Made by a program: the position numbers and the translations under genes | Assembly (NCBI GenBank): GCA_951406725.2 | Contig: OX597816.1 | Span: 108,004,001 to 108,068,000 of the forward strand | DNA from: Octopus vulgaris | Lineage: Eukaryota | Reading direction: 5' to 3' | Length of the DNA: 64,000 bases | Shown: positions 1-64,000 of the stretch, piece by piece | Numbering within the stretch: position 1 is the stretch's first letter | Layout: each line of letters starts with the position of its first letter | Notes under the pieces: model-generated | The model's database searches: none | Told to the model about the DNA's origin: nothing | What the model saw: only the letters and a program-made list of their open reading frames with translations

Positions 1-3
1 AAC

Positions 4-35
<32 letters not shown>

Positions 36-121
36 CTTCTTCTTCTTCTTCTTCTTTTTCTTTTTCTTCTTCTTCTTCTTCTTCTTTTTTGTTGTTGTTG
101 TTGTTCTTCTTCTTCTTCTTC
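1..121. repeat. (CTT)n/(GTT)n microsatellite
   Basis: Direct reading of trinucleotide repeats. Confidence 0.95.
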
Positions 122-417
122 ACCTCTATAAATCAAGAAACCATGTAGATGTAAGGGAACTGAGAAAGATTGTTTTGAGGGCGTGGCAAAGGCTCTCCCC
201 CAAAATGGAAGGTTTGAAACTAGAAATAAATATGTTCAAACATCAAAACTAAGAACAAAGACAACAGAAAAATAAGCGACAGAGCCAAAATCACTTGTAA
301 GTTATAACTTGTAATCTCCGTCCGGTTTCGAGCAAGGTGGATAATCTGTCTCTTTGTTCATCATGATTCCTGCTATTGTTAAGCTAATAAGAATAACCAT
401 TATATTTTTTAATTATT

Positions 418-545
418 TTACTTGTTTCAATCATCTGACTGTAGCCATGCTGGACACCAACTTTAGTCGAGTAAATCGTCCCCAGAGTTTATTCTGTGTA
501 AGTCTAGTACTTATTCTAGCGACTATTTTGCCGAACCGCTAAGTT
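418..545 (-). mobile_element. SINE family 1, 3' fragment
   Basis: Reverse complement matches the 3' half of the copies at 2588 and 11441 (cttagcggttcggcaaaa...gactaaag...ccagcatggc...gaaacaag). Confidence 0.8.
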
Positions 546-589
546 GTCCAAGTAAAATTTTAAAAATAAATTAAAATACCTCATTGCGA

Positions 590-910
590 CAATCTAAGAA
601 GAATTGAAAGTGCTATGACATTATTCTCTGGGCGAAGACAGAAATGATATGCAGGGATTTATATGTGGAAGAAAGTAGAAGCCATAGTTACAGATTTTGG
701 TTTGAGAGCTATATCAATCATTTAGAGAGTGCTGAAGTTAAGACCAAGATACTATAACAGATGAGGCACGCGGGTGTTTAATGTCATTAAAATAAAACAC
801 AAGTTATATAACATAACATTTATTCAAGCAGCACCAAAATAATCTACTGAATTCCTGGATGAGCCAACATCACGGCAAAAGGGCAAGTGAAGCCAGCAGT
901 TTCAAAGGCT
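590..910 (+). pseudogene. Decayed 3' end of a CR1/L2-group LINE ORF2
   Basis: Translates as SLGRRQK*YAGIYMWKKVEAIVTDFG with a later PDEP-like motif, similar to SLQRRRERYIICTMWKI...IPDKP in the LINE at 55.5-57.5 kb. Confidence 0.55.
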
Positions 911-1044
911 TTCCTTTGGAATTAGCATCGAAGAAACAGTAGAAACAGTAACAATAGAACAGAAATATACTCCAAAATAGCCACAGCTAATAAGCTAACA
1001 AAATTTATACATATATATGTATGCATGTATATTTTATTGTGTAT

Positions 1045-1082
<38 letters not shown>

Positions 1083-1647
1083 GCACACACACATATACAC
1101 ACAAGCATTTATATGCATGTAAAGAATCTGGCTGGATAGTTGGACGCATGGATGCACGCATATATGATTATGTTTTCTACCGTGTGTGAACGAATTTCCA
1201 TATACGGAAAAATCTATGCAGATAGAAAATATACCTGGGTACACACATCAAGTTAAGCATGTAAGCAGTTACGTAAATACATATGGCTTTCTGCTTTAAG
1301 ATATCAAATAGTACGTAGCATTGATCTCTATAATGGCGTAGTCATATGACGTTTGTCTTATATGGACACCGACACATATGTTTATATATTTGTGCGTATG
1401 TGTGTGTGTTTGTGTGTGAGCGAGTGTCTGTATGTTTGCATTGGTAGGTGTGTATGTAAGTTTATGCAATAACAGTACGAATAGATCCATTCAAAAACTA
1501 TATGTTGCCGGAGGCAAATACATATACGTACATGAGAGACAAATGCAACAAACACATACACAAACACACACACTGACATGCATACAAACGTACATAATTA
1601 TACATATATACCAGCACATAAACAACATTATATAAACAGAATAACTC

Positions 1648-1687
<40 letters not shown>

Positions 1688-1694
<7 letters not shown>

Positions 1695-1852
1695 TATTAG
1701 AGACAAAACCACTATTTTGCAAAACAAACAAGGAAAGACTTAATCAATACATAAAATTTTAATAAATAGTCAAAAAAACCGCCACTATTATTTCTTGTCT
1801 TGATCGACAATCTTCAGGTGGACTTCCAATATATCAGTTTCAAATTATGAAG
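1688..1852 (-). mobile_element. Penelope-like/retrozyme-type non-coding fragment, same family as the 14887-15215 palindrome
   Basis: Shares gagacaaaaccactatttt...aaacaaggaaagacttaatcaa...cgacaatcttcaggtgga with 14900-15025; flanked by (TA)n on both sides. Confidence 0.8.
1782..1821 (-). ncRNA. Minimal type I hammerhead ribozyme
   Basis: Minus strand: ccac-CTGAAGA-ttgtc gatcaa gacaa-GAAA-taa-TA-gtgg. Stem I ccac/gtgg, stem II ttgtc/gacaa, very short stem III. Confidence 0.75.
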
Positions 1853-1873
1853 TGATATATATATATATATATA

Positions 1874-2257
1874 GGCGCAGGCATGGCTGTATGGTAAAAA
1901 GCTTACTTCCTAGCCACATGGTTCCTGGTTCAGTAACACTGCGTGGCACCTTAGGCAACTGTCTTCTAGTATAGCTTCGGGTCCACCAAAGCTTTGTGAG
2001 GATCTGGTCGACGGAAACTGAAAGAAACCGTTGTGTACATACATGTATATATATTTATAGGTGTGCGTCTTTGTGTCTGTGTTTGTCCTCCCCCCTCCTG
2101 CATCGCTTGCCAACTGTTTTTGGTGTGTTTATGTCCCAAAGTGACCGATAGAATGAGTACTTGGCTTACAAAGAATATGGTTCTGGGCTTAATTTGTTCG
2201 ACTAAAGGTGATGCTCCAGCAGGACCGCTGTCAAATGACTGAAGCGTGTAAACGAGT
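1874..2257 (+). mobile_element. tRNA-derived SINE family 1, full length
   Basis: A/B-box-like head (tggctgtatggtaa...ggttcag), shared body and tail gtcaaatgactgaa; more than 10 copies in the window. Confidence 0.9.
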
Positions 2258-2587
2258 ATATGTATATGCATATATATATATATATATCGAAAGAGACAGA
2301 TAGACAAAGAGAGAGTGAGAGCTTAGATTGATAGATAGATAGATAGATAGATAGATACATAGTTGTACGTATTGTAGGTATATATGCGAAACTTTGAGTA
2401 ACAGTTTGTAAAGATTTTCTCAGTTTAAATAAAACAGTATATTATTCTGCTTTTGGTATTCGAGTAATATTTCTCTGCCTGGTTTGCACCTATGTACTTA
2501 CTTGTGTGTCTATATATGTGTGTGTGTATGTGTGTGTGTGTGTTTGTTAGCATGTGTGCTTGTGCGCGCGCGTATGTGTGTATGTTT

Positions 2588-2976
2588 GTGTGTGGCTGTG
2601 TGGTAAGTAGCTTGTCTACCAACCATATGGTTCCGGGTTCAGTCCCACTGCGTGGCATCTTGGGCAAGTGTCTTCTACTATAGCCTCGGGCCGACCAAAG
2701 CCTTGTGAGTGGATTTGGTAGACGGAAACTGAAAGAAGCCCGTCGTATATATGTATATATATGTATATATATGCGTGTGTGTGTTTGTGTGTCTGTGTTT
2801 GTCCCCTAGTGTTTATGTCCCCGCCACTTAGCGGTTCGGCAAAAGAGGCCGATAGAATAAGTACTGGGCTTACAAAAGAATAAGTCCCGGGGTCGAGTTG
2901 CTCGATTAAAGGCGGTGCTCCAGCATGGCCGCAGTCAAATGACTGAAACAAGTAAAAGAGAAAAAGAGTAAAGAGT
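2588..2976 (+). mobile_element. tRNA-derived SINE family 1
   Basis: gtggctgtgtggtaagtagc...ccgggttcagtcccactgcgtggca...internal (TA)/(TG) tract...gactgaaacaagtaaaagag. Confidence 0.92.
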
Positions 2977-3067
2977 ATGTATTTTGTGGGACATGCCAGT
3001 AAATGGCACTTGCTCCATTTTGCATAGTCATAGAAAGCGATTTAGCTTGCATCTGACTTCGTTGCAG

Positions 3068-3137
3068 GTACGCGGTACTGCCGAGTCACAAAGATGATGG
3101 AACATTAATGTCTATAGGTCCTGTAACGGAACCTAAT
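3068..3137 (+). CDS. Candidate 70-nt internal coding exon of an unknown host gene (YAVLPSHKDDGTLMSIGPVTEPN)
   Basis: Unique, GC-richer island with ctgac...ttgcag acceptor and gtgagt donor; one frame is open. No homology recognised. Confidence 0.3.
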
Positions 3138-3567
3138 GTGAGTTATCTCGCTTATCTATGACTTTCAAGTGTTTTAACATCATGCGAAATCTCTTACTCC
3201 TACAATCGCAGCCTGCCACGAACTGGAAAAACACATACCTTGTGTATATGTGTGCAATATTGTTTACTCACACACACACATACACACACATATATATATA
3301 CACCCACACTTGGATGCATATTTAATATGCATCCATATTCTCGCTTGAAAAACATGGATGCATATAGTAGGTACGCAAAATTCGTTTCCTATAATGCTAA
3401 GTGCTGAGATGATGACTGTCTTAGTCGGAACTGATCCAAAACAACTCTAAAGAAGCAATCGTATGTTCAGGTTTGCAAGAGATTCAAGAATGTCCCTTAA
3501 GAGGACTTCACTCCATTTGTACGGTCAGTGGATGTTGGCCCTCTCCTTGACTAATTCATCGTGTGTA

Positions 3568-3581
3568 TATCTATCTATCCG

Positions 3582-3641
<60 letters not shown>

Positions 3642-3650
3642 CCTATCTAA

Positions 3651-3734
<84 letters not shown>

Positions 3735-3735
3735 A
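3568..3735. repeat. (ATCT)n microsatellite
   Basis: Direct reading. Confidence 0.95.
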
Positions 3736-4251
3736 TATATATATATATTTATCTGTGTGCGTGTGTATATATATGAGGGATGTATGCGTGAGTGAGTGTG
3801 TATGTGGGTGTGTGGCTGTGCATATGCGTGTGTTTGTATGTGTGTTAGTGTGTTAGAATATATGTCATAAAAATATTTAACTAAACTAAATATCGTTTAT
3901 TCCTAATCACTGCTTGGTGCTGATGCGGCTATGATTTTTATTCCGACTAAGTGGTCCACTAGCACAACTCAATCGCTGACGTTGATTGCTTTTTTAGTTA
4001 AAGCTACAGCTTTGTATGTGCCCAAGATTATATGACTTGTGTATTTCCAATTGAGGAAGGCTAACGAACCAGAAATGAGCGTTTGGGAATCCACTAGACG
4101 GAAGCACTGGGCACATGTGTTTTTGCACCTTTTTGCCACAAGGGAGATTTTTTTCCTCCACGGTGACTACCGTGAATTTGCCTTAAAAAATTTGAGCATG
4201 TCACAAACATATTTTAACTAACCTAATTTATATATATATATATATGTGTGT

Positions 4252-4302
<51 letters not shown>

Positions 4303-5385
4303 ATTATATATGTATGTATTAGATATGTATGGTGTGTGTATGTATATGTACATATGCATGCACTGCTCATAATATACATACGTGATGTATAGATACATAG
4401 TAATTATAAGAATCAGACGTGCTTTAAATCTCTCTCTTTCACCCTCTCTATCTAAGAATCTATCCATCTATCTATCTAGCTATCTATCAATGTATGCATG
4501 TATGTATGTATGTATGTATGTATGTTGTATGCCTCTATGTATTTATCTATCTGTCTGTCTATCTATGCATGCGCGTGTAAATACTTAATATGCATGTCTA
4601 CATATATGGGTATGTGTGTATTAGAGATGGAGATAGATAGATATATAGATAGATAAAGGGAGAGAGAGAGAGAGTTAGATAGGTAGATCGGTAGATCTGT
4701 TATCAATGAATACTCAAACAGAAAAAAAATATACATACACAATGAAAGGAAACGAAACAAACAAAAAAAGAACAACTACAACAATAAAAAAAAAACATCA
4801 AAGGAAAACAATAAGTAAAAAGTAAATAGTTGCCATTCTAAAATCGTGGGCTCCGACTGAGAACAACAATAATCTTTTCTATCGAAAATAGACGCAGAAG
4901 ATGAATTCTGAGGATGTTACGCATTGAGAGATTCTTGCTTCACTGTAATCTGATTTATCCCATTTCGACTATAATTTTGTTCCGGATTACCAAACCATAA
5001 GCTTAAATATGAGAATCTATTTCGTTTTAGTGAACATTTATAGAAGAAGACTTACGTTTAGTCATAACTTTTTGTCATTTTTCCTAAATACGTAGCTTTG
5101 GTATTGTATCGATATAGTCTCTACCATATTGGTGCAGTGAGTATAGCTCGAAACAAAGACAAGACGGCGTGTGTTTGGGTAGTGGGTATTTACGTAAATC
5201 TAAGTAGTTTATACACGTAAAAGTGTGTGTAGAGTATTTGTGATAGGGCAGCAGGCGTTGAGAGAGATAAGTTTGTTTTCAACTACCTCTAGATCCCTGA
5301 GCACAAGTGCTTATGTACGCGCTCGTGCATGTGTATTTATATATGTATATATCTATGCATACATGTGTTTATGCATGGTTGTGGG

Positions 5386-5428
<43 letters not shown>

Positions 5429-5633
5429 GTGTGTGTATATACATATACATAATATATATATATATAAATATATATATTTATTTATATATACATGTACATA
5501 TATATATATATTTATATATATGTATGTGTGTGTATGTATATGTGTTTTTGTAGACGGTTATATATATTAGGTATATATGCATGTGTGTATGTTTTTATGC
5601 TTTTATGCATAGTTGGATTCATGCATTTATACA

Positions 5634-5674
<41 letters not shown>

Positions 5675-6257
5675 GTATATATATATATATATATGGCGGT
5701 GCCCCAGCATGGCCACAGCTCATGAGCTGAAACTAGAATCAATCATATGTATGTATGTATGTACCTATGTATGATTGTATCTATGTTTATGCATAGTTAC
5801 ATTTGTGTGCATGTATAATTGTATATAAATGACTGTGTGGGTTTGAATGCATGAATGTATGTGGGCGTGCATATGTGGGTATGCGTATGTGTGTATGTAC
5901 ATATGAATATATTTATAATATAAACATGCACTTAAACTTACTTGTGTTTTGCGTGTGGGCGTGTGATTGTGTACATATATGTATGCAGGTATGTGTGTTG
6001 GTACACACGTATGTGCATATTCATGAAAACACGGGTATGTGCGTAATTTGTAGATGTGTATTTACGTATATAGATATATATTTATGTGTAAGTCTTTAGA
6101 CGTATGGGTGTGTTTGTATATATTTACATGTGTATGAGCATAAGCAAATGTGTATGCATGTTGTCTTACATGTATTGTGTGTTAATGCGTACAAATGCAT
6201 ATAATTCTATGTAAATTTGTATGCATATGTTATTTTTTTATAATTATTTTTGAAAAG

Positions 6258-6460
6258 CAAGGCAGCGAGTTGATCGGATCATTAGAACGCCGGGTAAAGT
6301 GCTTAGCGGTATTTCGTCCATGTTCCAATTCAAATTCGACCGAGTTTCACTTTCTCTTTTATCCTTCGATAAAATAAGTACCAATTAAGCAGTGAGATCG
6401 ATATAATCGACTTACACCCTCCTCCAAATCACGGGACATGTGCCTAAAATTTGAAACCAA
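6258..6460 (+). mobile_element. SINE family 2, single module with tail B
   Basis: aaggcagcgag head, gcttagcggtatttcgtc, ttcaaattc, tccttcgataaaataagtacca core. Confidence 0.8.
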
Positions 6461-7446
6461 TTGTACCTGAAAGCATGCCTGAGTGGGTTTGGATATCATC
6501 ATACGTCATACTTAACACGAATATATCCACAGAAACTCGAAAAAAACATCGTATACTATTTTATGACTTATCCAATAAAATAAGGGGAGCGCCTATAAAA
6601 TTTTTCAGAACCTCCGTAACATGTGGGGCAGGAGGAAGTTTTGCTCGGACAGACTAGAATTCTCTAAAACCATCTAAGGGTCATGTGACACTATCTAATC
6701 TGGTGACGGATTAACCTACCTCCTCAGAATAGGAGTTATACCACCAACTTGGCCTCCACCTAATTGTCCCTGCAGCAAATTTTACTCATATTATTTTTGA
6801 TCGACATGGGGCTATTTTAGAATATATTTGCAGAAAGTACTGCAGAGTTGGGTTGAACTTGTGACAACGTAGATGCGAAGCAAAGTTCTTAACCACGCAG
6901 CCTTAAATGCACTATATGAAGGAGAATCAATTATTCCATCATAATCGAAATAGAGAAGTAACGCTGCAGCAGTCCCGGTGTTATTTCATAGAACAGCTGT
7001 ATATGTGTTGGTTCCAGAGAGATGAGCGCTCAAAAGGCTTGAGAAATCTAGTGAAATTTGACCTAGCAACATAAAGGTTGAGAACAGAATAATGTTCGTG
7101 TGTGACATGTAATAAAACATTGTAGCGGTTCTGCCAGTTTCCCAGCATCTTAAATGAATTAATGAGTAGCAAACATTCATGAGGAACTTATCCGTGAACA
7201 CTTGTTACATGCTAACCAATTACGGTCATTTATATATATTTGTCCATATTATCAATTACTGTATTAAGATATCCAGTAGAGATGTAATTAAAACGGTAGA
7301 ACCAACAAGCATCGTAGCTAAAATATTCACATTACTTAGAAAAATCCTTGTCGTGAGCAATAAAATGAAATTTGAGACTGAGACATAAGAAAAAGATAAA
7401 CAAGAAAATACGAAAGTAATTAAAATTAGCACACATTCACAAACAC

Positions 7447-7493
7447 ATACATATACATACATACATACATACATACATACATACATACATACA

Positions 7494-7522
<29 letters not shown>
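7447..7522. repeat. (TACA)n microsatellite
   Basis: Direct reading. Confidence 0.95.
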
Positions 7523-7524
<2 letters not shown>

Positions 7525-7975
7525 GCCACCCACCTGCTTATTTTAGCAACACTCACATGCACATCACGTGGATACATGCATATTGAAATAATGAAACGTA
7601 TAACACTAATTTCGTTTCATTCACTTAAAAATTCAACAGTCAGACTCGAAAATGAAAGAAACTTGACTAGACTTAAAGTTATTACTTTAATGAGCATTTT
7701 GCCTTAAAATATGGTTCGTTCGTATTTATTTATAAATGCAGATATATGATACTACATATAATTGAACTAGCTTTATTTTCGTTCTGCCTTTAAATTTATT
7801 ACTGATTTCCATTCTTTCTCTGTCAATCCCTCTTTTTCTCTCTCTACACACACACTCGTATATTCTTTCCTACACACATCCCACAAACATAGGCAGATAT
7901 TTGGTTTTAGAAAGTGAGGATAATGTGTGCAATACTTAAAGCAGTCTGTGTTTATTTGTTTGTGTGTGTGTGTGT

Positions 7976-8057
<82 letters not shown>

Positions 8058-8657
8058 TTTTATATTTATATTTATTATTATTTATTGTATTCATTTATAT
8101 TTATATTTATTTTTATTTTTATTTTTATTTTTATTTTCTCATATATTTTTTCTCTCCTTCTTTCTGTGTTTCTTCTCTGTGTATCTTTCTGTTGAAGAGC
8201 GTATTTACATACGTAAATAAACAGCGACAACTCTATTAAGTCATACAAAGATTATAATCCCTACCGTCTTCCGTAGTGTAATATAAAAGTAATAGATTAA
8301 TAACTACATTATTTCAATCAATCAATATATAGAGAAGATTAAACACTAACTTTAATAAAACTACAACAAAGGGACATATAAACGAATGTACATTGTATCG
8401 GTATCAATAGTAAACCGCAATAACTAAATTATATGCCAAATTGCGATCAATCTTTAAGTCCATATAAATATTAATCCCACCGGTCTTCCATAGATAATGA
8501 AAGTTCAACCCTTATAGAATTTTTTTCCAAAATAAAACACGATTGAGATTAATTTGACTAACATTTTTATGAGTGAAATACATTATCTCATCATTCAAAA
8601 GTTAATAATAAAACACTACATACTCATTAATAGATCACCACTACAAGTTATAATATT

Positions 8658-9389
8658 GTTTTCTACTCTAGCACAAGGCCCGAAATTTTGGGGGAGAGGG
8701 CCAGTGGATTGGATCGACCCCAGTACGCAACTGGTACTTAATTTATCGACCCCGAAAAGATGAAAGGCAAAGTCGACCTCAGTGGAATTTGAACTCACAA
8801 CGTAAAGACAGACGAAATACTGCTAAGCATTTCGACAGGCGTGTTTTTTTATTTCTTTACTGCCGACAAGGAGCTATACAAAGAAAGGACAAACTAGGAA
8901 AACCAAATGGATTAAGTCGATTATATCGACCCCAGTGCGTAACTGGTACTTATTTAATCGACCACGAAAGGATGAAAGGCAAAGTAGACCTCGGCGCAAT
9001 TTGAATACAACGTAGTGGCAGACGAAATACCTATTTCTTTACTACCCACAAGGAGCTAAACACAGAGGGGACAAACAAGGACAGAGAAACGGATTAAGTC
9101 GATTACATTGACCCCAGTGCGTAACTGGTACTTAAATTATCGGCAGACGAAATACCTATTTCTTTGTTACCCACAAGGGGCTAAACATAGAGTGGACAAA
9201 CAAGGACAGACATAGGTATTAAGTCGATTACATCGACTCCAGTGCGTAACTGGTACTTAATTTATCGACCCCGAAAGGATGAAAGGCAAAGTCGACTTCG
9301 GCGGAATTTGGATTCACAACGTAACGGCAGACGAAATACCGCTAAGCATTTCGCCCGGCGTGGTAAGGTTTCTGCCAGCTCGCCGCCTT
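8658..9389 (-). mobile_element. Composite SINE family 2 array: head, three core+tailA modules, then core+tailB; 18-bp TSD
   Basis: Flanked by actacaagttataatatt at 8640-8657 and 9390-9407; repeated core gcctttcatcctttcggggtcgataaattaagtaccag. Confidence 0.9.
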
Positions 9390-9813
9390 ACTACAAGTTA
9401 TAATATTAAATTTCCAGTGACTAATATTAACTTAAATTTCATTAAATAGTAACTGATAAAAGTCTTTGTAATTTACTATTATTATAAACCTTGCTATGTT
9501 CAAAGCTAATTAAACTGTTAAAAAGATAATAAAACTACAAGTATTAACACTTACATGTTTAATCAGACACGCGGCTCCCTCATAAAGAATTTAAAGGGCC
9601 AACTAAATATTGATGACGTTATGCATAATTGCGACCTTCTCAACTGTCTCAATATTGGTGACGTACTAAGCCAATAACTCGAATCATAAACCTTCAACTA
9701 CTTACAAATTTGCTTAGCTGAAGACTAGATATTACCCAACATTCATTTAAAATTTCAAGATTCCCACCAAAACAGCGATGAAAAGTTTTAATCAACTTTC
9801 CACTTTTATACCC

Positions 9814-9847
<34 letters not shown>

Positions 9848-9900
9848 TATAAGTTTATGAAAGAATGGAGTTGAACGACTTGTTAACAAATTTCCTTTAT

Positions 9901-9981
9901 TTTCGACATATGTTTCGAAGGCTGCATATTCCTAATTCCGAAGGAATAAGGAGTACATTATGCAGATTTCTCATCAGGATA
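9901..9981 (-). ncRNA. Type I hammerhead ribozyme with extended stem II, inside a ~225-bp (TA)n-flanked element (9841-10068)
   Basis: Minus strand: tatc-CTGATGA-gaaatctgcata...tatgcagccttc-GAAA-catatg-TC-gaaa. Palindromic catatg in stem III; stem I has one mismatch. Confidence 0.75.
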
Positions 9982-10070
9982 TTTTACACTTATTCTGATG
10001 TGAATTTGCTACCCAGGTATCGGTTATCTTTCGAATTATCCTTAATAAGATAATTCATTCAACTACTCAA

Positions 10071-10136
<66 letters not shown>

Positions 10137-10439
10137 GTGTAAATATATACTGTCCTGATAGAGTATAATGGCAAGGTAGTTTCAGAGAAGCACTCACCCA
10201 GACTTCCGATCTATCAAAATTGACGGATTCCAGACTAATACCGAAATTGTTCAGGTGCTGATGTCTAAAACCGAAAATATTACGTAAATTTCCATTTTGA
10301 ATATTGAGTAAATTGGCGTTGTAAACAAAGTTGATACATAAACAGTTGTAAATTATCATTAAAGATGTGTTAAAGTATTTCTTTGTCCCATTATTTAGAT
10401 TATATACATACATAGGTACATGTATACATACATACATGC

Positions 10440-10485
<46 letters not shown>

Positions 10486-10535
10486 GTACATACATACATA
10501 TATATATATATACATACATTTATATATATATATAC

Positions 10536-10627
<92 letters not shown>

Positions 10628-11186
10628 TCGGTTTGTCCGTGAGCCTATGGGTGCATGTACCCGCATGTGGGTGCAAGTGTCTGTGTGAATCTATACTTTT
10701 CTACCTAAAAGTATGTGTGTGTTTAGATGTATTGGAACATACAAATTTACCTTTTGGCATCTATGCAGCTTTTTTAAGGTCATGACCTTCTCATACCTTA
10801 CATGCTGATGGATTTGAATTTATAACCATTTCCCAATTTCCATTGGTTTCAATTGATGTGTTAAATCACTAAATATTTTGCAACCCTTTCTTTTCCGTAA
10901 TCTCTTTCTTCCCACGACCTCCCTCCTGTTCCCTTTTATGACATGCTTTTTTGCTTTCTCTCGCATCCTTTGTCTCTTAGGTGTATTTATATATTTTACA
11001 CTTATTCTATTACTTTGCTTAAATATTTTTTAATTTCTTATACTCATTTTTATGGTTCTCTAGTTCAGGATTTCTTTCTTTAATTACAAATGTGTCTTGT
11101 TTTTTCTCTCATTTCTTCTCTCTCTTCATTTTCTCATCCTCTACTATATTTTGTCGACACCATTCTCCCTATCTCTTGTTTCTTTG

Positions 11187-11222
<36 letters not shown>

Positions 11223-11440
11223 TCTATGCCCTTTGCTTTCTTTCTAATTCTCTTTGAAAACACTTACAAAATGTCTGAACATCTATCCAAATTCAGATGT
11301 TAGTTATCGGTAACATAAAGTAATAAAGTGTGACACCATGAACCGCTGTGATTAAGATCCAGCTGCACTTGAGACAGTTAATACAAAGTACCAATCAACC
11401 ACAATAGGAAAACATACGTAGTAACAAATCATATTAACTT

Positions 11441-11613
11441 GTGGAGTGGCTGTGTGGTAAGTAGCTTGTGGTAAGAATGAACCCGGAACCATTTGGTTCC
11501 GGGTTCATTCCCACTGCGTGGCACCTTGGGCAAGTGGCTTCTATTATAGCTTCGGGCCGACCAAAGTCTTGAGAGTGAATTTCGTAGACGGAAACTGAAA
11601 GAAGCCCGTCGTA

Positions 11614-11644
<31 letters not shown>

Positions 11645-11888
11645 TTATGTGTGTGTGTGTGTGTGTGTGTGTGGATATGTTTGTTTGTCTGTGTTTGTCC
11701 CCCCAACATCGCTTGACAACTGATGGTGGTGTGTTTACGTCCCTGTACCGAACGGTTCGGCAAAAGAGAACGATAGAGCAAGTACTAGGCTTCCAAAAAT
11801 AAGTCCTGGGGTCGATTTGCTCGACTAAAGGCGGTGCTCCAGCATGGCCGCAGTCAAATGACTGAAACAAGTAAGAGAATAAAAGAGT
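11441..11888 (+). mobile_element. tRNA-derived SINE family 1
   Basis: Same head, body and tail; small duplication/inversion in the head. Confidence 0.92.
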
Positions 11889-11901
11889 ATATATCTGTCT
11901 G

Positions 11902-11957
<56 letters not shown>

Positions 11958-12060
11958 GCTAGCTAGCTAGCTAGCTATCTGCTCTCTGTCTGCCTCTGCC
12001 TGTCTGTCTGGAAATCTCTAGGCCACTGGTTGTAAGAATTTCTAAAATCTCTTGATATTA

Positions 12061-12092
<32 letters not shown>

Positions 12093-12186
12093 GAGTGTGT
12101 GTGTGTGAGAGTGTGTGTGTGAGAGTGTGTGTGCGCGTGTGTGTGCGCGTGTATGTGTGTGTGTGTATGTGTGTGTGTGTGTGTGT

Positions 12187-12487
12187 CGAGGCACATGGCC
12201 TAGTGGTTAGATCAGCGGACTCGCGGTCGAGGTATTGCGGGTTCGAATCTCAGCTGGGCGATGTGTGTGTTTATGTGCGAAACACCTAAGCCCCATGCGG
12301 CTCCGGCAGTAGGGAATGGCGAACTTCTGCTGACTCTTTCGCCACAACTTTCTCTCACTCTTTCCTTCTGCATCTTGCTGCTCACCTGCGACTGACCGTC
12401 ATCCCGCCCAGGTGGGGAACCTATACGCCAAGGAAACTGAGAAACCGACCCTTATGATCCAGACATGGCTCGAGAAGGAACAAACAA
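12187..12487 (+). mobile_element. tRNA(Arg-like)-derived SINE family 3
   Basis: gaggcacatggcctagtggttag (A box)...gggttcgaatctc (B box), followed by a ~230-nt tRNA-unrelated body ending gaaggaacaaacaa. Confidence 0.85.
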
Positions 12488-13462
12488 TATATATATATAT
12501 ACCTGTATATATATATACACACACACACACACGTGTATGTGTGTGTATGTGCGTGCTTATGCATGTGTGTGTGTGTTTATAATTGGGTTCTAGTTCTCTA
12601 TCGTTCGGTTTCTGTAACTTAATGACAAATTCTGTCCGTAGTTTTTTCCCACTACTTTTCCTCGCCTCTTTCTATTTCTTTCGAAAATACAGAAAAACAC
12701 ACGGTCCCCTACAACCACCACCACCACCACATACACATACGCACACTGCCTTTCTTCCCTACTATCTATAATTCTCGTTCCCTTTCAGTCTTATTTCTCC
12801 CACGTTATGTTCCTTCCTACTCATATCCTCGCTCTTATGCAATCTTAGTCTTTTATTACTCACATTTGTTCACTTGTTACAATTTTCCATTGATTCAATT
12901 CAGTTTTTATGTTCCTTCCGATTTTCAACCCCACGCTTCTCTCTCTTTTATTGTCACTGTCTTTAACAATTTCTTCCTCGTCATTCATTTCCATTTTCTA
13001 TGAATTTTCTCCCCACACTGCTTTCCTTATATTTTTTACTTTTTCGGAAGGGTTTTTCCAATTTTTTTTTTAATAATTAATGCTTTATTTCACTTTGTTG
13101 CGGCAATAATACTTGCTCAATAGATATTCGCATAATCCAACGAAACGAACGTAGAATTTACCCATCTGATGAAATACATTGGAATTGTTTACCTTAAATA
13201 GTCCCAAGTTATTCCATATCATTCTATGCAGTTAACCATAAGATGGAATATACTAGAGTGCTTGAACAATACCTGCATGGATCTATTATCCCTATATATA
13301 TATATATATATATACACAGACACGAGAAAGCACATTAATACAAAAGAAGGTGGAAAAATATACTCGAATACCGAAAATTGGGTAATATACTTTTTTATTA
13401 CAGTTGCAAAAACATCACAAAACTGTTTTGTGATAATTTGCGGCTTTAATAATGAAAAAAAC

Positions 13463-13507
<45 letters not shown>

Positions 13508-13509
<2 letters not shown>

Positions 13510-13863
13510 CGCAGGAATGGTTGTGTAGTAAGTAGCTTGTTTATCAACCACATGGTTCCGGGTTCAGACCTATTGCGTGGCACCATGGGCAAGTGTCTTC
13601 AATTACGGCCTCAGGCCGACCAAAGCCTTGTGAGTGGATTAGGCGGAAACTGAAAGAAGTTTGTGTGCGTTCGCGTTTGTCCCCCATTATCGCTTGACAA
13701 CCGATGTTGCTGTTTTTACGACCCCTTAACTTAGTGGTTCGGCAAAATAGAGACCGATCGAATAAATACTAAGTTTACAAAGAATAAATCCTGGGGTCGA
13801 TTTGTTCGACTAAAGCGGTGCTCTAGTATTGCTGCAGTCAAATGACTCAAACAAATAAAAGAA
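13508..13863 (+). mobile_element. tRNA-derived SINE family 1
   Basis: ggcgcaggaatggttgtgtagtaag head to aaatgactcaaacaaataaaag tail. Confidence 0.9.
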
Positions 13864-14080
13864 TCTTTTCCTTTGAGATCAATTCCATCTCAATCACAGA
13901 TTTTTAAACTAATTTTTTGAAATAAACAGTTTGAAACTTCGAAAACTGGTAGAATTTTTCATGTAGAACATAGTTAACTCTGAACGCTTTTGACAAAGTT
14001 TGGTATTTTAGAAGCTATTTCGTGTTAAATTTGTCGTATTTGGGTAATTTCAACCAATCAATGACGTGTATTCGGTTGAA
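13862..14080. mobile_element. Single long-TIR arm related to the MITE at 24724-25845
   Basis: gaatcttttc...tttgaaacttcgaaaactggtagaat...caaccaatca resembles ggatcttttc...tttgaaacttcgtatactggtagaat...aaccaatga. Confidence 0.55.
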
Positions 14081-14344
14081 GAAGTGGAGAAGATGAAGGA
14101 GGAGGAGGTGGAGAATATGAAAAAGAAGAAGAAGGAGAAGAAAATACGGGAGTGGCAACACCCAGTAGTAAATGCTGTCAAGCGGCCTCACAGTGACCTG
14201 TTGTAGTTGTAGCAGCTGTAGTAGTGGGGATTGTTTTAAATAAATTCGTTGGTAGCGATTGTTCTAAATATATCTATCGTTTTTAATATTTCCGTGGATA
14301 TTATTTCTAGATCCTTGTAGTAGTGTCATCTGTGGTGGAAACAT

Positions 14345-14690
14345 TCAAAAGAGGTTTATATTTTCAATAAAATGATTCTTTGCTAATGCACTGCATTATC
14401 CCTAAATTTATACAGGAAAAATTCTAAAGTTGGGTTGTTCATTAGTGGCGCGAATGTCCATGTGTTCACTTAGTGCTATTTTTCTGTATTCTCGTATTTT
14501 AATCTGGGATGTATGTACGGTCATCCTCTGGCGTAGACTGATCTTAGTTTGACCAATGTATTGCTCTCGACACTGAGCAAGTCAACATGTATATCAGGTT
14601 TCCCGGAGCACATGTAAAACGTTGACCATGTTTGAAGGAGAACACCGATCTCTCAATTAGGTTGACGCAGATACCACAGTTAGATCTTCC
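14345..14690 (-). pseudogene. Penelope-like element GIY-YIG endonuclease remnant
   Basis: Minus strand gives CGICVNLIERSVFSFKHGQRFTCAPGNLIYMLTCS/(frameshift)CREQYIGQTKISLRQRMTVHTSQI...LSEHMD...KYKPLLN, i.e. the LIY...YIGQT...LRQR...H motif. Confidence 0.85.
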
Positions 14691-14692
14691 GC

Positions 14693-14750
<58 letters not shown>

Positions 14751-14980
14751 GTATGTATGTGTATTTCATGTATACATGTAAATATATATATATATATATA
14801 TAAATAATAATAAATATTAGGGAATGAATCCAAAATTACAGGGAAAAATCAGATTTAGGGTTAAATCCAATTTTATAGTAAAATATTATATAATATAATT
14901 CGAGACAAAACCACTATTTTAAAACCAAACAAGGAAAGACTTAATCAAAACATAAAATTTTAATATAAATTAAATAAACG

Positions 14981-15023
14981 CCACTACAAATGTTTCATGT
15001 CTGCTCCGACAATCTTCAGGTGG
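14981..15023 (-). ncRNA. Minimal type I hammerhead ribozyme (left arm of palindrome)
   Basis: Exact reverse complement of 15078-15120. Confidence 0.75.
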
Positions 15024-15077
15024 ATTTTCGATCTTCTAATCAGTATCAAATTTGATACTGATTAGAAGATCGAAAAT

Positions 15078-15120
15078 CCACCTGAAGATTGTCGGAGCAG
15101 ACATGAAACATTTGTAGTGG
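15078..15120 (+). ncRNA. Minimal type I hammerhead ribozyme (right arm of palindrome)
   Basis: ccac-CTGAAGA-ttgtc ggagca gacat-GAAA-cattt-GTA-gtgg. Stem I ccac/gtgg, stem II tgtc/gaca, predicted cleavage after GUA at 15116. Confidence 0.78.
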
Positions 15121-15204
15121 CGGTTTATTTAATTTATATTAAAATTTTATGTTTTGATTAAGTCTTTCCTTGTTTGGTTTTAAAATAGTGGTTTTGTCTC
15201 GAAT

Positions 15205-15246
<42 letters not shown>

Positions 15247-15683
15247 TTATTTATTTACATATATATATGAAATACACATATATACATTTATGTATATATA
15301 TATATATATATATATGTGTGTATGTATGTATATATATATTAAAGCCCCAGAAAATGAAGAACAAACACAAGAAAAAACAACAACCCGAGGACGTTAGCTA
15401 TTCGAGAAACTGCTCGTTAAATGTAAACATCAATCTTAAATACGTGATGTTTTCTTTTTTTATATTTGCTATGATTGACTAAACGCCTCGTGAGAGTTGC
15501 TTCAGCATGGCTACATTCCAATGACTGAAAATAAAAATCAAACAAGTGTAGCAGAAGTGAATATGCATATGATATATATTGTATATCATAATACTTTATA
15601 GAAGACGCCCGAAGTTGAGAAAGGTACCATGAGACACGCTGGACGAGTCGAAACAGTAACACATTTGAACGTTGTATATCAGC

Positions 15684-16086
15684 ATTAATAATCCTTTCTG
15701 TTATAGGCACAATGCCTGAAATTCCGGGGGCGGGAACCAGTCAATTGCATCGACCCAAATACGCAACTGGTACTTTTTTTTATCGACTCCGAAACCAGAA
15801 GACAAAGTCGACCTCAGCAGATTTTGAACTCAGAACATGAAAACAGACGAAATACCTATTTCTTTACTACCCACAAGGGGCTAAACACAGAGAGGACAAA
15901 CAAGGACAGACAAACGGATTAAGTCGATTATATCGACCCCAGTGAGAAACTGGTACTTATTTAATCGACCCCGAAAGGATGAAAGGCAATGTCGACCTCG
16001 GCGGAATTTGAACTGAGAACTTAACGGCAGACGGAATACGGCTACGCATTTCGCCCGGCGTGCTAAGGATTCTGCCACTCGCCGCC
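15684..16086 (-). mobile_element. Composite SINE family 2 (head+core+tailA, then core+tailB)
   Basis: Same modules as 8658-9389; junction aaagaaata|ggtatttcgtc. Confidence 0.88.
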
Positions 16087-16099
16087 GTATATATCAGCT

Positions 16100-16312
16100 T
16101 TAATAATCCTTTCTACTAAAGGTACAAGGACTGAAATTTTGGGAGAGAGGATTAGTCGATTACATCGACCCCAGTGTTTCACTGGTACTTAATTTATCGA
16201 CTCCGAGGAATGAAAGGTAAAGTCGACCTAGGCGGACTTTGAACTCAGAACGTAGCAACTGGCGAAATAACGTTAAGTATTTCGCCCAGTGTGACGATTC
16301 TGTGAGCTCGCT
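16100..16312 (-). mobile_element. SINE family 2, single module with tail B
   Basis: Core and tail B, directly adjacent to the previous copy. Confidence 0.85.
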
Positions 16313-17999
16313 GCATGCCTATAAAGCATTAATAATAATAATTTTATTTGAATTCATTTATACCATGGAAATTCTCCTTCATTTGCCTTGTCTTTCTTAC
16401 GTCAGACTAAGTTTGCGTGTGTTTGTGTGTGTGTATGTGTGTGTTCGTGTGTGTGTGCGCGTGTGTTTGCGTGTACGTTCCAAAGCATTGGGTGTTACGC
16501 ACATGTACTCGTTTGCTGTTTCTGGACTAGCATCTGTGAATATGCACCACTCGACGACTCACGTTGAGTGAATGAAAAATTTTTACTCAAGTGGTTGAGA
16601 TGCATTTGCATTACTCTTTATAAACAGATCAATTATTAGTTCATCAATATTTCGTATAAGAAGGAAAGCATTTTACAATCATTTCTTTTCCCTTTTTTGT
16701 TCATATTATTTTTATCTTTATAGGTAGGCATGCGACTCAAGCTGTTACATTTTTTGTATTTTTAAATTTTTCTATTACTTACTACTTCCAAATGTATGTT
16801 TCAGCATGAATTAATGGAACAGTAGTGGATTGATTAATCACATTATTTACGTAATTGCCTCCGTTTTAAATTACAAGGATGGAGAATGTAATTTTGAAGA
16901 GGCAGAGAAACGTAATTAGTTTTAAATAAAAATAATGACATATTGTAGCATTCATAAATTTCCTAAGAGTCTTAGTAAACTATATGAGTTAAAATAGTAT
17001 AATATTCTTGGCTTCATAATGACCTAACTCTTTCTAATGACTTAACTCTACCAGCAATTTTGAATTCACAAAATCAATGGGCTGTCGGACAAAATGCTTT
17101 GAGGCCAATTTTACTTTCATCCTTTTGAGGAGATAAAAGAAGTACTGATGTTGATATAACTAGCTCTGCTTTACCACAAAATTTGCCTTAATTCGCCTAT
17201 GTAAGAAATGATTAATATTTACACGAATAAGAAACATGTTGTTTGAAGTAATTTAGTGCTAGACAAAGATGTCTTGTGATATCCAGTCAATATTTTACGG
17301 TGTGTGTCCAAGTCTCAAGAACGTGGTCCATGTATTTAATTGTGGTCGTAGACGATTCATGATTTCTTTTCGAATGCTGATAATAGATGTATCATTTCAT
17401 TTATATCTGTAACCTGCTTGGGAATTATTTCAATACATAATGCATAAATGCCATACTATTACATTCCTGATTTTCTATTATAAGAGTTATAAAATGGCGC
17501 TCCCTTCTCGTTAGTATGGAATCAAATCTCATTTCCAAAATGTTTCGTTTGTGTTTTAAGAAAAAATGCTGAAACGAAGGAAAGAAGTTATAGTTTACAC
17601 CAGACTACCCGTAAAACTGAAGGGCAATTCTAATGTTTCCGACTATTGTTCGGAGAAGAAATGGTGAGAAACCATTCAGTAATAGAGAAACAAGACTGAG
17701 AGACTTAGAGGCACAAAAACTATGATGTATAGCATAAGCACAATGCTAGATGTATCATATCATTAATCAAGTTATTTGTTGACTGATACTAATCTACGGA
17801 GAATTGAAAAGCCAAGTCAAAATTCGTAAGACTTGAACTCAAAATATAAAGTTATGTAGCTATAGTAATGCTGCTTTTTAAAACAGTTCTTTACCGATTC
17901 TGACATCCACTGCCTTCAAAAAATAATAATCTTAGAGCTGCAACAGACCGTTAGGCAATAAAATACAAACAGTAAAATATATTAAAAACCATATTTATA

Positions 18000-18430
18000 T
18001 ATTGAAGCTATTTGCTAAGATTGGAGATCAAAGCGCCTCTTTTGTGAAAATATTTTATGGGTTTAGTGAAGACATAGGAATGGAATTTTGGATTAGAAAT
18101 TGGAGATGTTTGACAATGAATATATGGAAAATAGGAGAAATAATAAAAGTAGAGAAAGGAATTTAATAAAGCTGGGTAGGAGCAATAGCAATAAATATCA
18201 AGGAATTTCGTTGTTGCGTGATATATATAAAAAAAACTAGTATGCAGGAAAATAATATTTAAGGAGAACGATACAAGTGCTGAATGGTAAAAATGAGGTT
18301 GTCATTTGAATCATTCAGGTAATATTTCTGCTGTAGTATAGTAAAGATCTCCTACAGTGAAATAATAGTGAGCAGATAGGAATTTTAGATAAGAAGACAT
18401 TAAAATAATTGAATAGATGGAGCATCATTT
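18000..18430 (+). pseudogene. Highly decayed R4/Dong-type LINE RT fragment
   Basis: LKLFAK...FSEDIGMEF(G)L, comparable to LKFYGK...SDEIEMEFGL at 35173. Confidence 0.5.
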
Positions 18431-19184
18431 TACAAAAGCAATGCCAAAAGCTCTAATATATTCTGTATTGCAAGAGCTTAATTACTCCCATCGGTAACCA
18501 ACGCCGGTTGTACTCACCACTGAAGATGTAATCGCTGCCACAAGCAAACAACAGTTTGGAGTATGTGAAAGTAGACAACAGGGGGTGATGAAAACCTCTC
18601 TGAATCATTTTGTAAGTCAAGTCTGTCTTGCAGATGTCACAAAGATATATCACCATAAGAAAAAATTGGTACTGAGTCTGTTGGATAAACGTATGTTACT
18701 TTTACTGCGTAGAAATAGAAATAGAAATGAAACTAACGAGATAAAACTTCAGATGAACTGAATTTTGAGGACTCGATATAACATCCATGATGTTTTCTGA
18801 TGCATAGCCTCTTGTCTTTCAGGCAATATATTTTGTTTCAGTTTATTTATTTATTTTTTCAAAAACTGCTTTCATATTCTACCAAGCTGCCTAGCTGATT
18901 TTTATTTAACTCCAGGCCATGTCTTACTGAACAAGACTAATATGAAAATGTATTTGGATTGAACAAGACTAAAATAAGAAAGAATTGGGATTGATCTTCT
19001 TATTTGTCATATTTGTTCTGTATTGGTTTTGTTTCTGGATTAACTGTAACATGACAAACTTAGAACAATGAAATTATAAAAGAAATTGGATAAACTATGA
19101 TAGGATAATGGTATGCATAAACAGGCTCTAATATAAATACGAATTATCGTTCCCTGTATGCATTCATGTAAAATTCCTTCGATA

Positions 19185-19322
<138 letters not shown>

Positions 19323-20457
19323 CTGGATTTAACAAAGGAACAAAGCTTCATCACTGGCAGTTGTATGACAACAACATGTCAAGATACAAGGGATGTAGGA
19401 AAATAATGGGATTTAGAAAAACATTTCATATTTTTTCTCTATTCTGCTTATAGTGTCTATCTGGAAAGTGGCCAAAAAGCCACTTTTTTTGTCCCAAAAT
19501 CCTATCTTTGTCGCTAAACAAAGTATACCCGTAATTATTCGCATAAATATGAATTTATATATCAGGTTAGCGGATGTCCATGTTTTGAAACTGCTGCCTA
19601 GTCTATATATATTCTCCTTCTCTGTGATTTTGGATGAGATGCTGATATACACAGGGCAGCAAAACTCTATGACTATACATGCTTATTTTTTCCGGTTCAA
19701 ATAGTTTTGTCAAGTCTGTTAGGAGTTTCGGTGGAAATGTGCCATCTCCATAGCTTGTGTTGATACGTATATATTCACAACCACCAGCGTTGTGTATATT
19801 TTTTTATCCCAGAGCAATTTTCTTTTGTAGATGGCATAGTGTACTGTTGTAACAATAACACCATATTGTAAGAGGAGATAGTAACTTCATGACCTTTCTT
19901 GATACTTACTGATTACCTACGTTACATTGGGAGTTTATGACTAAGTATGTGAAGCATACATTGTGAATAACGGTGGAGATAGAAAGACCTTTGGTACAAA
20001 GGTTTGGGGTTCGAGAAACTGTTGTTTCGCATTCTATTGTCAAATATGAAAATTTCCTTCCGCCAAACTCCATCACTCTGTCATCTATTTCTCATTGTAG
20101 GTATTGCGTACATATATGCATGCATGAATTTTTGCATTATTTTTATGTATGTATGTATGTATGTATGTATGTATGTATGTATGTATGCATGCATGTTTAT
20201 TTACGTATGTGTGTTTTTTTCGTTGTTTTTCTTGTTTTTTTTTTCGAATTTCCCACCGATGGAAGAAATGCCAAAGCATGAATCTTTAATTGGAATTTAG
20301 ATAACATAAGGTAAGGTAGTACTTTATGTATTTTGTATGCATGTGTGCATGTATGTATATATTTAAATATGTGTTTATCTCTATATATGCAGGTAAGCAT
20401 TTAAATATATACATGCTCACATGTATTCATATATACGTGCGTGTGTGTTCGTGTATG

Positions 20458-20489
<32 letters not shown>

Positions 20490-20529
20490 TGTATGTATGT
20501 ATGTGCACGTGAACACGTGAACATAGGCA

Positions 20530-20935
20530 TGGGTAGTATATGAACTTATTACACACTGAGCTCCATGAATAATTCCCATGTCTGTAAGAAGCTCGGGCAT
20601 CTCCTAGCTATAACCTGCTGATTAGGCGTGCTCCATTTGGTCCTGTAAATCCCATTAATAATATGGTACCGAGGTAGTTACATAGCCAAGTGCACCAGTA
20701 ATTATTGATAGTAACCAAAAGTTATAGCCCAGAGGGAATGGCTGAAAATTTCTTATCATTTTGACACAATGATTCTTTATCTTTCTGGCTTTTAACATTA
20801 TGTTGCCATCTACTGGGCGATTAATTTGTACTTATTTTCATAGTTTCTTTTCCCAGTTCCAGATTTTTATGTCTGGCCTAATGTTCTTACAATTTGATGA
20901 AGTATTAACAGAAACATTTTACAATTATTCTTTCG
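20530..20935 (-). pseudogene. Decayed restriction-like endonuclease (RLE) domain of an R2/R4/NeSL-group LINE
   Basis: CKNIRPDIKIWNWEKKL*K*VQINRPVDGNI...YNFWLLSIITGALGYV matches the RPD...E...P.D...IIxGALG RLE pattern. Confidence 0.7.
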
Positions 20936-20962
20936 AATTATGTATGCATGTGTGTGATTCTG

Positions 20963-21033
20963 CAAGCGCAGGAAGCCTGCTTACCAACCACATGGATCCG
21001 GGTTCAGTAGACGGAAACTGAAAGAAGCCCGTC

Positions 21034-21073
<40 letters not shown>

Positions 21074-21280
21074 AAGAATGTATGTATATGTGTTTGCGTG
21101 TTTGTGTTTATCCCTCCCCCTACCATCGCTTGACAACCGATGTTGGTGTGTTTACGTTCCCGTAACTTAGCGGTTCGGCAAAAAAAATACTAGGCTTACA
21201 AAGAATAAGTCGTGGGGGGGATTTTTTCGAATAAAGGCGGTGCTCCAGCATGGCCGCAAACAAATAAAAGAATAAAAGAA
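20963..21280 (+). mobile_element. SINE family 1 with internal deletions
   Basis: Head joined directly (gggttcagt|agacggaaactg) to the mid-body. Confidence 0.85.
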
Positions 21281-22324
21281 TACGTACATACGTATGTATA
21301 CATGTTTGTATTTATGTATGTGTGCATGCATGTATATATATATATATATATATATATATGCATGTATGTATGTATGTATGTATGTATGTATGTATGTATG
21401 TATATGGTATGTTTTCACGTTGTAGCTTTAAGAGAGAATGTAATACTATTATGGAGTAAATTATATTGCGTATATATGAAGGCTCAAATCATCACACTAA
21501 CTAGTTTTATCTTGGCCAAGAATTGACAAACTTATGTTTCTGTGTATGTGTGTACGTGTGTGTATGTGCAGAAAGAGAGTCAAATGCAGAGACAGACAGA
21601 TAGACAGACAGACAGACAGACAGAGAAATAGATAGGGAAACAAATATACAGTGAGGCAGATTGACAGACAGACAAATCAAATAAGAGAGCGATAGAGAGA
21701 AATCTCGTCGATTTCAACTGGTAATACGAATGCACTTTTGTCTCTCCTTTTCTTTTTGGCGCACCGCCTCTCTCTTTCGCAACAGACGTCAGCGTAACTC
21801 ATATTCTTCATTACTTTGTCCATATATCACAGAATATACATACAGCATTGCAAAAAGTATCCATTAATTCTAATATTACAGTACAGTGTTTTATTCTTGG
21901 ATCTGTGAAGCAGACAAAATCAATGCATCAATGCATCAAAGCTAAAAATAACTTTGGAACGGAAAATAAATTAAATCCAATGAATGCTTTAAAGACATTA
22001 CATAAAACAATAACTAATATAACATTTTAAAATTGTTTACGTATCAAGAAGTTAAAGATGGTGAAATTCTTTGTTGTTATTCGCGAGGTTGTATGTATAG
22101 ACGTATATAAGTTCTTTATTTGATTTGTCATTTCTAAGAATTTGTTCATTGTAAAATCATTCGTAATACTATTTTTGTTAAACGGAGGCGCAATAGAAAT
22201 GCCAATTCTGTTGTGTGGCGTTGAAAATATATTTACTTCATTATAAAGTTCGAATCTCATAGAGCTTACTGTGGCTGTCATTTCTCTCTCAAGCGTGTTA
22301 TATAAAACATAATCACTCTTACTA

Positions 22325-23614
22325 CGAGGGACGTTCAATAAGTAATGCCCCTGACCCACTTCCCATAGCAGTAGAGCAACGAAACTTGGCACAGTTATTA
22401 GTCTTTTTCTACATAGGAACCACCCAGAGTTACGCATTTCTCCCATTGTTTGATGCAGCTCTGGAGACCGTTTTTGTAGAAGACCCCAGCTTGGTCCTCC
22501 AACCTGAACGTGACTTCAGAAATCAAGGCTGCATCATCTGGGAAACGCTTTCCTTTCAAAAACAACTTCATGACTGGGAAAAGGTGAAAATCAGAGGGTG
22601 CAAGGTCAGGAAAGTAGGGGGATGGGGGAGGAGTTCATAGCCATACGCCAGTGCTTCTGATCTGGCGACAAGCGAGTTGTGGACCGGAGCGTTGTCCTGC
22701 AGGAGGAGGATGCCTTTGCTGATCTTGCCCCGCCTCTTGATTTTGATAACTTATCTTAATTTCCTTAAAAGTGAAGCATAATAGGCTCCTGCAATTGTGG
22801 TACCCTTTTCCAGGAAATCTGTCATCACTACTCCGTCCTGGTCCCAGAAGACTGTGAGCATGACCTTGCCAGAAGAGGGCTGCACCCTTGCCTTCTTTGG
22901 AGGGGGTGAGTCACGGTGCTTCCACTGCATTGACTGGGCTTTGGTCTCTGAATCATCGTGATGGACCCAGGTTTCATCCTGTGTAATCAGTCTTTTGAAA
23001 AATTTTGACTCATCTTCTTGGCACATCTCCAAATTCACCCTCGAGCACTCGACGCGTTCTTGCTTCTGGAAAGGCGTGAGCAACCTAGGAATCCATCTGG
23101 CAGACATCTTTTGCATATGCAAATGGTTATGAATGATAGTTTCCACAGACCCGGTACTAATCTTGACCTCATGGGCTATTTGGCGAATAATTATGCATCG
23201 ATCTTCCAAAATGGCAGCCTCAACTTGACGGACAGATGCCTCATCAACGGCAGAAGGGGCGACCAGATCTGGGAGCTGTTTCCACTGAGTTCCGACCATG
23301 TTTGAATTCACGATGCCAGCGTTTTACAATGTCATATGATGGGGCATCATCACCATAAGTTACTTTCATTTCATCAAAAGTCTCCCGTGGTGTGCGTCCT
23401 TTCAAATACAAAAACCGGATCACTGCTCGACACTCAACAGGCTCCATTTCACACTTGACTCGGTTCAAACACCTGTAAATCAGAAACCACAATTAATTCA
23501 GAGCTGTAATTCGCCACTTACTCTATAGAGATATAAATGATTGCACATACAAAATTTCAGCTAGATCAAACATATGCAAGTGGGTCAGAGGCATTACTTA
23601 TTGAACGTCCCTCG
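22325..23614 (-). mobile_element. Full-length mariner transposon (1290 bp), TA TSD, ~37-bp TIRs
   Basis: TA-cgagggacgttcaataagtaatgcccctgacccactt ... aagtgggtcagaggcattacttattgaacgtccctcg-TA. Confidence 0.97.
22398..23447 (-). pseudogene. mariner DD34D transposase, disrupted by frameshifts and a stop
   Basis: MEPVECRAVIRFLYLKG...RSGRP / WIPRLLT / TQDETWVHH / LQDNAPVH / PDLAPSDFHLF / YVEKD*; stop at 22751, frameshift near 23250. Confidence 0.95.
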
Positions 23615-24579
23615 TATATCATATTACCACCGATACAAATAACATAAAGCCTTGCGACGGTTCATAGTCCTCCCATAGCGTTTTATCCATGACTTATTTT
23701 TGTCGTTGTTTTGCAAAAATGTGTTCTGAGTGAGAATAATTATCATCATCGTCATCCCAATCTTTATTTCATGAGGTTTATCCACGACTACTTTGTTCAA
23801 TACATTTTCTATTTCTTAAGGCACTGGACAATTTAATGATTTGTGTTTCATTTGTTGTTATTTCTAGCGGGTCCAAAAACTAAATCTTATTTAGAGCTAT
23901 AGCACCATATACAGAAGCGTAGTAGAGAAAGGTAGTGCTTTGGAATATTTTTCTTTTGGTAACGATAAAATCCGTTTTCATATGACCTGCTTGGCTCTGC
24001 TTAATTATTTGCCTTTTTATTAATGACGTTTCACGTACCTGCTTAATATTGCAACTACGTTGCCGCTGCTTAATATTTCCAGAATCCATTAATTGAAAGC
24101 CTATTCAAAAGCCTTCTTTATCTCATCAAGGACTAGCATAGATGTTTCGTTATCAATCCGCAGTATTCAGTTATAGCTCTATTTATCAGTAATTTTTCTG
24201 TGCAAACACTCTTTGAAACATAACTTCTGTACACCTGGAGGTAAGACTTTTTGCCTTACAATATTTTTCGGCACCTTAACTTCTGTGTTCAAATTCTACT
24301 GCGATCAGCTTCACTGGTCTTCCTTCCAGTACCGGGATCGAAGGTATTGACAATCCCATACACTCGAAATTGTAGGCTTTCTTTCTACATTAAAAACACT
24401 TCTTTTTATTGTTCATGTACTAAATCTTAAAACTAAGATTATGTACCTTTTGGCAACCATAAATCAATGTCTTTCAATTTAACGAAAATCTTAACGGAAA
24501 TACTCAATTGCTGGCAAAAATGTCTTCGGCTGACAAAAAAGTTTAAATCAGAGCAAAAAAAGGAAAAGCAAATATTGTG

Positions 24580-25059
24580 TGAGAATGCCTTAACAATATT
24601 TACGGATGCTAACATTACTATTTCCTGGAAGAAGATTTGTCTATCCAAACAGCATTTCTTTACGGAACCAATTTTGTATCATTCCGTCTGCACCAATTAC
24701 AAATGAAAGGATAAACAAGTTCCGGATCTTTTCTTTTCGATGGACGGAATTTTCTAGTTAACTAAAAAATTTGAAACTTCGTATACTGGTAGAATGTGTC
24801 AAAAGAAAACATTATTGTAAACAAAATTGAAAACAAAATTGTAATTTGTAACTTTAACGTAGTTTAATTCTTCGAATTTTAACCAATGAAATCCCAGCAT
24901 CTTCGAATTTTAACCAATGAAATCCGAGCATTTGAGCTCAAATCATTTGCTGCGTTATCGATATTGATAAAGAAACATAGCAGACGCATGCCGGATACAC
25001 ACACACACATATTCAGATACATACACACGTACACTTACACACGTACACACTTTCTGTCA

Positions 25060-25095
<36 letters not shown>

Positions 25096-26500
25096 CACAT
25101 GCATATACATTTGCACAAGCACATAGTAATTAATATATAAGCGTACACACACATACAAACGGACATATACATACACACACATACGCACACAAGCATGCAT
25201 ACACTTCGTGAGTTGCCCCTTGCCGCAACATATTTACACAAAAGGTAAATAAACCAGAAGGCGGGGGTCAATGTTTCATCGTTTCGGGGTCGATAAATTA
25301 AGTACCAATTACACACTGGTGACGAGTTTATATCACAGCTTCCGACAAGCTGGGGCATCCTTTTATGAAAAAATATTTCGCAAATTTTTACAATACGACT
25401 CACACTCCACGCGCAAACTCTAGACCGCTTTAGGCATATTATTGTTTTGTTTTTGTTGTTTCTGGCCCTTCAAAACCATTGGAGAAGCCTTTTCGGTAAA
25501 AAAAATAAAGAAAATATTAAAAAAATATCGTTGATATTTTTATTGGGCGACGAAATTCATCGATTTAAGAGATATAGCTGTTATTTCTAGCAGAAGACAG
25601 AAGAGAGAAGGATGAATAAGACGTGTCTGTGTGTGAGTTTTTAGACGCAGCAAATGATTTGAGCTCAAATGCTAGGATTTCATTGGTTAAAATTCGAAGA
25701 ATTAAACTACGTTAAAGTTACAAATTACAAAATTGGTTTCAATCTTGTTTACAATAATGTTTTCTTTTGACACATTCTACCAGTATACAAAGTTTCAAAT
25801 TGTTTAGTTAACTAGAAAATTCCGTCCATCAAAAAGAAAAGATCCCAAGTTCCTTCTTTGTATGAAAATTATTAATTCCAACAGCCAGGTCGATATCATT
25901 CCGTAGATTTTCAGTTGGCTTCTGCACATCATTATAATAATTTGGTATTGTTATATCGATAATTAGTGTAATCTCATTATTTCTATGTTCTTTCCACGTT
26001 AAATGTGTTATTTGTGGTTTGTTGAACGCAAAGTTTGATAACAGTTTCACTTATTCATTTTCTATGACATGTAAAGGTACACATGAGTCAAAAAATATTT
26101 CCCCCCAAGATATTGAAATTAGATGGCATGTTATATTTAACAGCTTAATTACTGATATAATATGGTATAATATTTCAGAAGCTCCTCAAGCCGTGCAACA
26201 CTTACCAACTATATTCTTTCGGTTGATCTAGGGATGATTATTTGCACCCTTTTTATCGTCAATTTGGTTGCTTAACTCTGAAGAGTTTGTTCGTTTAGAT
26301 CAGAGTCCACCATTGTCGAATTTCTATGCTAAGAGAATATCCGTTTTTGCTTTGGTTTTGTTTAGTCTTTAGTTGTTTGAAATCCAGTTCCATTTCTTGT
26401 GAGAATTTTCTTATTCTGGATATAGTCGATTTACAACATTTTGTTTGAGTATAATTAATAAAGATTCTTAATCCTTCTAGTGAGTTGAAAAAGTAGTGAG
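24580..26500 (-). pseudogene. Decayed R4/Dong-type LINE 3' part (RLE), interrupted by a MITE
   Basis: NKPQITHL...TLIIDITIPNYYN...DLAV (25850-26050) continues across the MITE as FVIGADGMI...FQEIVMLASVNIVKAF (24580-24715). Confidence 0.6.
24724..25845. mobile_element. Non-autonomous DNA transposon with ~200-bp TIRs and 8-bp TSD (MULE- or Merlin-like)
   Basis: 24724-24955 is the inverted copy of 25645-25845 (ggatcttttcttt...aaagaaaagatcc); caagttcc duplicated at 24716-24723 and 25846-25853. Confidence 0.92.
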
Positions 26501-26559
26501 TTAATTTTAATAACTGCCCTCATAACTTGCACCCTGTCGCTGAATAAACAATATTTTCA

Positions 26560-27318
26560 CGGAAAATAACAACCTCATCTGTAGAGTGATAGTGTAAAGG
26601 AAGCGGTTGTGGTTGAGCTTTTTCCCTTTTACTTAGCCACTGTTTACGATGTTTAACATTTCAATAGAAGATCTATTTTTCGTCACCAGTTACAAGTCTG
26701 TCCAAAAAGGGTGAAATGAGTTCGCGAGAATGGAGAGAAGAGCAGATGTGAACTCAGGATTTGCGGTGGCTTTCGGACAATTCATGAGGCACCCATTTTC
26801 CAAGTTTAGGAACCTTTCCAAGTTGTTGAAGATGAAAAATTGTATGGTTTGAACTAAGCTTTATTGCCAATTCTTCTACTGATAATGCAGGATATTCTTC
26901 AAGTAATGCGTCAAGAGGATTATCATCAAACTCAACTGGACATCATGTTCGACCTTCATCTTCAAGGCTGAAATCTCCACTTCTGAATTTTGCGAACCAT
27001 GTTCTGCAAGTTCTTTCATTCAAGCATTCTTTCCCATAAACTGAGTGCATGTTTCGACTCGCTTCGGCTGCAGAGTTTCCTTTTTTGTACTCATAAAGCA
27101 ATATGTGCCTCAAATGCTCTTTGGATACTTCCATGTTAGAAAGGGTTTTAATCAAAGAAATTTTAATTCTATTATTCTGTAATAATATTTAATTAGTTCA
27201 AATGTACACAAATGCATAAAAATAATTTTAAATTCCATTACACATTCTAAAATACTATTAAATTTCATTCAGTTTTAAAAAAGGTAAAATCGGACAGAAC
27301 TTATGGGATGACCTGATA
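26560..27318 (-). mobile_element. 3'-truncated mariner of a second family with decayed transposase
   Basis: MEVSKEHLRHILLYEYKKGNSAAEA...WFAKFRSGDFSLEDE HTH; WVPHEL and VTGDEK motifs; 5' TIR tatcaggtcatcccataagttctg. Confidence 0.9.
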
Positions 27319-27539
27319 AAATACTAACAGACAAAAAAGCACAGAAAAATACTAACACAGAGAAGTACAGAAAAATATGTAATATACTAACGCACAGAGA
27401 AATTAAAATAAAACATGCGGGTGAAAAGAATCTCGTGGTATGAAGAATTAAGTGTGAAAAGTCAACATAAACAACAGCGGTACAGACAACGTTGAACCAC
27501 AACGCAGCGTGTGGTTGTCATGGTAGCAAGCTGCTAATG

Positions 27540-27736
27540 CTACACTGTCTCTTGATTGGCTAAAATTACCCAAATTTCCTAACTTTAATGCCGAATAACA
27601 TCAGATTCTTTAATTTTCGAGATAAAGTAATTGACTGATCGCAATCAGAATTCAGAGTTGCATTGATACACCAAAATTGAAAGCAATCTGAACAAAATTA
27701 AGTGGGGTTATTTGTGAATGAGAAAGACTAGATCCC
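27540..27736. mobile_element. Single long-TIR arm of a DNA transposon ending ...actagatccc
   Basis: gattggctaaaattacc and the gatcc terminus resemble the MITE arms at 25645-25845 and 13862. Confidence 0.45.
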
Positions 27737-27739
27737 ATC

Positions 27740-28149
27740 GCGGATTTTTCTGGCTAATATATGTAAATTTATATTGCGGTCGATAGGTATTTATATATTT
27801 TTAGGTTTTAAATATTTCCGTGGTAGAATATACATTTTCACGCCTAAAAATTAAAAAATTAATAAATAAAAATACAGTACAGCACTACAATGTATAATAC
27901 GTTAATTAAGATATAGTGAAACAAAACAGGTAATGTACCGTAGATGAGTAAATAAAGAATCGCACATAATGCATGGAAAACGAAACTCGAGAGGCATGTG
28001 TGCGGTGTTGCTTTATATTTATAATAAAATAAATATATACAAATCATTAAAAAATATAGAGAGTACAGTACTGTTTCTACTTCGTGGATTTTCACCTATT
28101 GCGGGGAATTTTGGAACGTAATACCCGCGATAGTCGAGGATTCACTGTA
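27740..28149. mobile_element. pogo/Tigger-like non-autonomous fragment
   Basis: Terminus cgcgatagtcgaggattcactg-TA (reverse: TA-cagtgaatcctcg) with subterminal cgcggattttc repeats. Confidence 0.6.
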
Positions 28150-28278
28150 TAAATTTATATATATATATATGAGTGCAGGGGGATAGAATAAGTCCTGTGG
28201 TCGATTTCTTCGACTAAAACCCTCTAAAGCAGTGCTCCATCATGGTCGCATTCAAATAACTGAAACTAGTAAAATAAT

Positions 28279-28325
<47 letters not shown>

Positions 28326-28330
28326 GTATA

Positions 28331-28334
<4 letters not shown>

Positions 28335-28365
<31 letters not shown>

Positions 28366-28657
28366 AAACTGTAGTTGTGTGTGTGTCTGTCTACTCCCAT
28401 TTAACTTCCTAACTACTCCCACATTTTGCGGTGCAGTTTAACCAAGAGCGGGAATCTTATAGTCGTGATTCATATCGAGCCCTTCTGGGTATTAGCGCGC
28501 CTCTACGATGAGTCTTCGATTTAAAAAAAAATTACCATAATTTTTCCCCATTTTAATCCATTTTTCGCTCGGTTTTATATAAGGGAAGTAACTCTCTAAA
28601 AATGCTTATATAGTTATTTCCCTTACAAACCCGAGCAACGCCGGGCGATACTGCTAG
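28335..28657 (+). mobile_element. Non-autonomous Helitron
   Basis: A|TC 5' end, subterminal hairpin cccgagcaacgccggg, CTAG|T 3' end, no TSD, inserted in (TA)n. Confidence 0.85.
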
Positions 28658-28866
28658 TATATATATAAGTGCAGGGGGATAGAATAAGTCCTGAGGTTGA
28701 TTTCTTCGACTAAAACCCTATAGGGCAGTGCTCCATCATGGTCGCATTCAAATAACTGAAACTAGTAAAAGAATAAAAGATATATATATATATATGTGTG
28801 TGTGTATATATATATGTGTGTGTGTGTGGGTATGTGTGTGTATGTATGTATTTATATGTATGGAGT

Positions 28867-28943
<77 letters not shown>

Positions 28944-28952
28944 GGATAGATA
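28867..28952. repeat. (GATA)n microsatellite
   Basis: Direct reading. Confidence 0.95.
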
Positions 28953-31482
28953 GGTACGTAGGTAGAGAGATATCCTCTCCCTTATATACTTATACAGATA
29001 CATTATATACACGTACATACATACATACACACACAATCACACTTTATTTTGTCGGTTTGTCGAGGAGGAAGCGCAACGCTGGAGTGAGATAGTCAGACGA
29101 AAAGTGCTGATTGCTTTGATGATAGGAGGTCAGTACGAAAATAACAATAAAATTACCAAGAACACCACTGCCAAATACTACTACTACTATTACTACTGAT
29201 ATAGTCTCTAATGCTGTACCTAGTCAAAGTGAATCAATAACATTTTCTTGGAAGTCGATAATGTCATTCGGAAATTCCTGACTACTTCATTATTCTGTTT
29301 CTTTCCTCCTTTAAAAGAGTCTCATTATGCATAGTCAGAAAGTAATCAATATATTTTTCGTAAACGTAGAGGTGGCTGAAGCAACGCCGCTCCAGATTGA
29401 AGGTTCCGTAGAATTTCAATTCTTTTTGCCAGGATCCATCCAGTTCAAATCATATTAGACACGTCTGTATCCTTAATGTATAGAGCTGTTGAAGTCATAA
29501 CGTTTTTTGTGTCCTATACTAATATGTTTCTTGTATTTAAGGTAGAAGGAGCTGATTGTCTATCCTACATTGGCACATATTCTATAACTATCATCGTATA
29601 GATATTGAAATTCGTGTGAATATATTTGAGACCTTGCTTAACATTCTATCGAATTTCAAATAGGCACAAATAGGCACTGTAATCCACAAGTGATGTTTTC
29701 TGGGGATGTTGTGGTCTACAAGAAGAGGAAAAGTGCGACATAGTTACTATTAGCAGGGCCTGAGAGATGGAGATAGAGAAAAAAACAGGAAGAAAGAGCG
29801 GCTCATAGTTTGTTGCTGATAGAAATAAAATACCAACTGGTTGCATAGTTAAGAAGTTCGTTCGTTTTCGCAACTACGTGGCTTCACTTTTAACTGCTCT
29901 ACTTGATACACTGAGCAACAACTTTAATAATTCGGATCTACCAAAGTCATTTACTGGAGGGAACTTGTGTGAAATTCACAGTAGGGAACATGTCAGAGGG
30001 GTCGTTCCTGCTTTTGGTAGACAATCTTAATCTGTTAACAGGTTTAACACCACCATGTGGCCCATGTATGACTTTAGCGGAATTCACTCTATTGCATGCT
30101 GTTGGATCGAGCTTCTATGCTGAGGATAATTTTAACTTTAGAGGCGCAAACAGGAGGTCAAAATGTCATGGATGTTTTCTTCTCCCTCTTCTCCTTCATC
30201 AATAAGAAACAATTTTAAAAATTATCAAGTTATCTTTGTACATGACACTTTTCCAAATATTTACCGAAGTCGGGAGCGATTCATAAAGCTCATAATTTGA
30301 CAAACTGTTGAGTTCAGTTCCCCTGTGGGAACAATTGTCTGCGACAAACTATGGTAAGAATGACTTTTTTTTGCCCAGCAATCATACGTAAATCGTAGGT
30401 AAACACTGGTCACTTAGGTTATTACCATTTGAAAAAGAATTAGATGTTGAGCTGGCTTAAAAATATTGATTAAATAATCAACTTAATTTCCGAAATTGTA
30501 TGGTCCGAACTAAATGTCTTTCACTATTTATTTGTGTATCCCTGAGTTGAGTTCAAATCCCTGCATCACGATGAAATAAGTACCAGTCATGTACGGGTAC
30601 AGATTTAAACAATTATATACTTTCTATAAAATTGTACAAGACTTTCAATTACAATTAGAAATCAATATTCTCTTCCCAAAATGTTAAACAATAATACAAC
30701 TGGGGGTTAAATAAAGGAGATGTTATTTTCAATAAAGTTATGTAAACGGTTATTAAAAACGTGCTCTACATTTAGCCGATCGATCTTTGCTTCTAAACGT
30801 CGTTCAATGTTCACAGATTCTATTTTTGTCATTTTTTTTTCGTTATCTTTATTGTTTTAGATAATGTATAATTTTGATAAAGTAAAATTCCAAGTCTTTC
30901 GCATTTAAATAGATTTTCACCAGCTTCTCTTTTATCATTTTCTCTCTCTGTATTTTCGATATTTTCTGTTATTATTTTCCATTCTATTTTGCAATCACAT
31001 TGTCTTGCCTTTATTTAACGAAATTAAATTCTAATAACGAGAATAAGTGTGATTCCCTTGGACGAAATGAAATGAGAATATCTAGAAACTATATTTACTT
31101 TCCAAGAAGTTGATTAAGATTTTATCTGATTGTTTTGACTGGATTTTAAATAAAAATAAGTTAGCTTAATTGTTTTCCTAATCAAACACAATATTTATTG
31201 AATTCAAACTTCTTCTCTCTAGATACAGTTTGAATATTACTTCAGTCTTTAGTTTTTATAAAATAACTAGAATATTACTAGCGGGTGTTTTGAAACGAAG
31301 TTTCATTTAAATGAATTTTATGTCTGAAAGACAGACGTGGTTATAATGTACTTTAAATAATAATGGCATGATTCAGAGTTCTGTTAGTGGGGCGAAGCGG
31401 CAGAAAACTGAGTATGTCATTAATACTTTATATCATCGAGTTCAGAAGGATGAAAGACAAACTTGAAAGAAACAGGAAAATG

Positions 31483-31510
<28 letters not shown>

Positions 31511-31513
<3 letters not shown>

Positions 31514-32740
31514 GAGTACCTGTGGCCAGTGAGAAAAATATTGGCTTCAAAGCTGAATGCTAGAAATATAATCGGCAATAAACTCCTGCACAGTCGCAGC
31601 AGTTCGGTATGGTGCTGGAGTCCTGAATGGACAGAAGAAGAACTAAAAAGAAATGAACAGGAAGTCAAGAAAGCATCTAACGATGCATGGAGTCCATCGA
31701 CCATGTGCAGACACTGATCGCCTCTACATGAAGGAAGGGGACTGGTAAGTGTGGAAGACTGCGTGCGTATCGAATTAGAGAACTTAATGAGATATCTAGC
31801 CCAAAGTAAGGAAACCTTGGTAGCGAAAGTTAGGAACGAGAAAGTATTGAGAGCAGGGAAAAAGGGAAAACAAAGGAAGAAAGGAAGAAATGCCAAAAAC
31901 AAAACTAGAAAACACAAAGGAGAATTACACAAGAAAGGACCACACAATCGATTCCATCTGACGACATAAGAAGTTGCCGGAAAAATAGGTGGGATTGTCT
32001 GATGAAAGACACCCTAAAAAAAGACACCGAGAGCACTATACTGACAGTGCAAGACCAAGCTTTGGTCAAGAACTGGAGGTTCAACCTTAAGAATGAGCAA
32101 GTGTCTCCGCTGTGCCGCAAATGCAATAGAATGGATATCAAGAACGAATGCCCTAGATTTGCCCAAATCTACTACTACAAGTTGTGGCGACACAACCAGG
32201 TAGCGAAGTGCTACATTGGAAACTGTGCGAAAAGTGAGGGGTAGAGAGATGCAAGACGTCGTATGAGCACAAACCGTAGAAAGTGGATAAGTTGGAGATT
32301 AGCAAAATTCTGTGGTACTCTCCAATCCAAACAGATCAGGTGCTACAGCATAAGAGATCGGACCTAGTGGTGGTGGACAACGAGCGCCACATATGCTTTA
32401 TAGTTTATGTTGCAAGAAGGAAGGCGAAAAGACAGATAGATACAACCCTCTTAAATATCAAATAGCTCGGCTATGGAAATTGAAGAAGGGGAATATAATG
32501 TCAATTATTGTTGGATCCTTAGGAACCGTATCAGAAGGCATCAAGAGGAATATAAAGGAAATTGGAATAGAGTGCCTAGTAGACCTGTTACAAAAGTGTT
32601 TCCTCCTCGGCACGGCCAGAATAATCAGGAAAGTATTAGACAGCTGAAAAGAACGAATAGTATGGTTCTGTAGGCTGCAGGTAGTAAGCCCGCTACACAT
32701 GCAAGACTCCAGGAGCGCCAACAAAACCTGTGATAAAGAG
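31511..32740 (+). mobile_element. 5'-truncated R4/Dong-type LINE (post-RT, zinc knuckle, RLE, 3'UTR) between (TAA)n tracts
   Basis: RKILASKLNARN, GRGLVSVED, ESTILTVQDQAL, PLCRKC, RHNQVAK, KILWYSPIQTD...HKRSDLVVVD, IIVGSLGTV, LLQKCFLLGTARIIRKVL; multiple frameshifts. Confidence 0.92.
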
Positions 32741-32771
<31 letters not shown>

Positions 32772-32784
32772 TGATGATGATAAT

Positions 32785-33080
32785 ATGGAAACTACGAAAA
32801 GTGGTGACTAGAGAGAAGCAAGACGTGGTATGAGAACAAACCGTCAAGACTAGCAAAATCTGGGATCTCTCAATCCAAACAAATCAGGTGCTAGAGAATA
32901 ACAGACCGGACCTGGTGGTGGTCGACAAGATGCACCACATGTGCCTTACAGTTGATGTTGCGTGCTTGTTTGACCCAGGAATAGTCAAGAAGAATGGCGA
33001 AAAAATAGATAAATACAACTCTCTTAAGGACTAAACAGCCCGGCTATGGAAAATGAAGATGGTAAAGATAGCGCCAATTA
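32785..33080 (+). pseudogene. Second R4/Dong-type RLE fragment
   Basis: IWDLSIQTNQVLENNRPDLVVVDK...VDVACLFD...EKIDKY...ARLWKMK. Confidence 0.85.
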
Positions 33081-33339
33081 AATGCAATTCTCAAGTAGTA
33101 AAGAGGTTTTAAACAGGAGCGATATATCCAAAATTGGTGAAACTTAAAATTGTTGAGGCTAAATTAAATATATAATTGTTACTGAATATGTTATTATTAT
33201 TTAATTACTGAACGGTTTCGCTGCATTTGTTTATGTAGTTTTAATTCTTTATCCATCAGTTTCTACTAAAATAGAGACGCGAGGAAAATTGATAATAGAG
33301 AAACGAAAATATACTTTGGAAACAGCAACGACGCCATAA

Positions 33340-33620
33340 CTTACGTGGAAACGATGAACGTGTTTTCAAGGGAGATAATCAGAGAAAGAACGTAAGATCG
33401 TAATACTTCATGTAAAGTAAAGTAAATATAACAAATAATCCAGAACCCTTGTTCTGTACCGGATCGATCCCAAAATCTAATCGGTTCGTGCCAGTCACGA
33501 GGCCAAACATCTTTGAAAGTTTCATCAGAATCCATCCAGTGGTTCTTGAGAGATCTTGTCCAAGGGCAAACAAACACGAATGAAAACAATACCTTCGCCT
33601 TCGCTAAGTCGGAGGTAATA
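33340..33620 (-). mobile_element. Helentron-associated (HINE/DINE-1-like) non-autonomous element fragment
   Basis: Terminal hairpin attacctccgacttagcgaaggcgaaggtat, (gttt) run and ggatggattctgatgaaact block. Family assignment is from recall. Confidence 0.5.
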
Positions 33621-33684
33621 ATATTAATAGTTTCAAATTTTGCCACAAGAGCAACCAGTTTGGGGATGGGTTACTCGACCTAAA

Positions 33685-33892
33685 GAAAAATCTATCTGGA
33701 CTCTACCTACAAAGTCATGTGCTGTTATTTTGATATGAGATCACCATGTCGCGCACACATGGTTGTGATGCATGTGCTTGATGTAGCCTTACCAGACGTG
33801 TAGTCATGATGGGTATACTAGGCTTCGTATATTTTGCTCAAATGTCACTTTGATGGTATGCACTGTTCTCTCACTCAATAGTAATAATAATA
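33685..33892 (+). mobile_element. 3' end of an unclassified retroposon ending in an (AAT)n tail
   Basis: GC-richer block ending ctctcactcaatagtaataataa. Confidence 0.4.
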
Positions 33893-34810
33893 GTTTCTTT
33901 ATTAACCACCAAGTTTTTCCAAATGTTTGAGGATAATGCAGGACAATATAGTGCAATGTCGGTTTACATAAACAAAACGTTTAAACAATTAAAACACAAA
34001 AACAAAACGCAAGATGTTTGAACATGATTAATTCTCTATTATTTTTTAAAAAGTGATGACACATCCGAGTGCTATTCGTGGGAGCACCACAAAACCACGC
34101 CCACCCTGATTACTGGGGTAGATACCGCTCCTCCTATTCCACCCTCAATCTGCAGGGGTATTCTCAGAACCTCTCCGTTCACTAGGATCATCCTTGCCCC
34201 TCTGTCGTTTGACTACACAGCCTCTTTCACAGAGCAACCAGACAGATAAACATTGCTTGCTCTTCCCAGCAAAAGAAATGCAGTGGGGCGAACTTCACAA
34301 TAGTCTCTGCCGACAGCAGGAACCGTATTGCTCGAAACAACGGGTGTTCGACATAAATCCAGAACTCTGAAATGTTTGAATACTGGACAAGTGCGTACAG
34401 AAAATTTCGTGTTCTGTGCGCATTTCGGACATGCCTGACTGACAGCATTTCCATGCCTATAGAGTTTATCTCGAAAAGGTAATCTCAATACGCACCATTG
34501 CACTGCCAGGTCACAGTTTTATGGATATTATCCATGGATCGCGGCCTGAAAGTCCTCCGGAATAAACTAGTAATTGATTTCATTCCAACGCCCAGAATCT
34601 CTCCGAGAAAGTCATCGTTCTGTCCACCACTAACATAATATAGAACACCAAAGCGCTTCCAACGACTGGATTGCCCGACTAGCAGAGGGCTGAGAGCATT
34701 TGACGACTCTTAAAAAAACAGGTACCTTGCCTCGGTCTACACTTGATCCAGTATTGCAGGTCAGACAAAAAAAGGAACTGTGAAAAAGGGAGTCAAGCAG
34801 CCGATAACCA
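33893..34810 (-). pseudogene. L1/Tx1-clade LINE 3' fragment (post-RT zf-RVT region and 3'UTR)
   Basis: TFRPRSMDN...LPFRDKLYRHGNAVSQACPKCAQ...HALVQ-like...FWIYVE; ends aataaagaaa on the minus strand. Confidence 0.7.
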
Positions 34811-35069
34811 CACCTACTTACTGTGAATGAAAAGCTACAGATGTCGCAATCTCAGCGCATGTCTGGACATCACAAACCACGTCATTCTCAGTCCTCCACT
34901 CAACGGCTGTTGACAACAAATGGAGCACCCAATAAATCTCTGTGATTTCAAGCTTCCTGAAGAACAGCATGTCCGTGGGAATACAAATATCCAAGCATAC
35001 CACTCTAATGGAGCACTGACCACAAAAATATTAATATAACTGCAGGATTTTCCAAGCTGACTCACTGTC

Positions 35070-36755
35070 ACCTTTAATTCTTTGCACAGCCCTAATAACC
35101 CTTACAAGTGAACTTTATAGAACAGGGTATGGATATAAAACTGGCGCCAAGAAAAGAAGTCGTCTATTTTATATGGATGAATTAAAATTCTATGGCAAAG
35201 ACGATAATGAACTTGAAAGACTACTAGGTACTGTGAAAGCAGTCAGTGATGAAATCGAGATGGAATTTGGTCTTGATAAATGTGCTAAGACCAGTTTCCA
35301 GAAAGGGAAATTGGAGACTTCACATTCAGTGATGTTGGATGTTGACACAATCATAAAAGAACTTGAGCAGGAGCAAACTTACAAATACCTCGGCATATTT
35401 GAGGATTCTGGCATTCAGCATACAAGCATAAAAGAGAAGATCAGGAGGGAATGTCACAGGCGAGTTCTAGCAGTCCTAAAATCCGAGTTAAATGCACGTA
35501 ACAAGGTGTTAGCTATAAATTCCTTAGCAGTTCCGGTTGTTATTTACAATTTCAAGGTGCTGGCAGGAAAATCCGTAAGCTGCTGACTTGCACTACACTA
35601 AAGTAGACACAGGTCTTCTTTACTTACCCAGAGCTCAAGAAGGTCGAAGTTTGATCCAATTTGAAATCTCTTACAAAACCACCAAAATTGGACTGTCAAA
35701 ATACCTTGAACGATCTAATGACTGGATGCTAAAGCTCGTTGAAAATCACGAAAGAGGTAAGAAACTTCATTCTGTTATGAAGGAGAACAAAAAATTTTCA
35801 ATTGACTGATAGGTGGGAACAAAAACCTTTGCCTGGCAAATATGTGGCCCGTAGCAAACAAGCTGATGTAGGCCAGAAGTACACCCATCAGTGGCTATGG
35901 AGCTCAGGGCTAAAGGCAAAAAGTGAAGGCTTTATCTTGGCTGCTCAAGATCAGAGCTTATTGACCCGGAACTATCAAGCAAATGTGATGAAAAATGGTG
36001 TTGACACAAAGTGCCAATACTGAAACTATGGGATTGAAACAGTGGACCACCTAATTTTAGCACCTGTAGGGTACAAATCAAGCCATGACAGAGTTGGCCA
36101 ATATCTACATTAGATAATGTGTCGGCATTATAAAATCAAAGCTTCTGAAAAATAGTGCAGACACCACCCTGAGGCTGTAACTGAAGGAGAACATGTAACG
36201 ATTCTTTGGGACTTTCCAGTATGTACAGAGCGGACCATCAAAGCAAATAAATCAGATATTGTTGTGAAAAACCAAAACAATAAACTCTGATTATTGATTG
36301 ACATGAGCATACCCTGTGACCATAATATATCGGCAAAAGGATTTTATAAGCTCAGAAAATATAAAGATTTGTTAATCGAAATCGAAAACTTGTGGCATCT
36401 CAAGACGGTTAAAATAGCAGTGATTATAAGAACACTTGGAGTTATTTAAGAAAGATCCCTGGCTTACCATCCATGCAGGAAATGAAAAAGATTGTTTTAA
36501 CTGGCACGTCACGCGTACTGAGAAGAGCATTGTCTCTGAGAATTTTTTTCCCTTTTCCTTTTTATTTTCTTTGTTTACTTTTTTATTTTTACCCTTTTCA
36601 CTCTGTGTTTTACCCACTTTTCTCTATCACATGCCTTTGTAAATGAACAACATGGTGTGTTTATTTTAATGGCCTACCTATTTATACAGTGCGTTTCTCT
36701 GCCCTAGGTGTCAGGAAGACATTTGGCAAGAAGTGAAAACAGAATTGAAAGATGA
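35070..36755 (+). mobile_element. 5'-truncated R4/Dong-type LINE (RT C-half, zinc knuckle, RLE, 3'UTR), decayed
   Basis: FYMDELKFYGK...MEFGLDKCAK...YKYLGI...SELNARNKVLAINSLAVPV; LYLPRAQEGRSL; SEGFILAAQDQSL; ILWDFPV...ANKSDIVV...IDMSIPCD. Confidence 0.93.
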
Positions 36756-37115
36756 TAATGAAAATAAAAATAACGGTAATACTAATAATTTATAACTTAA
36801 TCACAGTTTTAGCAACGTCATTAGAAACAGAGGTAACAACTGCAGTAATACTAACAGCAATACTAATGGTGGCATTATACTGATATATCGTATCGAGATC
36901 TGTGAGAAAATGTGTTTAGTCGATAAATTGTAATGATTGACTTTCGTGAATTCATATCTTCGTGTGCCCAATTTACATCTGTCAGAGAAAGTTGGCAGTT
37001 AATGCATAGCATGATTTATTAGTAATGCTAGTATTGATGGAGATATTGATACTCCCTAACAATGCCACCCATCAAAGAAGTAATCAATGCTATGATGTAT
37101 GCATGCATACATGCT

Positions 37116-37178
<63 letters not shown>

Positions 37179-37357
37179 CTGTATATATATATGTATACAG
37201 ATACATACATACATACATATATATATATAGAGAGAGAGAGATATGTGTGTGTGTGTGTGTGTGTTTATATATATATATATAATATATATATATGTACATA
37301 TACATACATATATATATATATATATACATATATACATATACATACATATATATATAT

Positions 37358-37403
<46 letters not shown>

Positions 37404-37499
37404 CGAATGGTTTATACCTGGTATCTTACTGGTAAGGCACGATAGTTTTCAGTGTTCGTCATGTATTTGGTTGATGCAGTAACTAATGAAAACGCGCGT

Positions 37500-37533
<34 letters not shown>

Positions 37534-37638
37534 TTATATATATATGCATTTATACATTCATGTATAATATACATTTATATTTGTATGTATGTATATACAT
37601 ATGCATTTATACATGTATGTATAATATACATTTATATT

Positions 37639-37680
<42 letters not shown>

Positions 37681-39172
37681 TACACATACGCGCACACGCA
37701 CATACATAGACACATTCACCTTTATGCAAAATATAAATAACAATGTAAGTGCGCTTATTTTTATTGGAAGTGCACACAGTCATTCAAACATGCGCATGTA
37801 CATACATACACATATACATACACATACTTCTATCAATGTATTCACATTCATAACGTCTATGATGACACGTATTTTACGTGATTTATGATTATGATTATGT
37901 ATAACTGTTATTGCTACTCTAACGCTACGAAAGATTTATTGAAACAGCAGTAAGGAACACGAATATTTGGAATGTGAATGAAATTTTTTTCCGTTATTCT
38001 TTCGAATGCGGTTTGCTTACTTCATCCGTTTAAGCCTAAACAGCAATATATGTGCCATATGTATGTTACATGTGAAATTTTGGTGTTCAAGGTGATGTAC
38101 TATCTAAACTTTATATATTCTATTAAAAATGGATTATCTGACCAATATGACACCCTGTTTAGGAATAAAATATGATACTTCAAATGTAGCCTTCTTTTGC
38201 TGAGAACGTTACGTGGTACAGCGACGCCTGCTGGGTTCGGCTGCTCTGCATTGATAAGGGGCAAATACCCTGAAACTAGTCTGCAGATGCCTGACCAGCG
38301 GGGGGAGCCAGCTGACCTCCCCTGTTCGAAGGTTATAATGAACATAAGTTCGTGTGTCACATAGCTAGCTAGAGGCGATGTCCTCTTGGAACTAATCAAC
38401 GGCAGCATTCGTCCTATATTTCTGGACTGCCATATTAGCTTGGCGATAACTATTAATATGTTACATGGTAGTTATTTTTTAAAAAAATATTTTGTGTAAA
38501 AATCCAAAGATTAACTGCAAAGTTAGTTAATCTTTGTTTCGTTCCATGCTCTATGTTATATTGGGGGAGATTTTATTTCCTGAAAATGAAGATGATGAGT
38601 ATCAATTTTCCTGTATTCGGCAGTTGGAATAGACAGTATTGTTCCTATCTATAAAACTTAGAGAATAAGCAAATATATAAATTAATGATAAGAGATTTCT
38701 GGTTTGAAATATAGTCATGATTAACTCGGCTTTATTATCTAAATATAATTCTCCAGCTGTAAGATGTCTTCCATACATTTGGCTTAATGATTCGTTTGCG
38801 AATTTTTGAGATATTCACAGGAATAGAAGTAATATGCTAATAATAATACTTGCTCTAGTTTAATGAAAGATAAGAAATCACTTAATTCGATAAGTGATCT
38901 GGTTTATTATGATTATTCGCATCATTCTGTTCTCATTATATAATTTCGGTATTTATTTGTATCTTTTCTCAATTTTCTGTAACTTTTCTCTCTGTTAAAT
39001 GCTTAAGTTTATTGTTGTTCTTGTTGCTGTGATGGAGATGATGAAGCAACTGGTCAGCCATGATCAGAAGCACCAATGAACGAAGAATTTCTATCCGCGA
39101 TCATCCTACTTTTGTAGACGATGTGTTATAATAAATACATTACTCAATTAATTTTTCCTTTCTTTTAAATAG

Positions 39173-39618
39173 CACAATAGGGGTTGAGGAATATGTGACA
39201 GCCATTTCTATCAGGAGAGCCAATATTGTGTGTGCGTAGTTCATCTGAGCTCAGTAGTCTACCGTGGAACTTCGAACATTTCTCTCGGGACTCTATGGTC
39301 GTTGAAAACCAGACGTATAGTAGACGTTGCTCGTTTGCCTGCTGGGCCTTTCTCCTTTTCGTATGTCTGTTGGCCACCGGTTTTATAATAATTGTGGCAG
39401 CTAGAAGGACAGACATACTGCAGCAGAGTTTTACCTAAATAAGTCAGCTCCTGTCTATTTGAACTTCGTTTGACATGGCTGAGGTCGTAGGTCAAAGGAA
39501 GATGCTCACTCTCTTTTTGACAGGACAAAGAAAACCTTTTTTCGCGCCTGTTGATCGTGGTGGGTTGGACGACCGAGAATTCTTAGATTCGGTTTCGAAT
39601 CTAGGCTTTGAGAAGGAA
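39173..39618 (+). other. Candidate host-gene exon (5'UTR/uORF plus start MAEVVGQRKMLTLF...SNLGFEKE)
   Basis: Unique ~45% GC island after a polypyrimidine tract and ag; ATG in acATGg context at 39475; weak gtatta donor at 39619. No homology recognised. Confidence 0.3.
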
Positions 39619-40982
39619 GTATTAATTTTATATTACCTTATATATTCAAATGTATTAAGTAAATATCATTGTTGGTATTATCAACAGGTAAGATTCCACC
39701 ACGGTCAACTTTATATTTCACCCTTTCGGGGTCGGATACTGGGGTCGATTTAACCAACTAGCACCTCAACCCAAAAGTTCAGGCCTTGGTCTATAGTAGA
39801 AAGGATTATCTTCTAAGCTAAGTCCATGATCAAGTTTCATTTTCTATTTCAAAATAAATCATACAGTTAATGGTTTGGAGAAAAACTTGAGTCGTATTAT
39901 AAGGGAACATTGTGTTATGTGTAAAAATATGCACGAAACCAACACTGGTGGCAGTATAATTCACTGTTCTCTACCCAACAAAATGTGTGAACTTGTATCT
40001 GTATTAGCAATTAATATTATGGTGTTTTGATAAAATCGTTAGAACGTGAAACAATGTTTTACAGTATTAGTTACAGCATTTTACAAGTTCAAATTTCGTC
40101 AGAGTTAAATTTGCTTTTCATCTGCCTGGAGAGGATAAAATAAAATATCACCGCTAAGTTAGTGCTGATATATTTCACTCAGGCACCACACTAAATGTGT
40201 GACTTTGTATCTGTGTTAGGAATCAATGTTATTATAACTACAGTGAGAAGGCAAACACGATATAAGGCAAGAAGTACTTGGTTTCCTCTTTACATTCTGA
40301 GTTTAATGTCAACAATGTCGATATAGACATTTTTAAAAATTTATATTTCCCTACGTCCAATAAAAATGGTAGAATATATGAGGTAATAAGAAAGCTTCCA
40401 TACTAAGCTCGGCATTCTGGAAAATATCCCATGTATACACTAACATTGAAAAAAAAAATGGAAAACGAACGGAGAATAAGAATGCAGTACGTGATGTAAG
40501 ATATACTGCAATTTTGATGGCTGCAACGTATTTGTTATATATCCAAGCACACAAGGGGAACGGGAGAAACAAATCAGCAACAAAAACGACATACTGATAT
40601 GAATTCAATCGAATTTTCAATTCCACGACTAAATTCGTAAGCTACCTAAAGAACGTAACATTGATATGTACACAATCCTCTTAACTTTCCTCTTAACTTT
40701 ATGGTTCTGGTTTTCTTCGAAAGAGAAATGAAAGCTACAGTATATTACTGAACCAACCATGAAATAATGAGTAAACATTGTACTAGATGAGCTTTTCAGT
40801 GGACTGAATTTTGTTTGAAAACATCTTATGTGATTTTGATCTACATTTTTTAAATAACGTGGGTAAATGCGCAGATATGGCAATCTTCCTATTGCAAAAG
40901 TTTCCCATATATCCGAAGTTTTGTAACTATTAAACTAATCATTCACACACACTCACATTCATATACATACATATATATACAT

Positions 40983-41023
<41 letters not shown>

Positions 41024-41028
41024 TTTTT

Positions 41029-41092
<64 letters not shown>

Positions 41093-41124
41093 TATGTATG
41101 TATATATATATATATATATGTATG

Positions 41125-41181
<57 letters not shown>

Positions 41182-41294
41182 ATATATATGTGTGTGTGTG
41201 TATATATATATATATATTTATATGTATGTATGTATATATGTATGTTTATGGAAATCCTCCGGCCTTAGGGTTTTCCGTCATGGCAGAATTTAAG

Positions 41295-41709
41295 ACTATT
41301 TAAGACTATTTAAGCATTTTATCTGATCAAATTCCTCCTATGGTTGCTGAACTCTTTCCGGTGGGAAACGCAATCTTTCAGGATGATAGTGCACCAATTC
41401 ACACAGCTAAAATTGTTATTGAATGGCACGAATAACATTCTAGTGAAATTGAACATCTTATCTGGTCACCACAGTCCCCAGGTCTCAATATTATTGAACA
41501 TTTATGGTGCACTGTAGAAAAACAAGTAAGTAGTCGATATTCTTCAATATCATCACTACAAGAAGTGGAGACTGTTTTAGCTGAAGAATGAACAAAATTT
41601 CATTTTGCAATTTCAAACTGCAATTACTGCCAAAGGCGGTCGTACCCCATTTTAAAATAAATTAGTTTGAAATTTTAAGGTGTTTCCATTATTTTGTCCA
41701 ATCCCTGTA
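41295..41709 (+). mobile_element. Tc1-type (DD34E) transposon 3' fragment with right TIR
   Basis: AIFQDDSAPIHTAKIVIEW...LIWSPQSPGLNIIEHLW; ends attattttgtccaatccctg-TA. Confidence 0.9.
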
Positions 41710-41753
41710 TATGCGTCTGTATATCTGAGTATGTATATGTGCGTGCCTGTGAT

Positions 41754-41828
<75 letters not shown>

Positions 41829-41835
<7 letters not shown>

Positions 41836-42302
41836 ATAATCAAAAAAGGGTAATAACATAGATTACTACCAGTGGCCCAGCACAAAAGACGATTTAGTCA
41901 TTAGACAAAATATTATTCATATAGAAAAATATCATTCATATAGAAATATAATTAAGGGCTCCTAAATAAGGATACCAAGTGCTAGGGACACAAAAAAGGG
42001 ATAAATTCATCGAGAGTGAAAATCAAAAACTTTTAACATTAACGATACATCCCGGACTGATCAGTTTCTACCTCTTTCTAGCAAGACAGACAGAATATGT
42101 TTGTTAAGGCTGGTTTCATCAGCGAGACGCCTTTGTTAAATCGAGACGTGCAGAGCGTTAGACCATGTGTTGATCTAAACAACTTGTAAATCTTAACTTT
42201 TCAAACCTCTGCGCAGACGCAAAATCTACCCGGTGATATAAGGCATGCTTGGAAAAAATGTTACGAACAAATCTATCAAGTAATATGTGAATATAATCAA
42301 AA
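41829..42302 (-). mobile_element. Retrozyme/Penelope pLTR-like monomer (457-bp period, 17-bp terminal redundancy)
   Basis: tgtgaatataatcaaaa at 41829-41845 and 42286-42302; internal hammerhead; between (TG)n and (TA)n. Confidence 0.75.
42050..42127 (-). ncRNA. Type I hammerhead ribozyme
   Basis: Minus strand: tctcg-CTGATGA-aacc...ggta-GAAA-ctgatcag-TC-cggga. Stem I tctcg/cggga, palindromic ctgatcag stem III, GUC site. Confidence 0.8.
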
Positions 42303-42325
42303 TATAATCATATATATATATATAA

Positions 42326-42660
42326 AGGGGTAAAGACCCCCTTCAGTCATGAATGACCACGGAATTGCACCTAGAAAGTTACCCTCCTAGACACAAGTCA
42401 GGGCAAGGTTGTTTATGGAAGACCAGCAGTCGCCCATGCATACCAGCCTCCCCGCTCCACGCCACCAGTGTTATCCAAGGGAAAGACAAAGGTCGATACA
42501 GCTTGGCACCAGTCACGTCGCAACTCATTTCGACAGCTGAGTGAACTGGAGCAACGTGAAATAAAGTGCCTTGCTCAAGAACACAACACGCAGCCCGGTC
42601 CGGGATTCGAGCTCACAACCTCACGATCGTAAGCTCGACGCTCTAACCACTGAGCCATGC
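42326..42660 (-). mobile_element. tRNA(Arg-like)-derived SINE family 4
   Basis: gcatggctcagtggttagagcg...gctcgaatccc head, tgttcttgagcaaggcactt central block, tail ...gaagggggtctttaccc. Confidence 0.88.
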
Positions 42661-42661
42661 G

Positions 42662-42693
<32 letters not shown>

Positions 42694-43376
42694 GTCTGTG
42701 TGGCTGTGTGTGCGTGCGGGCGGGCGGGAAAATATATATAAGGGTGTATCTGTATTTCATAACTCTGGCATGGTTCAATCAACCAAGGTATCGACAAAAC
42801 ATTAAAAAAATATCGAATATTGTGTATAACACAGTAAATCATGAATACAACAAACACAGAAATAAATAGACAAGCTCATAAAAACACATCCCCATAAACG
42901 CACATGCGCATATATCCATATAATACACATATTTACATATCTATGAACACAAACATATACACACGTATATATACATATATGTGTGTGTGTGTGTGTGTAC
43001 ATATGCATACGTACATACGTATGTATGCATACATGCAAAGCATATATATAAAAACAAATATGGACACATTCTCTACAATGAAGAGGAGGCGACACAATTT
43101 CTTTTGTTTCTTATCGAATTTGGCCAGAATGTTTCTTTAGCGGTCCGTATTTCTTAACAGTGCATACAACGATCAAAGTCACAATAACAGATGATTAATA
43201 ACTAACAACCCCAATCACGAGATTCAAAACTTTTTTACATATATTCATGCATACATATATACATATACGCTTACGCATATACACACATGTATATATATGT
43301 GTGTGTGTGTGTATGTGTATATATGAGGGATGACCACTAGGAAAAAATTGTTCTCATATATATATATATACATGTA

Positions 43377-43544
43377 GGCGCAGAGGCGTAGCTGTGTGGT
43401 AAGAAGCTTGACTCCTAACCACATGGATCCGGGTTCAGTCACACTGCATGGCACATTGGGCAAGAGTCTTCTACTGTAGCCTCGGGCCGACCAAAGGCAT
43501 GTGAGTGGATTTGGTAGACAGAAACTGAAATAAGCAAGGCGTGT

Positions 43545-43594
<50 letters not shown>

Positions 43595-43803
43595 TGTGTG
43601 TGCGTGTGTATATACAGTTTTGTGTGTAATCGCTTGACAACCGATGCTGGTGTGTTTACATCCCCGTAGCTTAGAGTTTCGGCTGAAGAGTCCGATACAA
43701 TAGGCTTACAAAGAATAAGTCCTGGGATCGTTTTGTTCGACTAAAGATGGTGCTCTCGCATGGTCGCAGTCAAGTGACTGAAACAAGTGATAGAGTAAAA
43801 GAA
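43377..43803 (+). mobile_element. tRNA-derived SINE family 1
   Basis: Head to tail match, with an expanded internal (TG)n. Confidence 0.9.
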
Positions 43804-44489
43804 AAAAACATATATCAGTGTATATGTATATATATGTGTGTGTGTAGACATATTCATAGTTATGAATAATATATGTATATACACACACATACACGCATAC
43901 ACACACATATATATTTTCGTACCAACATATTCTTTTATACGTACATGTGAACAGAATGGATACTTAAAATATACGTTAAACTAATGCCGCAGTACATGTA
44001 ATATTTTAACATTTGTAATGTAAACATTTCTATACCACAGAATAAGCAATATATGCGTGTGTATGCATGTATTTATGTATGAAGATACATCTATGTATAC
44101 ACACGCACGCACACATATATACATTTACATACATATACATATACAGATATATATATTTATGTCATTGCCTTTTACTGTATTTCTTTCTTAGTTTTATGCT
44201 CTTTTCTCAGTTACCAAACCACTAGACGTGAATTTCATGGAATTGGAATCAAAGCTGACAACTTAAGAGATAAAATCATGTAAAATCTAACTAAATTTAA
44301 ACTGAAAGGGTGAAACTTTCAGTTTCTAAAAGCTCTTTGAAGGAGATGTTAAGTGAAACTCAAGTTATACCTGTCCTTTTCCCATTTTCTCTTTCTCGCC
44401 CTTCTCCCACCTATCTAAAAATCTCTCAAATTTGGTGCCTTTTATCTTTCGTATATGATACATATGGTGCACGTCAGTTAAAGCATGAA

Positions 44490-44533
<44 letters not shown>

Positions 44534-44907
44534 TGAATATAAATTCACGTATTTATATTTATTTATATATGATTTATATATGTATATGAATGTGTGTATG
44601 TATAAATGTTTAAACATATATGTGTGTGATTGAGGGAGTGTGTGTGATTGAGGGAGTGTATGTGAGTGTATTTATGTATAGATGTATAGCAGTATATAAT
44701 GTAAACACATCCACTTATACTTTGAAAAATTATACACCTACACACACCCACACACATATATAGAGACACAAACAAACACGTATATAGGCATGTATGTATG
44801 TGCATATATGTGTGCGTATTTATATAAATCAAATACTTATAAGTACATAGACACAACTACATATTTATCTGTGTGTTTGTATAAGTGTGTTATTTATTGA
44901 GACTGTT

Positions 44908-44967
<60 letters not shown>

Positions 44968-45784
44968 TAGATATATATGTATTACACACACACATATATA
45001 TATATATATACATATACATAGATATATATATATATGCATTACACACACACACACACATATATATATATACATACACACACATACATACATATTTTTATAT
45101 TGTATATTAATATTTTCTATTTCATATTGATATATTTATATTGTTCTATATTTTCTCCTGTTGACACTTCTGCACTCTTATTGTCTTATATACAACGGTT
45201 TAGGCAGAATGTCAATGTTTGTAAAAGAGCTTCATGGTCGCTTGAGTAAGCCCAAATATCGTAGCTACAAATTTTATGCATGCCAAAAATATCATGAGGT
45301 GATAACACAACAAAGGAAGCCAAATGTTGTACACTTACATTTATGAAATATTTCTCTATTCTTTAACTGGTTTCACTTTGTTGCCACAACGTATCATAAC
45401 ATAGAAGGTGTTTTGATGGTTACCAACCATGTAAACATTTCAACGTGCTACTTTTTCTATGTCACTCCATTTATCGCATTGTTAAGCTTTAGGATAAGTA
45501 GGAACGCTAACATACAGTATACTGGTTTTTAGACGGTAAGCATAAATATTATAAAAGCTGTGAGAATTACACACATCTACGCAGTTACACAAGCATGCAG
45601 CATATACTTACGCACACATACACACACACACACACACACGTATACAAATGTATGTACATATGTGGATGCATGTGTGTATGCATGTGTGTATGTCTACGTG
45701 AGTGAGTTTGTGTGTGCGTGTTGTTTGTGTGTGCGTGTTGTTTGTGTGTGTGTGCGCGTGTGAATGTGTAAATTTGTTAAATAC

Positions 45785-45835
<51 letters not shown>

Positions 45836-45836
<1 letters not shown>

Positions 45837-46742
45837 CAGTAGAATAAAGTTAAAACATGGTCTGGTTTTCACAGTTTTTTATCATGGTATTTAAAAAAAA
45901 ACATTTTTTTTACAATGTTGAAGGGTGTTAAACATTAAAACAATAACTTGTAATGTTCATAAAGTTGAATTAGCGCTTCCATACGTTCGTAGTAATAATC
46001 GGATTTCAAAATGTACTTAAGTGACAGTTGAACTCTTGACAACTGTAGTAAAATAACTGACTTCTTCCTTTTTATACCTCTTAAAAGGCTCCAACAAGTT
46101 GAATTGTTGGAATACGGTATTGACCCATCTGCATGCATCTTAAACGTCACGGTTTGCCGGGCGTACCGATATTATTGGTATAGATCTCGCTTTTATCTTA
46201 ACCAATTAGCTTGCGGTTTACATGTAATGGTTTTATGAGTGAGCAAACTTATTTGATTTCGACCTTTTTTTATTTCAATTGGTGGGAGTCTTCTGTAATT
46301 TGTTTATATTCTTATCTTAAAGATATTTTTTAATCTACATCTAAATGGTTTTTATATTATTGTTGTTGTTATTTCCGTACAGAACAGGTTTGAACATATT
46401 AATAAAACGTTTTTTTCTTTTAGCTTTCTTCCAATCTCACTTGTGTCATGTAGTTTGTGGAAAAGAAAAATTAGAGACATTTTCTGACCACATGTTTCTC
46501 TATGTTCGCTCAATGGAATTTGGCGAGCGTTACTGTTCCTAATTTGTTGCATGTGGGCTCATGAGCGTTCTGATAATACATAGTTCCTCGAAATTCGGGC
46601 AATTCTGCTTTTGCTGTTCAAATCGGCATTTGTGAAAATCTGTCCATTTTTAGTTCTAATGGTTCTACCAGCATGCATGTATTGACACGTTTCATAATAA
46701 AAAAAGTGAAAACCAGACTATGTTTTAAATTTATTCAACTGA
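45836..46742 (-). mobile_element. Old mariner-type element (~907 bp) with ~50-bp TIRs and TA TSD
   Basis: TA-tcagtagaataaagttaaaacatggtctggttttcac ... gtgaaaaccagactatgttttaaatttattcaactga-TA; interior heavily decayed, so orientation is tentative. Confidence 0.75.
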
Positions 46743-46790
46743 TAAATTGTTCTATAGACATGTACACAAATTCGAAATATGGATATATCT

Positions 46791-47186
46791 ACGCACAGGA
46801 GAGGCTGTGTGGTAAGAAACTTGATTCCCAAACCCAGGGTTCCGGGTTCAGTCCCTCTGCGTGGCACCTTGGGCAAGTGTCTTCTACTATAGCCTCAAGC
46901 CGACCAAAGCCTTGTGAGTGGATTTGGAAAAGGGAAACCGAAAGAAACCTTCGTATATATATATGTATGTGTGTGTATGCGTGTCTGTGTTTGTCCTCTC
47001 TCCGTTACTTGACATCAATGCAAACGTGTCTACGTCTCTGTAACTTAGCAGTTCGGCAGAAGAACCGATAGAATAAGTACTAGGTTTACTGGGAATAAGT
47101 CCTGGGTCGATTTGCTCGACTAAAGGCGGTGTTCCAGCATGGCCGCAGTCAAATGACTAAAACAAGTAAAAGAATAAAAGAATAAA
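46791..47186 (+). mobile_element. tRNA-derived SINE family 1
   Basis: Head to tail match. Confidence 0.9.
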
Positions 47187-47196
47187 ACAACACACA

Positions 47197-47287
<91 letters not shown>

Positions 47288-47475
47288 ATAATAACAAAGG
47301 GTAAAATTAATTAATTAAGAAGTAATCAATAATTTCACCAAGTAGAATTCGGTATGAAAAAGGACAATTTCACGGTAAACTTAAGTAATACTTAATAAAA
47401 GGGTTCAGCAAAGATGTGCTTCACCATACACCGAAGTTTAGAAATAGCAGCCAAAAATCTTAGCTATATATATAC

Positions 47476-47540
<65 letters not shown>

Positions 47541-48276
47541 TTATACCTAGAAAGTTAGAATTAAAAGGAGGGCTCTCTATATAGTCAATATAGTTGAATT
47601 TTGAAGATATAGTCTGCCGCCTCAGTTAAGGGTAACTTGATTTCAAAATCCATATTTGTTGACAATTATTCAATGTCTACGTTTCTTATGGATTTCTTAC
47701 CAGCCTTTATTATGATGGCCGTGTTACCTTGAAATCACTATGTATGTATGTATGTATGTATGTATGTATGTATGTATGTATGTATGTATGTATGTATGCA
47801 TGCATGCATGCATATATGTATGTGTGTGAGTGCATGTGTGTATGTATGCATGTATGTATATGTATGTATGTTTCTCTACTGTTTTTTGTTATCATTTAAA
47901 TCCTTCCTTTGAAAAGGGAACTGGAATCTAACAAAGATACAAAGTTCCATCTCTGGAATTTAGATAGCAAACGCAATGTTACATTTTAAACCAGAGAAAA
48001 GTCTTGCATAGTTTTACTGTTCCGCTTAGAAATGTAATGTGCGATTCAATTGGTTGAATTCTTTAACTGGAAATCCTATCTTATCCAGACTGACAGTTAG
48101 GCATTTACTTACAAAACCAAGTGCATTAATGTATGTATGTATGTATGTATGTATGTATGTATGTATGTATGTATGTATGTATGTATGTATGTATGTATGT
48201 ATGTATGTGTGTATGTATGTATATGTGTGTGTATGTGTGTATGTATGTATGTATGTATGTATGTATGTATGTATGT

Positions 48277-48570
48277 GAAGGCGTGTGGCTTAGTTTTTAG
48301 GGTATTCGGCTAACGATCGTTTGGGCTTAAATTTGATTCCAGCCGGCGCTTTGTTTCCTTGAACAAGACATCTTATTTCACGTTGCTCCAGTTTACTAAG
48401 CTGGCAAATATGTGCAGTACATGTATTGTATTTCAAAGAGCCAGCTTTGTCGCACTATCACGCTGAACGTCTCTCTGAACTACACTAAGGTTTCGCGTGT
48501 CCGTGGAGTGCACATCCACTTGAACGTTGATTTCAGGAGCACGCTTTTCCGTTGATTCGAACAAAGTGCC
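48277..48570 (+). mobile_element. Degenerate tRNA-derived SINE family 5
   Basis: gaaggcgtgtggcttagt head; shares ttgaacaagaca...tatttcacgttgctccagt with family 4 but has a different tail. Confidence 0.7.
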
Positions 48571-49035
48571 AGGTGAATGTCTGTCTGTCTGTTTGTTTGC
48601 ATGTGTGTATGTGTGTATAATTTCCTCCGGCATGATCTTCTTATGGCCTCAGACACATCATCACTGATGTTACCTGGGCTCACTTGTTGTTTCTGAATAT
48701 ACATCGATCAACAACTTAATCTAGGTTACTGAACGGATCTTGGTCAAGTCCCAGCTTACGCTCCGCTGGTACTAACGCTTGTATGCTTCACATTTGATCT
48801 TCCAAGCTAACTATGAAATAACTTCTGTGCCCTGGGCAGCCAAACGAATGGCTTTTCAGCTCTTACCCCTGTAATGTCCAGTATATTCCAGGTTTAGTAA
48901 AGCCACACGTTAATGACTATGAATATTGCGATTCTTGCCTCAATGGTATCACTATGTGCGACAATATTACAGACTCCTGAGAACGAAAGGTCCCTTATCA
49001 GAGATACAGACATGTGCGATTTGGCCCTGCATGCG

Positions 49036-49082
<47 letters not shown>

Positions 49083-49166
49083 CGCACGCACACACACACG
49101 CGCACACACACGCACACACACGCACGCATACACACACACACAGATATATATATATATATATATATT

Positions 49167-49709
49167 ATTTATATTATATTGAGGGTACTACTATTCGTAG
49201 ATACCAACACGCTAAGAGGGACCAATGCGGTCAAAACTACTAAAAATAAACAAAATTTTACCGAATGCAAAACTTCAAAACACGTCATTTTAAAAAAAGA
49301 ATTCAGTTACATATTACATGTGATTTCGCATTTAATGCAGAATATGCATTTCATGTTCATCAGTGCAACAAACGCAAGAAATATAAGAGAAAACATAACA
49401 TTACAAGCTCGATAGCCAACCGTAGAATTCGTCGTAGCATGTACGAATGTTTATCTTTACATATCTATGAAAATGGCGGGCTTATTCGCAATGCATTTCG
49501 GTTATAAATTGTCAAGTCGGAATAAAAATTCAATATTGAACTATTCCGGTGAAAAATATAAATTAACAATTGAGGATAAAATCTTTAAAAGAAATTATCA
49601 GTAGTCAGCGTGAAAAACCTCGTAAGAGAAAAAATCCGTAAATTCTTCCTCTTTGAAAATATTCATTTATATTATATTGAGGGTACTACTATTCGTAGAT
49701 ACCAACACG
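49167..49709 (-). mobile_element. Retrozyme/Penelope pLTR-like monomer (498-bp period, 45-bp perfect terminal redundancy)
   Basis: atttatattatattgagggtactactattcgtagataccaacacg at 49167-49211 and 49665-49709; internal hammerhead; (TA)n on both sides. Confidence 0.82.
49306..49369 (-). ncRNA. Type I hammerhead ribozyme (slightly mutated)
   Basis: Minus strand: gttgca-CTGATGA-acatgaaatgca tattc tgcattaaatgc-GAAA-tcacatgtaa-TA-tgtaac. Stem I gttgca/tgtaac; near-palindromic stem III. Confidence 0.72.
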
Positions 49710-49730
49710 TAGATACCAACATATATATAC

Positions 49731-49782
<52 letters not shown>

Positions 49783-49785
<3 letters not shown>

Positions 49786-49992
49786 GGAGTTGATTTTTAT
49801 GGCTGATCAGAGAGTGACCTGCAATGAACTTATCAGTATAAGCGACTAGTCAGACTCAATTGGCCGAAGGCGCATAATCTTTCTATGTGCCTTCGGCATT
49901 TGAGACTGACGAGTCGCCTATACGGTTGAACGCTTTATAGGTGCGAAACTAATGGTCACTGTCTGAACGGCCATAACAAGCAAATTCCCATA
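49783..49992. repeat. Imperfect foldback (head-to-head dimer of a hammerhead-bearing unit)
   Basis: Outer arms tatggagttg...gtgacc / ggtcac...cccata; inner arms gtataagcgactagtcag...gccgaaggcgcata / tatgtgccttcggc...ctgacgagtcgcctatac. Confidence 0.85.
49902..49961 (+). ncRNA. Type I hammerhead ribozyme core in the right arm of the foldback
   Basis: gaga-CTGACGA-gtcgcctata...tataggtgc-GAAA-ctaatgg-TC-actg. Strong stem II; stem I mutated here but intact (gagt/actc) in the left arm. Confidence 0.68.
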
Positions 49993-50094
49993 CATACATA
50001 CATACATACATAATATCATCACTGCATGTACGTATGTTTTGCTGTTGTGGAGAAGGGAGTCTGAAGAAGTAGACCATCATATTCTTTTATATTC

Positions 50095-50490
50095 TTTTGT
50101 TCTTTTACTTGTTTCAGTCATTTGACTGCGGCCTTGCTGGAACTCCGCCTTTAGTCGAGCAAATCTTCTCCAGAACTTATTCTTTGTAAGCCTGGTACTT
50201 ATTCTATCGGTCTCTTTTGCCGAACCGCTAAGTTACGGGGACATAAACGCTAAACACACCAGCACCGGTTGTCAAGCGATGTTAGGGGGACAAACACAGA
50301 CACACAAACATACACACACATATACATACATATATACGACGGGCTTCTTTCAGTTTCCGTCTACCAAATCCACTCACAAGGCTTTGGTCGGCCCGAAGCT
50401 ATAATAGAAGACACTTGCCCAAGGTGCCACGCAGTGGGACTGAACCCGGAACATTGTGGCTGGTAAGCAAGCTACTTACCACACAGCCAC
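50095..50490 (-). mobile_element. tRNA-derived SINE family 1
   Basis: Reverse complement of the full consensus. Confidence 0.92.
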
Positions 50491-50515
50491 TCCTACGCCT
50501 ATATGTATGTGTATA

Positions 50516-50631
<116 letters not shown>

Positions 50632-52602
50632 AATATATATATATCTTATGATGGTCTACTGCGAAGACAATATATTTGCCCTTAATTCTACAATACAATA
50701 TTGGAAATAAAATTACATTTCTTATATAAGCTTAATTTTGATGAATAATTTATCAGATTATTCATTTATCGTCATAATATTGACCATGAATATGATCATC
50801 ATATTGCGTTCTGAAATATGCATTGAATATAGTATAAAACAATGTGATTTATCTTCTATCTTGTTATGAATGTGTATAATTTAGCTTTGATTCGTCATTA
50901 TCTATCTGGATATCATTTGATTCACTTTCAAATGAAATACAGCGCATAATTTCACTATGCGTATAAATATTGTTTTAAAAGACTTTGTGAGCTCCGAAAA
51001 TTTCTTAAAATGTCATTGGCAAATATTATAATTCGGTATATCACTTGGTCTTGCTATGGTTTTTCTCGCTATTTGGGAGAGAGAGAGAGAGAGAGAATAT
51101 GAGAGCCGGGTTCTTCATTGGCTAAATGAAGTTTAGATGACGATTCGAATAACAAATGAAAAGTATTGTGTTGGATATTTACTGCATGCGTTTCTATGCA
51201 CTGGGCTTAATCATGATTGTGGATTTTAACCACACAGCCATGACAAATTCGTTTCGCAACTACTTTGGGGTTCAGATTCGATGCGGGGTACCTTGGGCAA
51301 GTGTCATCTGCTATAGTACCGAGTGACCCAACGTACACACACACAGACTTGCTGAGCACCCCGTCGTTGCTGGGTACTTTTCACAGTAGAATTCTTTGGC
51401 AGACTTTCGGTATAGTACAACCACGTAAGTTGGATTTTCTCGATTTTGACAGGGATTTCTCCATTTCCATTTTCACCACTACCTTGCAAATGATAGGGGA
51501 AAGCTTTTTATGAAACATTTATGAATCCTCCCTGCCACCCTTCATGACCGATTTTGTCCAATTTTTTTATCTTGCACTACGCACATAAAACAATGGGAGA
51601 CACCTTTTCAGTAAAGAAAAAAGAAAACCTTTTTAAACTTATGAGTCTTGAAGGTTAAGAAACACACAAAAACAGAGAATAAAACGTAATTTAAAAGTAA
51701 TAATGAATTAAACAAAACTTTTCCATTAGCAAAATAAATCCTAAAGTTTGGGCTTTTTTACGAAATATTTTTTTAATCATAGTTTTAAAACATGGACAGT
51801 CTGGATCTGAAATTTGTTTCTGCTTATAATTTCAAAATAATTTTCAGACAAAAAGGTGTTTGATTTAAGGGAAATTTAGCTGTTGTTTCTAGCTCATCCC
51901 TTGTCCACCTGGTACCTTTATCGTTTCTTTGCTACTTTGACATATCTTGATATCTTTTAATATCTTTCTCCCCATAGACAACAATTTATGAAATGATGTG
52001 GTGAACCATTGGTGAGACATAAGCAGCCACAAAAATATTTGCTATCTAAATCTTTGTCTCCACCCAACATCCAGTGAGCGTGCGTTTATGTGTATGTGTG
52101 TGTGTTTGTGCTTGTATGTGTGTATGTGTGTGAGCGCGTGTGAGTGCGTGTGTGTGTAAGAAAAACTTTTACTAAGAGAAAATTATGCCATTAAAATAAA
52201 CTTTTAGATATATTTTTTTAAATCACTCTGTCTCCCGAATGAAATTCTCTACACACATATATACACACTCATGTTACACACAAACACACACATACACACA
52301 CCGAATCAGCGTGAACTATATGCCTTTATGAACAGTGAGAAAGTTTGACATGAGAAAATGAAAGAGATAACAAATTGAGAGAGATGGACCTTTTCCCTCG
52401 CTCTCACAGATTTTGAAATTTTAAAACTAAGTATAAATTTTCATGTTTGATGTATTGATGTATTTTATCACGATAAATTCGAGTTTGTGATTAATTTACT
52501 CCGGAAAAGGTTTTTAAAAATTTTACAAGTTTGATCGTCTTGTCTCAATCAGAAAACAGAATTTGGAAGTTAAGCACTTTGTACGTGATGTGTATCATTA
52601 AT

Positions 52603-52728
52603 AATGTTCGTCCTTCGGGTTCGAAGATGACCACTGACATATGACGTCATGATGTCGTGACATGCGCGTGACTTGGATTATAGTGAGGGTGAGTTGCGCA
52701 GGATCAGCCTCACTCTCTCGTCCTCAGA
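52603..52728 (-). mobile_element. RTE-type LINE/SINE terminal fragment
   Basis: tgttcgtccttcgggttcgaagatgacca...gacatgcgcgtgacttggattatagtgaggg...cagcctcactctctc resembles RTE-derived tails (recall, unverified). Confidence 0.5.
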
Positions 52729-52770
52729 AGAGGAGGTTTTAATCAAAACGAAAAAGGTTGGCGTATATAA

Positions 52771-52863
<93 letters not shown>

Positions 52864-54111
52864 CAGAGAATAAGGTAAATATATACAGATTGATAGATAG
52901 ATTAATGGTAATAGATAGAGTTGGAGGGTTGTCGATCTAAAAGTTAAGTTATTTCTCGTAGCAAATTATGTTCCTTTTTATTGTTATTTACGGACGACGT
53001 TGTCTTTGAGAAGCAGATTTAGAAAATGAAATTCATTTTCCTCGAGGATGCAGAGTTTCAGAGCCTTTGGGGGGCTATATACACATATACAACCACTTAC
53101 AAACGCTGGGATGGGTGCATTGTTGTGCAATGTGACTATTTCGAAGGAGCTGATGTTAAAACTTAGGTAAATAAGTTATATCTTTATTAAACATAACTAA
53201 CCCAGGAACCTCTTGATACCACTTGCCAGACCGTGTGTTGAAACTACAAAATTAATATAATGTGGAAGTCACATGTTATAGAATGACAATCACAAGAAGA
53301 TTGTGACTTGTCAATGACACTGCATTTGAAATAGATGCTTCTACTGCATATGCAGTGTCAGTGGTTGGGCTGCAGTTTCGAATGACGAAAAGTTTGTTAT
53401 CGTATTACAAACAATAAATGTTTATATGAAGCGTACAGCCTTTGAGTGTTTGTGAATGGCTAACAGATGTCTTCCACGCTGCACTCGTGATATACATGCA
53501 TACATACATACATACATACATACATGAATAAATACATACATACATATATTCATACATACATATATATATGTATGTTCCTGTCCATGACAAAATCGCAGAT
53601 TACATCATACATGTGCGCATTTATATACATATAGATGTATATATGTATATATGTGTGCCTTTGTATTTGTGCTTGTTCCCAAATCGTGTAGTGTTTATTC
53701 CCTCGTAATCTTATGGTTTGGCAAAGGACGCCGGTAGAATGTACCAGACTTTAAAAGTGTACGATATGTTCGAATAACCAAAGACGATAATGCTCCAGTG
53801 TAGCAGCAACCCAAAGACTGAAACAAAATAAAGATTAAATATATATTGTAATTTCTATGCTCGGTCGTGGCCAGCACATAATGCTAAATCTTATCAAATT
53901 TAAAACTACAGTTGTTAAACTTTTCAATGTAGAACTTTATATATATATGAGTGTATCTTGCTCTTCTCTTCATATACAGAACAATAAAGGAAGATTGCTT
54001 TAAAATACTTCACGGCTTGTTAATCACACATTGGAATTTAAAATAGGAGACTCTTGTCCTCTGATAAACGCTCAGCATACTATGAGACATATCAAAACAA
54101 TATTCATTATA

Positions 54112-54177
<66 letters not shown>

Positions 54178-54794
54178 CGTGTGTGTGTGTGTGCGCGCAG
54201 GAAGAGAACAACAAGATGTATTGTCATCTGTTTAAAATATCCACAGCTAAAGGCTTATATATTGTATTTGAACTACTTTAAATTTATCTTCCATTTTCTA
54301 CCATGCTGAGATGTGTATAAATATTTGATAATTATATAATCATACCGCTGGCAAACACACGGTATGCAAATTGTTCAAGTTTATGTTCAATATTAATATT
54401 TCTATTTCCTATATATTCTCTTCGTCGATGAGAGGCCACTTGTTCTCTGATAAGTGGTCAGCGAAGTATCAAACATGACAGGACAATCTCCTTCATTTTT
54501 TTCTTTGTGCGAAGAGAATAACAAGTTGTATCCCCATCTGTTTAAACAAATTATACAGTATACTCACAAAATTGGAGAACACATCGAATAAGGCAGTTGT
54601 AAGCTGGAACGACCTGGTGTTAAACAGCCCTAACTACAGAGCAAGAAATCAACCAACGAGATTGTTTCTTTTCTCTTTGTTATTTATACATTTCAATATA
54701 GCACTTGTAATATCAAATACCGTTTATAGGTGAGGAAATGGCATAATTAGATCGTCGGACGAAATGTCTCAAAATATTTATTCCAGCACTCAGG

Positions 54795-55028
54795 TGGAAT
54801 AGTTAGCACGCAGAATAGTTAGCTGGCTGGATAGTTAGCATGCCAGGCAAAATACCTAGCGGCATTTCGTCTATCTTTACGTTCTGGATTCAAATGCCAT
54901 CAACGTCAACTTAGCCTTTCATTATTTCGTGGTCGATATAATAAGTATCTGTTAATCACTGGGGTCGATGTAATCGAATTACACTCTTCACCAAAATTGC
55001 TGGTCTTGTACTAAAATTTGAAACCAAT
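54795..55028 (+). mobile_element. SINE family 2, single module with tail B
   Basis: ctagcggcatttcgtc...gcctttcattatttcgtggtcgata...ccaaaattgctggtcttgt. Confidence 0.8.
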
Positions 55029-55413
55029 ATTTATTCCTATCTCCACCCCATTATATTCTGATTCTAAATCTCATTGAAGTCAGCTTTTCCTTTCGTTCTT
55101 CCAGCGTCAATAGATAAAACACTAGTATTTTGCAGGAGATTGGCAGAAACATTAAAAGACCAAGGGAGATAATTTTAAAATTTTGTTCTAATTCTTTCCG
55201 TTCTAAATTCAAATCCCACTACGGCTTACTTGGTGGGTAGACATAACCCGTGGCACAATTTAATACTATTACCTAGCAATTGGGTACCTTTTACGTATCT
55301 CACTGCGCTGCAAACATTTGAGCCTGGCTTTCAGAAAATATTCTAGCGTCAGGTATTGTAAACCGTTTCTTTAAATCATAAATGTATATATGTATAAATG
55401 TATATATGTATAA

Positions 55414-57528
55414 ATGTATATATGTATATATGTATATATAAATCATAAATGTATATATGTATATATAAGAAATCTACTAACACAAACAGAAACCGGCTCC
55501 CTAAAAAGAAAAAAAACACTCATCAGGCGCATCAAAAGACTCAACAAAAAAATCAACCAATTAAAATATTCCCACACGCAACATCCACATTCAACAACAA
55601 TGAAAAGACTAGAGCTGGAAAAACTTCATCTGCAGACTAACATGAAAACCTCCATTGAAAATCAAAGAGCTGTGGAGGAACAATGGGTAATCAAAAACAT
55701 CAAACAGAACCCAAAAGTGTTCTATTCTTATGCAAATAAGCATAGAACCACTGTCTCACCTATTGGGCCATTGATTGATGAAAACGGCATTCCCCAACAC
55801 GATGCTAAAGAAATGGCAGAAATACTGCAGAAACAATATTGCTCTGTCTTCAGTGTTCCCACTGATATTGATGTGAGGGAAACGAACGAAGCTGACTCCC
55901 AACACAAAATCGCAGACATAACCTTCACTGCCACCGACATCGTAGCAGCAATAAATGAGGTCAAACATTACTCTGCTGTAGGCCCTGATAGATTTCCCGC
56001 CAGTCTCCTGAAGGAATGTAGATATCAACTTGCAGTCCCTCTGACCAACCTCTGGAGAAACTCGTTAGACGCAGGTTATATACCGAAAAAGTTTCTATCC
56101 CAGTCGGTCATCCCGGTTTTCAAACAGGGAAACAGATCCCTCGCAGTCAACTATCGCCCAATCTCACTCACCTCCCACATCATTAAAGTGTTTGAAAGAG
56201 TGTTAAGATCAAGGATAGCTGACTTCCTGGAGACCCACAAACTCCTAAATTCAAATCAGCATGGCTTTCGCTGTGGCAGGGACTGTCTAACACAGCTCTT
56301 ACACCACATTGAAGATGTACTCAAAGCCTTGGGAACAGGTTCGAACTCTGACGTCATATACCTTGACTTCAGTAAAGCGTTCGACAGGGTAGACCATAAC
56401 ATCCTACTCTCAAAATTGGCAAATGTTGGAATCCGTGGAAAAGTTCTACACTGGATTCAGTATTTCCTAGCGAATAGAACACAACATGTAGTTGATGGAG
56501 TCCACTCAAACCCAGCAAAAGTCACCAGCGGTGTTCCCCAGGGAACTGTTTTGGGTCCGCTACTCTTCATAATTTATGTAAACGACCTTTCCAGTGTCGT
56601 ACATCACTGCAAAGTGAAAATATTCGCTGATGACACTAAGCTCCAGCAAATCGTCAATGAAGAAGCAGACCGAACTCAACTCCAGTCTGACCTATATGCT
56701 GTGAGTCAATGGGCAGACAGAAACAAAATGCAACTGAATGAGGGAAAATTTGAGCTGATGCATTTTGGAAGAAATTCCTCACTAAAACAACCATACTCTC
56801 TTCCTTCAGGGGAACCGCTCACAGCCTCTAACAATATCAGAGACCTGGGTGTAATTGTTGATGACGATCTCAGTTGGAGTGCACACATCAACAAGAAGGT
56901 CGATATAGCTCGTAGGATGAGTTCCTGGATCTTAAGAACTTTCCGGTCCAGAGAACAAGGTGTCATCATACCACTTTTTTCATCCTTTGTACGGCCGCAC
57001 CTTGAATACTGCTGCCCACTGTGGTCTCCTCACACAAGACAAAACATCTCCAGAATTGAGTCACCCCAGAGGGCTCTCACTAAACAAATTGAAGGCATGG
57101 CTGCTCTCGATTATTGGGATCGCCTTAAAGCCTTGAAACTTTACTCCCTCCAGCGTCGCCGTGAGCGGTACATCATTTGTACGATGTGGAAAATATACCG
57201 CCAACTTTGCCCAAACGACCTAAACATTAGCTTCAAGGTTCATCCGAGACTTGGACCACGGGCTATACGTCCCCTGCCAAATTCAAGATCACAACATACA
57301 TGTACACTGCAACATAATTTCTTTTCCTCAACAGGCCCTGCCCTATTTAACATTGTCCCGAGGGAGATCAAAGAGGAAAAGGATCCCATCAACTTCAAAC
57401 AGAGTCTGGATAGATTCCTTCAAAGAATACCAGATAAGCCACCCATAATTGGATACAACTCACCCAACAAGAACTCACTACTTGAACAAAACTGGATACA
57501 ACTCACCCAACAAGAACTCACTACTTGA
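55414..57528 (+). CDS. CR1/L2-group LINE ORF2, 5'-truncated but open: reverse transcriptase plus C-terminal domain, no APE
   Basis: NPKVFYSY, GPD, PVFKQG, NYRPISLTS, QHGF, YLDFSKAFDRVDH, SGVPQGTVLGPLLF, FADD, DLGV, VRPHLEYC. The first ~18 codons are flanking microsatellite; first element ATG at 55600. Confidence 0.93.
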   Translation: MYICIYVYINHKCIYVYIRNLLTQTETGSLKRKKTLIRRIKRLNKKINQLKYSHTQHPHSTTMKRLELEKLHLQTNMKTSIENQRAVEEQWVIKNIKQNPKVFYSYANKHRTTVSPIGPLIDENGIPQHDAKEMAEILQKQYCSVFSVPTDIDVRETNEADSQHKIADITFTATDIVAAINEVKHYSAVGPDRFPASLLKECRYQLAVPLTNLWRNSLDAGYIPKKFLSQSVIPVFKQGNRSLAVNYRPISLTSHIIKVFERVLRSRIADFLETHKLLNSNQHGFRCGRDCLTQLLHHIEDVLKALGTGSNSDVIYLDFSKAFDRVDHNILLSKLANVGIRGKVLHWIQYFLANRTQHVVDGVHSNPAKVTSGVPQGTVLGPLLFIIYVNDLSSVVHHCKVKIFADDTKLQQIVNEEADRTQLQSDLYAVSQWADRNKMQLNEGKFELMHFGRNSSLKQPYSLPSGEPLTASNNIRDLGVIVDDDLSWSAHINKKVDIARRMSSWILRTFRSREQGVIIPLFSSFVRPHLEYCCPLWSPHTRQNISRIESPQRALTKQIEGMAALDYWDRLKALKLYSLQRRRERYIICTMWKIYRQLCPNDLNISFKVHPRLGPRAIRPLPNSRSQHTCTLQHNFFSSTGPALFNIVPREIKEEKDPINFKQSLDRFLQRIPDKPPIIGYNSPNKNSLLEQNWIQLTQQELTT

Positions 57529-57636
57529 ACAAAACTTGACTTAAACAGGATTCGAATAATCCTATCAGGTGGTGCTATTAAGTTAGACATGGCCTGGACC
57601 AATCTCTGGTCGAAACATATCTAAGTTTTTATCTAA

Positions 57637-57640
<4 letters not shown>
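55466..57640 (+). mobile_element. Young CR1/L2-group LINE insertion in (TA)n
   Basis: Uninterrupted frame, short 3'UTR with gacca-atctc-tggtc stem-loop (57597-57611) and tandem atctaagtttt tail. Confidence 0.92.
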
Positions 57641-57677
<37 letters not shown>

Positions 57678-58252
57678 GCCTGATAAACTCATGTTTATCT
57701 TTGTCATTACCTGTAATCTACGAGCATAGTATGCTTGTATGCTTGTGTATGTATGTGCAGGGATAACATAGGTAATTATACCAGTAGTATTTATCTCTCA
57801 GATGGTTATTCCAACCTCTAACTCTATTAAGTTATATATGCATACATATGGACATCTGTGTGTGTGTGCGTATGTGTGTGTTAGGTATCTCTCCACCCTG
57901 AAGACGGAGGCCGGGTTTACTTGATGTTCTTATACATCCACTACTGATTGCATATTCTTGACATTTTGCAAGTTGTATCTGCCAATATTATTATGTAATT
58001 ACGAGCCCCGCCCCGCCAAAAAACCGCAGTCTGCAGTTTTCTGTGTTTTTGTACTCTATGTAATTCTACTCTGTTAATATATAAATATCTACGTATTGAC
58101 ACATGAATGTTCATCGTCTAAATATCTTAAGTCTTTCTATTTATATGTATATATGTATGTATATATTATATACCTAGCTTCTCTCTCTCCCCTCACCTTC
58201 TTTTTGTCTCTCTCTGTCAATCTGTCTTTATCTCTCTCTCTCTTTATATATA

Positions 58253-58308
<56 letters not shown>

Positions 58309-58403
58309 TGTGTGTGCGTGCGAGTGTATGTGTATACAACATATGTAATTTTTGTATCTTGGGTCTTGGGAAGGTCATTATACCAATAATAAATACAGTT
58401 GCT

Positions 58404-58836
58404 AAGACGGCAAGCTGCCAGAAACGTTAGCACACCGGGCGAAATTCGTAGCCGTATTTCGTCTGCCGTTAGTTTCTGAGTACAAATTCCGTCGGGGTCG
58501 ACTTTGCCCTTCATCCTTTCGGGGACGATAAATTAAGTGCCAGTTACGCACTGGGGTCGATGTAATCGACTTAATCCGTTTGTCTGTCCTTGTTTGTTCT
58601 CTCTGTGTTTAGCCCTTTGTGGGTAGTAAAGAAATAAGTAACGTTAGCACACCGGGCGAAATGCTTAACGGTATTTCGTCTGTCTTTACCTTCTGAGTTC
58701 AATTCCGCCGAAGTCGACTTTGCCTTTCATCCTTTCGGGGTCGATAAATTAAGTACCAGTTGCGTACTGAAGTCGATCTAATCTACTGGCACCCTGCTCT
58801 AAAATATCAGGCCTTGTGCCTAGAGTAGAAAATAAT
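58404..58836 (+). mobile_element. Composite SINE family 2 (head+core+tailA, then core+tailB)
   Basis: Tail A ...gtgggtagtaaagaaataagt joined to aacgttagcacaccgggcg of the host copy. Confidence 0.9.
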
Positions 58837-58893
58837 TAAAATAGGTGCTTCCTCTGTATTTCTTTCATTATTATTATTATTATTATTATTATT

Positions 58894-59077
58894 AAGGCGG
58901 CGAGCTGGGAGAATCGTTAACACGCCGGTTATCAGTATTTTGCCCGTGGTTACGTTCTGGATTCAAATTCCTCCGAGATCGACTTTGCCTTTCATCCTTT
59001 CGGTGTTGATAAATTAAGTACCAGTGAAATATTGGGGGTCGATATATTCGACTAGTGCCTATAGTTGAAAGGATTAT
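58894..59077 (+). mobile_element. SINE family 2, single module
   Basis: aaggcggcgagctgg head after (ATT)n; core; ggattat tail. Confidence 0.85.
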
Positions 59078-59637
59078 CGTTAGTCAATTGGTTTACTATT
59101 GAAGCAATTAAATAATTGGTAGTTTATTTTCCCGCCATGTTGCAGCGCATGGAAAATTCTTCAAACAGACAGCTATAGCGATATCCATCATCTTCTTTTG
59201 CAGTGGGCACGCAGAATCGCTTCAAAGTCGGAAAAAAATCCTTGGCATTTTGATAAGTCCAAACCTAACGGAAATATAATTTACCTCCTGTCCTTCATTG
59301 TTTGATGAAGTAAATTATAATCTAAAGACGGGTCGATTTGATCGAGATGAACCTCTCTCCACGATTCGAACCGATATATCTATATCAGAAACTAGTAGCA
59401 TAAAAGAAAGTATCTGAAATGTTTACGTATTTAATTTAGCCTATATAGTTTTTAGTTAAAAATCAACTCAGGTGAACTTTTCTATTTATGTGTTCGGAAT
59501 CGATGAAACAAAATACCAGATAAGTACGGGAATCATTTTAATAGTCGAATAAAGCATCCCAGATGTGAATTAAATATTAAACGATCTAAGAAGATATTTT
59601 GAAGATGTTTGTTGATCAATAGTGTGGTCTTAAAAAT

Positions 59638-59747
59638 AAATAATAATAATAACGATGATGATGAAGATGATGATAATGATCATAATAATAATAGCAGTAA
59701 CAACAACTACAACATCCATAATAATAATAATAATAATAATAATGATG

Positions 59748-59793
<46 letters not shown>

Positions 59794-59820
59794 TAATAGT
59801 AATAATAATAATAGCAATAG
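59638..59820. repeat. (AAT)n/(GAT)n microsatellite
   Basis: Direct reading. Confidence 0.95.
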
Positions 59821-60187
59821 AAGATCGCGTGGATTGTATATTGATTATAAAGTGTTTGCAATATTTAAAATCTAGCTACGGCAATAGATAGTCTGAAAAA
59901 GAAAATATTTAACATCTAGATGTTTAATCGTCATATTTTTCTCGTTTCAGATACCGGAAATAAGTGGATATTATTATCATTCTTAATGCCGTTAATAACA
60001 TTTGAAATATAAAATTTCTTCTAACAACATTGATATAACTTCGCAATTTGGTAAGTAAACACATTTATCTAAAATTTTATATTATCATTCTTACAGCTCT
60101 CTATCTCTCACACTCACTTACTATCTATCTATCAATGTATCTATCTATCTTTCCTTCTATCGTTTTTTTTCTAATGCTATCTTTGTG

Positions 60188-60345
60188 TGCCCGTGTGGTA
60201 AGAAGCTTGCTTCCTAACCACCTGAACCCGCGTTCTGTCTCGCTGCGTGACAGCTTAACTAAGTACCTTCTTCTAAACTTTCGGCCTGACCAAAGTTTTT
60301 TGAGTGGATTTGGTTCACAGAACCAGAAAGAAACCTGCCGTGTAT
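60188..60345 (+). mobile_element. SINE family 1, degenerate 5' half
   Basis: gtgtggtaagaagcttgcttcctaacca...gagtggatttggt...aaagaaacc. Confidence 0.75.
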
Positions 60346-60618
60346 ATGTATGTGTGTGTGTGTGTGCATGTACGTATGTAGGTATATATATATATATATA
60401 TATATATAAAGTGATGGCATGTTGTCAACTTAATGTGACAGTCCCATGAAAGGGAAGAATGCTACTGCTATTGGTAGTTTCTAGCTGGCCATGACACATT
60501 TTCTTTGTCCTTATTTTTTCAAAGGAAAGATAAGCCTCTCCACCCAGAAAGCCAGCATCAGAGGCTAGTTTCAGTGTCGTTGCTTATCATCAGTCTCGAG
60601 TAGTATGGCTTGCTAGCT

Positions 60619-62441
60619 GATTTCTTTTATTAAGCACAAAGGCTCTTATAAAGATGGGATGATACAAAGACAGATAAAACAATACAGTAGGGTGTACAAA
60701 ACACAAAAATGATTAGATAAAATGTCTTACCTGCCACCCATAAGCAGGCAGTTTCATTTTACAGTTTATGTATATCATTTAACTTTCAGTTCAATATTCT
60801 GTTTTGTATCGTTTTTTTTTTTCTTTTTTTAAAGTCACTAGTAATATAATTAATTTTTTTTTTACTTACTTTCTTTTATGATAACAACTGCATTATATCC
60901 TCAAATGCCACCACTGGTGGCAACTCATCGAATCGAAGCTGCAGCGGCGATACCTCTATCTTCTCTCCGAACAGCTGCTTCAACCTCTCACCCCTCTCCT
61001 TCTCAAGCAAGACCGCCTTGAATCCTCCGTTGCACTCCTCAGGGTCCAATTTCCCCCTAATAACATGCTTTATTTTAGTGATCTTTTTTCGAAATCCACA
61101 TTTATTTTTCTATACTGTATCAATGTTTGTACGTGTTTCCCCTGGGGCTCTTCTTTCTGTTTACCATCACCAAACTCTTCTGTTATTGCTGGTATCTCCA
61201 ATCCTTCCGTCTCTGCATGTCTCTCACTCGATGCTACTGACATTTCTCCTCTATCGTCCTTTTTCTCTGCCCTTTTACTTTCACCTCCTTACTAGTTGCT
61301 GGTTTCTCTGCTTTGTTTTCTCTCTGTGTCTTTCTCAATTGATTTTGTCGGTATCTCATTTCTTTTCTGCTTGTTCGCTTTTCCCTTCTTTGATAAACCT
61401 TGTCTCTCCTCTACACTTCCCTTTCTTTTCATCATGGGACTCTTTAATGGGGAGTTTGTTTCCTTCTCTCTTCTTTCTCTTCACCACTGTGTACCTTTCT
61501 TCCATATTTTCCTCTACGCCTTGAACCTCTTCCTCTCCTCGCCGTTCCTTCTTCATCACCTCCTCTTCGTGTTTCTGGGGACACTTAGCTTTCCTGTGTC
61601 CCCGCACTCCACACTGAAAGCATATGGGAGGTCTTCCCTCCACTATCACTCTTCGCTTCGTTTGGTAACACTACCTCCCCTGCAATTGTGTGAAGGTCTG
61701 GTAAACTGATTTGGACCGCAACCTCAAGGCCGTATCCCGAAAAGTTTACCTTTGTTGTTATTTTGAGAATTTTTGTCTCCTCTTCTGTGTTGTAGAGGAT
61801 GGCTGCTGCTAGCCACGCCACTTCAATCTCCGGTGGGGGGGGGCACTCTGCCAATCCTAACCCTGACCTCAACGGCACAGTGGAGTGCTTTACTGCTTCT
61901 TGTTCGCTCGCGAAGCGAACCTCCACTGTGCCATATTTCTTGCCTCTAGTATAAAACGTTGTGAGGCTTTTAATTTCTTTTAAATAATCCTCCACTGCCT
62001 CCGCTATCACTATTTCAATCCTGTTGGTAGTTATAAATAACGTTCTATAGATCACTGTCCTTTTCTTTGTCTTCCCAATTACTTCCCTGGGCGGGGTCAG
62101 CCTCAGGCTGTCTCCTTCCTTCACTGTCAGTTCGTTGAATTTCTTTAAATTCGTCTTATCAAGTTGTATCTCTCTTACTTGTAAAATATCCGCAGTCAGA
62201 CTTTTTCCAGTTACTGCTGGAACTGGTCGACTCTATAACTTCGTTAGCAACAACTTCACCCATAAGTGAGGAAGAAAACAAAAAAATAACAGGTAACTAA
62301 AAATAAATCAGCAATTCGATAATTCAACAATTAGGTACGACAGACATTCAGCAATGATGCAACAAGCGACTTACATGAAGCGACTAACAGCAAATTACAA
62401 CAGGGAATCAAACGAGTCGACATCAAAGTGACTAACTGCGA
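60619..62441 (-). mobile_element. ORF1-only (HAL1-like) L1/Tx1-type retroelement with CCHC zinc knuckle; 12-bp TSD
   Basis: FYTRGKKYGTVEVRFASEQEA (RRM-like), VEGRPPICFQCGVRGHRKAKCP, K/E-rich tail, aataaaagaaa 3' end, no RT; ggcttgctagct at 60607-60618 and 62442-62453; frameshifted. Confidence 0.82.
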
Positions 62442-62453
62442 GGCTTGCTAGCT

Positions 62454-64000
62454 TAATTCTTTATTACTGGCTCAAGGCCTAAACGCAGAGGCGACATACG
62501 ACATGCGGGAACAAAATCCACATAAACGGATGAATGTGAAATGAATTAAATTACAATAAAAATAAGACGACTATCTCGCTCCCGCTCTGAGATGAAACCT
62601 TGCATTCCTTTTTCCTTTAAACCTTTATATTTAACATAACAATTTCCAGCCCCGTTCGGAGGCGAAACCGCGACTTTCCTTTTCGTTTTGACCTTACAAT
62701 TTAAAAACTTTTTAAACAAATGTTCATACACGATTTCCTTTTTTTTTTTTCCTTTTTTTTTTAAACCAAAAAGTTTAACCCATTTTTTTACACAGTTTTC
62801 AGTTTCTAAATTAAATCACGACTTAACACTTCTTTTCGTTCACATATTTCTCCACCGAGGCGCGAAGTTCAAAATCCATCTCCGGCCTCAGTGGGTTCAA
62901 TCTCTCACAATGTCTTTCAATTTTGAAATTTTTCAAGTTTGGGGTGTTCTATATTTCATTATAAATTTTCTTTTGTTTGTGTTTTGCATGTTGTCGCTTT
63001 TTGTCTCTATATTTCTGCAGTTCTTGCCTTTCGTGTGATTGTATCTGCGTGTCTGTGTGTTCGTGTAATTTGTGTGTCTGTGTGTTTGTTTGACTGTAAT
63101 TCTACGTGTTTCATCTGTGTGTCTATGTCTTTAGTTTTCCTTAACTCTGGGTTTTCTTGTTCCTGTTCGTTATTACTTGTGTGCTTTTGCAATTCTACGT
63201 GTTTGAGAGTCTGCTGGTCTGACTGACTCTGTACATGTAAGTCCTATACTGGTGATCCTACTGGTAAATATTCTATGTTTCTTGTAGTGGGTTGGGTTTC
63301 CTCTTCCATTGCTTTGTACTTTTTCAATTCCACTATCGTCGGTGACTTCCTTCTCTCTCTTTTTTCTGGCTTTCACCTCCGCAAAGTTTCCGTCATATTC
63401 TGTTTTCTGTTTCTGCTTTTTTTTACCATTATATCCCCCTGAATACTCTCCTCTACCATTTCCACTGTTGCTCTAGGGCATTTCTGTCTCAAGTGCCCTC
63501 TTTCACCACATTCGTAACACTTTAGGGGGCGGGTCCCCTCCAACATTATCTCCAGCCTTGCTTCATTTGGTAGCTCTAAAGTTCAGGTACTTCGTTGTAA
63601 TATTTCGGGCTCATTGCACAAATTATCTCTAATCCGTAACCCACCACTTCACTTGTGTTCGGCTTACCATGCCAATCCCCGCTTTCCTTCCTCAGCTCCG
63701 AATTAAAAATTGAGACTATTATTCACTCTGGGTCTATCGACGGTGGGATTCTTCCCACCCTAATTCTAACAATTCTTTTGTCCAAGCAGTTAGACATCGG
63801 AGTCCATTTTTCTCCCTGTATCAGCTTGTTGGCGGGTTTTTTCGCCTCCTCTTCTGATAAAAAGGTTACTTCTATCGACGCATATATCCTTCCTCTTGTA
63901 AAGAACGTTATGCTGTCTCCTATTTGTTCTTCCAAGATTTCTTCTATCTCTTCCTGCGGCGCGTATTCAATTCTTCGGCTTTCATTCGAAAATGTTCTAT
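62454..64000 (-). mobile_element. Second, diverged ORF1-only L1/Tx1-type element (5' end beyond the window)
   Basis: FFTRGRIYASIEVTFLSEEEA, VRIRVGRIPPSID, PLKCYECGEKR...CP knuckle near 63480-63530, K/E-rich region, aataaagaa 3' end; no RT between knuckle and tail. Confidence 0.78.

What the first reader, a model, noticed from the sequence alone, without database searches (positions are those of the whole stretch)
14887..15215. 329-bp spacerless palindrome carrying mirror-image hammerhead ribozymes next to a GIY-YIG remnant
Seen: two ~164-bp arms differing by one indel, no loop, each with a hammerhead pointing away from the centre. Transcription from either strand gives an antisense copy followed by a sense ribozyme. 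Established: inverted pLTR arrangements occur in Penelope-like elements. Inference: fold-back self-priming during reverse transcription made it. The RNA would form a perfect dsRNA that sequesters the ribozyme and is a likely ADAR or Dicer substrate, which is notable if this is a cephalopod with heavy A-to-I editing. The DNA could also extrude a cruciform.
Basis: partly seen in the sequence, partly recalled or inferred. Interest (0 to 1): 0.75.

Follow-up and report, generated by a model that had tools for sequence, protein, structure and literature searches.

The report
Spliced Penelope leader copied twice, mirrored
This real 329-base mirror-image sequence is one of hundreds of short scraps of a Penelope-type jumping gene, and both halves lack the gene's intron at exactly the same point, so it was likely copied twice from one spliced messenger RNA, once from each end of a DNA cut, which argues against a published idea of how these mirror images form.

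Summary
The palindrome is real: arms of 164 and 165 nt, one 1-nt indel, no spacer, a minimal type I hammerhead in each arm. It is not unique. The genome holds at least 404 exact copies of its one-sided 80-nt tail and 36 exact copies of this centre. The source is a 6.2-kb Penelope-like element (PLE) with Hydra-clade motifs. Both arms carry an exact junction across a ~1.3-kb GT-AG intron of the parent's 5' leader. Spliced copies start at an initiator-like site, often after a non-templated G, so the template was most likely capped, spliced, sense RNA. The two arms of a copy match in splice state (29 of 29) and subfamily. Either arm can be the more truncated one (11:11), the centre base comes from either arm (11:15), and some copies have non-overlapping arms. 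The adjacent GIY-YIG remnant belongs to a different, older family. Inverted pLTRs and opposite-strand hammerheads are published, and this scan noted twin priming in other genomes; the splice-junction evidence was in neither my paper searches nor the notes. Cleavage, expression and ADAR/Dicer action were not shown.

The parts
14803..15215 (.). Whole insertion (~410 bp): tail arm on the minus strand plus short arm on the plus strand, joined 5' end to 5' end, inside (TA)n
   Evidence: same two outer ends in the 15 closest copies
14887..15050 (-). Left arm, part shared with the right arm: end of exon 1, splice junction, hammerhead, AU-rich leader
14803..14886 (-). One-sided ~80-nt tail; its outer end is the distal inferred priming site, about 60 nt before the parent's ATG
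   Evidence: (404 exact 30-mer matches)
15051..15215 (+). Right (short) arm; ends in AU-rich ATTATATTATATA at the proximal inferred priming site
   Evidence: (407 exact matches of this end followed by TA repeats)
15048..15053 (.). Centre AAATTT: self-complementary 6-mer within the TCAAAATTTGA of exon 1; recurrent joining hotspot
   Evidence: no-spacer centre in 7 copies across the three main subfamily haplotypes
15068..15069 (+). Exon 1/exon 2 splice junction (GATTAGAAG|ATCG); the parent has a GT...AG intron of ~1.26-1.33 kb here
   Evidence: (20 of 20 fetched loci continue GTATGT; 16 of 20 show the acceptor ~1.3 kb on)
15032..15033 (-). Mirror copy of the splice junction
15078..15120 (+). Minimal type I hammerhead; predicted cut after GUA at 15116; U-U at the base of helix II; helix III of 2-3 bp
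   Evidence: cleavage not tested
14981..15023 (-). Mirror hammerhead; predicted cut after 14985
14340..14690 (-). Not part of the insertion: broken 3' end of a different, older PLE family (CX4CX2C linker plus GIY-YIG), beyond another (TA)n
   Evidence: other copies 75-88% identical; no alignment to the parent protein; 1 of 11 other loci has a piece of the hammerhead family nearby
1685..1856 (-). Solo short arm of a sister family (82% identical), starting at the initiator-like site and flanked by (TA)n

Best explanation
The palindrome is one of hundreds of short, non-coding copies of the spliced 5' leader of a 6.2-kb Penelope-like element with Hydra-clade motifs, likely built anew at this site when both DNA ends of one cut in a (TA)n tract primed reverse transcription on the same capped, spliced RNA (twin priming). 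Steps: (1) shown: the parent has exon 1, a GT-AG intron, a hammerhead, two AU-rich sites about 80 nt apart, and then the ORF; (2) shown: both arms lack the intron exactly; (3) inferred: RNA polymerase II starts at the TCACTT initiator and the RNA is capped and spliced; (4) inferred, by analogy with in vitro data on another PLE: the endonuclease cuts both strands of (TA)n, and the two 3' ends prime at the tail end and at the internal AU-rich site; (5) inferred: both cDNAs run to the RNA 5' end, one displacing the other, then anneal through the self-complementary AAATTT and are filled in. Priming sites upstream of the ATG mean spliced mRNA can give only ~260-nt copies. These lack the upstream promoter region and the intron, so they are probably dead ends. 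Full-length copies would come from unspliced read-through RNA.
For: Parent: tandem pLTR-ORF-pLTR units with a 6167-bp period (L200; also L152, L202, L205). Splicing: 270 exact spliced junctions and 90 exact unspliced acceptors genome-wide; 24 exon-1 donors. RNA start: 23 of 24 hits to the longest spliced pattern stop 11-15 nt upstream of the reference T; one (L189) runs further. Where the base before the +1 A is not the genomic C, it is G in 14 of 17 contexts (p about 1e-6 against 25%). One template per copy: on contigs C1-C5, divergent junction pairs within 7 kb were 24 spliced/spliced, 5 unspliced/unspliced, 0 mixed, with about 8 mixed expected. In 97 two-arm comparisons no copy had arms of different subfamily; 2 differed at one common diagnostic site; 5 copies carry a variant seen only in their own two arms. 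Two priming events: in the tail-selected sample the short arm reaches more than 12 nt further 5' in 11, the tail arm in 11, neither in 35. The centre base is the tail arm's A in 11, the short arm's T in 15, absent in 7. L027, L084 and L190 join a tail arm starting at 201-203 to an inverted arm ending near 168, with no shared sequence. Each end also occurs alone. PMC11167929 (parts 1-2 of 4 read) reports that a PLE protein cuts and extends both strands and starts at two internal RNA sites that bound the tail.
Against: All of it is inferred from one assembly; there is no biochemistry. Arm concordance and matched truncation fit fold-back equally well. Recombination between arms can flip a spacer, which would randomise both the centre base and which arm looks longer. 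One-sided deletion in an unstable palindrome could give the gap-type copies; those three came from searches biased to asymmetric copies. In 11 of the 14 G cases the G can also be read as the end of the partner arm, and some contexts belong to the sister family. 5' ends come from local alignments in AT-rich DNA and can be off by several bases. The sample holds a few tandem duplicates and one copy scored twice. Pfam does not recognise the parent ORF, so the RT and GIY-YIG call rests on motifs and on alignment to four homologues. No intact full-length ORF was seen in the 19 stretches fetched. No target-site duplication can be read in (TA)n.
Confidence: 0.7

Rival explanations
1. Fold-back on the cDNA: one cDNA primed at the tail end runs to the RNA 5' end, folds back at TCAAA-TTTGA and copies itself; the endonuclease or repair trims the second arm at the AU-rich site. 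Later spacer flips and deletions give the remaining shapes.
For: Explains arm identity, private variants in both arms, splice-state concordance and correlated truncation (46 of 58 concordant, Fisher p=1.4e-5). The commonest centre allows a 4-bp stem with a 3-nt loop. PMC8557442 (passages) ascribes the tail to endonuclease resolution.
Against: Needs an extra cut and frequent later rearrangement to give 11:11 asymmetry, 15 of 26 centres with the short arm's base and non-overlapping arms. The no-spacer centre in this window offers a fold-back only about 1 bp with a 4-nt loop, but 6 bp between two cDNAs. Short ends occur alone.
Confidence: 0.2
2. Self-priming on an antisense RNA template, as proposed for Adineta PLEs to explain head-to-head palindromes and intron retention.
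For: Published hypothesis (PMC3846280, passages). Intron-retaining copies exist here too (90 exact acceptors).
Against: An antisense transcript of the parent would keep the intron. Here spliced junctions outnumber unspliced acceptors 270 to 90, both arms of this copy are spliced, and spliced copies stop at the sense start site. It could survive only for unspliced copies, or if spliced genomic copies were re-transcribed antisense.
Confidence: 0.04
3. The palindrome is a self-contained mini-element (MITE-like or retrozyme-like) that moves as a unit from a few master copies.
For: 36 copies share nearly the same centre; the 40 best DNA matches are 94-100% identical over the query.
Against: Junctions vary widely among the 148 extracted elements (those printed). 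The same centre recurs in different subfamily haplotypes, with A, T or no middle base, as expected of a microhomology hotspot. There are no tandem arrays of the unit as in retrozymes.
Confidence: 0.05
4. Library or assembly fold-back artefact.
For: No long read spanning this locus could be examined; short-read contigs of four runs do not bridge it.
Against: The arms differ by an indel and by a one-sided tail. The same anatomy occurs at many loci with unrelated flanks. Contigs of other runs show other inverted joints of the family (tables 5 and 5c).
Confidence: 0.01

Closest known systems
EN+ Penelope-like insertions with an inverted pLTR and a one-sided tail (Adineta vaga Pen2a/Pen3a, PMC3846280, passages; general scheme in PMC8557442, passages)
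   Same: Head-to-head pLTRs with a palindromic junction, tail on one arm, TCACT initiator-like motif, AT-rich targets, Asn-rich insert in the ORF.
   Different: Here most copies are ORF-less leaders of ~0.2-0.45 kb, the tail is ~80 nt rather than 30-40, and both arms are spliced. The paper proposed self-priming on an antisense template.
Hydra clade of C-terminal EN+ PLEs (PMC8557442, section 11 read whole)
   Same: RWK-like, DKT, CxCX5C, CxxC and CxH motifs; (TA)n targeting; hammerhead present.
   Different: The unit is 6.2 kb (long 3' region plus 1.3-kb leader intron) against the 'generally <3 kb' described. No tree with reference Hydra proteins was built.
Drosophila virilis Penelope leader (PMC2377424, passages)
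   Same: Start site and a spliceosomal intron in the pLTR/5' leader, with the hammerhead just past the acceptor (PMC4209133, parts 1-2 of 4 read).
   Different: The intron is 75 bp there and ~1.3 kb here; here intron-less retrocopies are abundant in the genome.
Minimal type I hammerheads of metazoan PLEs (PMC4209133, parts 1-2 of 4 read)
   Same: 4-bp helix I, weak helix III, pLTR location. That paper already notes pairs 100-700 bp apart on opposite strands in Schistosoma.
   Different: Lacks the usual G10.1-C11.1 pair (U-U here); helix II is 4-5 bp; loop 3 is palindromic only in sister variants (ACAAUUGU).
Poseidon element PAc in vitro (PMC11167929, parts 1-2 of 4 read) and L1 twin priming (recalled; Ostertag and Kazazian, not read)
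   Same: Two internal RT start sites bounding the tail; both target strands cut and extended; inversion with a gap or overlap at the joint.
   Different: In the parts read, the PAc study does not treat inverted products; its start sites lie inside the ORF, here they lie before the ATG.

Membership tests
EN+ Penelope-like element (parent) | Single ORF with RT and C-terminal GIY-YIG, between direct pLTRs | tested here: met
   ~870-aa reading frame with YRDD and VY...YIG motifs, tandem pLTRs; Pfam gives no RT or GIY-YIG hit, so motif-based
EN+ Penelope-like element (parent) | Inverted 5'-truncated pLTR and tail at one end | tested here: met
   61 of 88 scored tail-selected elements are two-armed (lower bound; some partners lie beyond the fetched stretch)
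EN+ Penelope-like element (parent) | Hammerhead in the pLTR; intron and start site in the leader | tested here: met
EN+ Penelope-like element (parent) | Target-site duplication | tested here: inconclusive
   both ends run into (TA)n
Hydra clade | RWK and DKT motifs | tested here: met
   KWK in the parent, RWK/RWR in homologues; SDKT in L200
Hydra clade | CxCX5C linker, CxxC before E, CxH after N | tested here: met
   CTCRDKSKC, CYLCSNE, LN...CRH
Hydra clade | CCHH motif absent from the endonuclease | tested here: inconclusive
   judged by eye only: one Cys and one His in the GIY-YIG core; no alignment to CCHH-bearing endonucleases was made
Hydra clade | (TA)n insertion preference | tested here: met
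Hydra clade | Placement in the RT tree with reference Hydra proteins | not tested
   reference proteins were not fetched; the paper's supplements were not opened
Minimal type I hammerhead | Core C3 U4 G5 A6 G8 A9, G12 A13 A14, A15.1-U16.1, NUH triplet | tested here: met
   invariant in 13 hand-picked common variants
Minimal type I hammerhead | Three helices with covariation | tested here: inconclusive
   95.5% of cells pair and slid controls do worse, but only one pair varies on both sides and shuffles match it; the predicted minimum-energy fold of the monomer is not the hammerhead
Minimal type I hammerhead | G10.1-C11.1 pair | tested here: not met
   U-U in this copy; A-U, U-A or unpaired in others
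Minimal type I hammerhead | Self-cleavage | not testable with these tools
   indirect only: 51 arm 5' ends at 64-100 against 11 at 11-63, but few lie exactly at the predicted site
Non-LTR retrozyme | Head-to-tail tandem ~300-bp monomers, each with a hammerhead | tested here: not met
   arms are head-to-head; the one short direct pair (L076) is a local duplication that includes flank
MITE / fold-back DNA transposon | Fixed unit with symmetric termini and no RNA-processing marks | tested here: not met
   variable junctions, asymmetric ends, exact intron loss

The most novel reading that the evidence does not exclude
This family records the PLE insertion reaction in the genome. A 1.3-kb leader intron, an initiator and a copied cap mark the template as capped, spliced, sense RNA. 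That excludes the published antisense self-priming model for most copies and shows one RNA copied from both ends of one cut. The second pile-up of 5' ends just past the hammerhead would record ribozyme cleavage in living cells. Intron retention in full-length copies would follow because spliced mRNA can only yield the short leader.
Probability: 0.5. Interest if true: 0.7.

Novelty: new member of a known kind. Interest (0 to 1): 0.45.

Why it matters
How PLEs make their inverted ends and why they keep introns are stated open questions (PMC3846280, PMC8557442; passages). This family has a built-in marker of template strand and processing state, so sense against antisense template, and one template against two, can be counted directly. 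It also gives defined substrates for an in vitro test. The locus itself is probably a dead copy. Hundreds of near-perfect short palindromes in a probable octopus genome are a possible, unshown source of double-stranded RNA.

Tried and rejected
Rfam at gathering threshold found nothing; by E-value only generic hairpin models. Link to the GIY-YIG remnant: rejected. ADAR footprint: 2 of 18 rare arm-shared variants are A>G; no support. Expression: no RNA holder listed; contigs of one run guessed to be RNA cover the splice junction, but DNA copies hold it too, so this is no evidence either way. Expression and splicing of the parent were not examined in reads. Spanning of this locus by independent reads: not possible with contigs. 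Exact hammerhead cut site as a 5' end: only L083, L123, L138, L149 and L151 start within a few bases of it, among 204 arm contexts; most downstream ends lie 7-30 nt further 3', so an RT stall followed by AT-rich joining remains possible. First pairing count used a mis-registered structure, redone. Pfam on the parent ORF and on four homologues gave no RT or GIY-YIG hit; the protein atlas was unavailable. Paper searches: twin priming + Penelope gave 3 papers, none on PLE mechanism by title and abstract start; searches gave 0; one search gave 9 listed; one search gave 1, not opened. Subscription papers (e.g. Arkhipova 2003, 2006) are not searched and no supplements were opened, so absence from print is not established.

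Full report
Observation. The palindrome is as described. The centre is at 15050|15051, the arms are 164 and 165 nt, and they differ by one G. Each arm holds a type I hammerhead core pointing outward. Rfam does not recognise it as a hammerhead. The left arm continues for about 80 nt as a tail to about 14803, and both outer ends run into (TA)n.

It is one of a family. The window lies in a 2.8-Gb assembly. Octopus is my inference from size and repeat landscape (recalled) and from one partial protein hit named Octopus bimaculoides. The 40 best DNA matches were all near-full-length palindromes. Exact patterns gave 36 loci with this centre, 404 tails and 407 short ends followed by TA repeats; exact matches are lower bounds. 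I took the first 100 listed tail matches as a sample not biased for the centre, fetched most of them, recovered 99 tail contexts and scored 88 elements. Of these, 61 have an inverted short arm upstream. A sister family, about 82% identical and with a solo copy at 1685-1856, shows the same anatomy.

Parent. Copies that diverge upstream of position 16 led to tandem pLTR-ORF-pLTR units with a 6167-bp period in L200. The ATG lies about 60 nt past the tail end. The protein has KWK, DKT, YRDD, CxCX5C, a GIY-YIG-like core, CxxC before E and CxH after N. These are the features given for the Hydra clade in PMC8557442 (section 11 read whole), and four homologues at 38-47% identity share them as far as they extend. 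Pfam recognises neither domain, I built no tree, and none of the 19 long stretches held an unbroken full ORF. The GIY-YIG fragment beside the palindrome has a CX4CX2C linker, does not align to the parent protein, and its other copies are 75-88% identical. One of 11 other loci of that family has a piece of the hammerhead family nearby. It is a separate, older insertion at a neighbouring (TA)n.

The arms are spliced RNA. In the parent the arm's first 18 nt are followed by GTATGT (20 of 20 fetched loci of 24 found). In 16 of those 20, TTTTAG|ATCG follows about 1.3 kb later. The palindrome has GATTAGAAG|ATCG in both arms. Genome-wide there are 270 exact spliced junctions and 90 exact unspliced acceptors. 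Of 24 hits to the longest spliced pattern, 23 stop 11-15 nt upstream of the reference T, at a TCACTT motif that fits the initiator consensus (consensus recalled; TCACT is also noted in PMC3846280); L189 runs further. Two sister-family copies also run further (L232, L233). Where the base before the +1 A is not the genomic C it is G in 14 of 17 contexts, as expected if the RT copies the cap (recalled knowledge). In 11 of these the G can also belong to the partner arm, but then joining repeatedly chose a G.

One template per copy. On contigs C1-C5, where both lists are complete, divergent junction pairs were 24 spliced/spliced, 5 unspliced/unspliced and 0 mixed; about 8 mixed were expected. In 97 arm-to-arm comparisons (including tandem duplicates and one copy scored twice) no copy mixed subfamilies, two differed at a single common site, and five had a variant found only in their own two arms. 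This copy's 103A>T is in both arms. Later gene conversion between arms could add to this concordance but would not easily remove a 1.3-kb intron difference in every case.

Twin priming or fold-back. Fold-back from the tail-primed cDNA predicts that the tail arm always reaches furthest 5' and supplies the centre base. In the sample the short arm reached more than 12 nt further in 11 copies, the tail arm in 11, neither in 35. The centre base was the tail arm's A in 11, the short arm's T in 15, and absent in 7, as expected from random repair of a T-T mismatch between two annealed cDNA ends. Three copies from biased searches have arms that share no sequence (L027, L084, L190). Each end occurs alone, so both can prime. 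PMC11167929 (parts 1-2 of 4) shows a PLE protein cutting and extending both strands and starting at two RNA sites that bound the tail. Against this, spacer flipping and one-sided deletion after insertion could mimic the first three results. I put twin priming at 0.7 and fold-back at 0.2. The no-spacer centre recurs in different subfamilies and is a microhomology hotspot in exon 1, not a master copy.

Hammerhead. The core is invariant in 13 hand-picked variants and 95.5% of cells pair, but covariation does not exceed shuffles. The usual G10.1-C11.1 pair is missing and the monomer is not predicted to fold as a hammerhead. Minimal PLE hammerheads cleave poorly as monomers (PMC4209133, parts 1-2 of 4). 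Arm 5' ends are bimodal: 55 near the start site, 11 at positions 11-63, 51 at 64-100, just past the predicted cut after 66. The two arms agree in class in 46 of 58 copies. This fits cleavage in cells, but only five copies start within a few bases of the site, so an RT stall is not excluded.

A read-through RNA would fold as a hairpin of -258 kcal/mol. No transcription of this copy was shown, and the copy lacks the start site and upstream promoter region. Rare variants shared by both arms are not enriched for A>G (2 of 18). Short-read contigs cannot bridge the locus.

Novelty. Inverted pLTRs with a one-sided tail and palindromic junctions are published (PMC3846280, passages; PMC8557442, passages), and so are hammerhead pairs on opposite strands. 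PMC3846280 proposes self-priming on an antisense template and says the template question is open. My searches found no paper proposing twin priming for PLEs or describing spliced leader retrocopies, within a library that lacks most subscription papers; no supplements were opened. Eight unchecked or partly checked notes of this scan reach twin priming in other genomes; I had written that reading before seeing them, and they are not independent support. A words search for the splice evidence returned nothing. Verdict: real, a new member of a known kind, and ordinary as a locus. The family is useful because its intron and cap mark the template. Interest 0.45.

Noticed in passing
window 14749-14790 and 15250-15295: The outer flanks beyond the (TA)n runs are themselves imperfect inverted repeats (about 35 nt with 3 mismatches; second-highest such score among 108 two-armed copies, though direct-orientation control scores reach higher). 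The core motif occurs only here in the window and the fetched loci. Possibly an older hairpin at the target, or local copying at insertion.
   Followed up: partly
window 14820-14870, minus strand (tail): The tail holds two copies of a TTGGATT...CCCTAA motif; by eye the first forms a 13-bp hairpin with G-U pairs and each includes CCCTAA, the complement of the TTAGGG telomere unit (recalled). Three gap-type copies start at 201-203, near this hairpin.
   Followed up: no
L200, L205, L152 (parent ORF): An Asn-rich in-frame insert of about 120 aa lies between the RT thumb and the linker and is absent from three homologues, as described for Adineta PLEs.
   Followed up: partly
L077 (G000:C25, about 38999300-39000200): A double palindrome: short arm, tail-only arm, (TA)n, then its mirror image, with mirrored flanks; possibly a true inverted duplication or an assembly fold.
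   Followed up: no
L147 (G000:C4:24655500-24656000): A copy with the tail on both arms; an exception to the one-sided tail.
   Followed up: partly
L093 (G000:C13, about 54648500-54649350): Two palindromes of different subfamilies sit back to back in one (TA)n tract.
   Followed up: no
L091, L165, L172, L174, L256, L258, L259, L268: A subset has GUU instead of GUA at the predicted cleavage triplet.
   Followed up: no
window 24724-24900 and 25669-25845: 177-nt inverted repeats, 95% complementary, 768 nt apart; likely a non-autonomous DNA transposon.
   Followed up: no
window 55414-57528 (+), 22751-23323 (-), 35035-35586 (+): A 704-aa LINE-type reverse transcriptase frame, a transposase fragment (Pfam Transposase_1) and a weak RT fragment.
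   Followed up: partly

What the first reader, a model, noticed from the sequence alone, without database searches (positions are those of the whole stretch)
49167..49735. 498-nt hammerhead monomer with 45-bp perfect terminal redundancy and stutter repeats
Seen: a unit of 1.09 monomers with one hammerhead, followed by partial re-copies (tagataccaaca, tataccaaca) grading into (TA)n. Inference: this is the footprint expected from reverse transcription slightly more than once around a circular RNA, or from a tandem pLTR, with primer slippage at a TA target. The 45-bp repeat seems too long and element-like for an ordinary TSD.
Basis: partly seen in the sequence, partly recalled or inferred. Interest (0 to 1): 0.7.

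Follow-up and report, generated by a model that had tools for sequence, protein, structure and literature searches.

The report
Penelope-mobilised hammerhead retrozyme copy
This is one dead-end copy of a very common protein-free jumping repeat that carries a predicted self-cutting RNA; its 45-base "overlap" is only where this copy happened to stop, and the sister copies suggest that a Penelope-type enzyme copied a likely circular RNA from two fixed start points.

Summary
In detail: 45/45 direct repeat 498 nt apart, a type I hammerhead on the minus strand (predicted cut 49312|49311) and stuttered re-copies into (TA)n. It is not a target-site duplication: 75 of 78 sampled insertions read through that 45-mer as internal sequence. 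The family (about 2,000 first-look candidates, plus sister subfamilies at 86% and about 73%) has variable 5' ends and two fixed 3' ends about 103 nt apart at (TA)n, the Penelope 'tail' signature, also seen in this genome's RT/GIY-YIG elements. All 36 inverted insertions with two canonical ends use one end of each kind. The 45 nt is incidental, and the stutter lies at the end of cDNA synthesis, not at the primer. Repeats within a copy share rare variants (19 of 57 copies), with no inherited repeat-specific differences, so each insertion was copied from one monomer: a circle is likeliest, template jumping is not excluded. No RNA circle, cleavage or autonomous partner was shown. This copy has one ribozyme with a private stem III break. 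New member of a known kind (non-LTR retrozyme / non-autonomous Penelope-like element).

The parts
49167..49709 (-). The inserted copy: 543 nt = one 498-nt monomer plus 45 nt; 5'-truncated, non-inverted, one ribozyme
   Evidence: differs from the family majority at 7 of 498 sites
49167..49211 (-). 3' end of the copy at fixed family end A (inferred priming site), running into (TA)n
   Evidence: 33 of 78 main runs end here; junction sequences
49665..49709 (-). 5'-terminal 45 nt: second pass over the same monomer positions; element sequence, not a TSD
   Evidence: 75 of 78 read through it
49306..49369 (-). Type I hammerhead ribozyme motif, predicted cut 49312|49311; A-C mismatch at the base of stem II is family-wide; the change at 49315 breaks a stem III pair and is seen in 3 of 109 passes
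49556..49664 (-). 'Tail' of about 103 nt between end A and the second fixed end B (near 49563-49556); internal and unused in this copy
   Evidence: 43 of 78 main runs end at B
49710..49735 (-). 5'-junction stutter: 12-nt and 8-nt re-copies of the element end with TA between, at 2-3 nt microhomologies
   Evidence: similar re-copies of 8 nt or more in 4 of 33 non-inverted copies against about 1 expected; the same re-copy recurs in locus L027
49144..49166 (.). (TA)n target on the 3' side, behind a (CA)n tract
   Evidence: 73 of 78 copies have a TA/TAA run at the 3' end
49736..49785 (.). (TA)n target on the 5' side; any TSD is hidden in the microsatellite
   Evidence: 25 of 33 non-inverted copies have (TA)4 within 30 nt of the 5' end

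Best explanation
The stretch is a 5'-truncated copy of a high-copy, non-coding 498-nt hammerhead repeat, likely pasted into a (TA)n microsatellite by a Penelope-type reverse transcriptase/GIY-YIG endonuclease working in trans on a likely circular monomer RNA. Shown: two fixed 3' ends, variable 5' ends, TA targets, tandem repeats that share copy-specific variants, one end of each kind in inverted copies, a covarying ribozyme fold. Inferred steps: copies with two ribozymes are transcribed, cut twice and ligated to a 498-nt circle; the enzyme cuts both strands of (TA)n and primes one cDNA at site A and one at site B, usually on the same RNA; each cDNA runs a variable distance, past one lap by strand displacement; the cDNA 3' ends are joined to each other (inversion) or to the target by microhomology, at times with stutter. 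Here the A-primed cDNA ran 543 nt, slipped back twice and was joined to (TA)n. With one damaged ribozyme this copy is predicted to be a dead end.
For: Ends: 76 of 78 main runs stop at A (33) or B (43); 5' ends spread over the monomer. Inversions: 45 of 78, all head-to-head; 36 of 36 with two canonical ends are A+B; sister subfamily 13 of 13 (four look like duplicates of one event), old subfamily 3 of 3. The genome's RT+GIY-YIG families show the same two-end, (TA)n pattern, as in PMC8557442 and PMC11167929. Single-monomer origin: repeats within a copy differ at 1.18% against 2.10% between copies; 19 of 57 copies carry a rare non-CpG variant in both repeats, 15 distinct sets, chance about 0.4 sites; repeat-specific differences are not inherited (5 same-polarity pairs, 7 opposite, 5.0 expected). 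120 of 122 passes through the cut site have no indel. Arms of 9 inversions share variants, two of them seen in no other copy. Ribozyme core nearly invariant, with double-sided changes in stem II across subfamilies.
Against: No RNA circle, cleavage or strand-specific expression was shown (contigs only, RNA status a guess). No autonomous element with a homologous terminal repeat was found in the GIY-YIG loci examined. The young family has an A-C mismatch at the conserved 10.1-11.1 pair (33 of 47 aligned motifs unpaired there), so cleavage may be weak; 8 of 9 predicted Xenopus retrozymes did not cleave in vitro, and PAc transposed in vitro without cleavage. Arrays are short (longest 1,217 nt). 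With CpG sites included, same-polarity differences were borderline in excess (11 against 6.2, p 0.051). 5 rare variants were discordant between arms, and L018 has arms from two subfamilies. The 78 insertions are the best-scoring hits of four queries, biased to long young copies.
Confidence: 0.55

Rival explanations
1. Same Penelope-type insertion, but from a linear, terminally redundant RNA: the RT reaches the RNA 5' end and jumps by homology back to the repeat at the 3' part (retrovirus-like strand transfer), regenerating tandem copies of one monomer without a circle.
For: Explains shared variants and seamless junctions equally well; stutters show that the cDNA end realigns readily; PAc uses uncleaved RNA in vitro; 12 arms stop in the 19 nt just 3' of the cut against 2 in the 19 nt just 5' of it (post hoc), a hint of some linear cut RNA.
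Against: Does not explain why ribozyme structure is kept with compensatory changes across subfamilies at about 73% identity; no pile-up exactly at the cut (3 of 114 within 5 nt, 2.5 expected); related retrozymes are found as circles in coral, mussel and axolotl.
Confidence: 0.25
2. Colinear copying of linear multimer transcripts from a few homogenised master arrays (satellite-like), or fragments of the tandem pLTR of an unseen autonomous Penelope element.
For: Truncated PLE ends give the same insertion geometry; long arrays could be collapsed in the assembly; only 40 of 2,007 candidates were scored in the dimer search.
Against: 15 distinct rare both-repeat variant sets in 57 copies imply many sources; no array over 2.4 monomers among top hits; no shared ORF-side flank in 8 upstream flanks tested or ORF joined to any family locus; three subfamilies keep the monomer-tandem layout.
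Confidence: 0.15
3. The 45-bp repeat is a true target-site duplication or a local duplication of host DNA.
For: Perfect identity and terminal position; retrozyme TSDs are said to be larger than 4 bp.
Against: The 45-mer is internal element sequence in 75 of 78 insertions on many contigs.
Confidence: 0.01

Closest known systems
Metazoan non-LTR retrozymes (Cervera and de la Pena 2020, PMC7229834; Li, Clavereau and Pollet 2026, bioRxiv 10.64898/2026.07.22.740005)
   Same: Non-coding, low-GC tandem monomer with one type I hammerhead per unit, short palindromic stem III, dispersed monomers and dimers, structured monomer (z -3.4), co-occurs with PLEs; circle plus PLE mobilisation is their proposed model.
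   Different: Monomer 498 nt (150-450 in the 2020 paper, within the 51-972 range of the preprint); no long arrays seen; extended, internally looped stem II with A-C at 10.1-11.1; fixed two-site ends and shared-variant evidence are not in the passages I read; no homologous PLE pLTR found here; circles not shown here.
EN+ Penelope-like element insertions: partial tandem pLTR, inverted 5'-truncated copy, tail at one end (PMC8557442, PMC3846280); PAc with two internal RT start sites (PMC11167929)
   Same: Two alternative 3' ends downstream of the ribozyme, head-to-head inversions, tail on one end only, AT/(TA)n targets, 5' truncation with microhomology.
   Different: No ORF; tail about 103 nt against 30-40 nt; the one-tail rule is strict here (36 of 36) where the papers say 'often' or 'optionally'; the PAc study saw no difference in start site between strands in vitro.
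Non-autonomous Chlamys elements such as MRC1 (PMC8557442)
   Same: Non-autonomous, multicopy head-to-tail, PLE-mobilised.
   Different: Those resemble an autonomous family at their 3' ends and belong to a clade reported to lack canonical hammerheads; here no autonomous homologue was found.

Membership tests
non-LTR retrozyme | Type I hammerhead motif in each unit | tested here: met
   90% of cells paired, core nearly invariant, double-sided changes at three stem II pairs between subfamilies (related sequences, so few independent events)
non-LTR retrozyme | Head-to-tail non-coding repeats of a few hundred nt, with copies holding two ribozymes | tested here: met
   29 of 78 main runs hold two complete motifs; no coding frame (one search lists only a microsatellite-driven frame here). 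The window's own copy has one.
non-LTR retrozyme | Self-cleavage in vitro | not testable with these tools
   A-C at 10.1-11.1 and the private stem III change are cautions
non-LTR retrozyme | Expressed as monomeric circular RNA | tested here: inconclusive
   assembled contigs only, RNA status guessed; a 'goes back 498' joint is also what genomic tandems give
Penelope-mobilised non-autonomous element | Two fixed 3' ends (tail) with variable 5' ends | tested here: met
   76 of 78
Penelope-mobilised non-autonomous element | Inverted 5'-truncated copy with the tail at one end | tested here: met
   45 of 78 inverted; 36 of 36 A+B
Penelope-mobilised non-autonomous element | AT-rich / (TA)n target | tested here: met
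   73 of 78
Penelope-mobilised non-autonomous element | Terminal repeat homologous to an autonomous RT+GIY-YIG element of the host | tested here: inconclusive
   none in 30 short and 35 longer PLE loci drawn from 148 listed GIY-YIG matches of 6,136 candidates
Autonomous Penelope-like element | RT + GIY-YIG ORF | tested here: not met
   no PLE ORF in or joined to the copies
Target-site duplication | Repeat is locus-specific host sequence | tested here: not met

The most novel reading that the evidence does not exclude
The family is a fossil record of the Penelope transposition cycle: a dimeric RT/endonuclease cuts both strands of (TA)n and obligately primes two cDNAs at two different sites (A and B) of one ribozyme-made 498-nt circle, each able to roll past a full lap. 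This would give genomic proof of the circular template proposed for retrozymes and PLEs, and one mechanism for partial tandems, inversions and the one-sided tail.
Probability: 0.4. Interest if true: 0.62.

Novelty: new member of a known kind. Interest (0 to 1): 0.36.

Why it matters
The copy itself is ordinary. The family matters because how Penelope-like elements and animal retrozymes regenerate tandem copies is still open: circles are proposed (PMC4209133, PMC7229834) but not shown to be the template. A young family with many sources gives two simple tests from genomes alone (variants shared by both repeats; strict A+B ends) and a short non-coding substrate for an in vitro test with the genome's intact 781-aa PLE protein.

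Tried and rejected
Rfam: no hammerhead hit. TSD reading: rejected; a search for ordinary TSDs in 33 non-inverted copies gave one weak 8-nt candidate inside TA-rich flanks. Autonomous partner: GIY-YIG search, fetches and sensitive blastn found only unlinked sister-subfamily copies or AT-rich noise; PLE fragments near family loci were unlinked. Pairing of sites A and B (they are reverse complements over 8 nt): appears when the segment is folded alone but has probability 0 in the full circular fold; not used. Pile-up of 5' ends at the cut: not seen (3 of 114); the step 12 against 2 (p 0.013; 12 against 5 on the other side, p 0.14) is post hoc and sits on a T run. Lower variant rate in the ribozyme core within the young family: not clear (12/1257 against 585/47994). 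Expression: no RNA holder listed on record; 4 of 24 runs laid, contigs only. Duplicates were dropped before counting: 120 loci reduced to 78 unique insertions; positions 407-420, 46, 47, 149 and run ends were excluded from variant counts; 9 of 45 inversions had a non-canonical end and are outside the 36.

Full report
Observation. The 45-bp repeat, its 498-nt spacing and the stutter are as described. The hammerhead lies on the minus strand at 49306-49369 with the predicted cut at 49312|49311. Rfam misses it. I number the monomer in ribozyme sense, m1 = 49709. In this sense the copy starts at m1 beside the stutter, runs one lap and ends at m45 in (TA)n.

Family. The window lies in a 2.8-Gb animal genome (octopus-like by my recall of its repeats, no call shows this). 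The 543-nt query gave 1,726 first-look candidates, 40 scored, 97-99% identical. Three more queries gave 120 loci in all, 78 unique insertions after removing repeats of the same locus. This sample favours long, young copies. Main runs end at site A (m37-52) in 33, at site B (m145-158) in 43 and elsewhere in 2; 5' ends are spread over the monomer. 73 of 78 have a TA or TAA run at the 3' end, and 75 of 78 read through the 45-mer as internal sequence. So the repeat is not a TSD, and its length is where this copy's synthesis stopped.

Penelope signature. 45 of 78 insertions are inverted, all head-to-head. In 36 both outer ends are canonical, and all 36 pair A with B (0.5^36 if independent; non-inverted copies split 16 A, 17 B); 9 have a non-canonical end. 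A sister subfamily (86%) gives 13 of 13, four of which look like duplicates of one event, and an older one (68-75%) 3 of 3. The genome holds at least three RT+GIY-YIG families, one with many intact 781-aa frames; their copies also end at two sites about 30 nt apart in (TA)n. Craig et al. (PMC8557442, passages) and Arkhipova et al. (PMC3846280, passages) describe inverted copies and a 30-40-bp tail often at one end only. Frangieh et al. (PMC11167929, parts 1-2 of 4) show that the tail is the interval between two internal RT start sites, that the protein cuts both strands at AT-rich DNA and is predicted to be a dimer. I infer that A and B are priming sites and that each cut strand uses one. No PLE with a homologous terminal repeat was found, so the mobilising family is unknown; the 103-nt tail is longer than any I saw.

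Stutter. It sits at the 5' junction, where the cDNA 3' end was joined to the target. Re-copies of 8 nt or more occur in 4 of 33 non-inverted copies (shuffled pairing: mean 1.0, maximum 4), and the same re-copy between two CG dinucleotides recurs in L027. Slippage by the RT or by microhomology repair (recalled, not looked up) would both give this.

Template. Repeats within a copy differ at 174 of 14,713 sites (1.18%), copies from each other at 2.10%. Non-CpG variants in both repeats: 59 common, 24 rare and 12 seen in one copy only; in one repeat: 7, 38 and 108. 19 of 57 copies with at least 60 doubly covered sites carry a rare both-repeat variant, in 15 distinct sets; chance gives about 0.4 sites. 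One-repeat differences do not recur with the same polarity more than chance (5 pairs, 7 of opposite polarity, 5.0 simulated; with CpG 11 against 6.2, p 0.051). The sister subfamily shows 6 both-repeat variants in 909 sites. So repeats are remade from one monomer, from many sources; plain copying of linear multimers would pass on repeat-specific differences and would shrink with each round. 120 of 122 passes through the cut site have no indel, and 5' ends do not pile up there. The two arms of 9 inversions share 21 variant sites, two unique to that insertion; 5 rare variants are discordant, and L018 joins two subfamilies. A ligated circle fits best; homologous jumping on a redundant linear RNA and gene conversion are not excluded.

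Ribozyme. In 47 distinct motifs from three subfamilies 90% of cells pair, the core is nearly invariant and three stem II pairs swap on both sides between subfamilies (few independent events). The family's stem III region is a 12-nt palindrome, suited to the dimeric form described in PMC4209133 (parts 1-2 of 4). The young family has A-C at 10.1-11.1; the window copy also breaks stem III at 49315. A monomer cut to cut from L016 folds better than all 100 shuffles (z -3.4). Cleavage and circles were not shown; the run search and contig laying were uninformative.

Known and new. This is a non-LTR retrozyme in the sense of PMC7229834 (passages and Discussion) and of the 2026 preprint (parts 1-3 of 5), which propose circles and PLE mobilisation. 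Searches listed no paper on this family, on a strict A+B rule or on shared-variant evidence; I read no supplements, and subscription journals and Repbase are not covered, so absence from print is not established. Unchecked notes of this scan reach the two-site idea for similar repeats; they are not independent support.

Verdict. Observation confirmed, interpretation partly supported. An ordinary dead copy of a known kind of element, in a family with useful mechanistic traces. Interest 0.36.

Noticed in passing
window 49786-49990 (+): A second, unrelated hammerhead-like motif (core at 49906) inside a short inverted element whose arms form a long hairpin (49836-49923); an older family, about 80% between copies, 400 first-look candidates. 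Likely an inverted Penelope-type end sharing the same (TA)n.
   Followed up: partly
L091:2245-4590 and at least 15 further 781-aa frames: A young autonomous RT+GIY-YIG family with intact frames, two 3' ends and a variant hammerhead-like motif in its terminal repeat; a ready source of protein for an in vitro test.
   Followed up: partly
L018:2045-2460: Inversion whose arms come from two different subfamilies (97% and 79% to the window copy) yet still end at B and A, with a stuttered junction: possibly two RNAs in one event.
   Followed up: partly
L142: A 117-nt copy consisting only of the tail (B back to A); several other copies (616-619 nt) also have their 5' end at site A, one lap further.
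   Followed up: no
window 55414-57528 (+): 704-codon frame with RT motifs of a LINE-type element, unrelated to the finding.
   Followed up: no
window 22751-23323 (-): 190-codon frame that resembles a mariner-type transposase fragment (by recall).
   Followed up: no
   Followed up: no
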